A stretch of 56,541 bases of DNA, taken from contig JAHPZJ010000031.1 in the NCBI GenBank assembly GCA_019058245.1, forward strand, positions 1 to 56,541, given 5' to 3'. This document shows positions 1 through 56,541 of this stretch, one piece after another. Below the pieces are notes generated by a model. It made no database searches and was not told where the DNA came from. It saw only the letters and a list, made by a program, of their open reading frames with translations. The stretch's first letter is position 1. Each line of letters opens with the position of its first letter. Position numbers and translations under genes: made by a program. Origin of the DNA: Promethearchaeota archaeon. Lineage in GTDB: Archaea > Asgardarchaeota > Lokiarchaeia > Sigyniarchaeales > SOKP01.

Positions 1-1
1 G

Positions 2-310
2 CGTGTTGAATTACATCCTGATATTGAAGGTACCGCAGAGAAAATTGAAAAATCAATAGTAGAGAAAGCTTTCATAATAGATAGAAAAAAAGAAAGCGAA
101 CTTCAAAGAAGAGAACTTCATCCTGATATTGAAGGTACAAGTGAAAAAATATTTAGTACCGTAGAAAAACAAGCAAAAAAAATTGAAGAGCAACGTAGAC
201 TTGATGCTCATCAATATGATATTAAATCAGAAGCAAAATCTATAGTAGAAAAATTTGAATCTAAGGTTGATAAAATAAAAAAGGATGAGGATAAACAAAA
301 CACTTCTTAA
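2..310 (+). CDS. 3' end of a hypothetical charged protein with an internal 35-aa repeat (truncated by the window edge)
   Basis: Frame 2 is open from the window start to TAA at 308-310: RVELHPDIEGTAEKIEKS...RRELHPDIEGTSEKIFS...KQNTS*. It is absent from the ORF track because no start lies in the window. Confidence 0.8.
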   Translation, partial: RVELHPDIEGTAEKIEKSIVEKAFIIDRKKESELQRRELHPDIEGTSEKIFSTVEKQAKKIEEQRRLDAHQYDIKSEAKSIVEKFESKVDKIKKDEDKQNTS

Positions 311-314
311 TTAT

Positions 315-812
315 CTAAATACGAATATTAAATTTGAATAGTGAGTTTAAATTCATACTTTCCAATCTTTTTTTGTAATTTAATACTGAAGGATCTACTT
401 CTCCATTAAAATTATTTATGAAATTTTTAAAGCGGATATAAAAATCTTCTACAATCTCCTTCATGATCCCTCTTTCTATTTGTAAGTTTGTTTTTTTTGT
501 AATCCCAATCGCTAATAACCTCCCTTCCCTTTGATATAAGATTCTTGTTCCTCTAAAATTAATCTCTTGTAGTTCTTCATTTGCTCCTATATTTACTTCA
601 TTTATAAATAAATTTATGGCATTTAGGAAACTACAAATTAGGTCATCTTTCAAAAATTTTATATCATCAGAGTATCTATTACTTACAAGTAAGGCTCCTG
701 TTTCATAATCAATGAAGTAAATTGCATGAAATCTACATTCTTGAGATGAGTATTTGTCAAGTTCAAATCCAAACTTCCTTCCAATAGACTTAAAATTATT
801 TTGAATTCCCAT
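315..812 (-). CDS. Longin-like domain protein (Asgard type)
   Basis: Pattern AIYFIDxETGxLL...DDLICSFLNAINLF...LQEINF...ILY...F matches the layout of Asgard longin domains. Confidence 0.6.
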   Translation of the reverse strand: MGIQNNFKSIGRKFGFELDKYSSQECRFHAIYFIDYETGALLVSNRYSDDIKFLKDDLICSFLNAINLFINEVNIGANEELQEINFRGTRILYQREGRLLAIGITKKTNLQIERGIMKEIVEDFYIRFKNFINNFNGEVDPSVLNYKKRLESMNLNSLFKFNIRI

Positions 813-1075
813 TATTCCAACTTTTATTTAAAATAAATTCGTGGAGGTAATATGTATTGAAAATTAGATTTAAATATAAAATACAAATATTATCTCTGTA
901 TTACTGGAGTGTATTATTTGAGCAATCCTATGTAATAAAATTAAAGTAGAATAGTTCTAAAGCTAATAAATAACAATGGAAATAAATAATAAAAAAAATA
1001 AAAATAAAAAAGCAAAAAACTTTATATATCCTCAGTCAAATATAACCTTTAATTACCTTTTAGTTTTTAATTATT

Positions 1076-1540
1076 ATGGAACCAGACAAAAGTGTTCAGA
1101 AAAATAAAATTTCTATAGGTCTGATTATAAATAATAATGAACTTAATAATAATCCCATCTTTCCTTCAGAAATTAAAGAAGAAATATTGAATTCGCCTTA
1201 TTATTTATTAATTTTCATTTCTCGAGAAGATGTTGTAAAAGTAAGTTGTTTTCCAACAAAAAAAAAAAATATTAAAAAAATTCTCGTAAAATTAAAAGAA
1301 TTTTCTCCAGATCTAGTCAAAGGAATATCCAACGTATTAAATGAATTGAATTTAAGCAAAGAAATCCTCCATACTACAGGTTTATGTTATGAAATGGAAA
1401 AATGTTTCTATGAAACGTATCTTATTGGAGATCTCATAGATTCCGGTGAATTAACATTGGATTTAATTAAGGAAAAATTCATGGCAGTTGCAAATGTAAT
1501 AAATGTATTAATCGAAGAAATCCCCAGTCTCAATCAATAG
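1076..1540 (+). CDS. Hypothetical protein
   Basis: 154-aa ORF with normal composition; no recognised motif. Confidence 0.6.
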   Translation: MEPDKSVQKNKISIGLIINNNELNNNPIFPSEIKEEILNSPYYLLIFISREDVVKVSCFPTKKKNIKKILVKLKEFSPDLVKGISNVLNELNLSKEILHTTGLCYEMEKCFYETYLIGDLIDSGELTLDLIKEKFMAVANVINVLIEEIPSLNQ

Positions 1541-1620
1541 AAGATACTTAAAAATAAATAACCTGTTTTCTATTATTTTAGATAGATTAATAGAATTCAA
1601 GAGAGTAGTTTTTTGCACCC

Positions 1621-1827
1621 ATGAGCGAAAAGAAAGTACCTCCTCCCCCAGTATTACCTCCCTCTATTAAGTTAACAGAAAATTTCTGTCTTTTTCATAA
1701 AGGGACTATTCAAGGAGATATATATATATGCCCCAAATGTAAAGCTAAATATTGCTTAGAATGTGCAAAGAAGGCGAAATTAAATGGACAATTATGTATG
1801 AAATGTAAACAATTAATTATAGTCTAA
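1621..1827 (+). CDS. Small RING-like/C1-like zinc-finger protein with N-terminal proline-rich tract
   Basis: CxxH...CxxC-x4-CxxC...CxxC gives 8 potential ligands; PPPPVLPP near the N-terminus. Confidence 0.65.
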   Translation: MSEKKVPPPPVLPPSIKLTENFCLFHKGTIQGDIYICPKCKAKYCLECAKKAKLNGQLCMKCKQLIIV

Positions 1828-1872
1828 ATAACTTCTATAAAATTAAATATTTAATTATAATATATTTAACTT

Positions 1873-2265
1873 TTACACTTGCTTGATCGAAGCAAGTGAT
1901 CTCCAAGCCTTCCAGAAAATTAACCATAAAATAATAAAAATAAAGAAAGAAGTTGCAAAAGTATACCATCCAATAAATAGATCTCCATAAGGTGGCTTTA
2001 AAAATGAGAATGGTATACCTGCCAGAGCAAATCCTACCATATACCCATAACCCCAAAATCGATTCTTTAAAGCAATAATAACTGTAGGAATTATGGTTGT
2101 AAAAATTATTGTAAGATAAGACCAGATCTCCATAGAATCTAAAATAAATATCATATTTACCCAAGATACAATAAATCCTATAAATACCCAAATTATTGTT
2201 CCAATATCTATTTTAAATTCAGGCTCTGGTCTTCCTACTGTTTGATCTTTAATTCTTTCTGACAT
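1873..2265 (-). CDS. Small 4-TM membrane protein
   Basis: ATG start; four hydrophobic segments. Confidence 0.7.
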   Translation of the reverse strand: MSERIKDQTVGRPEPEFKIDIGTIIWVFIGFIVSWVNMIFILDSMEIWSYLTIIFTTIIPTVIIALKNRFWGYGYMVGFALAGIPFSFLKPPYGDLFIGWYTFATSFFIFIILWLIFWKAWRSLASIKQV

Positions 2266-2487
2266 AATTATAGTATATATTTAACTTATAATAATTGACT
2301 ATTAATTTCATTTCATTTGTTTTAAACTCCTTTTAATAAAATTAATTAAGTAGACACCGAAATGATTTTATTTATAAACACATAATGATATATTAATGTT
2401 AAGATAGAAATTTATAATATACTCATATAAAATCATACATAAATATCTAAATTTATAAAAGCAACTATATTAAAACCTAAAAATCTA

Positions 2488-2608
2488 TGACTCCTGCCTA
2501 CACCCTGGATTTTTGTCTTTTGGTAGTGTAAATTCTTACACTCTGATTTCGCCCTCCTCCCCCTATTTTATTTTTGACGCTTATTTGCGTCGCGTAGGGC
2601 AGGAGTCA
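2488..2608. ncRNA. Candidate structured ncRNA (unknown family; a MITE-like element is the alternative)
   Basis: G+C-rich island in an AT-rich intergenic region. Terminal stem TGACTCCTGCCTAC (2488-2501) / GTAGGGCAGGAGTCA (2594-2608) with one bulge. Internal hairpins at 2525-2542 and 2576-2591. Confidence 0.55.
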
Positions 2609-2979
2609 CCCTTTATAACTCTAAATGAATTTATTTCTAATTTTAACGTTTTTTTAAATAAAATACCCTTCTACTCATTTAAAGTTAATTAGATTGAGCA
2701 AGATAAAGCATTGTAAAAACAAAATCATAGTAATATTACAATCTACTATTTAAAGTTAACTTTTATTAATTCTTTTAAAAAAGATTAAATAAAAATTAAT
2801 ATCTAACCATTTTAATAAGGTTAATAATCTTTTTTATTAAGATTACGCCGTTTTTTTAATAACATTTGTCATATTTACAAAGGTATTATAAAGTTTTTAA
2901 GATTAGAAAGGTTAATTAGTAAAATAATTATTCAATAAAACATTTATCTAATTAAAAAATAAACAGAGTATAGATTCAT

Positions 2980-4710
2980 ATGACTGAATTAGAAACTCAA
3001 TCTGCTCATAGAGAAGACGTGGAAATTATTAGAACAACCACGAGCATTTGTCCTGAATGTATGAAACATCTCGCCGCTGAAATTTACGTAGATCCTGAAA
3101 CTAATTGGGTAATGATGCGAAAGACTTGTAAGGACCATGGAGAATTCAAAGATAAGCTATCAATCGATCCTGAAGAATATAAATGGCAACAAAACATTAC
3201 AAACCAAATTGGTTCAACCGTAAATAATTCCACTCAGCCTGAATTTGTAAATTCTGGAATTAAAGAAATTAATAAAGGATGCCCGTATGATTGTGGTATA
3301 TGCGCCAATCATAAAAGTGCACCAAATATATGCTTAATTGATATCACTAATCGCTGTAATTTAGCTTGTCCTATCTGTTTTGCCAATGCTAGTGCAAAAG
3401 GTTATGTAGTAGAACCTACCTTCGAAGAACTCGTCCGAATTATGGAGCATTTCAGATCGATGAAACCTATCCCAGCAGTCTTACTCCAACTCTCCGGAGG
3501 AGAACCTACAGTAAGAGATGATCTCCCAGAAATAATCCGAAAAGGACATGAATTGGGCTTTACGGAAGTTATGGTTACCACCAATGGTGTTCGATTTGGA
3601 AAATCCATAGATTTTATGAAAGCATGTATTGATGCTGGAACGGATGCTATATATCTTCAATTTGACGCTACTGATAGCCCAGAAATATGGAAAAAGATCA
3701 GAGGTGTCAACTTATGGCCACTTAAAAAGAGAGTTATTGAAAATGCCCGAAAATTGGGATTTTATGGCGTTATGTTAGTCCCGGTAATCGCGAAAGGTGT
3801 AAATGACCAAGAAATTGGAAAAATTTTAGATTTTGCTAAAGATAATACTGATGTTGTCTCAGGTCTTATCTTCCAGCCAGTATCATTGACTGGGCGTATT
3901 AGTTTTGAGGAATTGATGGATATAAGATACACCACTTCTGATTTAAAACTGGCAATTAATAAATACACTAATGGATCTGTTACCCAATTTTATCCTATTG
4001 CATTTACTGCGAAATTTACCAGATTGTTAGCATGGTTTGACGACGTTGCGGAATTCGGTATGACAAGTCATAGTGATTGCGGCTTTGCAACTATATGTGT
4101 CATCAATGATAAGGATGAATGGGAACCAATCGAAAACTTTTTTGATGCTGAAGGATTAATTCGATGGGCTAATCAAGTATGGGATATGGTTCAAAAACAA
4201 GAAGTGCCAAAACCTACTGGTTTATTGAAAGGTATTAATCTAGAGGATTTTGGGCAGATTGCTTCCAAAATTGGAAATTTTGTTGATGATATGACCAATT
4301 TAGGATACAGACAGATTATGAAAGCATATTTTTTTGCGGGTGCAGCAAAATATATTAAAAATCCGCAAAAAATTCTTACTAGTAAAACATATCAAGCATT
4401 TGCTCGTTTGGTAATGGCACCAAATTTAGCATCAGCAGGGAAATTTTTCCACGATCGGAACCTGATGGTTAGCTCAATGCATTTTCAAGATGCGTATAAT
4501 TTCGATCTCGATAGAGTCTGTCGATGTCTTGTACATTATGGTGTAATTGATCCAGATGATCCTAGCAAAGTTCGCGAAATTCCGTTCTGCGCCCATAATA
4601 CATTGCATCGTCCTATTATAGAACGACAGCTTGCGATTAAAGGTCAAACAGCTAAAAAACCTGAAGAGATTATGGCAGAAATCGAGGAATTATTAAAAAC
4701 AATGGAGTAA
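2980..4710 (+). CDS. tes: Radical SAM tetraether lipid synthase (Tes/GDGT-MAS, MJ0619 family)
   Basis: N-terminal SICPEC...CxxHG, CPYDCGICxxH, radical SAM motif CNLACPICFA, LSGGEPT, HSDCG, and C-terminal RVCRCLVHY...IPFC. Confidence 0.8.
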   Translation: MTELETQSAHREDVEIIRTTTSICPECMKHLAAEIYVDPETNWVMMRKTCKDHGEFKDKLSIDPEEYKWQQNITNQIGSTVNNSTQPEFVNSGIKEINKGCPYDCGICANHKSAPNICLIDITNRCNLACPICFANASAKGYVVEPTFEELVRIMEHFRSMKPIPAVLLQLSGGEPTVRDDLPEIIRKGHELGFTEVMVTTNGVRFGKSIDFMKACIDAGTDAIYLQFDATDSPEIWKKIRGVNLWPLKKRVIENARKLGFYGVMLVPVIAKGVNDQEIGKILDFAKDNTDVVSGLIFQPVSLTGRISFEELMDIRYTTSDLKLAINKYTNGSVTQFYPIAFTAKFTRLLAWFDDVAEFGMTSHSDCGFATICVINDKDEWEPIENFFDAEGLIRWANQVWDMVQKQEVPKPTGLLKGINLEDFGQIASKIGNFVDDMTNLGYRQIMKAYFFAGAAKYIKNPQKILTSKTYQAFARLVMAPNLASAGKFFHDRNLMVSSMHFQDAYNFDLDRVCRCLVHYGVIDPDDPSKVREIPFCAHNTLHRPIIERQLAIKGQTAKKPEEIMAEIEELLKTME

Positions 4711-4879
4711 TATTTTATTTTTCTCTTTTTTTTCATATAGAGGATATTTAACTTTCCTTTTTTAGTAATAAAATTATTTTTAAAAATTACTTAACCTATT
4801 TAATTAATTTATTCCTATTTTTTTTAGGTAATATATTCATTTTTTATTTTAAATAACAATTAAAAAGAAATTGTGATTA

Positions 4880-5923
4880 TTGAGTATGTTCTATGAAGAA
4901 AGATGCACTCTCTGTGGAGAATGCTTGTCGAAATGTTATTATTTATCATATCCGGAGGCAAAAGCTAAATCGGAGTTTGAAAAGTTGATAAAGGGCGAAG
5001 ATAGCTCGGTGACTAGGGAATGTGTCACATGTATAAGGTGCAATAACATCTGTCCTGAAAATGCAAATCCATTTGATTTGATATCTAAGAGACAAGAAGA
5101 AACTGGAACATTTCCATTCAATAAGGATCGATTAATAAATTATGACATGGTTAGTAAGATTCCTTCAAAGATAACTATAGGTGATCCAGGAAAGTCTGTA
5201 ATGGGGGTTGCCTTAATTCAGAAGGCTCGTTTACCAGGAGTGTTGGAAGGACAACTTTTTGAGGGACTAACTACTTTATCTGGAGGAGATTATTTTTCCT
5301 GGGTCGGTAATGTTCACATTGGAAGACAAAGTTTGGTTAATAAAGAAAATGTTCAAAATCTAGTGGATAATTATGCAAAACTCAATGTTGACGAAATTAT
5401 TTTTTATCATGAAGAATGCTATGTGGTGGTAACTTATTTCGCAAAAGAATTCAATATTGATGTACCTTTTAGACCAATTCACATTTATGAATATTTAAGA
5501 GATTATGTGAAAGAGCATTCAGATCAAGTCAAAAAACTAAATATGAAAGTTGCCTATCATCCCCCATGTTCCTCTAGATATGTCAATGGAATGGATGAAG
5601 TTTTGGATGAGCTTTTTGAATTAATAGGAGTCGAGAGAGTAAAGCGAAAATATGACAGAGAAGGAGCTTTATGTTGTGGATCAGTTCAATCAGCAATGGA
5701 TACTGTTTCTAAAGAAGAAGAGCATGAATGGAGAATGAAAAATATCATGGACGCAAAGGAAGCAGGAGCAGAAGCTTTTGTTCTATTATGTCCTGTATGT
5801 ATTCCTGGTCTTAGAGGCAGAGCAAAAGCACAGGGAATGGAACCCTATATCCTAAGTAACCTCGTACGTTTGGCTTTAGATGAGGAACTCACCCATGGAG
5901 GAGCAGCAAAGAAATTTGATTAA
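4880..5923 (+). CDS. Fe-S oxidoreductase, HdrD/GlpC-like (CCG domain)
   Basis: Two CxxCxxCxxxC ferredoxin motifs, then YHPPC, CCG and CPVC. Confidence 0.8.
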   Translation: MSMFYEERCTLCGECLSKCYYLSYPEAKAKSEFEKLIKGEDSSVTRECVTCIRCNNICPENANPFDLISKRQEETGTFPFNKDRLINYDMVSKIPSKITIGDPGKSVMGVALIQKARLPGVLEGQLFEGLTTLSGGDYFSWVGNVHIGRQSLVNKENVQNLVDNYAKLNVDEIIFYHEECYVVVTYFAKEFNIDVPFRPIHIYEYLRDYVKEHSDQVKKLNMKVAYHPPCSSRYVNGMDEVLDELFELIGVERVKRKYDREGALCCGSVQSAMDTVSKEEEHEWRMKNIMDAKEAGAEAFVLLCPVCIPGLRGRAKAQGMEPYILSNLVRLALDEELTHGGAAKKFD

Positions 5924-6013
5924 CCTCAATTTGAAAAAGAAATTATGCTAAAAAAAACAGATTCTATGAAAAAAAAATCAATTATAAAATTCTCTTTTTT
6001 TGTTATTTTAATT

Positions 6014-7441
6014 TTATGTAGTTATTTTCCATCTTGGTCCTTCTGCCCCATCCTCAATTTGAATACCAACTTCTCTTAATTTTTTTCTAATTTTATCACT
6101 TAATTCATAATTTTTTTCTTTTCTTGATTGTTCTCGAATATTAATTATTATCTCCATTAATTCATTTATTTTTTTATCATCAAAACCTTTCTTTTTAGTG
6201 AAATCAAGTCCTAGAACTCCAAGTAATTCAATAAGAGTATCTCTTGCTTTGTTAAGTATTTCTTTTTTATTATCTAGTGATGAATTAACTTGTTTTATAA
6301 ATTCATAGATTGCAGCAAAAGCTCTTGGAGTATTAAAATCATCATCCATTGCCTCCTCAAAACTACTTCTTACCTCTTTTATTGCTGATTTGAGTGTTTC
6401 ACTATTTCCACCAGAGGAATGTTCAATGTTATTCAAACAATTTCTAATTTTTTCAATATTACTTTTGGCATTTTCTATTACTTTTGGATTCCAATCCACC
6501 GCAGATCGATAATGACCAGAAACTAGGCCCATTCTTACCACAAGTCCTCCATGCTCATCTATTAATTCACGGGCAGTGACATAATTTCCAAGACTTTTAC
6601 TCATTTTCTGACCATTAAGAGTTATAAATTCTGCATGCATCCACCAATTAACAAATTTTTTACCTGTTGCGGCTTCAGATTGAGCAATTTCATTGGGATG
6701 ATGAGTAGGAATATGATCAATTCCCCCTCCGTGAATATCTAATGTTTCTCCTAAATATTTCATTCCCATAACAGAACATTCAAGATGCCATCCAGGATAG
6801 CCTTCTCCCCATGGAGAATTCCATCTCATAATGTGGATTTGATCTCCCTTGCGTGCATTTAACCATAAAGCGAAGTCATAATAATTTCTTTTTAGGGGAT
6901 CTTGAACCACACGTGCTTGTGCTTTTTCTTCATCAAGTTTTAATTTGGCAAGTTTTCCATAATCCTTAAATTTAAAAGTGTCATAGTACACATTTCCTTC
7001 GACTTCATAAGCGTAACCTTTTTCTAGTAAAATCTTAATGATTTCAATCATATCAGGAATTACTGCTGTCGCTCTAGGTGATATGTTTGGTCTTTGAATA
7101 TTTAAATTATCAATAACTTGCCAATATTCTTGAATTTGTTTATCAACAAGTTCCCAAGGATTTATGTTTTCCTCTCTTGCTCTTTTTTCTATCTTATCTT
7201 CACCTTGATCGGCATCATCAGTTAAATGACCTACATCAGTAAAATTTTGAACATGGAATACATCATAACCCTTGTATCGAAGGTATCTTACTACTACATC
7301 CCAAGAACTATAAGTTCTTGCGTTACCTATATGTACATCATCATACACAGTCTGCCCACAAGTATAAATTCTTACTCGGCCTTCCTCTATTGGTTTAAAT
7401 ACTTCCTTTTGCCGAGTCATTGTGTTATAGATTTTAAGCAT
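6014..7441 (-). CDS. cysS: Cysteinyl-tRNA synthetase
   Basis: YTCGQTVY, HIGN, GYPGWHLECS, DIHGGG, HHPNE, KMSKSLGN. Confidence 0.97.
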   Translation of the reverse strand: MLKIYNTMTRQKEVFKPIEEGRVRIYTCGQTVYDDVHIGNARTYSSWDVVVRYLRYKGYDVFHVQNFTDVGHLTDDADQGEDKIEKRAREENINPWELVDKQIQEYWQVIDNLNIQRPNISPRATAVIPDMIEIIKILLEKGYAYEVEGNVYYDTFKFKDYGKLAKLKLDEEKAQARVVQDPLKRNYYDFALWLNARKGDQIHIMRWNSPWGEGYPGWHLECSVMGMKYLGETLDIHGGGIDHIPTHHPNEIAQSEAATGKKFVNWWMHAEFITLNGQKMSKSLGNYVTARELIDEHGGLVVRMGLVSGHYRSAVDWNPKVIENAKSNIEKIRNCLNNIEHSSGGNSETLKSAIKEVRSSFEEAMDDDFNTPRAFAAIYEFIKQVNSSLDNKKEILNKARDTLIELLGVLGLDFTKKKGFDDKKINELMEIIINIREQSRKEKNYELSDKIRKKLREVGIQIEDGAEGPRWKITT

Positions 7442-7517
7442 AAAATAATAAAGAATAGCAAAAAATAAGAATTTTATGGAAGTTTTTAAGATCTACTATC
7501 TTCTACTAAAGTTTAAA

Positions 7518-10373
7518 CTAATTCTTCACTTCTATATGTGCTTTCACTATTTTATTTTCAATTTTCAGTTCTTTTACATCTTGTTCAGTTTCTAAATTGT
7601 GAATGATATTATCAGCTTGTATCATCTTCTTAATTTTTTCTTTATATTGTTCCAGAGCTTCTGAAATTTCTTTATCAGATATTTCTAAATATAAATCAAT
7701 TCGATTTCTGGTTGAGAGTTTCAATTTTTTTCTATAATTATTAAAATTTCTAATAAGATTTCTTGCAATTCCTTCTAACCTTAATGATGGTGTAATTTTG
7801 GTATCTAGTTCTACTATTAATTTCGAGTCTTCTGGCATTTCAATAGTCACCTTTCTCACATTTATAGCTTCTGCAATTATACTTAAATATTGTTCTTCAA
7901 GATCTACTCCTTTTAAGATAACCTCATTTAAAGCTTGTCTAACTGGAATTTTAGCAGTATCTCTTAATTCTAAGGACTTTTTGACTATTTCCCGTGCTAA
8001 TTCCATATTTTTTAGAACTTTTTTATCAATTAATTTATTATCAAATTCAGGCCAAAGCTCTAAATGAACAGACTCTAAATTTACAATTCCTCTTTCTCTA
8101 AATTTTTGATATATTAATTCCGAAATAAATGGTGTTAAAGGAGCTATTATCTTTGACAAATTTTTTAGAACATACGACAATGTATTCATTGCTGATCTTT
8201 TTTCATTTATATTTTCACTCTTAAATCGATTTCTACTGTTTTTAATGTACCATGTAGAAAGGTCTTCTATGAATCTGAATAATAACCTACTAACTTCTGC
8301 TGTATCATAATCACCTAATAACAGTGTTGTATCCCTTAAAAGACTATTCAGTAAACTTACAATCCATCGATCTAAAATATTGTCTGAAGTTGTATTATTT
8401 ACAGGTATATTTTGCAATTTAACTAAAGAATAGAACTTTAGAACATTTATCAACAATAAGTTGAATCTACGGTAGACTTGCTTTACTATCTCTTCTTTAA
8501 AATTTAAATCTTGCGCCCTCATTAACTGAGATGACAATAGATACATTCTTAACGCATCAGCTCCATATTTTTTAATTATTTGGTTTGGATCTGGGAAATT
8601 TCTTCTAGATTTTGACATCTTTGTTCCATCTTCAGCAAGTATATTACCATTTACTACAACATTTTTGAACGGAATTTCATCAAATAATAACACAGCTACC
8701 ACATGCATATAATAAAACCATGCTCTAACCTGCCCAATATACTCAGAAACAAAATCGCATGGAAAATTATGCTTAAACCATTCCATATTCTCAAAGGGAT
8801 AATGTTTAGCAGCATATGGCATTGATCCTGATTCCAACCAACAATCGAATACCTCAGGTATACGAGTCATTTTTTTACCGCAATTTGAACATTGAAGATG
8901 AATTTTATCGACTATATGTCTATGTAGATCCAGATCATCAGGAACTTCTTCTATAGCATTCTCCTGTAATTCTTTAACTGAACCAATGACTTTAATTTGC
9001 TTGCACTCTTCACATTCCCAAATGGGCATAGCAGTAGCCCAAAATCGATTTCTTGAAATACACCAGTCAGGAGCACTTTTCATAATATTTTGATATCGTC
9101 TTGAAATTTCTTTAGGATACCAGTTGATTTTTTCATTAGTTTCCAAAAGTCTTGGTTTTATTTTTTGGATATCAATAAACCACGCATCAAGAGCGTTATA
9201 TATTAAAGGTGTATCGCATCTATAACAAAATGGATAGGAATGAGTGTAATCTTCTACATTAAATAAAAGATTCCGTCTGTTTAAATCCTCTAAAACCTCT
9301 TTGTCTATTTCTTTAAACCACAAACCTCTCCATTCTTTCGGACCGCTAACCAGATCACCATGTTCATCAAGATGTTGAATTATAGGCAAATCATACTTTT
9401 TAATCATTTCATAATCAAATTCTCCATATATTGCTAAGTGAATAATCCCTGTCCCTTCATCAGATAATACATTATCACCACCATCGAGAATGAAATACCC
9501 CTTTTTGTTAGTATTGGTAGAAATGTGATATAAGGGTTCATATTCTTTATTTAATAGAGTTTTTCCCTTAAATTCATCAATTATTTTATAGTCTTTTTTA
9601 ATTAGGTTTAGTTGATTCTTTATTAATACCAAATATTCTTCATTAAGCTTAATTTTTACATAATCTAGTTCACTATTTACAGCTAAAGCAACATTTCCTA
9701 TTAAGGTCCAGGGCGTTGTTGTCCACGCTAATAAAAATGTATCTTGTTCTCCTTTCAATTTGAATTTTGCAGTTATAGCTTGTTCATTAATATCTTTATA
9801 ACTGTTGTCCATTGAAATCTCAGAATTAGAGAGCGGTGTTTCACACCGAGGACAATAAAATAAAACTTTTTTTCCTCGATAAATAAAACCATCTGTATAA
9901 ATTTTCTTAAAAATATACCACACAGTCTCCATGTAGGAATTATCCATAGTTTTATAAGAATTATCAAATTCTATCCATTTTCCCATTCGATCAACTGTTT
10001 TTTTCCATTCATTTGTATACCAAAGCACTTTTGATCGACAAAATTCATTGAAATGTGATATACCCATTTCATTGATTTCATTCTTCTGCTTTAAATTGAG
10101 TTCTCTTTCACAAATACTTTCTATTGGCAATCCATGGCAATCCCAACCCCATCTTCTTTCACAGTGGTGGCCTTTCATTGTCCAATATCGTGGAAATACA
10201 TCTTTTGTTACAAAACTCAATATGTGACCATAATGGGGTAAACCAGTAGCAAATGGAGGTCCATCATAAAAAATATATGGATTATCTTTTGGTCTCTGCT
10301 CTACACTTTTCTTAAATATTTCATTTTCTTTCCAAAATCGTAGAAGTTCTACTTCTTTTTCATTATAAGTAAT
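7518..10373 (-). CDS. ileS: Isoleucyl-tRNA synthetase (type 2-like signature); start extended upstream of the ORF-track call
   Basis: WDCHGLP, WTTTPWTL, DWCISRNRFW, KMSKS. The frame stays open 51 codons upstream of 10220 and includes the HIGH motif FYDGPPFATGLPHYGH. It is bounded by an in-frame TAA, leaving ATT at 10373 (behind AAGGAAGGTG) as the most plausible start. Confidence 0.93.
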   Translation of the reverse strand: MTYNEKEVELLRFWKENEIFKKSVEQRPKDNPYIFYDGPPFATGLPHYGHILSFVTKDVFPRYWTMKGHHCERRWGWDCHGLPIESICERELNLKQKNEINEMGISHFNEFCRSKVLWYTNEWKKTVDRMGKWIEFDNSYKTMDNSYMETVWYIFKKIYTDGFIYRGKKVLFYCPRCETPLSNSEISMDNSYKDINEQAITAKFKLKGEQDTFLLAWTTTPWTLIGNVALAVNSELDYVKIKLNEEYLVLIKNQLNLIKKDYKIIDEFKGKTLLNKEYEPLYHISTNTNKKGYFILDGGDNVLSDEGTGIIHLAIYGEFDYEMIKKYDLPIIQHLDEHGDLVSGPKEWRGLWFKEIDKEVLEDLNRRNLLFNVEDYTHSYPFCYRCDTPLIYNALDAWFIDIQKIKPRLLETNEKINWYPKEISRRYQNIMKSAPDWCISRNRFWATAMPIWECEECKQIKVIGSVKELQENAIEEVPDDLDLHRHIVDKIHLQCSNCGKKMTRIPEVFDCWLESGSMPYAAKHYPFENMEWFKHNFPCDFVSEYIGQVRAWFYYMHVVAVLLFDEIPFKNVVVNGNILAEDGTKMSKSRRNFPDPNQIIKKYGADALRMYLLSSQLMRAQDLNFKEEIVKQVYRRFNLLLINVLKFYSLVKLQNIPVNNTTSDNILDRWIVSLLNSLLRDTTLLLGDYDTAEVSRLLFRFIEDLSTWYIKNSRNRFKSENINEKRSAMNTLSYVLKNLSKIIAPLTPFISELIYQKFRERGIVNLESVHLELWPEFDNKLIDKKVLKNMELAREIVKKSLELRDTAKIPVRQALNEVILKGVDLEEQYLSIIAEAINVRKVTIEMPEDSKLIVELDTKITPSLRLEGIARNLIRNFNNYRKKLKLSTRNRIDLYLEISDKEISEALEQYKEKIKKMIQADNIIHNLETEQDVKELKIENKIVKAHIEVKN

Positions 10374-10433
10374 TTTTTACACCTTCCTTATGATTTTTTT
10401 TATAAATATCAATTTACATGACTTAAAATTATC

Positions 10434-10636
10434 AAAAAAACATCTAATTTACAAATATTAGAGAATCTCATCATTCACATATTTTTTATCGGTGAAGCAG
10501 GATGTGGAATAAAAATTAGGAAAATTCACTTCACAAATAAATGAAATTAGATAATAATAATCGTGGATATGATCATAATACTATTTCTAATGAAACCTAA
10601 GAATTTAGTTACTATATTCATAACATCCACATCCAC
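10434..10636 (-). promoter_or_regulatory. Putative attenuator/leader RNA of the ileS-cysS unit
   Basis: Complementary segments GGATGTGGA (10634-10626) / TCCACATCC (10508-10500) and GTGAAG (10534-10529) / CTTCAC (10497-10492). U7 tract at 10440-10434. Confidence 0.5.
10547..10621 (-). CDS. Putative ileS leader peptide (24 aa, 9 Ile)
   Basis: ATG AAT ATA GTA ACT AAA TTC TTA GGT TTC ATT AGA AAT AGT ATT ATG ATC ATA TCC ACG ATT ATT ATT ATC TAA = MNIVTKFLGFIRNSIMIISTIIII*. SD-like GGATGTGG immediately upstream. Confidence 0.65.
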   Translation of the reverse strand: MNIVTKFLGFIRNSIMIISTIIII

Positions 10637-10699
10637 TTTATATTATGAATAAGGTGAAATGCTCTAAAAAATATTTCGGTATTTTATCAGTTTATTTTA

Positions 10700-12685
10700 T
10701 CATTTATCCAAAAATATATAATTATGAGCAATTTTTCTTTTATCCCTTCCTGCTAAGATATGGATATGCTTAATTGTTTTAAGAGATGAAAATTGATCTA
10801 ATGGAATATAGATTAATTCGCGACTTTTTATTCCCGCAAGTGAAAAAAAATACTTACGTGGAGGTTCTGGAGCTAAATATGCAATATAGCGTTCTTTTGA
10901 ATAAATAATAGCAGCCTTGAGAAGGCGTTCCGCTTTATTTTTAGTATCTCGATATTCATAATCCATAAACGAATCGAAAATAGAATTCATAAATATTGCA
11001 GGAAATATAGAAAGTAATCCTCCAACTTCTACGTGAGTAATACCCGGTCCAATTACATAATCACCAGGATTCGTAGAATAAAAAGCCATATCACTTTCTC
11101 TATCATGTTCTGCCCACCATGTTAATTTATACGGATATTTTTCAACTTCTCCATCATCAATATCAAAAATAACTATAATAGTATCAATTTTGCCTTGAAT
11201 TTGTTGGATATTTTGGACATAAATTTTTTTCTTAAATGCCCAATTCCGAATAGTTTCTTTAATAGCAATCCCATCCATTAGACTGGACTTGAATTCCTCA
11301 ATTTTAATTCTCTGATTTTTTAAATTTTTAATAGTTTTCTTTCTTATAAACGCAAAATAATCTTCTTCTATAATGTCTTCAGGAGGCCAAGAAACTGTGT
11401 AGTCTTTCCCCTCTTCCCATTTAGCTCTCCATTCTCCAGGATATTTTTCTTCAGGTCTTTTTTTTAATGGTACATCTTTTTCTTTACCATAAGTATAAGG
11501 ATGATGTCTACGTAATCTTATGTAGCGACCGCTTGGATCGTAACCCCCTTCTATACCCATTTTCAGTGTTTCATAATTATCACTCTCATCATTAAAAGGG
11601 TATTTAGTAGCTTTTTCCATAACTTTCCATGCATAATCATCATCTACTATATTCTTTGAACATGTTAATAAATGATATAAATTCGGCAATAATCTTTGAT
11701 CTGTTAATGAGAGATTCCTTGAATACTGAAATAATGTTTTTAATTTATGAAGATCTACAAATTCCTTGAATTCCTCTTCATATTCATATTTTGCTTTGAT
11801 TAAGATTGTTCTAATTTGTTCAATTTTATTATAAGAATTTAAAATATTATAAAGCTCATCAGGAGTTTCTATGTGGTCTAATGTTTCCTTCGAAAATTCA
11901 TCTCGAAATTTTAACCATTTGTATGTATGATATGGTAACTCTCTTAAAATAAATCTGGCATCAGAACTTTTAATATTATAAATTTTTACATACTTGTGAG
12001 GAACTAACTCCAAATCCACATCTTCGATTTTTTCTGGATTTTCTATATAATACTTTACATTTTCCCAATGCGCCATACCGATAATAAACAAAACCCTATG
12101 ATATATTGACATTAAATTTAAAAGGTGAGCTGCCATATACTTCTCTCTAAGAATATCTTTTTCTATGAAATTATATTTTTGGTCCACATTTTCTTGATTT
12201 TTAAGAAAATCCTCCAAATTTACTTTATCTCTTAGCATATCTTTTTCAGCTTTAAACACATCCTGAAAGTATTTTGCTATCTGTTCATAGAATTTAGGAA
12301 GTCCAATCTGATTAATAGCATAATCATCTGGTAATTTAAAGCTGGGAGGTAAATATTCGGAAACTGAAAGATCAATGAATTCAATTGGAATATTATGTTC
12401 AAGCCCAATTCGTATACTTTCCATAATTGAATCCCCAGGATCTACGGGGATATAATTCAACCTTTTTGGATTCAATGTATCCGCATAGCCAATTAAGGAT
12501 AGAAAAGGTAATCTTTCAATCGCTTCTGTTACCTCGTCTTGAACGTTATTAGGCAATTCTATAGCAATAACGTCTGGAAACACTTTAAATAATGCTGTAC
12601 GTACCAATTTCGCAAATTCTATCCGCGAATGAAATGTCGGAATAACATATAAGTTTTTATACTTTATATAAGGTTTTTTATCCAT
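10700..12685 (-). CDS. TraB/TIKI-fold-like protein associated with a MoxR ATPase
   Basis: PTFH, PDVIAIELP, IDL, RExYMA and IGMAHW motifs. C-terminal LMDGIAIKETIRNW resembles the motif preceding MoxR-partner VWA regions. Confidence 0.55.
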   Translation of the reverse strand: MDKKPYIKYKNLYVIPTFHSRIEFAKLVRTALFKVFPDVIAIELPNNVQDEVTEAIERLPFLSLIGYADTLNPKRLNYIPVDPGDSIMESIRIGLEHNIPIEFIDLSVSEYLPPSFKLPDDYAINQIGLPKFYEQIAKYFQDVFKAEKDMLRDKVNLEDFLKNQENVDQKYNFIEKDILREKYMAAHLLNLMSIYHRVLFIIGMAHWENVKYYIENPEKIEDVDLELVPHKYVKIYNIKSSDARFILRELPYHTYKWLKFRDEFSKETLDHIETPDELYNILNSYNKIEQIRTILIKAKYEYEEEFKEFVDLHKLKTLFQYSRNLSLTDQRLLPNLYHLLTCSKNIVDDDYAWKVMEKATKYPFNDESDNYETLKMGIEGGYDPSGRYIRLRRHHPYTYGKEKDVPLKKRPEEKYPGEWRAKWEEGKDYTVSWPPEDIIEEDYFAFIRKKTIKNLKNQRIKIEEFKSSLMDGIAIKETIRNWAFKKKIYVQNIQQIQGKIDTIIVIFDIDDGEVEKYPYKLTWWAEHDRESDMAFYSTNPGDYVIGPGITHVEVGGLLSIFPAIFMNSIFDSFMDYEYRDTKNKAERLLKAAIIYSKERYIAYLAPEPPRKYFFSLAGIKSRELIYIPLDQFSSLKTIKHIHILAGRDKRKIAHNYIFLDK

Positions 12686-12770
12686 TTTCTAAAAAAACAC
12701 TAAAAATTATTCTAAATTTATCGAGACATAATATCATGATAAAGATCCCCTCTAGCTTTATCTATTTTCT

Positions 12771-13205
12771 TTAGTACAATATCACACATTCTTTGAAGTC
12801 ATTAGATGAATTAATAGAATCTTCATCAATTGAACTTAAGTCTCCTGCAATACGTGTTATGTCTCTATGAAAATCGCCTTCGTCATTATCTCTCCTAAAT
12901 TTGGCTCTATTTATATAATCATGAATTAATGTTCCAAAATGTTTAACTTGATCCCAATCTGGAGTTTCAGAAAGACTATATTTCTTTATAATTTCTTCAA
13001 TTATGTCTACATAATAATTAATATTTTTTCGTCTTTCAATGATAAATCCATCTTTTCCTTGATAGAGAAATTGAGGATTATAAGATGGATCTAATCTTAT
13101 CTCCTTCCAAATCCGAAATTGTTCTGTTATTTCACCTTGCCATATGGCATGTTTTCCAGGATTTTCTTTCTCAAATTCTTCCATTAAAGGAGTTTTTTGT
13201 CTCAT
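12771..13205 (-). CDS. Hypothetical protein
   Basis: 144-aa ORF with N-terminal EFEKENPGKHAIWQGEITEQFRIWK motif. Confidence 0.6.
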   Translation of the reverse strand: MRQKTPLMEEFEKENPGKHAIWQGEITEQFRIWKEIRLDPSYNPQFLYQGKDGFIIERRKNINYYVDIIEEIIKKYSLSETPDWDQVKHFGTLIHDYINRAKFRRDNDEGDFHRDITRIAGDLSSIDEDSINSSNDFKECVILY

Positions 13206-13235
13206 TTTTTATATAAATAAACTTATTGTTGATAA

Positions 13236-14159
13236 TTAATACATATCCTCATCTTCATCATCTAAGTAAAAATCGTCATGACGAGATGCTTCCTTCAGCT
13301 TTTCATCTTGATATTTCTTGAAGTCCTCGGAACAATATCTTAATGCCCCGTCTTCTAAGATATGCTTCATAGAATCTTTAAATTCTTTTTCATTAAGGCG
13401 ACTTTTATTTTTCCCATTCAATTCTCTAGTTTTCATATAATATCTTACTATATTTATACCATCACGAACTACGTATGGTTGATCTTCAGAATGCGCATTT
13501 TCCAAGAATTCAGCACAATAATCCAATATTTCTTCTGATGCAAAGGGTAGATTGTATTTAAGAATCTCTAGCTCATCAGCTCTGTTAGGAAAATCCACAA
13601 ATATTTTTGGTTGAAGGCGCGATTGTATATATTCAGGAATCTCGTATGTGCTACTATCACTATTCATAGTAACACATAGTCGAAATTCAGGATGAGCATA
13701 AATTCTAATACCTGCAATAATACTCTCGACATAACGTCTTTTATCCATTAATGGTGCTAAAGAAGCCCAACTTTTCTCACTCATCCTATTCCCCTCATCT
13801 AACAAACATACCCCTCCCTTTATCATGGCTGATACTAAAGAACTCGCAACATAGGCTATTTTATTATCTGAAGCAATAACGGGGCTAATTAGCAAATCCT
13901 CAGGTCGAGTATCCATTGTACACTGAAATATATAGACGTCTTTTTGTAATCTTTTCCCTGCAGCATAAGCTAATGTTGTTTTTCCAATGCCAGGCTTTCC
14001 TAATATTCGAGGGTTGAGTGGTAAATCTTCCTTATCAACAATCATCCATGCTGCTTTCAATTGATTTATTAAATCATCGTTGCCAACCCAATCCATCTGA
14101 ACATTTGCAGGTTCAGATAAAATTAATTCAACTCCAGACAATTCTATTTTTTCAGGCAT
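13236..14159 (-). CDS. MoxR-family AAA+ ATPase
   Basis: Walker A GKPGIGKT, Walker B CLLDEGNR, HPEFRLCVTMN, sensor SRL. Confidence 0.88.
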   Translation of the reverse strand: MPEKIELSGVELILSEPANVQMDWVGNDDLINQLKAAWMIVDKEDLPLNPRILGKPGIGKTTLAYAAGKRLQKDVYIFQCTMDTRPEDLLISPVIASDNKIAYVASSLVSAMIKGGVCLLDEGNRMSEKSWASLAPLMDKRRYVESIIAGIRIYAHPEFRLCVTMNSDSSTYEIPEYIQSRLQPKIFVDFPNRADELEILKYNLPFASEEILDYCAEFLENAHSEDQPYVVRDGINIVRYYMKTRELNGKNKSRLNEKEFKDSMKHILEDGALRYCSEDFKKYQDEKLKEASRHDDFYLDDEDEDMY

Positions 14160-14338
14160 AATATCTCTTTCATTGATCTACAAATAATAGGTATAAATAT
14201 TCATAATAAATAATTTATTGAAATTTAAATAAAATCATAATTCGTAGCATACTCATAAAAATCTCTTTTATACCTCAAGTATAAAAAATATGAATTCATT
14301 TAATCTATATATAACTATAAAGGAAAATTAAAAAACTA

Positions 14339-14890
14339 ATGTCAGGAGAACAGGAAAAATATATCGTTCTCAAATTTGTATTATTAGGGGATGCAGCTGT
14401 TGGAAAAACATCTCTGGTTGATAGGTATGCTCATCATAAATTTAAGGAGAATTATATTCCAACTTTAGGGGTCAACATTGTTGTTAAAGAATTAAAGCTT
14501 GAAGAAATAAATGCTCAAATTCGATTGGTACTTTGGGATATAGCTGGTCAAGAAAAATATGATATATCTAGGAAGATGTTCTTTCAAGGTGTTGTTGGGG
14601 CACTTCTAGTATATGATACAACTAGAGAAGATACCTTTACCAATATAGAATCGAAATGGCTTAAGGATTTAGAAGAATATTCAGAAAACGATCTTTCCTG
14701 TATTCTTATAGGAAATAAAACTGATTTAAATGATTCGAGATTAGTATCAACTGAAGATGGAAAAAATCTCGCTGAAAAAATAAAAGCAGCAGATTTTGTT
14801 GAAACAAGTGCAAAATACGGAGAAAATGTTGAAGAGGCATTCAAGAAATTAGTTATTAAAGTATTAATGAAATCAGGGGTTATATCTTAA
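14339..14890 (+). CDS. Rab/Ras-like small GTPase
   Basis: GDAAVGKT, PTLG, WDIAGQE, NKTD, ETSAK. Confidence 0.95.
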   Translation: MSGEQEKYIVLKFVLLGDAAVGKTSLVDRYAHHKFKENYIPTLGVNIVVKELKLEEINAQIRLVLWDIAGQEKYDISRKMFFQGVVGALLVYDTTREDTFTNIESKWLKDLEEYSENDLSCILIGNKTDLNDSRLVSTEDGKNLAEKIKAADFVETSAKYGENVEEAFKKLVIKVLMKSGVIS

Positions 14891-14926
14891 AAACCTTAAA
14901 TCTATTATAATAACTCTGGTGCTTAA

Positions 14927-15355
14927 TTGAAAACTATTGAAACTAAAATAAAGAGAGTAGTTGTAGGAAAAATTGAACCAGATGAGGATTTAGTTGATTC
15001 CATTATCAGTATAGTGAAAAAACATGATATTCAATCTGGATTCATCAAATGCATAGGGGCTTTAAAAACATTTACAATTGGTTTTTATATGATTGATTCA
15101 AGAGAATATAAAATGAAGACTTATAATGAAAACGTAGAACTGATTTCATGTATTGGAAACATTACTTATAAAGATGGAGAACCACTAATTCACATTCATG
15201 TTTCATTAGGAAGAAATGATTATAGTGTAATTGGAGGTCATTTAAATAAACCAAGTATAGTCTCTATTACTGGAGAAATAATAATATTTGAGTTTGATAC
15301 TAAAATTAATAGAGTTAACGATCCCCAATTTGAATTATCCTTATTGGAATTATAA
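14927..15355 (+). CDS. PPC-domain (DUF296) protein
   Basis: IGAL, ELISCIGNI, HIHVSLG, GGHL. Confidence 0.88.
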   Translation: MKTIETKIKRVVVGKIEPDEDLVDSIISIVKKHDIQSGFIKCIGALKTFTIGFYMIDSREYKMKTYNENVELISCIGNITYKDGEPLIHIHVSLGRNDYSVIGGHLNKPSIVSITGEIIIFEFDTKINRVNDPQFELSLLEL

Positions 15356-15372
15356 TAAAAGGGTATTAAAAA

Positions 15373-15939
15373 ATGGTTGAAAAAGATAAGAGGAAATGGG
15401 CAATTAAATTAACAGTATTAGGTGATCCTGCAGTAGGAAAAACCTCCTTAATTGATAAATATATTACAGATTCCTTTAAGGAAAATTATCAACCAACCTT
15501 AGGAGTCAATATCGTAACCAAGGATATACGGATTAAAGAAGACAATTCCGAAATCCGGCTACTTCTCTGGGATATTGCTGGACAGGATAAATATGAATTA
15601 ACACGTCAGATGTTTTTTCAAGGATGTTCAGGAACTCTCCTCGTTTATGATATGACAAGATATTTCACCTTTGAACGCGTGAAGACTAAATGGCTTGAGG
15701 ATTTTAAAAATTATGGTAGACCAGATGGAATTTATATGTTGATTGGAAACAAATCTGATTTAAAAAATTCTATCAAAGTGTCATCAGAAGAAGGTAAATC
15801 CCTATCTGAAGAGATTAATGCAGTAGAATTCGTTGAAACTTCCGCAAAATATGGTGAAAATGTTGAGAAAGCTTTTAGAACTTTAGTATCTCATGTATTG
15901 GGAAAGCTTGGTGTTAACATAGATTTTGAATTGCAATAA
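15373..15939 (+). CDS. Rab/Ras-like small GTPase
   Basis: GDPAVGKT, WDIAGQD, NKSD, ETSAK. Confidence 0.95.
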   Translation: MVEKDKRKWAIKLTVLGDPAVGKTSLIDKYITDSFKENYQPTLGVNIVTKDIRIKEDNSEIRLLLWDIAGQDKYELTRQMFFQGCSGTLLVYDMTRYFTFERVKTKWLEDFKNYGRPDGIYMLIGNKSDLKNSIKVSSEEGKSLSEEINAVEFVETSAKYGENVEKAFRTLVSHVLGKLGVNIDFELQ

Positions 15940-15978
15940 GACTATATTAAAAATAATAATATATGAAAATGTAACAAA

Positions 15979-16545
15979 ATGATAGGAGAATATAAAGGAT
16001 CGGTAAAAAACAAGGTACTTGTAGCACTTCTCCAGGCATACCATGATATACTTGATTATGATGGAATGAAATCTATTTTACGAGAAGCAGAAATGTTGTA
16101 TTTGAAGGATATAGGAAATAAAAATCCGAATGATTCAATAGATTTTTTCTCCTTCAAGAAAATCATTTCTGCCCAAAATTGTTTATTATATGATTCCTCC
16201 ATACTTCTTTTTGAGATTGGAAAGAAATTCTCCTTCTACTTATTTCCTTTTGGAATTAATTTTGAGGAAATAATTGAAAATATTAATTCTTTAATTCTTA
16301 CGGATTGGAAGGTTGAAATTATAGAAAATAATTCAGATGAAATAACAGTTCGAGTAGATAAATGCATATTTTGTTCAGAAATAGGTATTCCCTGTGCTTT
16401 ATTTGCTGGATTCTTAGTTTATTCTTTACAAAAATCATTACCCTCAGATTTTTTTGTTAATTATGAAATGGATAAACAAGACATTAATAAACCAAATCAC
16501 AATAACTTTGTTATTAAATTAAAAATTGGCAGAAATTTTAAATAG
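15979..16545 (+). CDS. V4R-like domain protein
   Basis: Helical N-terminus, FEIGKKF, CIFC...PCALFAGFL pattern typical of the V4R/Bet3-like fold. Confidence 0.65.
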   Translation: MIGEYKGSVKNKVLVALLQAYHDILDYDGMKSILREAEMLYLKDIGNKNPNDSIDFFSFKKIISAQNCLLYDSSILLFEIGKKFSFYLFPFGINFEEIIENINSLILTDWKVEIIENNSDEITVRVDKCIFCSEIGIPCALFAGFLVYSLQKSLPSDFFVNYEMDKQDINKPNHNNFVIKLKIGRNFK

Positions 16546-16655
16546 ATTAATAGCAAATATAATAATTGAAATCCTTTTCCATCAATAAAAAAATTTCTTT
16601 GGAAAATTAGAAATAAAGTATTAAATAGATTTACAACAAAGTTATTAATTGCATA

Positions 16656-17213
16656 ATGATTAAAGAAGAAGAATCTAAAGATCTACGAGAATTTGTATTT
16701 AAAATAGTAATTATTGGAGATGCCGCAGTAGGTAAAACTTCTTTAATAAATCAATTTGCAGAAAATTCCTTTAGTGAAGATTATAAACCTACACTCGGAG
16801 CTAATATAGTCAGAAAGGATGTAAATCTGAATAATACAAAAGTAAGACTGATAATGTGGGACCTCGCAGGACAAGAAAAGTATCGCGTAGTTCGGAGTAT
16901 GTACTTTCAGGGATGTGAAGGAGCACTTCTTGTTTATGATGTTACACGTTACCATACCTTGGAGAACATAAACAATAAATGGCTACGAGATTATAAAAAA
17001 CATGTAAAAAAGATGGGAGCTTTTATCTTAATTGGAAACAAAACCGATCTAAAAAACCAGGTAGCTGTCCCAACAGAAAAAGGAGAGGAATTAGCAAAAA
17101 AAATAAAAGCTAGTCATTTTATAGAAACGTCAGCAAAACTAGGTGAAAATATTGAAATGGCATTTTCCCTTTTAGTGAATCAAATATTGAGCAATAATGG
17201 CGTAATTATTTAA
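16656..17213 (+). CDS. Rab/Ras-like small GTPase
   Basis: GDAAVGKT, WDLAGQE, NKTD, ETSAK. Confidence 0.95.
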   Translation: MIKEEESKDLREFVFKIVIIGDAAVGKTSLINQFAENSFSEDYKPTLGANIVRKDVNLNNTKVRLIMWDLAGQEKYRVVRSMYFQGCEGALLVYDVTRYHTLENINNKWLRDYKKHVKKMGAFILIGNKTDLKNQVAVPTEKGEELAKKIKASHFIETSAKLGENIEMAFSLLVNQILSNNGVII

Positions 17214-17301
17214 AAGATTTCAAAGGTTTGAAAAAAACCTTTTTTAATGAAGTATATTAACGATATAAATATTAAATATTTTAAGGCAAAGATAATTAAA
17301 A

Positions 17302-18453
17302 ATGAAAGAAAAATCTCATGTAGTATCTAAAGCTCCAAAATCTACTATTAGGGAACTATTTGATCTTGCCTCAGGGCGTTCAGATGTTATCAGTCTAGGA
17401 ATTGGACAACCTGATTTCATCACCCCAGAACCAGCAATACTGGGAAATATTGAAGCATTAAAAAATAAAATTACAACATATGCTCCTACTAGGGGCGTTC
17501 CAGAATTATTAGAATTGCTGGAAAAAAAAGTTTATAGGATAAATAATATTAAAGCCAATTGGAAAGATAATATAATAGTGACAAATGGAGGTAGTCAAGC
17601 AATTACTTTAGCATTTGCCTCTATTTTTAATCCTGGTGATGAGTTGATAATTTCTTCACCGAATTTTATATCTTATTTCTATTGTGCTTTATTTTTTGGT
17701 GCTAAACTAATAGAAATAGAGAGAAATAAAGATTTTAGTCTTAATATTAAAGGAATACGAGATGCAATTACGCCCAAAACTAAGGCGATTCTCATTAATT
17801 CCCCGAATAATCCAACTGGTTATGCCTTAGCATCATCAGAATTGAAAAAGATTGTTGAGATCATCATTGAAAATGATTTATATTTAATTTCAGATGAAGT
17901 ATATGAAAATTATATCTATGATGGATTAAATCATATAAGTCCCGCTTCTCTAAAAGATATGTTTGAAAGAACTATTACTTTAAATGCAATGTCAAAATTA
18001 TTTTCAGCTACAGGATTTAGAATTGGGTATGTTATCGCATCAAAAGAAATTATAAATTTAATGGAAAAATATCACCAATATACAGTAGCGGGAACGAATC
18101 ACGCTGCTCAATATGGATTTATAGAAGCATTAAAAATGGATACTAATTTTTTTAAAGAAATATTGAATAGTTTTGATGAAAGACGAAATTTAGTTTGTAA
18201 TAGACTAAAAGAGATCGGTTTTGACCTTATAAAACCACGTGGAGCTTTTTATGTAATGCCCTCCACAAAGAATTTTTTGCTAAATGGGAAAGAATTTTCC
18301 CAAAGACTTATGAAAGAGCAAGCGGTGGCAGTTGTTGCTGGTAGTACTTTTGGTTCCTTTTCTGACTATATGATAAGGATATCCTATGCAACTGAAATAG
18401 AAAAACTTAAGGAAGCGATGAATAGAATTGAGAAATTTGTTCAAAATTTGTAA
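17302..18453 (+). CDS. Class I/II PLP-dependent aminotransferase (aspartate aminotransferase-like)
   Basis: LGIGQPDF, NSPNNPTG, SDEVY, SKLFSATGFRIG, GAFY. Confidence 0.92.
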   Translation: MKEKSHVVSKAPKSTIRELFDLASGRSDVISLGIGQPDFITPEPAILGNIEALKNKITTYAPTRGVPELLELLEKKVYRINNIKANWKDNIIVTNGGSQAITLAFASIFNPGDELIISSPNFISYFYCALFFGAKLIEIERNKDFSLNIKGIRDAITPKTKAILINSPNNPTGYALASSELKKIVEIIIENDLYLISDEVYENYIYDGLNHISPASLKDMFERTITLNAMSKLFSATGFRIGYVIASKEIINLMEKYHQYTVAGTNHAAQYGFIEALKMDTNFFKEILNSFDERRNLVCNRLKEIGFDLIKPRGAFYVMPSTKNFLLNGKEFSQRLMKEQAVAVVAGSTFGSFSDYMIRISYATEIEKLKEAMNRIEKFVQNL

Positions 18454-18583
18454 TTCTTATTTTTAGAGATATCTTTAACAAATATTAAACTTATAGATAG
18501 TAAAAAGAGATTTTCTTTATAATTCATTATTTTAAACCCAATAATTTAGATAAAAATATAGAGAATTCTCATAAAAAACTTAG

Positions 18584-20869
18584 CTACCGATATAAATCCG
18601 TCTGAGATTCTTTTATATTTCTGGATTCAGTTATTTGCTTAGCCATGTTTTCATACTTTTCTATAATTTCTCTGGGTAAGGTAGACTTTATTTTATTCAA
18701 TGCAAACTCAAAATGTTTATTTTCAATGGTTTTTAGTTCTTCCATCTTTTCTCTAATTGCCTGCATTCCTGCTTCACGGCACACATTTTCTAAATCTGCA
18801 CCACTATATCCTTCGGTACTTTGAGCAATTCTTTTTAAAGAAACACTTTCATCTAATGGCATGAGTTTTGTATGCACTTCCAATATCTTTAATCTAGCTT
18901 CATAATCAGGTGCTTCAACAAAAATTAGTCTATCAAACCTACCTGGTCTTAAAAAAGCAGAATCAACAATATCGGGACGATTTGTACTTGCTATTATCAC
19001 AATTCCTTTCCGATTTTCAATTCCATCCATTTCAACTAATATTTGATTCACAATTGAGGCAAAAGTGTGCGTTCCTTCATAATTGCCTCTTCCTGAAGAA
19101 ATAGCATCTATCTCATCGAAATATAATATAGAAGGTGCTGCTTGTCGAGCTTTTCTAAATATATCTCTAACCGCCCGTTCACTTTCACCAACCCATTTAG
19201 AATAGATTTCTGGTCCTTTGATTGCTATAAAATTTGATTGACTCTCATTTGCGATTGCTTTAGCTAATAGGGTTTTTCCACATCCTGGCGGACCAAATAG
19301 AAGAATCCCATTAAGTGGTCGTATTCCTGCCTTTTCAAAGAGCTTAGGATGGTCTAATGGCCATTCCACAGCTTCTATTAATTCTTGTTTAATTTCTTCT
19401 AAACCTCCTATATCATCCCATCCAGCATCTGGAATTTCAACCATTACTTCTCGCATTGCTGAAGGTTCAATTAAATTTATTGCTTTAGTAAAATCTCCAT
19501 CCTCTATTTTTAATTCTTGGATGATCTCACTTGGAATAGGTTCATCTAAATTAATTTTTGGTAATATTCTTCTTAATGAAAACATTGCAGCTTCTCTACT
19601 AACTGCCATAATATCGGCACCCACAAATCCATGAGTTATTTCCGCATATCTATCGAGGTTAACATTATCCTCAATTGGCATTCCTCTAGTATGTATTTGA
19701 AAGATTTCTTTTCTACCTTTATTATTAGGCACACCAAATTCAATTTCTCTATCAAATCTTCCTGGTCTTCTTAATGCTTCATCAATAGTATTAATTCTAT
19801 TTGTAGCACCAACACAAATAATTTCTCCTCGACCACGTAAACCATCCATTAATGACAATAACTGAGAAACTACACGTCTTTCAACTTCTCCTGATGTATC
19901 AACCCTTTTTGGAGCTATAGAATCAATTTCATCAATAAATATTATAGAAGGAGCATTTTCTTCAGCTTCTCTAAAAATATCGCGAAGTCTTCCTTCACTG
20001 GCTCCATAAAACTTACTCATTATTTCAGGACCATTAATCGTTATAAAATTAGCATTTGATTCTTGAGAAACGGCTTTTGCCATAAGTGTTTTACCAGTCC
20101 CTGAAGGGCCATAAAATAATACTCCCTTTGGAGGATCTATATTTAATCTATGGAATAATTCAGGATGTTTTAAAGGTAACTCAACCATCTCTCTAATTCT
20201 CTGAATTTCATCTGTCAAACCTCCAACATCATCATATGTTACAACTCCACCAGAAACATTTAGAACAGCAACCCTTTTATTAACTTTTATTATAGTATCT
20301 CTCGTTATTTTTACAACTTTATCTCTAGGTCTTAGATTCTCAACGATCAACCGTAATGTTCCTAAAGTTGGTCTTCTTTTTCCTCCCATCTGAAACATTT
20401 TCATAATGTCAGACATAGGATTTTCTGAATCTTCCTTCTGGACAAATGTACCTAAAACATCTACAATGTCTCCTATTACTACGGGTTTATCAATCAATTT
20501 TCCCTTTATTGCCTCTGCTTGCCTCTTTAAATCAATATTGGGGCGTGTTGGAGTTAAAACAATTTCAATTGCAGGATATACTTCAGCAAGTTGAATTGTT
20601 ATAAATTCTCCTATTGTTGCACCTACATTAAGCCGTTGAAGTCCATCTAATCTAATAATTCCTTTTCCTCTATCTTGAACAGAAGAAACGGCAATACCAG
20701 TCGTCTTTTTTTTACCCCTAATCTCAATAATATCACCCGTATTTAATTTTAGTTCGAACATTACATCTTGATCAATATAACAAAGAGAACGTCCACTTCT
20801 GCTTTTTTCTAATCTCTCTATTCTGAGTTTAACTATTTTAATCGGAATTTTTTCTTGCGACATTTTCAA
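18584..20869 (-). CDS. cdc48: CDC48/VCP AAA+ ATPase
   Basis: N-domain plus two AAA modules ([16 protein letters not shown]; RPGRFDR twice). Confidence 0.95.
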
Positions 20870-20977
20870 TAAACGAATTACTTATCAAATTTTCAAAAAT
20901 AAAATAATCTAAATACAAATTAAAAAAGTAATAATGTTTTATTTTCTTTTTCTTTAATTTTTATAATAATGAAAATA

Positions 20978-21787
20978 TCAGGATTTTTCTGAGATTTTTA
21001 AGCTTAAATTTTTTTCTAAAAAATTTTTAAATTTTTTTAAAATCTCTGATTCTCTAAGTGCTTTATTTTTATTTTCTTTTACATAATCTTTTCTTAATTT
21101 GATAATCTTCTTTTTTAAAGGTATATATGTCGAATCACGCAAGAGAGTATTCACATATAATCTTGTAATTCTGTCTAGACTTTCATTATTTATATTTGAT
21201 ACAATATTATTTATCTCTACTTTTTTTGGTTTAGAGATAATAAAATCTCTTTTTTCTTGAATTTTAGTTAAAGTATCCTTAATTATCTGGTTTAAATCTG
21301 TAATATGTGAAAGATCATACATGACGTCTGGTATATCCCATTTATATTTATAAAATTTATCAAATCTTTCATTGATTTTATAAATAACTGTGTTTGGAAT
21401 TGGCTCACCTCTTTTTTCATTCCATTTTAAGCATATTTCAATAGGAGTTGATATATAAATAATAAAAAGAAATAGATTAAGACTTTCAGCAACATCTTTT
21501 AATTCATGCCGCATACTAGTATAATAGTTTAAATCATCACTAATTACAATATTCCCTTTTTTTAATTCATTCCATATTACTCTTAGATTTTCATTCCTTA
21601 TGATTTGTTCTTTCTCGTGATCAAATTTATCTGGAGTCAGACTATACCTTATTATGTCTGGATCAATAATTTTAATATTCAAATTTTCAAATTTTTTTTC
21701 AAGGGCTATTTTTAATTTATTAGCAAAATTACTTTTTCCTGACGCTGGTAATCCTACCAAGCAAATTAAAAAATTTTGGTTAGCCAA
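20978..21787 (-). CDS. pstK: L-seryl-tRNA(Sec) kinase-like (PSTK/Kti12 family)
   Basis: LVGLPASGKS, DDLNYYTSMR, WNxxR, KWD and a helical C-terminal domain. Confidence 0.7.
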   Translation of the reverse strand: MANQNFLICLVGLPASGKSNFANKLKIALEKKFENLNIKIIDPDIIRYSLTPDKFDHEKEQIIRNENLRVIWNELKKGNIVISDDLNYYTSMRHELKDVAESLNLFLFIIYISTPIEICLKWNEKRGEPIPNTVIYKINERFDKFYKYKWDIPDVMYDLSHITDLNQIIKDTLTKIQEKRDFIISKPKKVEINNIVSNINNESLDRITRLYVNTLLRDSTYIPLKKKIIKLRKDYVKENKNKALRESEILKKFKNFLEKNLSLKISEKS

Positions 21788-21799
21788 TAATCAAATCAA

Positions 21800-22075
21800 C
21801 TAATTTATGTCAATAATTATGCTTTTTATTAATTCTTCCTTTTGTTGTCTTGAAAATGATTTTATCTCTAATTCTCTTCTCATTGCTTCACTTCTATTTT
21901 GATAAGATTCAAAATATTTTAATTCGATATGTTTTTTACCTCGACAAAATTTAGCCCCTGTTCCATTCCTATGTTCATGCCATCTTCTATAGAGATTATT
22001 CGTATATCCAGTATAATACATCATTTTTCCATTTTTATCAACAACCTCTAAAATGTATACATAATAAACAACCAT
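21800..22075 (-). CDS. GIY-YIG nuclease (UPF0213-like)
   Basis: YVYIL...YTGYT...RR..EH..GTGAKF...EA.RRE..IK. Confidence 0.9.
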   Translation of the reverse strand: MVVYYVYILEVVDKNGKMMYYTGYTNNLYRRWHEHRNGTGAKFCRGKKHIELKYFESYQNRSEAMRRELEIKSFSRQQKEELIKSIIIDIN

Positions 22076-22279
22076 ATCGAATCCTCTAATTGATCTATCA
22101 ATATTGTTCTATATATTTTTTTAGTTCATTTCTGTAAATATCGTTAAAATTTACCTACTTGCGGTCAAATATATATATAACGATATCATATTTGATTAAT
22201 TAAGTAATTATGAATTAAATTTTTAATAATAAACTATAATTTAATATTAACATTCAAACAAGATACAATACTCGATACA

Positions 22280-22912
22280 ATGCCAAATGGGATTTTTTTA
22301 ATTCAATGGGATGAAGTTGAAGGGGGTATTGTTTATTTAAAATATCCCGAAAATTTAGAGATCCCCACTCCCGTGGTGCAACAAATTACAATATCACATA
22401 ATTTTACAGAATCTTACATAATTACTGAAGAAAAAGATTGGAACTCAGTCTCTTATTATAATGAAAATAAAGAAATTATAGTTGTTTTAGTCTTAAGTAG
22501 GTATGATGATGGTAATGATTATTTAGAAATCCTTGAAAAATTTAATGATGAAATCGATAAATTATCTGAACAAAAACTGAAAGAAAATTTGGAAACTATG
22601 TTTCATATTAGTCTAGATGCCTTCCGTACAACTGATGAGGTGATAACCAAACTAAGCAATGAAGTAGCTTATCTAAAAACAAGAGAATATGATTTCGAAG
22701 TAAAATTTGATTTCATAACAAAATCAAATCACTTATCAGTAAAAAGTAAAATTTTGTTCTTATTAGCAATAAACGAATCAGCCACTATTGAAGACTTTGA
22801 AAAAGTGATAAAGACAAGTAAACGATGGCTATCTAACGTACTTGAAACTCTTGTAAAAAATCAAGTTGTCGGATATGATCCCAACAAAAATACTTACTTC
22901 TTAAAAGTATGA
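22280..22912 (+). CDS. uDENN/longin-like domain fused to a C-terminal winged helix
   Basis: N-terminal GIFLIQWDEVEGGIVYLKYP (uDENN-type); C-terminal KILFLL...SKRWLSNVLETLVK..V wHTH-like region. Confidence 0.55.
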   Translation: MPNGIFLIQWDEVEGGIVYLKYPENLEIPTPVVQQITISHNFTESYIITEEKDWNSVSYYNENKEIIVVLVLSRYDDGNDYLEILEKFNDEIDKLSEQKLKENLETMFHISLDAFRTTDEVITKLSNEVAYLKTREYDFEVKFDFITKSNHLSVKSKILFLLAINESATIEDFEKVIKTSKRWLSNVLETLVKNQVVGYDPNKNTYFLKV

Positions 22913-23193
22913 AAACCGTAAGGATAAAAATTAATGTATATGGATATGTTCAAGGTGTATTTTTTCGTTACACAACCCGAAAAGTTGCTAGGAGACTGGG
23001 TTTGACTGGATATGTTAAAAATATGCCAGATGGGACTGTATATATTGAAGCTGAAGGGCCTGAAGATAAATTACTTGAACTATTGAAATTTTCAAAAAAA
23101 GGACCTAAGCATGCTCAAGTAGATAAGGTTGAGTATACATACACTAAACCGACAAATGAATTTAAAGGATTTGATTACTCATTTGAATATTAA
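22909..23193 (+). CDS. acyP: Acylphosphatase
   Basis: GYVQGVFFR, GYVKN..DG.V, GP..A.V. Confidence 0.95.
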   Translation: MKTVRIKINVYGYVQGVFFRYTTRKVARRLGLTGYVKNMPDGTVYIEAEGPEDKLLELLKFSKKGPKHAQVDKVEYTYTKPTNEFKGFDYSFEY

Positions 23194-23248
23194 ATATAAT
23201 ACCTCCATAACACTCTCTTTGAAAAATGATTGATTAAATTCTATATTT

Positions 23249-23587
23249 ATGTCGGTTTATTTAAAACGAAATAACTATTTAAAAATATTCCAGGCACTAA
23301 ATCATAATAAGATTAGATTTCAAACACCATTAATAATCAAAATGTTTGGAATATTAAATCATGTTAATATGCGAAATGAAAATCGATATATCTTATGCAA
23401 TTTCCTTGACCAAAATAGTGATCAGATTGGTTTAAATGAGGATATCTATGAAATTAATAATAATATATCCCTTAATCAGTTATTTCTGTTGGCATTTAAC
23501 AAAGCTAAAGAATTTAACTTATTAAATGCGTTATATAATGAATATCTTAATTCTATCGATGCAATTAGAGAGAAGAAATCATTTTAG
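23249..23587 (+). CDS. Hypothetical protein
   Basis: 112-aa ATG ORF co-oriented with upstream genes. Confidence 0.55.
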   Translation: MSVYLKRNNYLKIFQALNHNKIRFQTPLIIKMFGILNHVNMRNENRYILCNFLDQNSDQIGLNEDIYEINNNISLNQLFLLAFNKAKEFNLLNALYNEYLNSIDAIREKKSF

Positions 23588-23655
23588 CACTCTTTTTAAG
23601 ATCAATTTCTGAGAGTTTTCTTTAATTGAAAAAGAATAAAAATTTAGAAAAATAA

Positions 23656-24309
23656 TTATATAAAGGTTATATCTTGGTATTCTGAATCTCCAATATCCGA
23701 TTTTGCTACGCCCAATTCCCTAACTTGTTGGTTTAATTTTAAAACTGCATCTCTTACAATTTCTTTTTGTTTTGCTCCCGTACATACTATACGTCCTGTA
23801 CTGAATATCAAAAAAACTGTTTTAGGATCTTGCATTCTATAAATTAATCCTGGAAATACTTCAGGCTCATACATAGCATATTCCATTACGATAGCAGCCA
23901 TGTTTAAGTCAATATTAGTATGTAAATCCCCTGAAGCTACAATATTTTGAATTGTAATTTCAGGATTTGAGAGTTTTATTCCTGCCTTTCTGATATTTTT
24001 GACGACCTTATCGACAACTCGTTCTGCTTCCGATGCTTGTCTAAGACCCGTCACTACCATTTTTCCAGTCGAAAATATTAGTATTGTAGCGCGTGGTTTT
24101 TCAATACGCATTACAAGTCCAGGAAAACGTTCAGGATTATATTCTACTTCCTCATGGCGTCTTGCTATCTGGTTTAAATCAATTTTTTCTGTAATTTCAA
24201 CGGTAACAGTGGCTACTACATTTTCAATTTTATAATCTAAATCTGTTTCATAGTCGTATTCTTCTTCTTGATCTTCATCTAATTCATCATCAAATTCTTC
24301 GTCTGACAT
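23656..24309 (-). CDS. tbp: TATA-box binding protein
   Basis: Two TBP repeats (IENVVA...YNPERFPGL...IFSTGK; IQNIVA...YEPEVFPGL...IFSTGR). Confidence 0.97.
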   Translation of the reverse strand: MSDEEFDDELDEDQEEEYDYETDLDYKIENVVATVTVEITEKIDLNQIARRHEEVEYNPERFPGLVMRIEKPRATILIFSTGKMVVTGLRQASEAERVVDKVVKNIRKAGIKLSNPEITIQNIVASGDLHTNIDLNMAAIVMEYAMYEPEVFPGLIYRMQDPKTVFLIFSTGRIVCTGAKQKEIVRDAVLKLNQQVRELGVAKSDIGDSEYQDITFI

Positions 24310-24532
24310 GATTATAGTTAGTGATAATTATGATTTGAAATCTGAAAAATAAAAATATTCTTTATAACTACGTTTTTTTGTTAATTTTATTTAAATAAAT
24401 CTTCCTTTATAAAGGTGGTACATTTAAAAAAGGTTAGTGCTGAAAGCACAAAATTTTGATAGTTATCAAAAAAATTTTAATATGTATTATTAGTAAAAAT
24501 TGATAAATGAAAAGAATTGACTTAAGATTTTT

Positions 24533-25063
24533 TTAAGGATAATTTGAAATTTGATCTAAAATTCTTTTCGATAATTCTATAAATGCTTCTTCGACATTTT
24601 GACCCGTTTTAGCAGAAGTAATAATAATTCCTAAATTATTTTCATCAGCATATGCCATTGCTTGATCCTCAGTTATCTTAATTTGGTTTGTTAAATCAGA
24701 TTTATTTCCTATTAATATTATAGGAGCTGCATCTCTAGCTTCTCTAAAATCTTTTATCCAATCATTAAGTTTCTCATATGTCTTAATATTAGTCACGTCA
24801 TAGACTAATAACGCTCCATTTGCTCCTTCTAAATATAATTTCCTAAGAGATTTAAAGGATTCTTGACCCCCAAGGTCCCAAATTTGAGCAGAAACATCAC
24901 CATATTGCTCGATATTCATATCCTTCTTTAAAAGATTGACACCGAGAGTACTTTTATAATTTTCTCTAAATTTATTTTCTATAAATCTATAAACAAGTGA
25001 TGTCTTTCCCACATTGGCTTCTCCTAATAATGTTATCTTAATAATATATTTAGCTTCAGTCAT
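24533..25063 (-). CDS. Rab/Ras-like small GTPase
   Basis: GEANVGKT, WDLGGQE, NKSD, TSAK. Confidence 0.95.
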   Translation of the reverse strand: MTEAKYIIKITLLGEANVGKTSLVYRFIENKFRENYKSTLGVNLLKKDMNIEQYGDVSAQIWDLGGQESFKSLRKLYLEGANGALLVYDVTNIKTYEKLNDWIKDFREARDAAPIILIGNKSDLTNQIKITEDQAMAYADENNLGIIITSAKTGQNVEEAFIELSKRILDQISNYP

Positions 25064-25221
25064 AAATTATAACCTAATAAAAAACTTGTATATTTATTGT
25101 ATATTCAAAGTATAATTTGCACTTATTAATAATTTTCTAATACAACATTAAAATTGATAATCAACTTTGTGTATAATAATACTCTTCAAAAAAAGGAATT
25201 GTAAAACATTATTATGGAAAA

Positions 25222-25704
25222 TTAATCTTTCTGGAACACTATCATAAATTCACAATAATTCTCACCAGTTTGTAGACTACATCCAAGCTCTTGAGCAAAA
25301 CAATGTCGATCACTTAATTTTTCTACGACCCCTGCTAATATTCCCGCTTCAAACGAGCAAAAACTTCCTGACGATTTAATTCCTTTTTTAATTAAATCTT
25401 TTATAGATGAATGGTCCCTTAATTTTAATTGCACTATTTCTTCAGAACTTTCAGTAATCTCAACTGAACCTATATTGAATTCAGTAATAATTCGTTCTAA
25501 TTCTTCTGGAACTTGAGATACATCCTTAACTGCTTTAATTTTTAATGTACTTCCCAATTCATGTCCTAAATAATAAAAAATAGCTTCAAGTTGGTGTCCT
25601 AATGCTAGTAAAGCACCTACTTTCATATCTCCAATATCTTTACCTTCTTTTAGATTTTTTCTCATCTGGGCAAGAATTTTTGATAATAATTGCCTATCCA
25701 TCAA
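25222..25704 (-). CDS. V4R domain protein
   Basis: YYLGHELG, FCSFEAGILAG, ELGC...GENYCEF. Confidence 0.85.
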   Translation of the reverse strand: MMDRQLLSKILAQMRKNLKEGKDIGDMKVGALLALGHQLEAIFYYLGHELGSTLKIKAVKDVSQVPEELERIITEFNIGSVEITESSEEIVQLKLRDHSSIKDLIKKGIKSSGSFCSFEAGILAGVVEKLSDRHCFAQELGCSLQTGENYCEFMIVFQKD

Positions 25705-25736
25705 ATTTCACTCTTTTTTGTTTTTTTTTTTCATTT

Positions 25737-26036
25737 TTATATTTTAACTGAAGATATAAATGCATAGAGAACCGCATCTATAATCTCCTCTTCTTGGATG
25801 TTGACTGATAATCTCCTATCTGCTATAATTAAAGTGGGTACTGAAGTTATACGATACTCTTGAGTCAACTTTCTATTATCCTCCAATTCAATTGATATTT
25901 TTTCAATTCTTAATTTTTTTCCAAACAAAGAAATATTGATTTTTTTTAACATTTCTTCAACTGGTTTACATGGTGCACAATGATTTGAAGAGAAAAATAA
26001 GATTCTCGGATATCCTTGATTGATATCATCATACAT
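25737..26036 (-). CDS. Thioredoxin-fold protein
   Basis: FFSSNHCAPC (CxxC) and the cis-Pro motif SVPTL. Confidence 0.85.
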   Translation of the reverse strand: MYDDINQGYPRILFFSSNHCAPCKPVEEMLKKINISLFGKKLRIEKISIELEDNRKLTQEYRITSVPTLIIADRRLSVNIQEEEIIDAVLYAFISSVKI

Positions 26037-26039
26037 TTT

Positions 26040-26579
26040 CTAATCTTCTTTATATTTATTATATAACTCTTTAATTATTGCCTGAAATGCTTCAAAAACG
26101 CCTTGTCCGGTTTTAGCAGAAGTTTTATAATACCCCATAAAATTCCTCTCTTCTACAATTTTCTTTATTTTTTTATCATCTAAATCTTTTTCATCAATTA
26201 AGTCGGTCTTATTTCCAAATAAAACAATAGGGAGATCTCCAGTATACTTTTTAATGTCTTCATGCCAATCTATAATATTATTAAAACTATCCTTATCCGT
26301 ATGTGAAAAGACTATAATTGCCGCCTTACTACCCTTATAAAACGTTGGGCGCATAAAATTAAATTCATCTTGTCCTGCAATATCCCAAAAAAATAATTTA
26401 CAATTATCACCATCTATTTCTTCGTCATATTTCGAAAATTGGGCACCTAGAGTCTTAATATAGTCCTTTTGAAAACTACCCTGCGTATATTTCTTAATTA
26501 AGGATGTTTTTCCAACAGCTCCATTACCAATGACAGTTATTTTAAATACGAATCCTTTAGCAGTCTCATTTTTTCCCAT
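26040..26579 (-). CDS. Rab/Ras-like small GTPase
   Basis: GNGAVGKT, WDIAGQD, NKTD, TSAK. Confidence 0.95.
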   Translation of the reverse strand: MGKNETAKGFVFKITVIGNGAVGKTSLIKKYTQGSFQKDYIKTLGAQFSKYDEEIDGDNCKLFFWDIAGQDEFNFMRPTFYKGSKAAIIVFSHTDKDSFNNIIDWHEDIKKYTGDLPIVLFGNKTDLIDEKDLDDKKIKKIVEERNFMGYYKTSAKTGQGVFEAFQAIIKELYNKYKED

Positions 26580-26718
26580 TTAAATCACTCTGTTTATATT
26601 ATTTGTTCTATTCTCTTTGTAATGTATTATTTATAAAAAGTATACAATTTATTATTTTATTTAATTTTAATTGTTATTAATTTATATAAATAATAACAAC
26701 TCATTTTAAATATTTACT

Positions 26719-27174
26719 TTGAGAGTCATGGTTCAAGACCCCAACGATATGATGTTTTGTAATCAATGTAAAATGAATGTTTTCCCTTCAAGACCTAAAT
26801 TTAATATCATAATATATGTTATTTTTATTATAATATTGTTGTTTATATTTACTGCAATAACAATAATATCTTTATCAATTTTTTCAGAACTTTTTCTTTT
26901 TATATATTTTATGTGGGGTTTTATGATAATCAATCCATATCTTATCTATTTTGGATTACAGAAGAAGGATAGTTGTCCAAGATGTTATAAAAAAACCTGT
27001 GAAAAAAATTTAGAATATAAACCTTTTGGAGAAAAAGAACCAGAAATTTATAGAGAGTTAACGCCTTCCAAGAAAGCTATAAAAATTTTCTATTGTCCTT
27101 ATTGTGGGCATTCTTTAAATAAAGAAGCACTATTTTGTGAATCATGTGGGAAAAAATTGGAATTATTTAGTTGA
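26719..27174 (+). CDS. Membrane protein with split zinc knuckles (LITAF-like) and C-terminal zinc ribbon
   Basis: CNQC - hydrophobic segment - CPRC, then CPYCG...CESCG. Confidence 0.65.
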   Translation: MRVMVQDPNDMMFCNQCKMNVFPSRPKFNIIIYVIFIIILLFIFTAITIISLSIFSELFLFIYFMWGFMIINPYLIYFGLQKKDSCPRCYKKTCEKNLEYKPFGEKEPEIYRELTPSKKAIKIFYCPYCGHSLNKEALFCESCGKKLELFS

Positions 27175-27181
27175 TAAAAAT

Positions 27182-27667
27182 ATGGACATATTACAAAGAA
27201 TAGAAAAGCTTTTTAAAATACTTTCTGATAAAAAATTTAAAATTTCTGTAGCAGAAAGTTGTACCGGTGGTTTTATTTCTCACATGTTTACTAATATTTC
27301 GGGATCATCAAAAATTTTTGAAAGAGCAATTGTCTGCTATAGTAATCAAGCAAAAATTGATCTGCTAAATGTAGATCCTAGCATTATTGAAAAGTATGGT
27401 GCTGTATCAGAACAAGTAGTTAATTTATTAGCGTATAATATTAGAATTCAATCAAATGTTGATATCGGAATAGGAATTAGTGGTATTGCCGGACCAACTG
27501 GAGGCACTCCAGAAAAGCCAGTAGGACTTGTATTCATAGGATTTTCAACTGAAAAGGAATCAATTATACAGAAGTTTATTTTTAAAACAGACCGTATAAA
27601 TTTTAAAAGAAAAGTATTAGAAAAAATAATTAGTTTTTTAGAGGAATATCTAGTTAATTACTTCTGA
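27182..27667 (+). CDS. pncC: CinA C-terminal domain / NMN deamidase PncC
   Basis: AESCTGG, GSS, YSN.AK, GAVS, SGIAGP.GG..KPVG. ATG at 27182 preferred over the overlapping GTG at 27137. Confidence 0.88.
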   Translation: MDILQRIEKLFKILSDKKFKISVAESCTGGFISHMFTNISGSSKIFERAIVCYSNQAKIDLLNVDPSIIEKYGAVSEQVVNLLAYNIRIQSNVDIGIGISGIAGPTGGTPEKPVGLVFIGFSTEKESIIQKFIFKTDRINFKRKVLEKIISFLEEYLVNYF

Positions 27668-27688
27668 TAACAAAAAGATTTATCAGGT

Positions 27689-28876
27689 TTATTCTTCAAT
27701 TAATATTCCATTTTCCATTATGGTTTTTGTAGAATCATCTTCATATTCAACTTTTATATTAACTTTAGGAGTAGTAACAAAATCCCAATGTAATTGAGAA
27801 GCAGATGTACCACCAAATGATTTATTAGATCCGAAAGCTACATGAACACTACCGTTAATCTTTTCATCTGTGAGAATATATCCAATAGGTTTAGTAATTA
27901 CAGGATTACATCCTATACCAAGTTCAGCAACATTGTAAGTACGTATTTCAGGAACATTGTTAGCCCTATCTATTTTTTCCCTCTGTTTAAAAGCCTCTAC
28001 TAAAGTATCTAAATTTTGGTCCGCAGTTACTTTATCCAGTAGTAATTTACCATTCTTGAAATATAGTTCAATATTTTTTATAATTTTGTTAGAGTATAGT
28101 TCTTTTGTGAGTGGACAAAAAATTTTCCCCTCTCCTTGTTTTTCATGTGGTGGAAAAAATACTTCTCCCGCAGGTAAATTCCCTCCTAAATCACCCAAGG
28201 CAATTTGTTCATCAGAAAGAATCCCATCATCAAGAATTTTAGAACGGTTTTCTATTGAAACCCAAAAATCAGTCCCAAGTTCATCATTAACATATACTTT
28301 TTTAGCATTTTCAAAGAAACGTCCTAAATTTAATGTGATCTTATGTAATTCTTCTGAGGGAATACTCATACCATCGACAATAAATTTTTCAAATAATTTG
28401 TAATCAATATTATAAAATTCAGCAGTTTTTTTCGTAGGCCAGGCCGCATAGACCCACTTTTTTCCTGGAGCATATTTCTCTGTCATTCCATATAAAATAT
28501 TTCTCCGTGGCGCGTCTGATTTTTGAAATGCTTCTAATTTCTCTTTTGGTGCTCTATTACGTATAGATGGATCTTCGAGAAGATCTAATACGATGTAAGC
28601 ATCAATATTTTCAAGCATTTTTAAATATGCTGAGGGTGGTTTTTCTATAGTTTCTACCTTAATTCTGTCATCTTGCCACTTATTTTCCTCAAAATAATCA
28701 CTTACAGACGATATATGTGGAATACCTCCTTCTCTAAGAACACATAAACCTATTTCATCAAGTAAATCATAACAATAGAAACCCCCTCTTATAAGGATAA
28801 ACTCCCCTTCTTTTTTGATGTTTATGCTTTTAACAATATTTTCAGCACATAATTTGATTTTTTCTTTAGGGATCAT
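27689..28876 (-). CDS. Aminopeptidase, M29 (AmpS/T) family
   Basis: GNLPAGEVF, AELGIG.N, DEK..G.VH.AFG, HWD. Confidence 0.9.
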   Translation of the reverse strand: MIPKEKIKLCAENIVKSINIKKEGEFILIRGGFYCYDLLDEIGLCVLREGGIPHISSVSDYFEENKWQDDRIKVETIEKPPSAYLKMLENIDAYIVLDLLEDPSIRNRAPKEKLEAFQKSDAPRRNILYGMTEKYAPGKKWVYAAWPTKKTAEFYNIDYKLFEKFIVDGMSIPSEELHKITLNLGRFFENAKKVYVNDELGTDFWVSIENRSKILDDGILSDEQIALGDLGGNLPAGEVFFPPHEKQGEGKIFCPLTKELYSNKIIKNIELYFKNGKLLLDKVTADQNLDTLVEAFKQREKIDRANNVPEIRTYNVAELGIGCNPVITKPIGYILTDEKINGSVHVAFGSNKSFGGTSASQLHWDFVTTPKVNIKVEYEDDSTKTIMENGILIEE

Positions 28877-29051
28877 AATATCTCAAATAATTTATTAATA
28901 AAAATTGTTTTTGGTAAGTTTAAATTAAAACCAAAAAGTAAGAGAACAAAAGCATTTATTATTAAAAGTTGTTATATTAAAAATATTAAACTAGTTGTTA
29001 TATTAAACTATTATTCTAAATATCTCAAAAGCGTACATAAAATTCTCAATT

Positions 29052-29513
29052 ATGGTTGTTCGAGAAGCTGGTCTATTATTTAGGGGATATACTTTAATAA
29101 AAAAAAGTTACCACAAATCTACAAAAGGAAAAATAGATACAGACCTAAGGAGTGGATTGCTTACTGCCATATTGAACTTCGCTCAAACTACTTTTTCAAA
29201 AGATGTCATAGAATATTTTGAAGGTAAGAAATTTCTTATAGCATTTACAGAAGACAAAATTATTGCTGAAGATAGTTTTGAACCTGAGCTTTTAGTTTCA
29301 TATGTTATTTTGGATAAAGAGAAAAAAATTGAAAAATATATGAGGAAAATTATTCAACCATTATTGAAAAAAATAACTCAAGAATTTAAATCACTAAATT
29401 CAGGAAAAAATTTATCGGAAGTTTCACAATTTAAAAATTTTAAACTATATCTAGATGAAATTTTTGGTTCTGATACAAATACTATTGATGAGAAATTTAA
29501 GAAAATATTTTAA
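29052..29513 (+). CDS. Longin-like domain protein
   Basis: DTDLRSGLLTAILNFA pattern; apparent paralog of 49483-49941. Confidence 0.6.
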   Translation: MVVREAGLLFRGYTLIKKSYHKSTKGKIDTDLRSGLLTAILNFAQTTFSKDVIEYFEGKKFLIAFTEDKIIAEDSFEPELLVSYVILDKEKKIEKYMRKIIQPLLKKITQEFKSLNSGKNLSEVSQFKNFKLYLDEIFGSDTNTIDEKFKKIF

Positions 29514-29553
29514 TTAATTTAGCTTATTCAGGAAATATTCTCAATGTACATGA

Positions 29554-30498
29554 TTATTTTTGCATATTCTTCAAATACCATAAAATTATTGGTAAAACAA
29601 TAGTTGCATCTGATATCACAGTGCAATATTTTGCTTTCTCATTAACTTTACCCCATGAAATTGCCTCTCTCAAACTTGCACCACTTAATCCACCAGGTTC
29701 TGGGCGATCCATGGTGACTTGGATGGCATAAGCGGCAGAAGTGGGGCAAAATTGTAATGATTGCATAATAAAGTTTTTTGGAACACCGCCTCCTATAATA
29801 CATACACCTGCCTTCTTAGCATCCCATGCTAAGTTTACCATTGCTAACATATCTTTAAAATGATTCAAGTTCAAATTTTGGTGATGAAATCCTAATTGGA
29901 TAGCTAATCCTGAATCAGTAAATGCGGGACAGAAAATTGGTATCTCTTTTTCAGCACATATTCTAAGAATGGAATGAGATGTTTTCGGTAATCGTTCTCC
30001 AAGAAATTTTAGAAATGAACTCACAGTCATTTGATTATCTGGTATACTTAATTTAGAAATAAAATCTTCTATACCTTCATATACCTTATTTGGCATGAAT
30101 ATATCATATATCCTATTTATATCCGCATTATGTAAATATCGATCATCAATATCATCTATATTTATATTTCCTTGTAAATGATGATATCCTAAGGCTTCAG
30201 CGACATCATGCGTCAAATTTGCGCCTGTCGTTACTAAAATATCTATAAAACCTTCCTTTAGGAAATCGAAAATAATTCTTTGTAATCCTACTGGAACCAT
30301 AGCTCCAGCTAATCCAAAAAATTTAGTACACTCATGATTATTTATCATTTCACCATAAATTTCACAAGCTATTGCTAATCTTTTTGCATTAAATCCTGTT
30401 TTTTTCAATGAATTAATTAAATCAATGATATTAGTTTCCTTTTTGATTTCATATTGCTCAACTTTTCGTAATAACTTTTCAAAATCTTTTTCTGGCAT
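29554..30498 (-). CDS. dys: Deoxyhypusine synthase
   Basis: TGANLTHD, PAFTDS, GGGVPKN, GGLSGA...EAISWGK, DAT. Confidence 0.93.
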   Translation of the reverse strand: MPEKDFEKLLRKVEQYEIKKETNIIDLINSLKKTGFNAKRLAIACEIYGEMINNHECTKFFGLAGAMVPVGLQRIIFDFLKEGFIDILVTTGANLTHDVAEALGYHHLQGNINIDDIDDRYLHNADINRIYDIFMPNKVYEGIEDFISKLSIPDNQMTVSSFLKFLGERLPKTSHSILRICAEKEIPIFCPAFTDSGLAIQLGFHHQNLNLNHFKDMLAMVNLAWDAKKAGVCIIGGGVPKNFIMQSLQFCPTSAAYAIQVTMDRPEPGGLSGASLREAISWGKVNEKAKYCTVISDATIVLPIILWYLKNMQK

Positions 30499-30510
30499 TT
30501 ACATCATATC

Positions 30511-31410
30511 TTATTTTTTACTTGAGATGAAGGAAATTAGCTCGGCAATTAATTTCGCTGCTAAATTACAAGTCATTTTATTTTTTAAATCTAAATTAGG
30601 TGCAACCTCAACTAAATCAAAACCTATTATTTTAAAATTTTTTGAAATGTCTTTTAATATTTTCCATATTTCTCTATAGGAAAAACCTCCTGGAATGGCA
30701 TAACCTGTACCAGGAGCAATAGAAGGATCCAATGCATCAATATCTATCGAAACATAAAGATAATTTATATTAGATTTTTTAAAGAAATCTATAATTTTCA
30801 TTATGTAATTATCTAGTCCTTCTATTAATTGATAAGCACTAAGATATTTAATATCTTCAGCATTTGCTAATTCTAACTCCGGGATATCGATATCTCTAGT
30901 TCCAGCTATAAGGAGATTTTTATTATTTATATATTCAAAATCATAAATTCTATGAGAAATTGTAGCATGAGAATAAACTCCCTTATCCCATTCTTGATAA
31001 AAGTCCAGATGTGAATCAAATATTAATACACCAAATTCTTCTTTCTTTACAAAATGATCTCCAATAGATTTTATTACAGGATAAGAGCAAAAATGATCAC
31101 CGCCAATCATAATAGGTATTAGATTCTCATTTTTTTTATATATCTCTTCAATGAAATTCTTAATCGTTTTGAGATTTTTTTCTATATTAACTTTTTCAAT
31201 CGTTACATCTCCAATATCGACAACTTTAAATTTATTTATATGAAAACCTAGTTCTGTTGTCCATCCAATATCATTTGTTACATCTCTGATGATTTTTGGT
31301 GCAATTGAAGAGTTGGGTAAATCTGTTGATGTTAGATAATCCCATGGTATACCAAAAATAACAAATTGGGTATCTTCTTTAATATCATTATCAAAATCAA
31401 AAAATTTCAT
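30511..31410 (-). CDS. speB: Agmatinase (ureohydrolase)
   Basis: GGDH, DSHLD, SHAT, SIDIDALDP..APGTG...PGG, EVAP. Confidence 0.88.
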   Translation of the reverse strand: MKFFDFDNDIKEDTQFVIFGIPWDYLTSTDLPNSSIAPKIIRDVTNDIGWTTELGFHINKFKVVDIGDVTIEKVNIEKNLKTIKNFIEEIYKKNENLIPIMIGGDHFCSYPVIKSIGDHFVKKEEFGVLIFDSHLDFYQEWDKGVYSHATISHRIYDFEYINNKNLLIAGTRDIDIPELELANAEDIKYLSAYQLIEGLDNYIMKIIDFFKKSNINYLYVSIDIDALDPSIAPGTGYAIPGGFSYREIWKILKDISKNFKIIGFDLVEVAPNLDLKNKMTCNLAAKLIAELISFISSKK

Positions 31411-31438
31411 TTTCTATTTACTTTTTAAAATTTTTTTC

Positions 31439-33148
31439 TTACATTTTATCTAATGTTTTAATTCCTAAGATATCTAATCCTGTCTTAATGACAATTTGTA
31501 CACAATATATAAGTAATAATCTTGCCTTTTCTAATTCTTTATTATTAGATATAACTTGACAAGATGTATAAAATGAATTAAATGCTTGACATAAAGAGAG
31601 AAGATATTGAGGAATTAAATGAATACTATAGGTGTTTTCGGCTGTATCAATTATTTCAGGGAAATAAACTAATTGTTTTATTAAAAATTTTTCTTTTTCA
31701 TGAGATAGTAAGTCCCAATTGATATCTGTAGTTATCTTTTCTCTTGATTTTGATATTATTGAAACAATCCTAGCATAACAATATTGAATATAAGGACCTG
31801 TTTCACCCTCAAAAGATATACTTTCATCTGGTTTGAATACAAAACCCTTTATTGGATTATATTTGAGAAGATAAAATATCACTGAAGCTAATCCAATGAT
31901 CTCTGCTCTTCTTTTCTTTTCATCATTCTCTAATTCAGGATACCTTTTATTTACCTCAATAAGAGCAAGATTTTCGACTTCTTCAATCACATCATCAGCA
32001 TCAACCACAGTACCTTCTCTACTTTTCATTTTACCACTAGGTAAACTAATCATTCCATATGAAAGATGATAATTATCTTCTTTGAACCCTAAAAGATCTA
32101 ATATTGCAAAAAGCCATTTAAAATGCTGTATCTGTGGATCGCCGACAATGTAAATTGATCTATCATAATTAAAATCTTCTTTCTTTTTATATGCTAAGTA
32201 TATATCCTGAGTTATATAAATAGAAGTTCCGTCGCTTCTAATCAAAATTTTATCATCAAGATTATATTTCTCTTTTAATTTTGCAATTATAGCGCCATCT
32301 TTAGTTTTTTCAAAAAGGCCTTTTTCCAATCCATTTAAAATTTTTTCTTTTCCTTTTAGATATAATTCAGATTCATAATACTCCTTATCAAATTTAATAC
32401 CAAATTTATTATAAGTTGTCTTAAATCCCTCAATTGCCCATTTATTCATCTTTTTCCATAAATCTATAACTTCTTGATCTCCCATCTCCCAAGATCTTAA
32501 TAAATCTTGGGCTTCTTTATCTAAATTAGAATCTTTTTTAGATTTCTCATTATAAAGTACATAATAATCGCCAACAAAATGATCACTTTTCTTATTTGGT
32601 TCTTTATCATGTCCCCATTTTTTATATGCAAGCATACTCTTACAAATATGAATTCCACGATCATTATTTAAGTTGACTTGAAAAACATCGTGTTGTTTAT
32701 ATTCCAATAAATTAGATAGAGACTTTCCAATAACCATATTTCTCACATGACCAAAATGGAGTGGCTTGTTAGTATTAGGAGAGGGATATTCAACTACTAT
32801 TCTTAATTTATCCATTTTTTCTGAAATTTCTCTTATCCTACCATAATCATACTTAAATTCAAAAATATTTTCTAAAACTGGTCTTTGTTTAATTGTAAAA
32901 TTTAAATATGGACCTTCTGCATTAATGCTCTCTATAAACTCGATTGGTTTAATCTTCTCTTTTAATTCTTGAGTTATCAAATCTGGTGACTTTTTTAGAA
33001 TTTTTGAAAGTTTGAAACAAGGGAATGCGTAATTATACTCAAAATCAGGAGGCGGGGTCTCTATTAATGATTCAATTTGTTTTAAACTAAGATCTGAAAT
33101 ATATTCCTCTAGAATTTTAGCTATTGATTTTTTATCTATAATTTCCAT
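31439..33148 (-). CDS. argS: Arginyl-tRNA synthetase
   Basis: EYPSPNTNKPLHFGHVRN, RSDGTSIYITQD, KMKSREG, GPYIQY. Confidence 0.96.
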   Translation of the reverse strand: MEIIDKKSIAKILEEYISDLSLKQIESLIETPPPDFEYNYAFPCFKLSKILKKSPDLITQELKEKIKPIEFIESINAEGPYLNFTIKQRPVLENIFEFKYDYGRIREISEKMDKLRIVVEYPSPNTNKPLHFGHVRNMVIGKSLSNLLEYKQHDVFQVNLNNDRGIHICKSMLAYKKWGHDKEPNKKSDHFVGDYYVLYNEKSKKDSNLDKEAQDLLRSWEMGDQEVIDLWKKMNKWAIEGFKTTYNKFGIKFDKEYYESELYLKGKEKILNGLEKGLFEKTKDGAIIAKLKEKYNLDDKILIRSDGTSIYITQDIYLAYKKKEDFNYDRSIYIVGDPQIQHFKWLFAILDLLGFKEDNYHLSYGMISLPSGKMKSREGTVVDADDVIEEVENLALIEVNKRYPELENDEKKRRAEIIGLASVIFYLLKYNPIKGFVFKPDESISFEGETGPYIQYCYARIVSIISKSREKITTDINWDLLSHEKEKFLIKQLVYFPEIIDTAENTYSIHLIPQYLLSLCQAFNSFYTSCQVISNNKELEKARLLLIYCVQIVIKTGLDILGIKTLDKM

Positions 33149-33388
33149 TTTAAGGATCAGAGTAAAATCTAAAACTTTTATTTCTACATTAAATGATAGT
33201 TTTATCTGTTTTGATAATTATATCCAAAATAGCTCATAAAATTTATGTAAATGAATTGAAGTTTTACATTATCTTTAAAATTAAGATTAAATAATATAAA
33301 CTTTATATTTTAATAAAAAAAAGGTTAAAATTTTTTAAGAAAGAATATAATTAAATTTCTAGATATCATAAAATCGGTTATTGGGAAT

Positions 33389-33736
33389 ATGATGACAGAA
33401 AAAAAAGACAATTTCGTATTGAAATGGAATGATGATTCTGGGCTATTTTTACCCGTTGAATCTGATGCAGATATGAATGAAGGGATTTTCTTAGAGCTCG
33501 TTAACGAAAATAAATGGAGATATTTTTATATTAAGGGTGCTTCATTAATATCTAGACGTACAGCACTTAGAGCTGCAAGCGGCATATCAAAAACGGGATA
33601 TGTTCACCCAAAAACAAACATTCGATATGGTGTGAAATGTGAACTTAAAGAAGAGATATCTCCATATGAGGATATGCCTGATACTCTTAGAAAATCCCAA
33701 AGATCATGGTATAAAGGAGAATATAAACAATATTAA
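33389..33736 (+). CDS. Hypothetical protein (possible divergent gelsolin-like fold)
   Basis: 115-aa ORF; W..Y..GAS...RR.A.R.A segment loosely resembles Asgard gelsolin-like domains. Confidence 0.5.
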   Translation: MMTEKKDNFVLKWNDDSGLFLPVESDADMNEGIFLELVNENKWRYFYIKGASLISRRTALRAASGISKTGYVHPKTNIRYGVKCELKEEISPYEDMPDTLRKSQRSWYKGEYKQY

Positions 33737-33821
33737 GAAAATCATTTTTTAATTCTTGTTCTTGCACTTCTCTTAAAAATTTATGACTCTAAAATTATTA
33801 AAGTCTTATTTAATCATTTTA

Positions 33822-34625
33822 TTATGTTATGATATGAGATTTTTCAATTTTTTCGTCTTTTGAAATCCAATTTTTAAGAATTCTCTCTTTTATTTTTGGC
33901 AATATTTTATCAAAAAATATATATAAATAAGGAACCCCTTGATTGGTCAAAATTAATGAATCATATAATAATAATTCAAATCCAGATGGTCTTATTCGAG
34001 TAATCAATAAGTATGATTCCATCATAAATGATAGCATAAAACCAGTCCAAAAGATGAATAGGATTGTTTTATAGTCATATCTTAAAAAAATAAGTAATAA
34101 AAATCCACATATAACGGTAATAATTTCTACTATTCTTAAGTTACGCATATGCCTAATAGTAGTTATTTCTAAATCTAATAATGGTAAAAATTGCGACAAA
34201 CTTGCAGTTATTAGCCAACCGCTATACACAAATACAGTCCATAAAATATTCTCTCTGAAATTATTCCTTTCAAACATTATCATTACCCAACTAAAGGCTA
34301 TAAAACCATAAGAAAAATCCATCATGAAATCTACAATAAATTTATATTCTGGAGGTTTTATTTCACGAACTCCTGTGTTCCACCAAATAATACCATCTAT
34401 TATTAAAAAAAGTATTCCACATATTAATCCTACATAAATTGGAATTTTTTTTTTCTTAATAATCAAAACAGTAAGAAAAATTAAGAAGAAAATTAAATCA
34501 AAAATAAGATAATCAAGATCAAAATTCCTTATTATATCATAAGTAATCTGTAACAAAAAAATCATCCATAAAAATATCCCACCAATTGTTTTATTTAAAT
34601 TAATGATTGTTTTAATATTTTTCAA
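33822..34625 (-). CDS. Multi-pass membrane protein
   Basis: About 8 hydrophobic segments. Confidence 0.7.
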   Translation of the reverse strand: MKNIKTIINLNKTIGGIFLWMIFLLQITYDIIRNFDLDYLIFDLIFFLIFLTVLIIKKKKIPIYVGLICGILFLIIDGIIWWNTGVREIKPPEYKFIVDFMMDFSYGFIAFSWVMIMFERNNFRENILWTVFVYSGWLITASLSQFLPLLDLEITTIRHMRNLRIVEIITVICGFLLLIFLRYDYKTILFIFWTGFMLSFMMESYLLITRIRPSGFELLLYDSLILTNQGVPYLYIFFDKILPKIKERILKNWISKDEKIEKSHIIT

Positions 34626-35230
34626 TGATTTTTTGTTACTGCTTTAAATAAGATTTTAGTATGAAACACGACTGTAAGAATCTCTGTTAAATATCTTTAA
34701 TCAACAGTCCATTAATTCATAGTTCCGAATATTTATTTCAGAATATTTTTTCAATGCTTCCTATTGTTCATTTGAAGTTCTGAAATAAATAAATATAGAA
34801 ATATCTAATTTAAAATAAAAGTCTCATACTAGGGATGATACTTCTTCAACATTACACTTCAATTAGCCCCAGATTATTTAATAAAAGCTTTTATTTCAGG
34901 TGATTTAATTTTAAATTAATTCAATCAATTTGTTTTTTATATTATAATAATTATAAACTAGTTAAATAAAATTAAAAATAATAAAATTAAGCAAATCAAC
35001 TATTTAAATAAACAAATCTATAAATAACATATAAAAATTTTTAAAAAGATATTATATCTTTTTAATATAAAACCTCAAAATATTTTATATAAATTAAAAA
35101 ATTATAAATTATAGAAATCGTAATAGAGATTAACTTATATAAACTAGAATTCTCACTATAAGAAGCAAAAATACAAAAAAAATCCTTTCAAATCATAAAA
35201 CCTATTAACTAAGGGAGGTAACTACTTAAA

Positions 35231-35761
35231 TTGTATGACGCAACATATAAAATTGTGATCTTCGGAGATGCAGGTTGCGGTAAAACTACATTAACTCAAA
35301 GATTTTTAACAAATTTATTTAAGTCAGATTCAAAAATGACTATAGGCGTTGATTTCGAAGTTAAAAGTCTGGAAATTGATGGGAAAAAAATAAAACTCCA
35401 AATCTGGGATTTTGGTGGAGAAGAACGATTTCGATTTTTATTACCAACTTATGTTCGGGGGGCTAATGGTGCTCTATTCATGTATGATGTTACCAACTAT
35501 AGTTCATTAGCTCATATTGATGATTGGCTTATGGTGATTAGAAGGGAACTTAGAGCAGAAGATCAATTTCCAATAATTGTAGTCGGCGGAAAAGCAGATC
35601 TTGTGGGTGAGCGTGAAGTAACGGGAGAAGAGGGTATTAATATAGCCAAATCTAGGGTTGTGGATGGTTTTATTGAATGTAGCTCAAAAACAGGTGAGAA
35701 TGTTGAGGAAACATTCGAAGCTCTTGCTCGATTAATGTTGCAAAAGTCTAACTTACTATAA
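35231..35761 (+). CDS. Rab-like small GTPase with deviant G3/G4 motifs
   Basis: GDAGCGKT, TIGVDF, WDFGGEERF, GGKAD, ECSSK. SD AAGGGAGGT upstream of the TTG start. Confidence 0.93.
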   Translation: MYDATYKIVIFGDAGCGKTTLTQRFLTNLFKSDSKMTIGVDFEVKSLEIDGKKIKLQIWDFGGEERFRFLLPTYVRGANGALFMYDVTNYSSLAHIDDWLMVIRRELRAEDQFPIIVVGGKADLVGEREVTGEEGINIAKSRVVDGFIECSSKTGENVEETFEALARLMLQKSNLL

Positions 35762-35839
35762 TAAAAGAGTATTTTTCTATATTAAAAATCATTAAAAGAA
35801 AATAAGTACGACTTTTGTAAAACACTAAATTATGAATTA

Positions 35840-36769
35840 TTACTCTTCCTTTTCTATTGCTAATCTTTGCTTGAGTCTTATATCTTGTCTTCTTTTTGAA
35901 ACCATAATTTGAAAATCTAAATCTTTTTTAAAAGTATCGGCATATTGTAAAATTTCTTTGGAAACGTGATTTTCAATAATTTCATTTGTAATCTTAATCC
36001 CTCCAAAAATTGGTATTTCTGAAAATTTTTCAATTACATTTTCCAATAAATCTTCTGGTAATACATCTGATCTATCTTTTACTGCATCAGAAATTAATTC
36101 TCCTAATTTTTTATAGATTTCTCTTTTACTAAACTGACAAAGTACGCACTTTAAACTTCGATTTTTAAAGATATTTAGAATAATTAATCCAGTAATAAAT
36201 TTAAAATTTCGAATTAAGAGATCTTCATCCTTGTGACTATAAACATTATCATAATGTTTTACATAATTCTTAGTGTTCATATATAACTTGGAAAATGTCC
36301 TTGCTCTATCGAAATAAGCGGGAACTATGCAAAAGATACGAGTAAACCAAAAGGGATTTATATCTAAAGGGGGGTCTTCATAAAATATATAATAAACCAC
36401 CCTCCCATCTCGTTCTTTATATAAGGTAGATTCATTTTTTAGCATATTTAAATACGTTGAAATTGTTGTACGAGCAATTTCTTTAAAATATCGTCTATAT
36501 TCATCCTCTACTTCTCCTGTTGTTATTTTTTTTTTTCCTTCTAAATAAAATTTTAAAAGAATACCTAAGATACGATTCTCATGAAGTCGACCAGTTTTTA
36601 TTTGTAGCTCTTCTGATTCATCTTCTCTGATTTGGTACAAGTATGCAATTTCTGGGGCAACCTCTTGAATGACTTTATCTATTAATTTAAGTTCAGTATC
36701 TTTAATTTCTGATCTTTCTAACTTTGCTCCTTCAATTAGAAGTTTCTCTAAATCTGTTCTTTCAGACAA
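35840..36769 (-). CDS. Winged-helix domain protein, putative regulator
   Basis: TTGEV...IARTTISTYLNML......RDGRVVYY wHTH-like segment. Confidence 0.6.
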   Translation of the reverse strand: MSERTDLEKLLIEGAKLERSEIKDTELKLIDKVIQEVAPEIAYLYQIREDESEELQIKTGRLHENRILGILLKFYLEGKKKITTGEVEDEYRRYFKEIARTTISTYLNMLKNESTLYKERDGRVVYYIFYEDPPLDINPFWFTRIFCIVPAYFDRARTFSKLYMNTKNYVKHYDNVYSHKDEDLLIRNFKFITGLIILNIFKNRSLKCVLCQFSKREIYKKLGELISDAVKDRSDVLPEDLLENVIEKFSEIPIFGGIKITNEIIENHVSKEILQYADTFKKDLDFQIMVSKRRQDIRLKQRLAIEKEE

Positions 36770-36872
36770 TACTAAATAGCTCCCTTAATAAAAATATTTT
36801 TTTCTTAAATATTACATTATTAAAATATCATTAATATTTTAATAAAATTTTTATTTAAGAATTATATTATAG

Positions 36873-38663
36873 CTATTTATTTTCTCCATATTTTTTTTTC
36901 CAAACGGGATCTGCTTCTTGCAGTAATCTCCGTTGGACCTTCCCTATTAGATTCTTAGGAATCTCACCGATAACGGCAATACTGTGGGGAACTTTGTAAT
37001 TTGCTATGTTATTTTTTGCCCATTCTTTTATCTTTTGAGGTGAACAGTCAGAATCCTCCTTAATTGAAACCCAAGCTTTAATTTTTTCTCCATATTCTTC
37101 ATCAGGAAGCCCAGCAACAGCTACTTCTACAATATCTGGATGTTTCATTAATAATTCTTCAACCTCTTTAGGAAACACGGAGTAACCTTTACATTTTATA
37201 AGTTGTTTTTTTCTATCTCTTATTTCTATTGTTCCATCTTCATTCATAAATCCAATATCTCCAGTTAGAAGCCATAATTTATCTTTATATTCTATAATTG
37301 TTTGTCTTGTTTCTTCTGGTTCATTAAGGTACTCCAACATTATTTGGGGACCACTTATATAAATTTCACCGGTGTAATCAATACCAAAATTGGTATCATC
37401 AAGATTTCCCATACATATTGGACCTTTATTTGAATCATCAATAGGCCAAATTCCCCATTCTGTCCCTGTAAAAGGCATTCCAATGCTCCCAATAGGACTT
37501 TCACCAAATAAGTTACCTGCACTTACGGCAGGACCAGCTTCTGATAAGCCATATCCTTCTACAATTCTACCACCTGTATTTTTGATGAAGGCATCTCGGA
37601 CAGGTTCATGTAAGGGTCCAGCCCCTGAAATACATAAAGTTAATTTACCTATAACTCCTGGAAATCTTAATTTTAAATTTTTTAGTTCTGCTAATCTTTT
37701 AAACAAAATTTCTGTACCCGTATATATTAGTCCTTCTTTACAAGGCAATTTCTCAATTTGCTCACATAATTCGGCTTGGGTTGGAGGAGTTGGGAAAAGC
37801 ATTATCCACCCACCAATAGCTATTGAAGTATTCATTACAACTGTATGAGCGAAACTATGAAATAATGGCAAAATACCAATATTTCCTATTCCTGGTTTCT
37901 CACCACCTAACCAAAGTTTACATTGTGTAGCATTTGAGACAACATTAAAATGTGTTAAAACAGCAGCCTTAGGTAACCCTGTAGTTCCACCCGTCATAAT
38001 ATACGTAGCAGGATGTTCTTTTGCATTGATAATCACATTTGGAACATTTTTTTCCGTTTTTAGGAGTTCTTGAAATTTAAGTGCGCCTTGAAAATCTACT
38101 TTTCCTGTTGGTATTTTTTTTATAAATTTCCCAATTGCTCTTTTTACTCCTTTAATTTCAGATATATCAGCTTGATTACTATAAACGACTATCTCTATTG
38201 TTGATTCTTGAATAATTGGCTTAATTGATGATTCATATAACGCATCTAAAACAATAAGCATTTTTGGCTTTATTATCTCAAATTGGTGAAGAACTTCCAT
38301 TGGTTGAAAAGTAGGATTAATTCCACTGGCAATAGCTCCAATCCTGGTAATAGCATAATAAGCAACAATATATTGAGGACAATTAGGAAGGTATAACGCA
38401 ATAACATCACCTTTTCTTATTCCTTGATTCACTAAGGCTGTAGCAAATGATTTAACATAATCTTGAAACTGTTTATAAGTTATCCAACTATCTAAAAACC
38501 AAATAAAATTATCTTTCTCATATTTTTCAACCTGTTCATCTAAAAATTCATTTAGCGTTTTTTCTTCGAATTTAGTATTATAGGGAACGTTCTCTGGCCA
38601 CCATTTTTTAAACCATCGTTTATTTTCGTCAACATAAAAGGATTTGTGCATTTTTAAGCTCAT
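36873..38663 (-). CDS. Long-chain fatty acid-CoA ligase (AMP-binding)
   Basis: TGGTTGLPK, EGYGLSE, TGDIG, DRKK, GKVQRR. Confidence 0.92.
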   Translation of the reverse strand: MSLKMHKSFYVDENKRWFKKWWPENVPYNTKFEEKTLNEFLDEQVEKYEKDNFIWFLDSWITYKQFQDYVKSFATALVNQGIRKGDVIALYLPNCPQYIVAYYAITRIGAIASGINPTFQPMEVLHQFEIIKPKMLIVLDALYESSIKPIIQESTIEIVVYSNQADISEIKGVKRAIGKFIKKIPTGKVDFQGALKFQELLKTEKNVPNVIINAKEHPATYIMTGGTTGLPKAAVLTHFNVVSNATQCKLWLGGEKPGIGNIGILPLFHSFAHTVVMNTSIAIGGWIMLFPTPPTQAELCEQIEKLPCKEGLIYTGTEILFKRLAELKNLKLRFPGVIGKLTLCISGAGPLHEPVRDAFIKNTGGRIVEGYGLSEAGPAVSAGNLFGESPIGSIGMPFTGTEWGIWPIDDSNKGPICMGNLDDTNFGIDYTGEIYISGPQIMLEYLNEPEETRQTIIEYKDKLWLLTGDIGFMNEDGTIEIRDRKKQLIKCKGYSVFPKEVEELLMKHPDIVEVAVAGLPDEEYGEKIKAWVSIKEDSDCSPQKIKEWAKNNIANYKVPHSIAVIGEIPKNLIGKVQRRLLQEADPVWKKKYGENK

Positions 38664-38838
38664 AAATTCTACACAATTTCTAATTTTTTTTTTTTAACTT
38701 ATATCACTTTGATTTTCTAAAATTAAAGCTTAGTAAGAATTAGTAATTGAAAAATCTTAGCGTTAATTTAAAATTATCAAATTTAATAACAGAAATCAAT
38801 AATTTTGATTAAAAAAAAATAATAGAAAAGAATAAAAA

Positions 38839-40905
38839 TTAATATCTTCTATCCTTTCTCATCTTTATCAATATCGTAGCAACCCCTACTAAACTTACTC
38901 CCGCAATCAAGAGGATTATTGCCCAGAAACCTTCCTCTCCGAAAACCATATAGACACTGAAGGTTGGATCGTGCCATATCCCTTGACCAGTACCATTAAA
39001 CTCGGGATAACAAACAGCATATACCATCACATCAAATTCAGTTCTAATTCTAATATCTGAAGCATATGTTTTAGATTCAGTCCCATTGGCTAATTTAAAG
39101 GTATCATGTCTATCCAATTCCCATTTGTACAGAACGAGTGGCAATATATTTGTACTAGCATCAAATTCAGATGCTGTTTCATTATCATCACCTAATCTAT
39201 AAAATGGACCAGCTATATCGACTAAGTCTAATTTTTCTTCTGCTCTTCTGCCAATGTAATTACCCACCTTTAATTCATGGGTTTCGTTATCATAATCTTC
39301 TCTAGGATTCAGAAGTACTTCTGGATCATCTACCTCATCATTAACATTTACATTTAAGTGGAAATGTAATACTGTAGAAACATAAATAATAGCAAAATCT
39401 AATCCTGCAATATTTGAATTAGGACCATTACCGTCATTCCAAGGAGCAAAAAATTGATCCAATTTAACATTTCCCCTCGCTGCCCCAGTTTCTGCATCCC
39501 TAGTTGGTATAAATGTGAATCCAAAATAAATATACTTAAGATTTTCCTGTTCTGTTCGTAAATATGAATCTAAATCAACAAACATGGGAACTGCAGATAT
39601 ATTTACATCATTTATACTTAAACCCCATGAAATACTGTTTTCTCCTTCACTAGGATCTGGTTTTATAAACTCGAATTCTCCTACATTTCCTAAAATGAGT
39701 CTATGACTTAGCTCAGAACGATCAGGAATCTGTATTGGATCTCCAGCGTCATCTAATACAAGATTGCCATTATCATCAGTTACATTTACATAATTAGCCG
39801 AGATTTTGTTATTTGAATCCATATCATCATATAAGAATGCTCCTGCTAAATGATGGGTGAAAAGGTAATATTCAATATCACAACCATTAAATGCGCCAGC
39901 TATAGCATCTTCTGATGATCCATTACCTCCAGTCACAGCGCTAAGAATTTCACTTACATCAATATGAATTTCAAAATTTTTAATCCATAATTGAATTAAA
40001 TCAAAGGAAAATTGAGTCCAAATTTTCTCAGCTAAATCTCCTCCTGTTGATGGTGTTAATAGCCATTCCATATAATTATCTCTCCTATTTGTGGCATTGT
40101 TCTCCCAATATGTTAAATATTCAGAAAACCCATCTTCTACCCTAATATCATTGTCGGAAATATTATAATCAGAACCTGTTAATTTCCACGTTTTCTCAAG
40201 AGTATAATCTGATGGTGTTATATTTAGTTTTTGCCAGGTTATGGGATTTAATATAAATAATTCATCTCCAGTAAAGGTATCATTAATGTGAATTAAAAAC
40301 CAGGTAATTATAGAAATACCCTCCTTAATAACATCCTGAGAAATTTGTGCACCCTCTTGTTGAAGTCTTAATAATTTCCTCATAAATCCGAGTACTCTAT
40401 TTATAGCATCTACAAATGATTTGTCATGATCCCAAATAATAAGAGTTATGGCAGCGCCTACTTCTAATTCAAAAGAATAGCTACCAGTTTTAGTAATTTC
40501 ACAGTAAGCAAATCCTTGATTATCTGGAACACGATAATCGTTCGGAAGAAGGTAAATCTCTTTATTATTCTGAGAGTTGAAGCTTTTAACACCAGAAATT
40601 GTTCTTGTGGTATTGACACTTAATACATAGACACTATCCATTTTTTCATGTTTAGTAAGATTTAATCCTTGCACTAATAATGCTTCGAATACAGAACCAA
40701 GTATCTGTCCAGCATATCCTAAGTTATTACTAAAAATAGATCCAAAACCACCCCGAAAACCATCGAAAATACCAGCATCCACTTGATTCAAATTTAAATT
40801 ATCATTATAATCCTTTTTTTGGCCCATTACTGACATAGGCATTGTAAATACGGAAGTGATTACGATTGTAATAACCATTAAGGACTTAATATTTAAATTT
40901 TTCAT
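38839..40905 (-). CDS. Large secreted/surface protein with C-terminal membrane anchor
   Basis: Signal-peptide-like N-terminus, acidic ectodomain with several N-x-S/T sequons, WHDP motif, TM and basic tail (KMRKDRRY). Confidence 0.7.
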   Translation of the reverse strand: MKNLNIKSLMVITIVITSVFTMPMSVMGQKKDYNDNLNLNQVDAGIFDGFRGGFGSIFSNNLGYAGQILGSVFEALLVQGLNLTKHEKMDSVYVLSVNTTRTISGVKSFNSQNNKEIYLLPNDYRVPDNQGFAYCEITKTGSYSFELEVGAAITLIIWDHDKSFVDAINRVLGFMRKLLRLQQEGAQISQDVIKEGISIITWFLIHINDTFTGDELFILNPITWQKLNITPSDYTLEKTWKLTGSDYNISDNDIRVEDGFSEYLTYWENNATNRRDNYMEWLLTPSTGGDLAEKIWTQFSFDLIQLWIKNFEIHIDVSEILSAVTGGNGSSEDAIAGAFNGCDIEYYLFTHHLAGAFLYDDMDSNNKISANYVNVTDDNGNLVLDDAGDPIQIPDRSELSHRLILGNVGEFEFIKPDPSEGENSISWGLSINDVNISAVPMFVDLDSYLRTEQENLKYIYFGFTFIPTRDAETGAARGNVKLDQFFAPWNDGNGPNSNIAGLDFAIIYVSTVLHFHLNVNVNDEVDDPEVLLNPREDYDNETHELKVGNYIGRRAEEKLDLVDIAGPFYRLGDDNETASEFDASTNILPLVLYKWELDRHDTFKLANGTESKTYASDIRIRTEFDVMVYAVCYPEFNGTGQGIWHDPTFSVYMVFGEEGFWAIILLIAGVSLVGVATILIKMRKDRRY

Positions 40906-41210
40906 AATATTCTCATTTTTTGTGATTATAATTTAGTATCTATTAGTTTTATAATCGAAATATGACTTTTTAATAATTTTTGTTCTAATATAATAGAAGC
41001 TTCAAAATAATCTTCGTTGACCCTAAATAAATAATGTTGAGTCCTTAGGGAACACAAATCTATTTTTTCTTTCTATTTGTTATCATCATTATAGCAAGAA
41101 TCTATTATATCAACTAATAAAAACAAAAATGATTAACATTTTAAGGATTGGGTTTTAAAGGGCTCCTGAAATTCTTCTAATTTCTAGCAGATACAATTGT
41201 TAGCTTTATT

Positions 41211-42215
41211 TCACTCTACTTGAAAAAAGGTATAGAAAAATACAAGAATATATATAATTGCTGAAAGAAGTAAACTCCAAATTCTTAAGAATTCAGCAAA
41301 ATCGGCTGTAGAAAATATTACGTTTGACCCTATAAACACAGCAGCAATAAGATATCCGAATAAATGACTTTTAAAACTCTTTACTTTTGATTTTCCTTGG
41401 AAATAATTTACAATTGAAATAAAAATTATAAGAATAAATCCTCCCCAATAAAATAATTCAATTATATCAAACTCATAGAGGTCTAATAATAGGAAAAAAC
41501 CAAAAAGAAATATTTCAAGAATTCTAATATTCCAAATAATATCCTTTTTTGAAGAATCTACCCATAATTGTTCATATTCACTAATACCTGAATTATACAA
41601 TAATAAGATAAAAGAGCCAAAAGCTAGTGCAGTAAATAATGAATAAGAGATACTAAATAAATATGGTAATATAGGTAACCATAAATCATTCCATAAGAAA
41701 TCTGCTAATGCTAAAAAGCTGGGTAAAACACTTGCAGCGCAGAATATTGGAATTAATGATGCTAATATCATCATAATCCATGTTATTTTTGAGATCTTTG
41801 TATCATCCTCCCATCGTTCTTTTCTAAATGTTGTTAATCTCCATGCCATGGAAGCAAAGCTTAAAATAGAAATTACTGGTGTAATCACAGGAAAAATGAA
41901 AATTAACATAATATAAATAGCATTTATACCATAGAAGAATTTCATTCTGGATGGAACTACACTTATAGTTTTATCAAAATTATCAAGAGTATTAGCAAAG
42001 CGATTAATAAATAGTATCATGAAGAATAACCATGAAACACTAAAAATAAATGGACTTAATATTTTAATTACAATAAATATAATTGTAGGGTCATTTGTAT
42101 ACCATAATGTAAAATTTGCGAAGTTATATATTAAAAAAATCGCAATAGGAACTAAAATTATTGAAATTAAAATAATTAGGCGGCTGACTATTATCCCTTT
42201 TATCTCTTTAGACAT
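41211..42215 (-). CDS. Multi-pass membrane protein
   Basis: About 9-10 hydrophobic segments. Confidence 0.7.
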   Translation of the reverse strand: MSKEIKGIIVSRLIILISIILVPIAIFLIYNFANFTLWYTNDPTIIFIVIKILSPFIFSVSWLFFMILFINRFANTLDNFDKTISVVPSRMKFFYGINAIYIMLIFIFPVITPVISILSFASMAWRLTTFRKERWEDDTKISKITWIMMILASLIPIFCAASVLPSFLALADFLWNDLWLPILPYLFSISYSLFTALAFGSFILLLYNSGISEYEQLWVDSSKKDIIWNIRILEIFLFGFFLLLDLYEFDIIELFYWGGFILIIFISIVNYFQGKSKVKSFKSHLFGYLIAAVFIGSNVIFSTADFAEFLRIWSLLLSAIIYILVFFYTFFQVE

Positions 42216-42364
42216 AATTTAGACTATTACATTGAACTTTTAATATTAATATAGAATACTATGAATTAATAATTAATATATTTTCTATTAGAACTATAAA
42301 CAGATACAGATTCAAAAAAATTGATAATTTTTAATAGTATTTTAAATTTTAAGTTATTTCACAT

Positions 42365-43132
42365 CTACTTTTTTGCTCCACAATTGGTGCAAAATAAGTC
42401 TTCACTAGTCAATCTAGCTCCACAATTTTTACAATAATCAGATGTTGGAGTACTTACTTCTTCTACAACTTCTCTAACGAACATTTCTCTTGGTTCTAGA
42501 TCCTCATCTTTAACTTTTATTTTCTTCTTCTTTTTCTTTTCTTTCCCACCCTTTGATTTATATCTTAAACTTCCTATGAATGCTCCAAATATGGCACCTA
42601 CTATTGTTCCTTCCAAAACAGCAGTAAGAACAGCAACAAGGTACGGTAAATCGGTTAATCCTAATAATAAGCCATCTAGAATTGCTGTACCAAATCCAAA
42701 AGGTATCACAACTGCTAATATGATGTAAACTAATGAGAGTATAATTGCATATCCTATACCTATAGCAAGACTAGTATGTACCCCTCCGCGTGGTGTGTGA
42801 GCAAAAAGACCACTAGTGATAGCACAACAAAGAATCCAAGGAATTGTTACTGCTATAATAAGCATTACATCGTTGGGACGATAAAATAAACACCAATGAA
42901 TGGGAAATAGGAAGATCATAACAGCTCCAATAAACATACCAGCAAGTAATTGGATGAGTATACCAATTCCACCAAGGGAACTTGTTAATGACCCTATGGC
43001 ATCATCAATGTTAGTAATCAATCCTCCTGTGACGCCCTCAGTTAGGTTAAGAAACCTAAATGAAATAAATGCCATTGGAATAAGACAACACATTCCAGCA
43101 CATCCTGACTTAATAACACGACCCCAGCCCAA
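42365..43132 (-). CDS. Membrane protein with poly-Lys tract and C-terminal zinc ribbon
   Basis: Hydrophobic N-terminal region, KEKKKKKK, CKNCG...CTNCG. Confidence 0.7.
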   Translation of the reverse strand: MGWGRVIKSGCAGMCCLIPMAFISFRFLNLTEGVTGGLITNIDDAIGSLTSSLGGIGILIQLLAGMFIGAVMIFLFPIHWCLFYRPNDVMLIIAVTIPWILCCAITSGLFAHTPRGGVHTSLAIGIGYAIILSLVYIILAVVIPFGFGTAILDGLLLGLTDLPYLVAVLTAVLEGTIVGAIFGAFIGSLRYKSKGGKEKKKKKKIKVKDEDLEPREMFVREVVEEVSTPTSDYCKNCGARLTSEDLFCTNCGAKK

Positions 43133-43339
43133 ATTTATTCCCCGTGTATAAATGGTTTAATGATTTTAATTTCATTATTACTATTCAACAATTAAAGAAT
43201 ATTTATATTTTTGTTTTGAATCACTATTTCAAATATTATCAATTTTGTAAATAGTATAATTCTACTTGGTAAGTATCCATTCTAAGTTTTTATTTTCAAA
43301 TATAAAATTTAAAAAAAGGAATAAAAAATAAATTGTTTT

Positions 43340-44026
43340 TTATTTAATAGAAATTATTTTCCCGCCATCCATTCTAATTGTTTTGGTTCCATAAGCAGAT
43401 AAGTCTCTGTGTGTTACTACCAAAACAGTCGTTTCCATTTCTTTATTTATTTTTTTCAATAATCCCATAACGTCTTTTTCAGATTGAGGATCCAAGTTTC
43501 CTGAAGGTTCATCTGCTAAAATAACCCGAGGTCTATGAATTATAGCCCGAGCAATTGCACACCTCTGTTTTTCTCCACCAGACATTTGTACAGGAAAATG
43601 ATCTTTACGATCAAGCAAATCAACATCTCTTAATGCTGCAACCGCTCGATTTTCAATTTCTTTCTGTCGTAAAACAGTTGGCCATAAAACCGATTCAACA
43701 TTTTCCATCGCAGTTAAAGTTCTCACAAGATTAAAATCTTGAAATACAAATCCAATTTTCTGTCTTCTAAGTTTACTTAATCTGTCTTCCGTTGATCTGG
43801 CGATGTTCTCTCCATCAAATATGATTCTCCCTGAATCTGGGAGATCCAATCCAGAAAGAACATTAAGGAGAGTAGATTTACCACAACCAGTAGGACCTTG
43901 AATTATAGCAAATTCTCCAGATTTTATTTTTAAATTTACATCTGCTAAAGCTCGTATTATAGCACCAGCTCTTCTATATTCTTTATTAACGTCTACAGCT
44001 TCAATCATAATATCTTTTTCTGACAA
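43340..44026 (-). CDS. ABC transporter ATP-binding protein (LolD/MacB-like)
   Basis: GPTGCGKST, GFVFQ, MSGGEKQR, ILADEP.GNLD, VTH. Confidence 0.93.
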   Translation of the reverse strand: MSEKDIMIEAVDVNKEYRRAGAIIRALADVNLKIKSGEFAIIQGPTGCGKSTLLNVLSGLDLPDSGRIIFDGENIARSTEDRLSKLRRQKIGFVFQDFNLVRTLTAMENVESVLWPTVLRQKEIENRAVAALRDVDLLDRKDHFPVQMSGGEKQRCAIARAIIHRPRVILADEPSGNLDPQSEKDVMGLLKKINKEMETTVLVVTHRDLSAYGTKTIRMDGGKIISIK

Positions 44027-44041
44027 TTTTTTCCTACCTCC

Positions 44042-44584
44042 TTATTCACCTACTTTTTTTAGTGCAATAATTGGTCTAACTTTGAGTACTTTTCTATACG
44101 CTAGAATAAATGCAATTATTTGAACGCCTATAAATATCAAACTAGTGATGACTACAGGAACCAAATCAACTAAAATTAAAAGAGGAATATTTATAGCTGT
44201 TTGGTTAATATAAGCAACAATAGCGGCGTAATGAAATAACATTTCAATTACTATGAGAAACCCTACAATCGTAGTAAAAAAGATCATACCTGAAACCAAG
44301 GATAATATATTTTTATTAGTATAGCCGATACATTTAAATGTAGCCCATATACGTCTTTTTCTGGAAACTAAAATCCAAGCATAAAGCATAGAGAGAAATA
44401 AAGATGTTCCAAGAAAGATAAATACAAAATTCCATACAAAATCTCCAAACATTCCTTTGAAACCTAAATCTATGAAGAAAGAAGTTAAAAAAATCAGAAC
44501 AGTATAAATTAAAGTGAATACAACAAATACTTTTTTTTCACGCAAAGAAAGAAGTATCGCTTTTCTCCACATTCTAAATGCCAA
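44042..44584 (-). CDS. FtsX-like ABC permease (short, 4 TM)
   Basis: RKRRIWATFKCIGYT (FtsX RxxEI..LKxxG-like) and C-terminal KVRPIIALK. Confidence 0.75.
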   Translation of the reverse strand: MAFRMWRKAILLSLREKKVFVVFTLIYTVLIFLTSFFIDLGFKGMFGDFVWNFVFIFLGTSLFLSMLYAWILVSRKRRIWATFKCIGYTNKNILSLVSGMIFFTTIVGFLIVIEMLFHYAAIVAYINQTAINIPLLILVDLVPVVITSLIFIGVQIIAFILAYRKVLKVRPIIALKKVGE

Positions 44585-44690
44585 AAAATTTCACCGTATG
44601 TTTTTCAATTTATTTTTAAATTATATTTAAATTTATGATTGATTTTATTTATGTTATTATAACAATTTAATAATAAATATTTTGGTGGAA

Positions 44691-45092
44691 ATGTCCGAAA
44701 TTGAAGCAATTATCGATGCATTATTAAATGAAGAACAAAATATTTTTGGAGTAGCGATAATAAGTAAGGAGGGGAATTTGCTAACTCAAACTGAAAATTG
44801 GAATATTGCTGGTGATTTAGGTTTAATCAATGAACTGCTAAACCAAAAGCTTGAGTTAGGTGAAAAGGGAATCAGTAGTATCACTATTCAAGGAATTAAA
44901 TATATGATTGTAGAGAATACTGAAGAAAGAAAAATTGGTACTAATATTACAGGGAAAGGGCATATTATAATTTGTCCTGTTCCAATCGGAGGTACGGGGG
45001 CGTTATTATGTTATATTAATCCCCAAGCGGGACCAAGAGATGCTCTCTTTGCAACTCAAGAGTATGCTCTAAAATTAAAGGATTTTGTATAA
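44691..45092 (+). CDS. Profilin (Lokiarchaeal type)
   Basis: GVAII...TQTENW, KLELGEKG insertion loop, IQGIKYMIVENTEERKIGTNITGKGH, NPQAGPRD. ATG at 44691 preferred as start. Confidence 0.88.
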   Translation: MSEIEAIIDALLNEEQNIFGVAIISKEGNLLTQTENWNIAGDLGLINELLNQKLELGEKGISSITIQGIKYMIVENTEERKIGTNITGKGHIIICPVPIGGTGALLCYINPQAGPRDALFATQEYALKLKDFV

Positions 45093-45098
45093 ATTATT

Positions 45099-46226
45099 TC
45101 AATTTTTTTTTTTAAATGAAGACCAGTAATTACTTAAAAGGTTTTTTAAACTGGATTTGATTTTATCAATTTCATTCTTTTTCGATTTTTTTGAGAAGTC
45201 TAGATATTCAAAAGCAGGTCTTTCATATTTCTCTTTAAATAAAGCTTGCATAACTGAATAAACACAAACAGGTAGACCCAATAAGCTGTAACCCCCTTCA
45301 AGAATAAAAATTAATTTTCCTTCACAGATATCTTCAGCAATCTTTAAAATTTTTTCGGTAAATTTATAGTATGAACTCGATGTTAACAAACAATTCCCTA
45401 TAGGATCACTGTAATACATATCAAAACCAGCAGCTATTATAATTATATCTGGATGAAATTCTCTCAACACGGGTTCAGCGATTTTCATAAATTCTAAAAA
45501 ATCATCATCAACACTATTCATTGGAATCGGAAAATTAATATTCTTGCCAAGGCCTTCTCCTGCACCTAATTCATTTATAAAACCTATATCTCCTTCTATA
45601 AAGTCAAATTCATGAATAGAGAAATAGAGAACACTTGGATCTTCATAAAAATATTGTGCTAGACCATCTCCAAAATGATTATCAATATCAATTATAGCAA
45701 TCTTTTTGTTATAATTGAGTTTTTTCCGTAAATATAGGATTGAATTTGCGATATTATTGAAAATACAGAGACCTGATCCACCTTCTCTTAAAGCATGATG
45801 ACCAGGAGGTCTAATAAGAGCAAAAGATTGACATACATCCTTGTTAATAACTGATTCAATTGCCTTGATTGCTCCACCGATTGCCTTTTTAGCCAATTTA
45901 AATGAATCCTTCGTAATAAACACCTCTTCATTTAATATAGCACTTTCTAAACTTGAGAGATATTTAATAGAATCAATATAATAAGTTGTATGGGCTAATA
46001 AAATAATTGATTCTTCTATTTCTTTAGGTTTTAGTAATTTTAGTCTATTATCGTTAAATAAATTCTTATATTCTAAATATAATATTATAGATTGAATTCT
46101 AAGTGGAGTTTCATATGAAAAAAAAAGAGGATGAGGATATGGGGGCTCATTTTTTGATGAAAAATCATCATCTATTATTAATCCAATTATGTTGTTATTT
46201 ATCATACTAAAATTAAAAATATTCAA
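45099..46226 (-). CDS. Histone deacetylase family Zn-dependent deacetylase
   Basis: RPPGHHA, GLCIFNN, DIDNHFGDG, AGFD...DP, LEGGY. Confidence 0.92.
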   Translation of the reverse strand: MNIFNFSMINNNIIGLIIDDDFSSKNEPPYPHPLFFSYETPLRIQSIILYLEYKNLFNDNRLKLLKPKEIEESIILLAHTTYYIDSIKYLSSLESAILNEEVFITKDSFKLAKKAIGGAIKAIESVINKDVCQSFALIRPPGHHALREGGSGLCIFNNIANSILYLRKKLNYNKKIAIIDIDNHFGDGLAQYFYEDPSVLYFSIHEFDFIEGDIGFINELGAGEGLGKNINFPIPMNSVDDDFLEFMKIAEPVLREFHPDIIIIAAGFDMYYSDPIGNCLLTSSSYYKFTEKILKIAEDICEGKLIFILEGGYSLLGLPVCVYSVMQALFKEKYERPAFEYLDFSKKSKKNEIDKIKSSLKNLLSNYWSSFKKKN

Positions 46227-46313
46227 AAATATCTTAATAATTATAATTAAATTAGCAATTTTTTCTTAAATATAATTCTAAAAAAAAAAATTAAAACTGA
46301 AAGTGAGAATAAA

Positions 46314-48533
46314 ATGAGTGTAATTGATGTTTTTATCACAATAATTCTAAATATTATCCCTATATTGATTTTGTGTATCCCCTATTTCTTCATTCGAAAA
46401 AAATTTATTGGAAAATTATATTTAAGAATATATTTAGGAATCTTAATTTTTTATGTCGTATATTGGTTTCTCCCTATTATTTTTCAAGCAGAAAATTCTC
46501 CTGAATATTTAGAAAATACTACAGAGACACAAGGTCTAGGTTTTTTAGCAGCGCACTTTGGTTCGCTTGTATCGCTTTTCGCTTTTTATCCATTAGTAAC
46601 CCTACCCTATATTTTTTTTGTGGCACCTTTCATTTCTATATTATATTTGTGGAATCGTTTAAGAAAAGAAGAGGGATCAACAAAATCAAACCTAAGCTAT
46701 GTAACTTATCAATTTACAGAAGGGCCTAAGAAATTAATACATAGGGGAATTTTAAAAAATAATTGGACAAGAGAAAAAGAAATCCTAAAACTATTAATAG
46801 TACTTCTCCCCATATCCCTTTACCTTCTACAAGTTATTTTATCTGTTTCAGGATTAGAGTCCGATCCTGCAATTACAGAAGAAAGTGCTTTAGGATGGTT
46901 TCTTGAGATTTTATTTGTTTACTTAGCGATATTTATCTTTAGTATTGAATTACTATTTAGTTCACAAGTTGCATTAAAAGGTAGATACATTGGAGAAGAT
47001 ATAAGATCGCAGACATATAAGAGTCTTTATACGGTTGGTGCCCCAATTTCAATATTATCTCTAATATTATTTATGATCCAATATACATCTTCTATACTTA
47101 TCATTATATACTTCTTTGCCTACTTTATTATGGCTTCAGTAATATTTATCTTATTTCTTAAAATCTTTGAACCAATATCCATACTAATTTTTATAAAAAT
47201 AATTGATTGGTGGAAAAATAGGAGTCAAAAAATAAAAAGCATAAATTACACAAATTTTTACTATGTAATAATTGCGGCTTTTGGTGCTATTGTTATATTT
47301 TTACTTCTAAATGTAGTATTTTTTCAACCATTATTTTCTATTGGCTTTCCAAATAGCAGCAACATTATTGATTCTGCAAAATTTATCCCTCCTGTGAATC
47401 CTACCTTAGATTCAGCAATTTCTTTTGATCTTATGATAATTTTTAATTTTATTGTTTTAGAATTACTTCCTATTATCATAATGGCAGGACTCTTAGCATT
47501 TATTATGAAATATATAAAATCTACGTTCTTAGGATTTGTTATGTATTTTCTTGTAATAATACTTTTTTCAGTTCTCTTTAGTCGTCTTGCAATGCCTACA
47601 TTAATTAATTTTGACCCAGAAGAATATTGGATTACAGGTCAGACTAGTTATACCATTATTTTTAATTTCAGGTTTTATACACTTCGAACTGCTGCGTTAA
47701 GTGCTTATTTAAAAGGAGTATTAGGGGTGTTAGCACTTCCTTATCTATATTCTAGATATGTCTTTAACATTATTATCTGGACTCTGATGTTATTTTATAG
47801 TAGAAAGTCATTTAAAACGAAAAATGTTCCTATTGATGAGAAGAACTTAGAAAAGATTGTTTTTTCAACACTTACAGATTTTTTTTCTATGGATGATTAT
47901 GAACGAGAAGAATCAAAATACTTAATATCAAGAAAAAAAGAATCATTTAGAAAACAATTTGAACAAGAACGAGAAGAAGTTAGAGATTTACTAAATATTC
48001 TTAAAGAGGATAAATTCTTGGATATACTTAAACCAGAAGATGAAAATGAGAAAAAACGGTTCTTCTTTACCCTCAAATATCTTTTTTTCAATGGTTTTAT
48101 CGATATATGGAAACCAGAATTTAAGTATACCTTTGAAAAAGTTGAAAAACAAGGACTTTACATCATATATGGAGATGGGAGAGGTGTTTTTAATTATGCT
48201 TTTCGAACTGAAGAAGTTCAAGATCCTGGTTTAGTTTCGGGAATGTTCTCTGCAATTACAGCATTTATTAAAGAAATGACCAAATCAACAGAAACCTTAA
48301 AAAAAATAGACCATGGAGATATTACCATACTTCTTGAATATGGAGACAAAATATTTGGAGCATTATTCATAAAAGGTACCCAAAGCTCAGAAATACGAGC
48401 CCCACTGAAGGATTTTGTTTATAAGTTTGAAGAGAAATATAAAAATATATTAAAAGATTGGACAGGAGCTCTCCATCATTTTGTATTAGAAGATGATAAT
48501 AAACTTGTAGAAAATATATTTAAAGAAGATTAA
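46314..48533 (+). CDS. Polytopic membrane protein with C-terminal longin-like domain
   Basis: Many TM helices followed by GLYIIYGDGR...DPGLVSGMFSAITAFIKE...IDHGDITILLEYG...FEEKY...W.G. Confidence 0.75.
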   Translation: MSVIDVFITIILNIIPILILCIPYFFIRKKFIGKLYLRIYLGILIFYVVYWFLPIIFQAENSPEYLENTTETQGLGFLAAHFGSLVSLFAFYPLVTLPYIFFVAPFISILYLWNRLRKEEGSTKSNLSYVTYQFTEGPKKLIHRGILKNNWTREKEILKLLIVLLPISLYLLQVILSVSGLESDPAITEESALGWFLEILFVYLAIFIFSIELLFSSQVALKGRYIGEDIRSQTYKSLYTVGAPISILSLILFMIQYTSSILIIIYFFAYFIMASVIFILFLKIFEPISILIFIKIIDWWKNRSQKIKSINYTNFYYVIIAAFGAIVIFLLLNVVFFQPLFSIGFPNSSNIIDSAKFIPPVNPTLDSAISFDLMIIFNFIVLELLPIIIMAGLLAFIMKYIKSTFLGFVMYFLVIILFSVLFSRLAMPTLINFDPEEYWITGQTSYTIIFNFRFYTLRTAALSAYLKGVLGVLALPYLYSRYVFNIIIWTLMLFYSRKSFKTKNVPIDEKNLEKIVFSTLTDFFSMDDYEREESKYLISRKKESFRKQFEQEREEVRDLLNILKEDKFLDILKPEDENEKKRFFFTLKYLFFNGFIDIWKPEFKYTFEKVEKQGLYIIYGDGRGVFNYAFRTEEVQDPGLVSGMFSAITAFIKEMTKSTETLKKIDHGDITILLEYGDKIFGALFIKGTQSSEIRAPLKDFVYKFEEKYKNILKDWTGALHHFVLEDDNKLVENIFKED

Positions 48534-48706
48534 AAATTATTTTTTAAAATTTTTTATTCAGAAATCCTCATCATTTATGACTTTTAGATATTTATCTGAA
48601 AATATAATTAATGAATTTTACTTAGTGAGTAAATAAGTATTTTATATAATAGTTCTTTATTATATTTTGAAGAAATTTTTAGACTAAATTAGGAAATGAA
48701 TAGGAC

Positions 48707-49393
48707 ATGATGGCTATTCTTAACATAATTAAAATAGTAACTGCAATAATTTCTGTTTCCTTATCTTTAATTGTGGGAACTAAAGTGTTGTCACTAAATC
48801 CAGATAATTTATTAAATAGATGGTTTGCTGCATTTTTTCTCGCTACTTCAGGAGGTTTTTCATTTTATACTATATACCATTTTATTCTTAATAATGCTAA
48901 GATTATTATTCCTCTAATGATAACTGCTCAGATTTTTTATAATTTTCTTTTTGTATCTTTAGTAATGACAGTATTTGTTTTAGAAAAATACAAAGAGATT
49001 GCGATGAGTTTCAAATATCTTGGATCAATGATTATAATTTTTCTTATCATGAGTGTTGGATATTTTATCTTTCTTCCTGAATTAGATGAGGACCTTTATG
49101 CAATAGGTATTGTTGATACAGATACTTTTTTGGGTTTGTTTATTTTTGTAAATAGTATCAGGATAGGATTAGCTGTTTATGTTGTATATAAATATGGTAT
49201 GATGGTAAAAAAAGTAGGAGAAGAAACTAAAAAGAGGGTACAATGGTTGTTTATAGGAATCTTCATAGTTATTATAGGGGTTATTCTTAATTTAATAGGG
49301 GGAATTTTCAAAGAAATTGGAATAGAAATTATTGCCTTGATTGCAATTGATATAGGAATAATAGCACTATTTAAAGGCTTTCTAATTAAATAA
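48707..49393 (+). CDS. Stand-alone 7TM (HisKA_7TM-like) membrane protein
   Basis: Seven hydrophobic segments, N..NRWFA.FF motif, no kinase domain. Confidence 0.6.
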   Translation: MMAILNIIKIVTAIISVSLSLIVGTKVLSLNPDNLLNRWFAAFFLATSGGFSFYTIYHFILNNAKIIIPLMITAQIFYNFLFVSLVMTVFVLEKYKEIAMSFKYLGSMIIIFLIMSVGYFIFLPELDEDLYAIGIVDTDTFLGLFIFVNSIRIGLAVYVVYKYGMMVKKVGEETKKRVQWLFIGIFIVIIGVILNLIGGIFKEIGIEIIALIAIDIGIIALFKGFLIK

Positions 49394-49482
49394 AAATGTC
49401 GTGGATTTTCTTGTTTCATTTATTTTATTAAAGAAATCTGGTTTTCTACTTTATAAACTTCTATGAATTTATGAGTTTATAA

Positions 49483-49941
49483 TTATCTGAAAATTGATTT
49501 AATACGATCTCCAATTTTTAATCTTAGATCTCCGAGGTTTTCATCAATTTGGGGTATAAAAGCTTTAAAATATTTTGGATTTTTCGAAAATATATCATCG
49601 AGAGAATATTTCTTAAGAAATTGAGTGATCATTTTTTCTAAATGATTTTGTACTAATTGACGATTTGTATTTCTTTCAATAATAGCAAATGATAATAAAG
49701 GTCTAGATTTACTTTCAGGAACACTTGGTATTTGAACCATTTTATAATGACAGATAATTTCAAAGTTCTGAAGAGATATAACATTAATTTCATCATCAAA
49801 AATATCAGTAATATAATCTTTCAAGCCCGCTAAAAATTTAGCTCGTATATTAGGATTTAATATCCTATCTGAAGATGAGTAATACCTAATATTAATCAAA
49901 TTTTTCATGCCAATGTTAATACCAACTTCTACAACAACCAT
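49483..49941 (-). CDS. Longin-like domain protein
   Basis: MVVxExG start and overall similarity to 29052-29513. Confidence 0.55.
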   Translation of the reverse strand: MVVVEVGINIGMKNLINIRYYSSSDRILNPNIRAKFLAGLKDYITDIFDDEINVISLQNFEIICHYKMVQIPSVPESKSRPLLSFAIIERNTNRQLVQNHLEKMITQFLKKYSLDDIFSKNPKYFKAFIPQIDENLGDLRLKIGDRIKSIFR

Positions 49942-50296
49942 TTTAGAAAAAGATCTTAAAGGTTTTTCGGTTAGTTTAGATAAATATTTTACTTTATTGT
50001 ATTAATTAATGACAAGATTATTTATATTAGTTTTTAAACCTTTAATTTTCTGAAAAGTATTATAGTTCCTTCTAAATCTTGAAAAGATTTTTATACAAAA
50101 TTTTTCTATTTTTTCTTACAGAAATACATTTTAATAGAATCCGTTTACTATTCAGATTTCTAAATGACCAATATGTAATGAAATTAGAAAATAAAATATA
50201 GATACGATACAATTAACTCGAAAAAGTAGAAGAATTTTAATTAAAACTAAATAAACTATAATTTGTGAATTTTAGAGTCTAATAGGTGTTACCTTC

Positions 50297-50788
50297 ATGA
50301 AATTACAAGACATTTTTAAAGAAGAAAATATCCAAAAATTAAAATTTTTAACATATATACTTAAAATGATATATGAAGGAGCCACAGGATTTGAATTAGC
50401 CTATGAAGTTGAAAAAAACCGAAAAATTAGAAATTTAATTCATGATGGAATTTTATTTTATAATACTTTCATAGAAATTGGCGATAAAAAATTCATAGAA
50501 GCCCCAGATAAAAAAATTGAAAACTATAAATCCTTCAAAACTGTTGAAGATACTGAAAAATATATTTTCATGTTGTGGTTGAATGACACAATCACTTCAC
50601 TTCAAAATGAATTATATCCTGAAGATAATTATACTGAATATTTTAAATCTAGAAAATCTAAAGAAGTAAAGGAAACAAAAAAAAGTCTGAGAGAAAACCT
50701 AAATTATTGTAAAAATTGTGGAGCACGTATTAAGAGTAAAGAACAGAGATTCTGTGAGAAATGTGGAGTAGATCTTAGTGAGATGTAA
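50297..50788 (+). CDS. Protein with C-terminal zinc ribbon
   Basis: CKNCG...CEKCG. Confidence 0.65.
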   Translation: MKLQDIFKEENIQKLKFLTYILKMIYEGATGFELAYEVEKNRKIRNLIHDGILFYNTFIEIGDKKFIEAPDKKIENYKSFKTVEDTEKYIFMLWLNDTITSLQNELYPEDNYTEYFKSRKSKEVKETKKSLRENLNYCKNCGARIKSKEQRFCEKCGVDLSEM

Positions 50789-50942
50789 TAAAGAACTAAG
50801 AAATAAAATATTGATAAGAATTCGCCATTTTTAAACCACTTCTAAATAGATTGTATAGGAATAAAATTTAGTATTGATACTTTTGGTTTAAGTGTTTAAC
50901 AAATTATATTACAGAATAAGAATTTTTGATTTTTAGAGGGAA

Positions 50943-52016
50943 TTACTTAAGATTTTTCCTTTTTCCCTCAATTACTGCTTTTCCCATCTCCCTTACTCTA
51001 TCAAAAGGTACCTCTCCATCTTCTCTCAATCGCATTTTTATTGCTTCTTCAGGGCAAGCTGTAGCGCACAGACCACATCCAAGACATTTATCTCTTGACA
51101 CTACAGCTATATCACTTAATTCTATCGCTCCAACAGGACAACGTTCAACACAAGTTCCACAATTAATACAAAGTTCTTCATCTATTATTGATTCAAACAT
51201 GGCATTCAGAAACCTATGTTTATCTAATCCTTTTTCAGTAATTCCTTTCATTGTTAGACAACAGCAAGGACAACAATTACAAATATTTGATAGGTGTTTG
51301 GAATTCGCTCCTGCATGTACACACCCCGCTTCGTCTGTTTCTTTGATGATTTTTAATGCTTCATGAGCAAATATTTTCCTTCCAATACCGGACTCAATAT
51401 AATATTCAGCAGCTACACCAAAACTAAGACAAGATTCAATAGGACGATCACATCCTTCTCCATTTAGTTTCGCTTCCTTACGGCATATGCAATCTGCTAC
51501 AGATATAACTCGTGCGTTTCTGATACTTTCCTCTAATTTATGATAAGGATAAAGAGTAGTATTGGATTCAATTTGTTCTTCCATAGGAATTACTTTAAAT
51601 CCGGGAACATTACTAATTCCCATTTCTTCTTGATAAGCTGTATCATAATATTCCTTATAATATTTGGCAAGTTCTTCATCTATTTTATTAACAGAATATT
51701 CATATATACCTATCATAAAAGGCGCAGCATTGTACATAATTTTGTTATTTCTTCGCAGTTTAAAAACCAAACCCTTTTTTGCCATCGAATCTAACTTACT
51801 TTCCAATTTACTAACATCCATTCCAGATCTTTGTGCAATTTCGCTTACCTCTTCAGGAACACGAGTTAATTTTATTGCTATTTTTGCCTCATCTTCAGTA
51901 AAGAGCTTTTTTAAAATTTTAATTTCAACACCAGATGGTGTTTCGGGGTAGCCTAAAGGGAATTGATTTAAAAATTCTCTTAACTTTAAATATACGTCAT
52001 CAGACATTATGATCAA
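50943..52016 (-). CDS. 4Fe-4S ferredoxin-domain protein with N-terminal HTH-like region
   Basis: CICR, ICNCCPCCC, CINCGTCVERCP, CLGCGLCATACP. Confidence 0.88.
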   Translation of the reverse strand: MIIMSDDVYLKLREFLNQFPLGYPETPSGVEIKILKKLFTEDEAKIAIKLTRVPEEVSEIAQRSGMDVSKLESKLDSMAKKGLVFKLRRNNKIMYNAAPFMIGIYEYSVNKIDEELAKYYKEYYDTAYQEEMGISNVPGFKVIPMEEQIESNTTLYPYHKLEESIRNARVISVADCICRKEAKLNGEGCDRPIESCLSFGVAAEYYIESGIGRKIFAHEALKIIKETDEAGCVHAGANSKHLSNICNCCPCCCLTMKGITEKGLDKHRFLNAMFESIIDEELCINCGTCVERCPVGAIELSDIAVVSRDKCLGCGLCATACPEEAIKMRLREDGEVPFDRVREMGKAVIEGKRKNLK

Positions 52017-52103
52017 TTAGCAGATAAACAGTTAAAAATTTGAATAATTTACCATTTTTGAATTTTTTCATGTATTTTATATTTACCATAAAATCATAAT
52101 ATT

Positions 52104-52748
52104 TCATAAAAAAAATGATAAACAGGTTGTAAAACCTAATAGAATTCCTGCTATTATCCCTCCAATTAGCAATGAAAGTGCCTTTTTGGGATTAAAGGGT
52201 ATCTTATTCACCATATACCATACAGCAATTACTAAATCTGTGATTGCGATAAATGACCCAAATGCCACCACATAATAAATAGTTTGTTCATGTGGGTAAA
52301 TTGATGCGCTTATATCCATGATTCTATTCATTGTAAAAGGATCAATAATTCCACTAAAATTAATAAAGTTAAAAATCAGTCTATCTGGTAATGGTTCTAA
52401 TACAAAAATTAAAGCCATTGTAAGCCAATTGAATAAAATTCCAAACGCTAAAGCAATATAAATCGACCCCAAAATGAGTCGTGGCCTTCTTAATTTATTA
52501 AAATCCTTTATTTCTTTTATTTCCTTTAATCCTTTATCACTAAGTTTCATTCTCTCTTTAAAATAGGTTCCACGTAATTTTATAAAAGTTAAGATTCCAA
52601 TCGCAAACATTATGAAAAATAAAATATATTTCATAAAGGTAAAGAAAATTACAGCAAATTCATTAAATGCGACACACCATGCCTCTAATCCATTGAAGAG
52701 GTCGCTAAAAGGATTATTAAGATATTTCTTTAAAGGAAGGTATATCAT
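52104..52748 (-). CDS. Membrane protein
   Basis: 4-5 hydrophobic segments; directly downstream of the HerA-like ATPase. Confidence 0.65.
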   Translation of the reverse strand: MIYLPLKKYLNNPFSDLFNGLEAWCVAFNEFAVIFFTFMKYILFFIMFAIGILTFIKLRGTYFKERMKLSDKGLKEIKEIKDFNKLRRPRLILGSIYIALAFGILFNWLTMALIFVLEPLPDRLIFNFINFSGIIDPFTMNRIMDISASIYPHEQTIYYVVAFGSFIAITDLVIAVWYMVNKIPFNPKKALSLLIGGIIAGILLGFTTCLSFFL

Positions 52749-52801
52749 CTATAATCTATTTTACCTCAAATATTTAAAGTCTACAAAGAAATTTATCATA
52801 T

Positions 52802-54598
52802 CTATTTGCGTTTTTGTTGCTTTACATATAACTCATCGAGATAATTCTTAAGATTCTCATATGCTTCCTCAGGATCAATAGAAGATTCTGATATATCATC
52901 ACTAACTTCATAATCACTGGAAAAATTGTCTAAATATTCCTTATCATTCAAATTCTTATTTGATTTAGCTTTATTTTTATTCATCTTACTATTCTTACCT
53001 CCATCTTTGATTTTTATTTTTCTTAAAAAACCAGTATATTTCTTTATAAAATTTCTAACATTGTGATTTTGGTTTTTATTTCTTTTTTCTATACTCTTAT
53101 TTTTTAACTGAACAAATTTTTCTAATATCCTCTCATTATTTTTATTAATTTCAGTAATCTTTAACCATTCACGTGGAATATGGGGGACTTTCAGTAGAAA
53201 TGGTCTCTCAATTGAATTCACACGAGCAATGCATTGCCCCTTCTTTAAGATCGATAAATAATCTTCATTTTCTACATCTAAATTCAATAGTTTGCATAAA
53301 AATTCTTTCTCTATATGGGTTTTAAAACATATTAAAACACCGCAATTAGCTAAAATCTCTTCACTAATGTCTGGATGAGTTGCTAATGATATTAAACACT
53401 CTCCTGTACCTCTCTGGAGTAAGGCAATATCTTCTAGATACGTGGTAAGCTTATTTTTTCGGGTAAGATCTTTTGGAGCAAAATATTGTGAATCTTCTAT
53501 TATAGTTATATGCTTTATTCCTTGAAAGTTATACGCTCCGCGAGTAAGATTTCGATCCCAGAGGTATTTTAAAATCATATTCAAAAAGAAAAGGGCATCT
53601 TCCTTTTCTCCTCCCAAACGGATAATTGAACTGAGATCTATCAAGATATTCCTGCTAAAAAGGGTTTCCGTTTTTATTTTATGCTCAGTATCAAATAACG
53701 CTTTTAGGGGTCCCAACGAAAATCTCCTTATTCGGTTGGTGATACTAATGATAGTTTGACTGAGCATAGGTATCTTATTTTTTTTATTCTGAGCATACCC
53801 TTTGCAATATTTATAAAATCCTTTCCAGCTCTGAAATTGATTGTTTTCACACACTTTTGTTAAGATATCTACTAGAACTTTCTCCATTTGTGGGCTATAT
53901 TCCTCTGTTGTGTCGAGGAACTTACCACTCTTCAATATATCAAATACCCGTTCAGCATGAACCTCTGGAAGAGAGTTTCCCGGATTAAAAATGTTAATTG
54001 AAAAATTCTCACCAGGGCGTACAATTAACAAATCTTCAATCTTTCTCTGGAGAAAATGATATTCTCCTTTGAATTCTACCAACATAAAGGGAATCTTATA
54101 TCTTCGTGTAAGATTGATTAAGAAATGCTGTAAGAAATTACTCTTACCTGTCCCTGTGGCTCCACAGATAAACATATGCTTCTCAAGGTCTTCGAGTGAT
54201 AGATAGAATGGACGTTTAGATCGCCCATTTTCGATGATAGTTCCCGTTTTAACCTTTCCCTTTCGAGATTGTAGAAACGAGGGCTTTTCCAGTTGTACAA
54301 GGTCTCTTCCAGTGTGATAAAAGGAACAAAAAAAGAGAGCCCCAGAAACCAATAGTGAAAAGAAATATACATTGCTCAAGAGTACTTTCACAGGAAAAAT
54401 AGCGGAATCTGGAGTATATACCAGATAGGGAAGAGAGGTAAAACTAAACAATAAAACTCCAGTTACCAATAAAAATATGATAAAAATCTTTAATAAAGAA
54501 AAGGAACTTCCATGCTTTTTCGCAAAGTAAAAAATACTACTGATACTTACTAAAACAACAATGAGAACCATACTTATTGAATCTAAAAGGATAGACAT
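52802..54598 (-). CDS. Membrane-anchored HerA/FtsK/VirD4-like ATPase (DUF87)
   Basis: Three N-terminal TM segments, HMFICGATGTGKS, EFKGEY, Walker B variant IIEDSQ, R..G...LATHP. Confidence 0.8.
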   Translation of the reverse strand: MSILLDSISMVLIVVLVSISSIFYFAKKHGSSFSLLKIFIIFLLVTGVLLFSFTSLPYLVYTPDSAIFPVKVLLSNVYFFSLLVSGALFFCSFYHTGRDLVQLEKPSFLQSRKGKVKTGTIIENGRSKRPFYLSLEDLEKHMFICGATGTGKSNFLQHFLINLTRRYKIPFMLVEFKGEYHFLQRKIEDLLIVRPGENFSINIFNPGNSLPEVHAERVFDILKSGKFLDTTEEYSPQMEKVLVDILTKVCENNQFQSWKGFYKYCKGYAQNKKNKIPMLSQTIISITNRIRRFSLGPLKALFDTEHKIKTETLFSRNILIDLSSIIRLGGEKEDALFFLNMILKYLWDRNLTRGAYNFQGIKHITIIEDSQYFAPKDLTRKNKLTTYLEDIALLQRGTGECLISLATHPDISEEILANCGVLICFKTHIEKEFLCKLLNLDVENEDYLSILKKGQCIARVNSIERPFLLKVPHIPREWLKITEINKNNERILEKFVQLKNKSIEKRNKNQNHNVRNFIKKYTGFLRKIKIKDGGKNSKMNKNKAKSNKNLNDKEYLDNFSSDYEVSDDISESSIDPEEAYENLKNYLDELYVKQQKRK

Positions 54599-54748
54599 TT
54601 GATTTTGTATTGGTCTAGGATCTTAAAAATAGCACGAAAAATTCTGATAAACCAATTTTTCTTGTCCTAATGAGAATATAATAAAAGAAGCAGAGTCGAT
54701 GTGTTACCGAAATTATTGGACTTTAAATACGAAAAATTTTTTAATATT

Positions 54749-55693
54749 TTATACTAAGCCTAAATCCCTTGAATAATCGAATTCTATTTTCACACCCTTT
54801 TGGTTCAGAAATGACAAGGCCTTAAAGGGGAGAGTACTTAACTTATTTCTCCAAAAACTTAGTTCTTTGAGAGAAAAGAGGTAGCTTATTGATTCTGGAA
54901 GAGTTTTTAACTTGTTATCATCTAAATAGAGTCTTTGAAGTGATTGAAGATTTCCTATTGATTCTGGGAGAATCTGTAACTTATTATTACGTAAATAAAG
55001 TCCTTGAAGCGATTGAAGGTTTCCTATTGATTCTGGGAGAATCTTTAACTTGTTATCACCCAAATAAAGTTTTTGAAGTGATTGAAGGGTTCCTATTGAT
55101 TCTGGAAGAGTTTCTAATTTATTATTATTTAAAATGAGTTCTTGAAGCGATTGGAGGTTTCCTATTGACTTCGGAAAAGTCGTTAACTGATTATAACTAA
55201 ACTTTGCACTTTTTAGTAAGGAAAGTTCACCTATAAACTCCGGGAGTGTTGTTAACTTATTCTTACGCAAATCAAGTTCTTGAAGCAATTTTAACTTAGT
55301 TATTGACTCTGGGAGAGTCGTGAGTTTATTCCTACCCAAATTAAGGAATATAAGAGATTTAAGGTTCGATATCGTCTCTGGGAGATTCGTTAACTTATTT
55401 CCTTCCAAAATCAGCTTTTTAAGAGAAGGAAGTTCACCTATAAACTCCGGAAGTGTTGTTAACTTATTCTTATGCAAATCAAGTTCTTGAAGCAATTTTA
55501 ATTTAGTTATTGACTCAGGGAGAGTAGGTATTCTATTCTTATATAGACCTAATCCAATGATATTACCATCTTCAATTTTAACTCCGTAAGTATTATATTT
55601 AAATCTTATTTCCGGAATGACCTTCCCAATAAGTAGCTCTAAATCCTTTAAAGCTTGAGCTTGTTCAGGCTTAACGTAGTATTCTTTACTCAT
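54749..55693 (-). CDS. Leucine-rich repeat protein
   Basis: About ten 23-aa repeats LPxSIGxLxxLxxLxLxxNKL. Confidence 0.93.
55224..55525. repeat. Near-identical ~95-bp direct duplication inside the LRR gene (207-bp spacing)
   Basis: 55224-55318 and 55431-55525 both encode [16 protein letters not shown](R/H)[14 protein letters not shown]. Confidence 0.85.
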
Positions 55694-55805
55694 ATTTTTT
55701 TCTCTTTAAAATGGGTGTTAACTTTGCTTTCATAAAAGTATAATTCTTAATTTCAAAAATGTTTAATAAATTAAAACTGCTATATTTTGAAATAGAAAAT
55801 ATAAT

Positions 55806-56228
55806 TTAATTACCGAGTTTTTTCAAAATGTAATTTCTTTTATTTTCTGGAATGCCCCAAAGAAATATTATATCCTGAGAATCACAGTTCATATTGAAAC
55901 ATAAATGATCCTTACCAAACCTTTTTTGATTAGGTGAGTGAATCTTGAGACTCTCAAATATATATACAAAATTGCGTATTTCATCCCCAAATAACCATGA
56001 ATGACATTTAGGACAAACTGCTCTAAGATTATCCTTTATCATATCATTCTCACGAGCAATAAATAACTGAAATTGTGGATTAATTGCTGAGTCTAACTCA
56101 GCATAAAATTTCTGAGAATATTTGATTGGAATTCTACAAAATACTGGTTTTTTTTTAGCTTTTTTTATAAAATCTTGTATTATCTTATCTACTTTTTTTT
56201 CCTTCTTTAAATCCAACATACTTTTCAT
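55806..56228 (-). CDS. Hypothetical protein with Cys motifs
   Basis: CPKC and CxxxxC; the frame is open a further 17 codons upstream to an ATT at 56279. Confidence 0.55.
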   Translation of the reverse strand: MKSMLDLKKEKKVDKIIQDFIKKAKKKPVFCRIPIKYSQKFYAELDSAINPQFQLFIARENDMIKDNLRAVCPKCHSWLFGDEIRNFVYIFESLKIHSPNQKRFGKDHLCFNMNCDSQDIIFLWGIPENKRNYILKKLGN

Positions 56229-56541
56229 CTGACAAAAATCTTGAACTTCTAATCTATTTTTAGATTCCTCTAATGTAATATTTCTCTTTTTTTTTTACAA
56301 TTGTTTTATTTATATGAAATATTAGATGGCTGAAATGTTTGAGGGATTGAATCTATTTTTTCTTTTAAATCATTCTAATCCTTCCTTTCTATAAAAATAC
56401 TTACCAGCTCTCCAAATCTACAAACAATAAATGAATTTAGATATATTCAATATTATATCTTCATTAATTAGATCTGTTCCTAGCTTTATACAATATTGAA
56501 AAAAATTAATAATTAATAAACTTATTTAAACTAAAATTATT

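Follow-up and report, generated by a model that had tools for sequence, protein, structure and literature searches.

Evidence for an uncatalogued family of structured small RNA genes in Lokiarchaeia

The window analysed here, a stretch of 56,541 nucleotides from a Promethearchaeota archaeon of the Lokiarchaeia, very probably carries a member of a new family of stand-alone structured RNA genes. Taking all the evidence together, positions 2489-2614 of its plus strand are likely to encode a stable, stand-alone structured small RNA of an uncatalogued family that may act in trans as part of a ribonucleoprotein. A preliminary description, made from the sequence alone, had offered two identities for this element, namely a stable small RNA belonging to an unknown family or a MITE-like element. 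The former is supported by the lack of any Rfam match, the strong covariation, the syntenic locus, the presence of paralogs at other conserved loci, and the finding of metatranscriptome contigs that are confined to the element.

Locus and predicted structure

The element is located in a divergent spacer, flanked by a gene on the minus strand (1873-2265), whose 129-aa product has no family match, and by a Tes-like radical SAM gene (2980-4710; 434.8 bits on NCBIfam NF045702, cut-off 450). The latter gene, tes, lies downstream and on the same strand as the plus-strand reading of the window copy. The G+C content of the element is 44%, against 29% for the genome, in line with its original description as a G+C-rich element. 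The same description had recognized a 14-bp closing stem with one bulged base (2488-2501 pairing with 2594-2608, G2597 bulged) and two hairpins (2525-2531/2536-2542 and 2576-2580/2587-2591), all of which were recovered. Folding of a 136-nt stretch yields -41.5 kcal/mol on the plus strand (z -6.2) and -45.6 kcal/mol on the minus strand (z -6.4), and none of 200 shuffles is as stable as the element on either strand. The features are as follows.

2489-2614, plus strand: predicted small RNA gene, mature length about 125 nt (covariance models R1 and R2 match 2483-2617 at 162 and 153 bits)
2488-2501, plus strand: P1, 5' strand of the 14-bp closing stem (14 of 14 pairs changed on both sides across the family; 92% of cells paired)
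2594-2608, plus strand: P1, 3' strand, with G2597 bulged (from sequence, fold and covariation)
2503-2523, plus strand: P1a, two C-G pairs (2503/2523 and 2504/2522) around a U-rich loop (both pairs covary)
2525-2542, plus strand: P2, hairpin of 7 bp with a 4-nt loop (7 of 7 pairs covary; about 98% of cells paired)
2543-2575, plus strand: J2/3, single-stranded pyrimidine-rich strand (predicted unpaired probability 0.5-0.9, family average)
2576-2591, plus strand: P3, hairpin of 5 bp with a 6-nt loop (5 of 5 pairs covary; 97% of cells paired)
2609-2614, plus strand: 3' tail, CCC then TTT, abutting P1 (C-C-pyrimidine plus three to five T at a fixed position in most members)
2452-2460, plus strand: candidate TATA-like box (present in the sequence; no position-specific promoter motif in 81 aligned upstream flanks)

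Sequence conservation ends at the borders of the gene (47-84 aligned members). Judging from the aligned sequences, the 5' end would be placed at the first pair of the stem or immediately ahead of it, where a T-G step is conserved, and the 3' end within the T-run that follows the stem. The tail at 2609-2614 is probably both an archaeal oligo-T terminator and a single-stranded 3' overhang.

Covariation and sequence conservation

Base-pair covariation, which had been proposed as a check on the element, is strong. It was assessed on two alignments, a plain MAFFT alignment of 47 members (A2), which is strand-neutral, and a model-fitted alignment of 84 matches, 81 of them distinct, from several genera (A4). 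Because A4 leans towards structure, the MAFFT result was given more weight. In A2, 93.7% of the cells are paired, compared with 29-42% when the partners are slid, 19 pairs display double changes, and none of 500 column shuffles attains any of the five measures. The corresponding values for A4 are 94.7% of cells paired, double changes in all 28 pairs across the 81 distinct members, and a covariation score of 0.467 versus 0.146.

The conservation of the primary structure is the reverse of the helices, in that the stems are free to vary while the junctions are fixed. The core at 2505-2523 is a near-invariant signature of the family, with most columns invariant and the others at least 90% conserved (A2), and it is kept in other genera. 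This core includes the Sm-site-like heptad AUUUUUG (2509-2515), located inside the P1a loop, which is invariant or near-invariant in A2, is retained in the other genera of the family, and is partly paired in predicted ensembles. The sequence of P2 has been swapped wholesale in other genera, and that of P3 is variable, with the entire hairpin absent from some genera (it is missing in the g19 members). The strand between P2 and P3 comprises a conserved start adjoining P2, followed by a pyrimidine-rich tract with a C-rich block (2550-2563) in which CCUCC occurs twice. An alternative fold, in which the C-rich strand pairs with the 3' strand of P1, was also considered; by reading, it is feasible in the window copy and lost in paralogs with other stems, and it was rejected.

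Distribution and genomic context

Model R1 found between 1 and 18 matches in each of 123 of the 131 genomes of family f1, to which the window belongs, covering 12 of the 13 genera sampled. In the sister family f2 it matched two of 14 genomes, both of which belong to genus g8 (2 of 2 g8 genomes), and there was no match in two further families of the order. A cultured relative in genus g8, with a 6-Mb genome, carries two homologs. In a phylum-wide sample, the broader model R2 matched all 25 f1 genomes and returned one weak match (34.5 bits) in 125 other Asgard genomes. The exact 20-nt core is present in at least 120 contigs of a species-representative collection, nearly all titled Promethearchaeota or Promethearchaeia, the remainder being a few contigs under other Asgard phylum names and three contigs from bacterial-titled MAGs. 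Among the latter, the Clostridia- and Saccharibacteria-titled contigs (30-35 bits) look like partial or chance matches, while the Patescibacteria-titled contig, with two good matches (89 and 53 bits), is probably misbinned. Two genomes, G137 (18 matches) and G124 (12 matches), are far above the usual 1-7 matches per genome, which suggests lineage-specific expansion. Four exact matches to the core were also found in IMG/VR, one of which looks like a family member. This is L266:37-147 on the minus strand of a 225-kb record (45.6 bits), positioned at the very end of a viral-classed contig, and it may be either a misclassified Loki fragment or virus-borne.

The assembly from which the window derives consists of 31 contigs and is 76% complete. 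It encodes a second, diverged copy (C9:27964-28097), in which the closing stem and P2 differ by compensatory changes and another hairpin stands in the position of P3. BLAST aligns only 46 of 153 nt between the two copies. When 60 relatives were searched by BLAST, the element was found in 33 of the 36 genomes of the genus, and in approximately 25 of these the best match lies between the same two genes, i.e., the membrane-protein gene and tes. Among the orthologs at the tes locus, the interior of the RNA is almost identical, the flanking proteins are less so (72-90% protein identity for Tes and 65-86% for the membrane protein), and the AT-rich flanks are unalignable. The same synteny exists in a second genus, g19. 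Other paralogs form syntenic groups of their own: one is flanked by the genes for an HhH protein and for a Hel308-like helicase, another follows a CDF zinc transporter, and others adjoin LRR proteins. Thus, the genome comparison that had been suggested in order to separate a mobile element from an RNA gene yielded a single copy at the syntenic tes locus across species and genera, along with paralogs at other conserved loci. No transposase or integrase was found near the paralog loci, and no protein recurs as a neighbour across them. The syntenic copies and the lack of mobile-element genes indicate a gene family rather than a mobile element. With respect to the nearest ORFs of at least 100 aa, the copies occur in all four combinations of orientation, and several have a convergent gene 15-86 nt downstream. 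Both this range of orientations and the fixed tail abutting P1 argue that the RNA is transcribed independently of its neighbours and terminates directly behind the stem.

One relative, L047:1469-1607 on the minus strand (G011:C90), is chimeric. From the 3' half of P2 onward it resembles the family, with the C-rich strand and a P3-like hairpin in place, and its 5' part is unrelated and devoid of the U-rich core.

Transcription

The results from public sequencing runs hint at transcription of the small RNA. These data are assembled contigs, which show neither strand, ends nor level. In three metatranscriptome runs from three studies, the contigs matching the element fall within 2479-2596, and one of these runs also has a separate contig at 2963-3008. 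One RNA run of 36 million letters has 11 short contigs on the element with a summed depth of up to 42, while in a DNA run, possibly the source of this assembly, the whole 1.2 kb is covered at even depth. One RNA-run contig extends into 41 nt of the upstream flank of a relative, so DNA carry-over or a longer precursor is possible. Taken together, the contigs give a weak hint of an abundant small transcript from the element. One contig of run X18 contains adapter read-through, which would be compatible with an RNA from the plus strand only if the library was dUTP-stranded.

A TATA-like word, TTTATAAAA, had been pointed out at 2452-2460 as positioned for a plus-strand transcript. The word is indeed present in the window, but no TATA-like or other promoter motif occurs at a fixed distance across the 81 aligned upstream regions, and the role of 2452-2460 is therefore a guess. 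Separately, several paralog groups and genera share a word of the form A-A-A-A-T-A-G-G-purine upstream of the stem (e.g., L030, L025, L052 and L103), its distance from the stem varying between 20 and 45 nt. It could be a promoter element of the RNA family.

Intron-like inserts in relatives

Compared with the model, three sequences, namely the ortholog at the tes locus of G002 and the two copies of G069, have about 29-30 extra nucleotides at a single position. A pattern search of 135 genomes of the family revealed seven insert-bearing copies in six genomes, one in g1 and five in g20. These are L046:1504-1665 (G002, tes locus), L268:101-262 and L269:101-263 (G069), L277, L278, L280 and L281. The genomic positions of the two G069 copies are C13:26208-26369 and C1:126055-126217, and the G002 copy lies on C12 near 78148. 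In all seven the insert is positioned exactly between the equivalents of window positions 2557 and 2558, inside the C-rich strand; the window copy has no insert. The ends of the insert are conserved, with A-A-G at the start and a G-run followed by A-A at the end, and its inner hairpin covaries. Excision at both inferred junctions restores the consensus of the C-rich strand exactly in each of the seven copies.

To model the insert, four pairs between C-C-C-U before the junction and the G-run at the end of the insert were imposed as a constraint. The constrained fold has a 3-nt bulge containing the first junction and an inner helix, while the second junction resides in a stretch of 3 nt that lacks a closing outer helix. 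It lies above the unconstrained optimum by 1.8 kcal/mol in six copies and by 4.8 kcal/mol in the seventh. The insert can thus be modelled as a relaxed (HBh'-like) bulge-helix-bulge motif. The bulge-helix-bulge introns of archaea, which interrupt tRNA, rRNA and a few other RNAs, are matched by the size of the inserts (29-30 nt), their conserved ends and covarying inner hairpin, and a predicted helix of 4 bp with an unpaired stretch of 3 nt on either side, in which the two junctions are located. In contrast to those introns, the inserts allow only the relaxed form, without an outer exon-exon helix, their host is a small non-tRNA RNA, and their cleavage is a prediction. The inserts are probably endonuclease-spliced introns in a non-tRNA small RNA. 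Read in this way, they would imply that the molecule acts as an RNA, that it is transcribed from the plus strand, and that an intact C-rich strand is important to it.

Comparison with known RNA classes

The results from searches against Rfam 15 indicate no match at gathering in the whole window and none at E values up to 10 in the region 2300-2980. Eight diverse members of the family, searched at E up to 1, gave one chance match of 24 bits against a cut-off of 60. The comparison with Rfam, a match in which had been named as removing novelty, hence returned no known family for the element. Full-text searches of the literature found no description of this RNA, and nothing on Asgard non-coding RNAs was found there beyond rRNA, tRNA and guide RNAs.

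The impression gained by eye that the element is neither a tRNA nor a 5S rRNA is corroborated by ARAGORN and by Rfam (including RF00001), which have no match at the element. It resembles 5S rRNA in its size of approximately 120 nt and in the closing helix formed by both ends; however, the absence of an RF00001 match is accompanied by a separate, divergent 5S gene elsewhere in the genus, because of which the identity was rejected. The 5S gene of the genus is L068:496-617 on the minus strand (G024:C28:194172-194283), with homologs in G006 and G001. It scores 32 bits on RF00001, below the gathering score of 38, and would therefore be missed by standard annotation pipelines. A 5S-like gene was not found in G000 or G023. 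With the Rfam archaeal SSU and LSU models, no 16S or 23S gene was found in G000 or in the single-contig G006, which yielded a 53-nt LSU fragment. The rRNA genes of these two genomes may be unassembled, or unusually interrupted or expanded.

A box C/D sRNA was considered as well. By reading, the element contains no C box (RUGAUGA), and the CUGA that follows P2 in the window copy is neither kept in other genera nor near the 3' end, so that this candidate was discarded. Y RNAs and vault RNAs are closer in general appearance, since they too are about 100-125 nt long, have 5' and 3' ends that pair into a long closing stem, contain an unpaired pyrimidine-rich stretch in their interior, end in a short U tail, and are encoded by a few paralogs per genome. 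Unlike the situation with Y RNAs, however, no Ro60/TROVE gene (PF05731) was found in any of five genomes searched, while control genomes were matched. Furthermore, Ro binds a conserved helix, whereas the sequence of P1 varies freely among paralogs, with double changes in 14 of its 14 pairs, and the element matches neither the Rfam Y_RNA nor the vault models.

Alternative explanations

The strand of the transcript had been left unresolved in the preliminary description. That caution holds for the window copy by itself, which folds slightly better on the minus strand, but the family as a whole leans to the plus strand. The same structured RNA transcribed from the minus strand would expose purine-rich single strands, both G-rich and A-rich, and its case consists of the stability of the window copy (-45.6 kcal/mol on the minus strand, -41.5 on the plus strand) and of the U-tracts after the stem that had been noted for a minus-strand RNA, which are real because the upstream flank is A-rich on the plus strand. 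These two points leave it a small share of the probability. The plus strand is favoured by the excess of G-U pairs over A-C mismatches when the alignments are read in that direction (44:23 in A2 and 91:36 in A4), by the greater stability of this strand in 68 of the 81 members, by the conserved tail at a fixed position after P1, and by the inserts of the seven relatives, which form a splicing-type motif and restore the consensus only on the plus strand. Accepting a plus-strand RNA, it might still be a cis-acting leader or riboswitch that controls tes, given that the copy at this locus always precedes tes by 180-415 nt in the same orientation and that variable helices around conserved junction nucleotides are a pattern typical of riboswitches. 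We regard this as improbable, because the paralogs adjoin unrelated genes in all four orientations, including those followed closely by a convergent gene, because nearly all members have a T-run right after P1 and no alternative expression platform, and because the RNA-run contigs end at the element, the sole exception being the separate short piece at the start of tes. Even less probable is a tRNA-like molecule that would be handled by tRNA enzymes, i.e., the splicing endonuclease and perhaps the CCA-adding enzyme, and would serve as a mimic or decoy. Its four-helix topology, with helices and linkers in an order mimicking the cloverleaf, the N-C-C that follows the closing stem in most tails, and the putative tRNA-type intron of some members speak for it, but ARAGORN detects no gene in the window and Rfam no tRNA or tRNA-like match even at an E value of 10, there is no consensus D-loop or T-loop, the closing stem has 14 bp rather than 7, and P3 is dispensable in some genera.

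A MITE, or another DNA-level repeat in which the apparent stem represents terminal inverted repeats, would explain the several copies per genome, the occurrence of some of these at contig ends, and the 14-bp inverted repeats at the ends of the element. This second identity offered in the preliminary description is scarcely credible in view of the synteny of each locus across species and even genera, the strong divergence of copies within the same genome, the compensatory nature of the changes in the supposed inverted repeats, in which G-U pairs are tolerated, and the lack of transposase genes nearby; nor was a target duplication seen in the flanks, as the description itself had recorded. Finally, an ATG precedes the stem in 53 of the 81 members and a frame of 14 codons is kept in 35, so that a micro-peptide initiated at 2487 might be imagined. 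The other 28 members have no ATG, however, the conserved core falls into one of three frames depending on the member, and the changes in the stems are compensatory for pairing and not synonymous, which reduces the probability of a micro-peptide to a negligible level. A stand-alone structured small RNA read from the plus strand is thus the explanation that we prefer.

Possible function and significance

The RNA has four helices, namely the 14-bp P1 formed from the two ends, the tiny P1a presenting the U-rich loop, P2 and P3, with a long unpaired C-rich strand between P2 and P3 and a short C-C-U-U-U tail after P1. Its genes, several per genome and at fixed chromosomal places, are confined to one family of Lokiarchaeia and one genus of the sister family. 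In the mechanism that we propose, a small ribonucleoprotein containing the RNA would work in trans. The near-invariant loop with the Sm-consensus heptad, P2, and the conserved start of the P2-P3 strand could constitute a docking platform for a common protein, for which an archaeal Sm-like ring would be the first candidate. The exposed, paralog-specific C-rich strand could then pair with purine-rich sequences, e.g., ribosome-binding sites. This combination of docking and pairing is tentative, and we consider it rather doubtful in its specifics.

AUUUUUG is the Sm-site consensus of eukaryotic snRNP cores. The near-invariant heptad of the element is identical to it and is likewise located between helices, here P1 and P2, and Sm-like proteins are encoded in these genomes. 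As with the Sm-class snRNAs (U1, U2, U4, U5 and U7) and the Lsm/Hfq-bound sRNAs, the element is a small, stable RNA of a small multi-gene family. Nevertheless, it bears no sequence or model similarity to any snRNA in Rfam, its two ends are paired, archaea have no spliceosome, binding of an Sm ring is putative, and the heptad is one U shorter in genus g8. A U-rich heptad is, moreover, weak evidence for Sm binding in a genome of 29% G+C. The number of LSM-domain genes was tried as evidence for the partner and found not to discriminate, since there are 4-6 per genome in the genus and three in two sister-family relatives, and relatives that lack the RNA possess LSM genes too. The more specific idea that the family represents the RNA part of an archaeal Sm-class particle, with an Asgard Sm-like ring on the AUUUUUG loop and the variable C-rich strand as a guide, is in our judgement unlikely.

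With regard to the C-rich strand, CCUCC is complementary to GGAGG, which shows the highest enrichment (9.9-fold) of all 5-mers in the regions preceding the start codons of this genome. Trans-acting sRNAs with C/U-rich anti-Shine-Dalgarno motifs include sRNA41 of Methanosarcina mazei and the bacterial RsaE, AbcR and 'cuckoo' RNAs. The element is similar to these in that its strand of the CCUCC type, predicted to be exposed, complements the core of the host ribosome-binding site, and in that paralogs differ in that strand. It differs in the lack of homology, in the position of the motif in a junction strand and not in a hairpin loop, in the lack of a specific target, and in its better conserved U-rich module, which has no counterpart in those sRNAs. 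When the organism's own genome was searched for extended antisense matches to the C-rich strand and to the U-rich loop, none turned up outside the two RNA genes. The matches to the C-rich strand are of only 10-12 nt, a few of them lie just upstream of start codons, and none is extended or conserved. Consequently, pairing would have to rely on short, unspecific Shine-Dalgarno-like matches, and a protein or tertiary contact is a better explanation for the U-rich loop than a role as seed.

The tighter conservation of the RNA compared with the surrounding proteins, its near-universal presence in the family, the up to 18 matches per genome and the apparent transcription in sediments suggest a core component of the cell. 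Eukaryotes have no closer known relatives than the Asgard archaea. Should an Sm ring be the protein partner, the family would bear on the origin of snRNP-like particles, and if the reading as an Sm-class particle is true, it would represent a prokaryotic counterpart or forerunner of the snRNP architecture, some of whose genes would have endonuclease-spliced introns. If no Sm ring is involved, it would still be a well-supported orphan RNA class for Rfam and for the annotation of Lokiarchaeia. Cultures of Loki-type archaea exist, and three features are open to cheap, direct tests: the Sm-site-like loop, the strand complementary to ribosome-binding sites, and the putative tRNA-type introns of some copies.

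Further observations in the window

Two other regions of the window contain repeats. The 69-nt tandem repeat at 54749-55693 on the minus strand, with at least nine units, is ordinary and encodes the 23-aa units of a leucine-rich-repeat protein of 314 aa; LRR genes adjoin several paralogs of the small RNA as well. Positions 15560-17056 and 24581-26556 are joined by long pairs of direct and inverted repeats (I1, I2, D11 and D19). One of these resembles the NKxD motif of small GTPases, and the two regions may therefore contain paralogous Ras-like GTPase genes, which are common in Asgard genomes.

Follow-up and report, generated by a model that had tools for sequence, protein, structure and literature searches.

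In bacteria, leader-peptide attenuation is a textbook mechanism, exemplified by thrL, ilvL, leuL, hisL and trpL of E. coli and by pheM-pheST. With these classical attenuators, and with the leaders of Streptomyces leuS and trpS, the Asgard archaeal element described here (ileL) shares a short ORF that has its own SD and cognate codons clustered before the stop, alternative helices of which the stalled ribosome would cover one strand, a downstream amino-acid or synthetase gene, and the serving of several amino acids within one genome. It differs from them in its archaeal host, its putative TATA promoter and the lack of a GC hairpin followed by a U-tract; in addition, the SD of the leader doubles as its switch strand, and its post-stop hairpin is long, with a loop of ~28 nt. 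The Rfam models of the Thr, Leu, His and Trp leaders and of the T-box (RF00230) gave no match, the search returning three unrelated sub-threshold hits at E values up to 10. Because ileL has no intrinsic terminator and matches no Rfam family, we did not file it as a classical attenuator.

Rho-dependent leaders such as tnaC of E. coli and mgtL of Salmonella share with ileL the absence of an intrinsic terminator, a pyrimidine-rich stretch after the leader peptide, and a design in which ribosome position would gate a termination factor; in ileL, unlike in these leaders, that factor would be the nuclease aCPSF1/FttA, a role that we infer. Rho-dependent leader control has also been proposed for mycobacterial cys leaders, and for tnaC the signal is free Trp, sensed in the exit tunnel. 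The T-boxes on ileS of Firmicutes and Actinobacteria regulate the same gene in response to the same signal, uncharged tRNA-Ile; however, they bind the tRNA directly and without a leader peptide, whereas ileL has a leader and no T-box match. In archaea, Xie and Reeve (2005) reportedly proposed Trp-codon-dependent translational effects in the trp system of M. thermautotrophicus, a possible partial precedent. TrpY of M. thermautotrophicus and Tar/TK0271 of T. kodakarensis, which control trp, likewise act on archaeal amino-acid genes, but as DNA-binding factors at initiation (PMC6737238). The actinobacterial LEU element (PMC1262725) has in common with ileL a leader ORF with a cognate run, crossing helices of the pseudoknot type and no terminator; its codon run pairs with the downstream SD, a pairing that we looked for in ileL and did not find. 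Similar-looking Streptomyces leaders showed no classical attenuator behavior upon mutation (PMC1262725). We found no archaeal leader-peptide attenuator in the literature searched, most subscription papers lying outside it. Reviewers call the support for Asgard archaeal ribosomes acting on nascent RNA poor (PMC13681488); conserved Asgard examples, if true, would be genetic evidence that their ribosomes do so.

The element lies on the minus strand of the window, the whole stretch of 56,541 nucleotides that was analyzed, and its leader comprises the following features.

10663 to 10680, minus strand: putative BRE and TATA box of the leader transcript, with the position of the TATA-like word kept

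10626 to 10636, minus strand: R1, the leader SD region GTGGATGTGGA and switch strand, with a core (GATGTGG) invariant in 39/39 homologs

10547 to 10621, minus strand: leader ORF ileL, 24 codons and TAA, open in 39/39 homologs

10550 to 10561, minus strand: ileL control codons ATT ATT ATT ATC

The ORF has the anatomy that an earlier, sequence-only reading had described: an ATG at 10621, a TAA ending at 10547, and 24 amino acids of which nine are Ile, seven of them within the last 10 codons and four in the ATT ATT ATT ATC run. All three Ile codon types are present. The first GTG of GTGGATGTGGA is in frame with ileL, and a start there would give 29 amino acids; the leader ATG is found at a single fixed offset in 38/39 homologs, the remaining one having GTG. 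Against the anti-SD of the genus, GAUCACCUCC, R1 forms a duplex averaging -6.2 kcal/mol. An unusual anti-SD behind R1 was rejected, as the 16S of the genus ends in the standard GAUCACCUCC. The TATA-like word begins 47-53 nt upstream of the leader ATG in 35/39 homologs, against a background of 14% for a wider, 16-nt range, and the leader transcript would start ~20 nt upstream of that ATG. To set the Ile content against chance, we counted ATG-started ORFs of 10-45 amino acids in the non-coding DNA of this genome (n = 4,109). Seven Ile in the last 10 codons occurred once, in ileL itself, in line with the rarity that the sequence-only reading called for, while six occurred in 7 and Ile runs of at least four in 13 of these ORFs. 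Thus, by this count, the Ile run taken by itself is weak evidence, and the case rests on position and conservation.

Downstream of the leader on the same strand lie two synthetase genes.

10380 to 10388, minus strand: ileS SD (AGGTG), at equal spacing from an ATT, ATA or ATG start

7518 to 10373, minus strand: ileS2, a 951-aa isoleucyl-tRNA synthetase of the IleRS2/DPANN-CPR type with an ATT start (TIGR00392)

6014 to 7441, minus strand: cysS, above the TIGR00435 cut-off, after a gap of 76 nt from ileS2

The ileS2 product scored 838.8 bits against TIGR00392 (cut-off 621.4) and fell below the cut-offs of both the MupA and the MupB family. It has a GLPHYGH-type signature and groups apart from native archaeal IleRS. 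The open frame opens at 10376, and the ATT at 10373 aligns with the ATG of relatives, 6 nt past AGGTG. The first canonical in-frame start, a TTG at 10220, falls downstream of the HIGH-type motif, and the GTG within the SD runs into an in-frame TAA. At the aligned position, the 30 homologs of the genus have ATT (16), ATG (10) or ATA (3), with one unclear. The most likely start, as judged from this alignment, is therefore AUU (window 10371-10373), and the ~174-nt gap between leader and ileS that had been reported is kept, at 173 nt, only because ileS2 is taken to begin at ATT 10373 and not at the canonical TTG. Owing to the ATT start, the gene call on record is shortened to 886 amino acids; gene callers shorten ileS2 and overlook the leaders entirely. 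Five further long ORFs of the genome appear SD-led at ATT, ATA or CTG. In one homolog (L092; G051:C4 near 1260), the start region is odd, with no clear aligned start and an in-frame stop just upstream, which reflects either an assembly error or a shifted start. The HYGH motif is replaced by QHGN in one subgroup and by HYGN in others (L006, L009, L012, L013, L035, L047 and L051); such replacement, in QHGN of both His, could affect catalysis or inhibitor sensitivity. The ileS-cysS link of the earlier reading holds within the genus, where cysS follows ileS2 in 16/16 genomes, but not in the sister genus (0/4). In this genus, cysS is probably cotranscribed with ileS2.

A leader of the ileL type was found upstream of all 39 orthologous ileS2 genes that we identified, in two genera of one Promethearchaeia family, so the expected conservation of an Ile-rich upstream ORF was borne out. 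The 39 leaders are 20-25 codons long, differ in length always by whole codons, and end in TAA, TGA or TAG. Across leader codons 2-14, they use 114 distinct position-codon states, none of which is a stop, against ~10 expected (P ~2e-5, a rough figure, as the homologs are non-independent kin); in contrast, spacer windows of 13 codons stay open in just 3-6/39. This codon-state test was used instead of stop counts in both alternative frames of the leader (39/39), which were discarded as evidence because ATG-A yields TGA trivially. The conservation of the open frame suggests that the leader is translated. The first 14 residues of the peptide drift freely, and 5-7 Ile are found among the last 10 codons in 38/39 homologs. 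Synonymous exchange among the Ile codons had been predicted; on the contrary, the core run ATT-ATT-ATT is fixed in 39/39. Within ileS itself, a single codon was used in 0/8 conserved-Ile columns and in 1/84 invariant-residue columns. Two factors could account for the invariant AUU run: mispairing of AUC repeats with R1, and the decoding of AUA by a different tRNA. ARAGORN called tRNA-Ile(AAT), which we judged to be artefacts of intron placement, as well as a tRNA-Ile(GAT). The spacing from leader to ileS2 ranges from 126 to 204 nt. The upstream neighbor gene is common to just 18/39 loci; thus, promoter and leader travel with ileS2.

The order contains two types of IleRS: a widespread native archaeal one of ~1,050-1,090 amino acids and the ~951-aa ileS2 type, to which it is 33-35% identical. 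We found ileS2 in 30/54 genomes of the genus and in 9/42 of one sister genus, while the other families of the order gave no hit. When we searched with a covariance model of the leader, it hit 30 genomes of the genus, once each, and these were exactly the ileS2 carriers (30/54); 16 of the 30 lay outside the training set of the model. The ileS2 genes of the sister genus were preceded by a leader in 9/9 cases. Native archaeal ileS genes had no upstream Ile leader with a tandem run. Two 5-Ile ORFs upstream of native ileS (L026 and L029) lack a run of three, and the one in L029 sits beneath an opposite-strand ORF. The leader had been expected across the ileS genes of Lokiarchaeia; it accompanies the ileS2 type and is absent before native ileS, so it is not general. 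Upstream of 58 ileS2 homologs from outside, we detected no ORF with at least five Ile in the last 10 codons. In a quick, midpoint-rooted tree, the ileS2 type formed a clade (support 100) within sequences of Woesearchaeota, Micrarchaeia and Iainarchaeum (98), and this DPANN group was nested in a wider CPR-rich group. The tree suggests that ileS2 was acquired horizontally from a DPANN-like source. As the leader is absent from the outside relatives of ileS2, such switches appear able to emerge anew in archaea. In the present assembly (76% complete), ileS2 is the sole ileS, while the closest relative has both native ileS and ileS2. Three carriers (L077, L087 and L092) were deposited as Hermodarchaeota or Thorarchaeota, but their coordinates coincide with those of genomes assigned to this genus; thus, the depositor labels do not widen the range of ileS2. 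One locus in an assembly of another genus (L074; G080:C163:2311-2532) has a different IleRS2 with a weak T-box match upstream (34 bits, E 1e-5, sub-gathering) and also a hairpin-U terminator, to be explained either by mis-binning of a bacterial contig or by recent transfer.

Around the control codons, four further strands make up a candidate RNA switch.

10563 to 10572, minus strand: R2, leader codons 17-20, partner of R1 in a conserved helix

10527 to 10540, minus strand: R3, 5' arm of the post-stop hairpin, pairing with R4b

10500 to 10508, minus strand: R4a, alternative partner of R1 by covariation, within the U/C-rich loop that R3:R4b closes

10486 to 10499, minus strand: R4b, 3' arm of the post-stop hairpin, without a directly adjacent U-tract

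R1 pairs with either R2, which a ribosome stalled at the Ile codons would cover, or R4a, which R3:R4b encloses in its loop. Across the 39 sequences, R1:R2 was 95.9% paired with three pairs changed on both sides, and the 14 pairs of R3:R4b were 92.6% paired with six such changes. Taken together, these two helices were 94% paired with nine double-changed pairs, which was reached in 0/500 shuffles, while controls slid along the alignment were 35-50% paired. The nine pairs of R1:R4a were 99.1% paired with two double changes (1/500 shuffles). In one homolog (L073), the same position is altered jointly in R1, R2 and R4a. In an equilibrium folding model without pseudoknots or kinetics, the mean occupancies of R1:R2, R1:R4a and R3:R4b over the 39 leaders were 0.42, 0.61 and 0.31 without a ribosome, and 0.00, 0.93 and 0.08 once the footprint of a ribosome stalled on the first AUU was masked. 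A second run gave a similar result. The shift stays partial, R1:R4a being already the stronger of the helices at equilibrium when no ribosome is present (-15.3 versus -13.3 kcal/mol); thus, a clean OFF state needs R1:R2 to form first, by kinetic trapping. R1:R4a and R3:R4b share no bases and might coexist as a pseudoknot, their exclusion being topological only. By covariation and the mask model, the leader has alternative helices that share R1, one of them with a strand beneath the stalled ribosome.

The features of ribosome sensing that the word attenuation implies, namely the ORF, the cognate codons and the alternative helices, are all found, but the hairpin and U-tract of a bacterial-type terminator are not: a terminator scan returned 0 sites. 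The nearest U-tract lies ~45 nt past the post-stop hairpin.

10425 to 10440, minus strand: U7 and U4 tracts in the A/U-rich spacer, a candidate aCPSF1/FttA signal or the TATA of an internal promoter

A spacer tract of at least U5 is found in 29/30 loci of the genus and 3/9 of the sister genus, against a background of 54%, and the hairpin loop retains its U/C-rich character only. TATA-like words occur 45-60 nt upstream of the ileS start in 24/39 homologs (background 14%) at scattered positions, making a second, basal promoter inside the spacer possible. The ileS SD lies ~100 nt past the post-stop hairpin, and its accessibility stayed flat when the stall was masked (0.38 versus 0.37), increasing in 0/39 homologs. 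Two candidate partners of this SD were rejected: R4a (duplex averaging -4.7 kcal/mol, z -0.55) and the control codons (-2.1, z +0.24) paired with it no better than shuffles. Thus, with accessibility unchanged and pairing at shuffle level, occlusion of the ileS SD is not supported. The genome encodes aCPSF1/FttA (TIGR03675, 879 bits, cut-off 580; G000:C27) and additional beta-CASP-like genes. U4 tracts serve as termination sites for the Lokiarchaeum ortholog of aCPSF1/FttA in M. maripaludis (PMC8716108), FttA termination has been described as Rho-analogous and likely to require uncoupling from translation (PMC13681488), and aCPSF1 is itself a nuclease, so that cleavage and termination are difficult to tell apart (PMC13675443).

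The cognate upstream ORFs anticipated at other amino-acid loci were found in the same genome.

G000:C10:40915-41016, plus strand: Leu leader before leuA-leuC (L061), 33 codons, 10 of the last 12 being Leu

G000:C6:120951-121004, minus strand: Trp-rich leader of 17 codons before a complete, trpD-led trp operon (L062)

G000:C6:112169-112246: second Trp-rich upstream ORF, before a gene of ~385 amino acids

G000:C30:122484-122591, plus strand, and 141160-141324, minus strand: four tandem Arg codons before argJ, and a His-rich ORF end before a his gene

The Leu-rich ORF was the top match of a function-blind scan covering 2,000 small ORFs that precede long ones, which also picked up the Trp-rich ORF of the trp operon; the Arg and His leaders come from a wider scan in which argJ and the his biosynthesis gene were named by their translations. 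Leu leaders precede leuA homologs in 30/30 cases, mix Leu codons, and have the layout of the Ile leader, with a helix between 5'UTR and leader (~15 bp) and a post-stop hairpin (~21 bp). Many of them contain the ATT-type triplet repeat of the Ile leader in another frame. U-tracts are missing from nearly all leuA spacers. Internal TATA words were found in 0/26 of these spacers, which argues that leuA depends on read-through from the leader. Trp-rich leaders precede trpD in several genera. The single leuS-like gene of the assembly has no Leu leader within ~450 nt, and in five genomes from other families of the order, trpD and leuA have no close orthologs. At each locus (Ile, Leu, Trp, His and Arg), the reading frame gives the cognate amino acid. 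The occurrence of Leu, Trp, His and Arg leaders alongside that for Ile argues for a system. We only tentatively extend this to genome-wide, ribosome-sensing leader-peptide attenuators for the five amino acids in this one Asgard family, with aCPSF1/FttA as effector in place of a bacterial hairpin-U terminator, in which the leader would have been added to an AUU-initiated ileS2 after its transfer.

On the strength of these comparisons, ileL is a real and conserved element, and it very probably senses Ile through the ribosome. We favor, with more reserve, an Ile-tRNA-sensing leader switch that would control ileS2, and cysS in this genus, most likely through conditional premature termination; with the same reserve, we lean toward termination linked to aCPSF1/FttA as the output. 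The absence of a hairpin with a U-tract and of SD occlusion, the presence of aCPSF1/FttA and the published U4 and Rho-like termination make a Rho-like scheme the best model. The leader would be translated on the nascent RNA. When charged tRNA-Ile is short, the ribosome would stall on AUU-AUU-AUU and cover R2; R1 would then capture the emerging R4a, R3:R4b would be hindered, and the polymerase would continue into ileS2. When Ile-tRNA is plentiful, the ribosome would complete the leader and depart, R1:R2 would form and hide the leader SD, and R3:R4b would form with its U/C-rich loop single-stranded. The A/U-rich spacer, free of ribosomes, might then be terminated or cleaved by aCPSF1/FttA, the least supported step. 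Stalling would thereby keep the ribosome and R1:R4a in place for read-through, and release would expose the RNA to aCPSF1/FttA. Through this circuit, inhibition of the native IleRS would also be expected to induce ileS2. The covariation-supported switch, the standing of ileS2 as a second, apparently acquired IleRS and its ATT start had been missed by the sequence-only reading.

The same ribosome sensor could act on RNA stability or processing, the stalled ribosome and R1:R4a protecting the transcript and the open state being cut or degraded after synthesis. Neither the Ile nor the Leu leaders have a terminator-like U-tract after the hairpin, and the nuclease nature of aCPSF1, whose cleavage and termination are hard to part (PMC13675443), and the presence of other beta-CASP-like genes would fit such an output. 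We nevertheless consider it unlikely, as the 5'-to-3' order of R1, R2, R3 and R4 fits cotranscriptional folding and the position of the U-tract is maintained in 29/30 loci of the genus. A translational output, in which ribosome loading on ileS would be changed by SD occlusion, re-initiation or coupling with help from the weak ATT start, appears slightly less likely again. The shuffle-level z scores of both R4a:SD (-0.55) and control codons:SD (+0.24), the SD accessibility that rises in 0/39, and the ~100 nt between hairpin and ileS SD all oppose it, even though R4a is anti-SD-like, the ATT or ATA starts of 19/30 homologs reveal that initiation at ileS2 is set low, and actinobacterial ileS T-boxes and LEU elements do act on the SD (PMC1262725).

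It is improbable that ileS is expressed mainly from its own spacer promoter, with the leader a separate small transcript or peptide or a minor control: the 24/39 TATA-like words (background 14%) and a U-tract that could terminate a stand-alone leader RNA would fit, but leader and ileS2 always occur together, 126-204 nt apart, the first 14 residues of the peptide drift freely, the internal TATA-like words are scattered, and the similarly built Leu leaders lack an internal TATA. More improbable still is recognition of the element, as RNA, by a regulatory protein or tRNA, with the AUU repeat not serving as codons. The invariance of the three ATT at the base level and the recurrence of the repeat out of frame in many Leu leaders would agree with such a site; however, the frame is cognate at each locus, start, stop and frame are conserved, Leu codons are mixed in the Leu leaders, and no T-box was matched. 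That the element is a chance product of AT-rich DNA is hardly credible. Ile codons are indeed AT-rich, and runs of at least four arise in 13/4,109 small ORFs, but this explanation is already refuted by conservation in 39/39 homologs, and the top Ile score in the genome, the covariation and the absence before the 58 outside homologs all speak against it. A natural leader of the kind favored here would also give a 270-nt cassette for probing translational gating of aCPSF1/FttA, a relative of the eukaryotic 3'-end nuclease CPSF73.

Beyond the leader, positions 10700-14159 of the window (minus strand) hold an upstream gene for a 661-aa protein with a weak TraB-like match, adjoining a MoxR-like AAA gene, and small Ras/Rab-like GTPase genes lie at 14339-15939.
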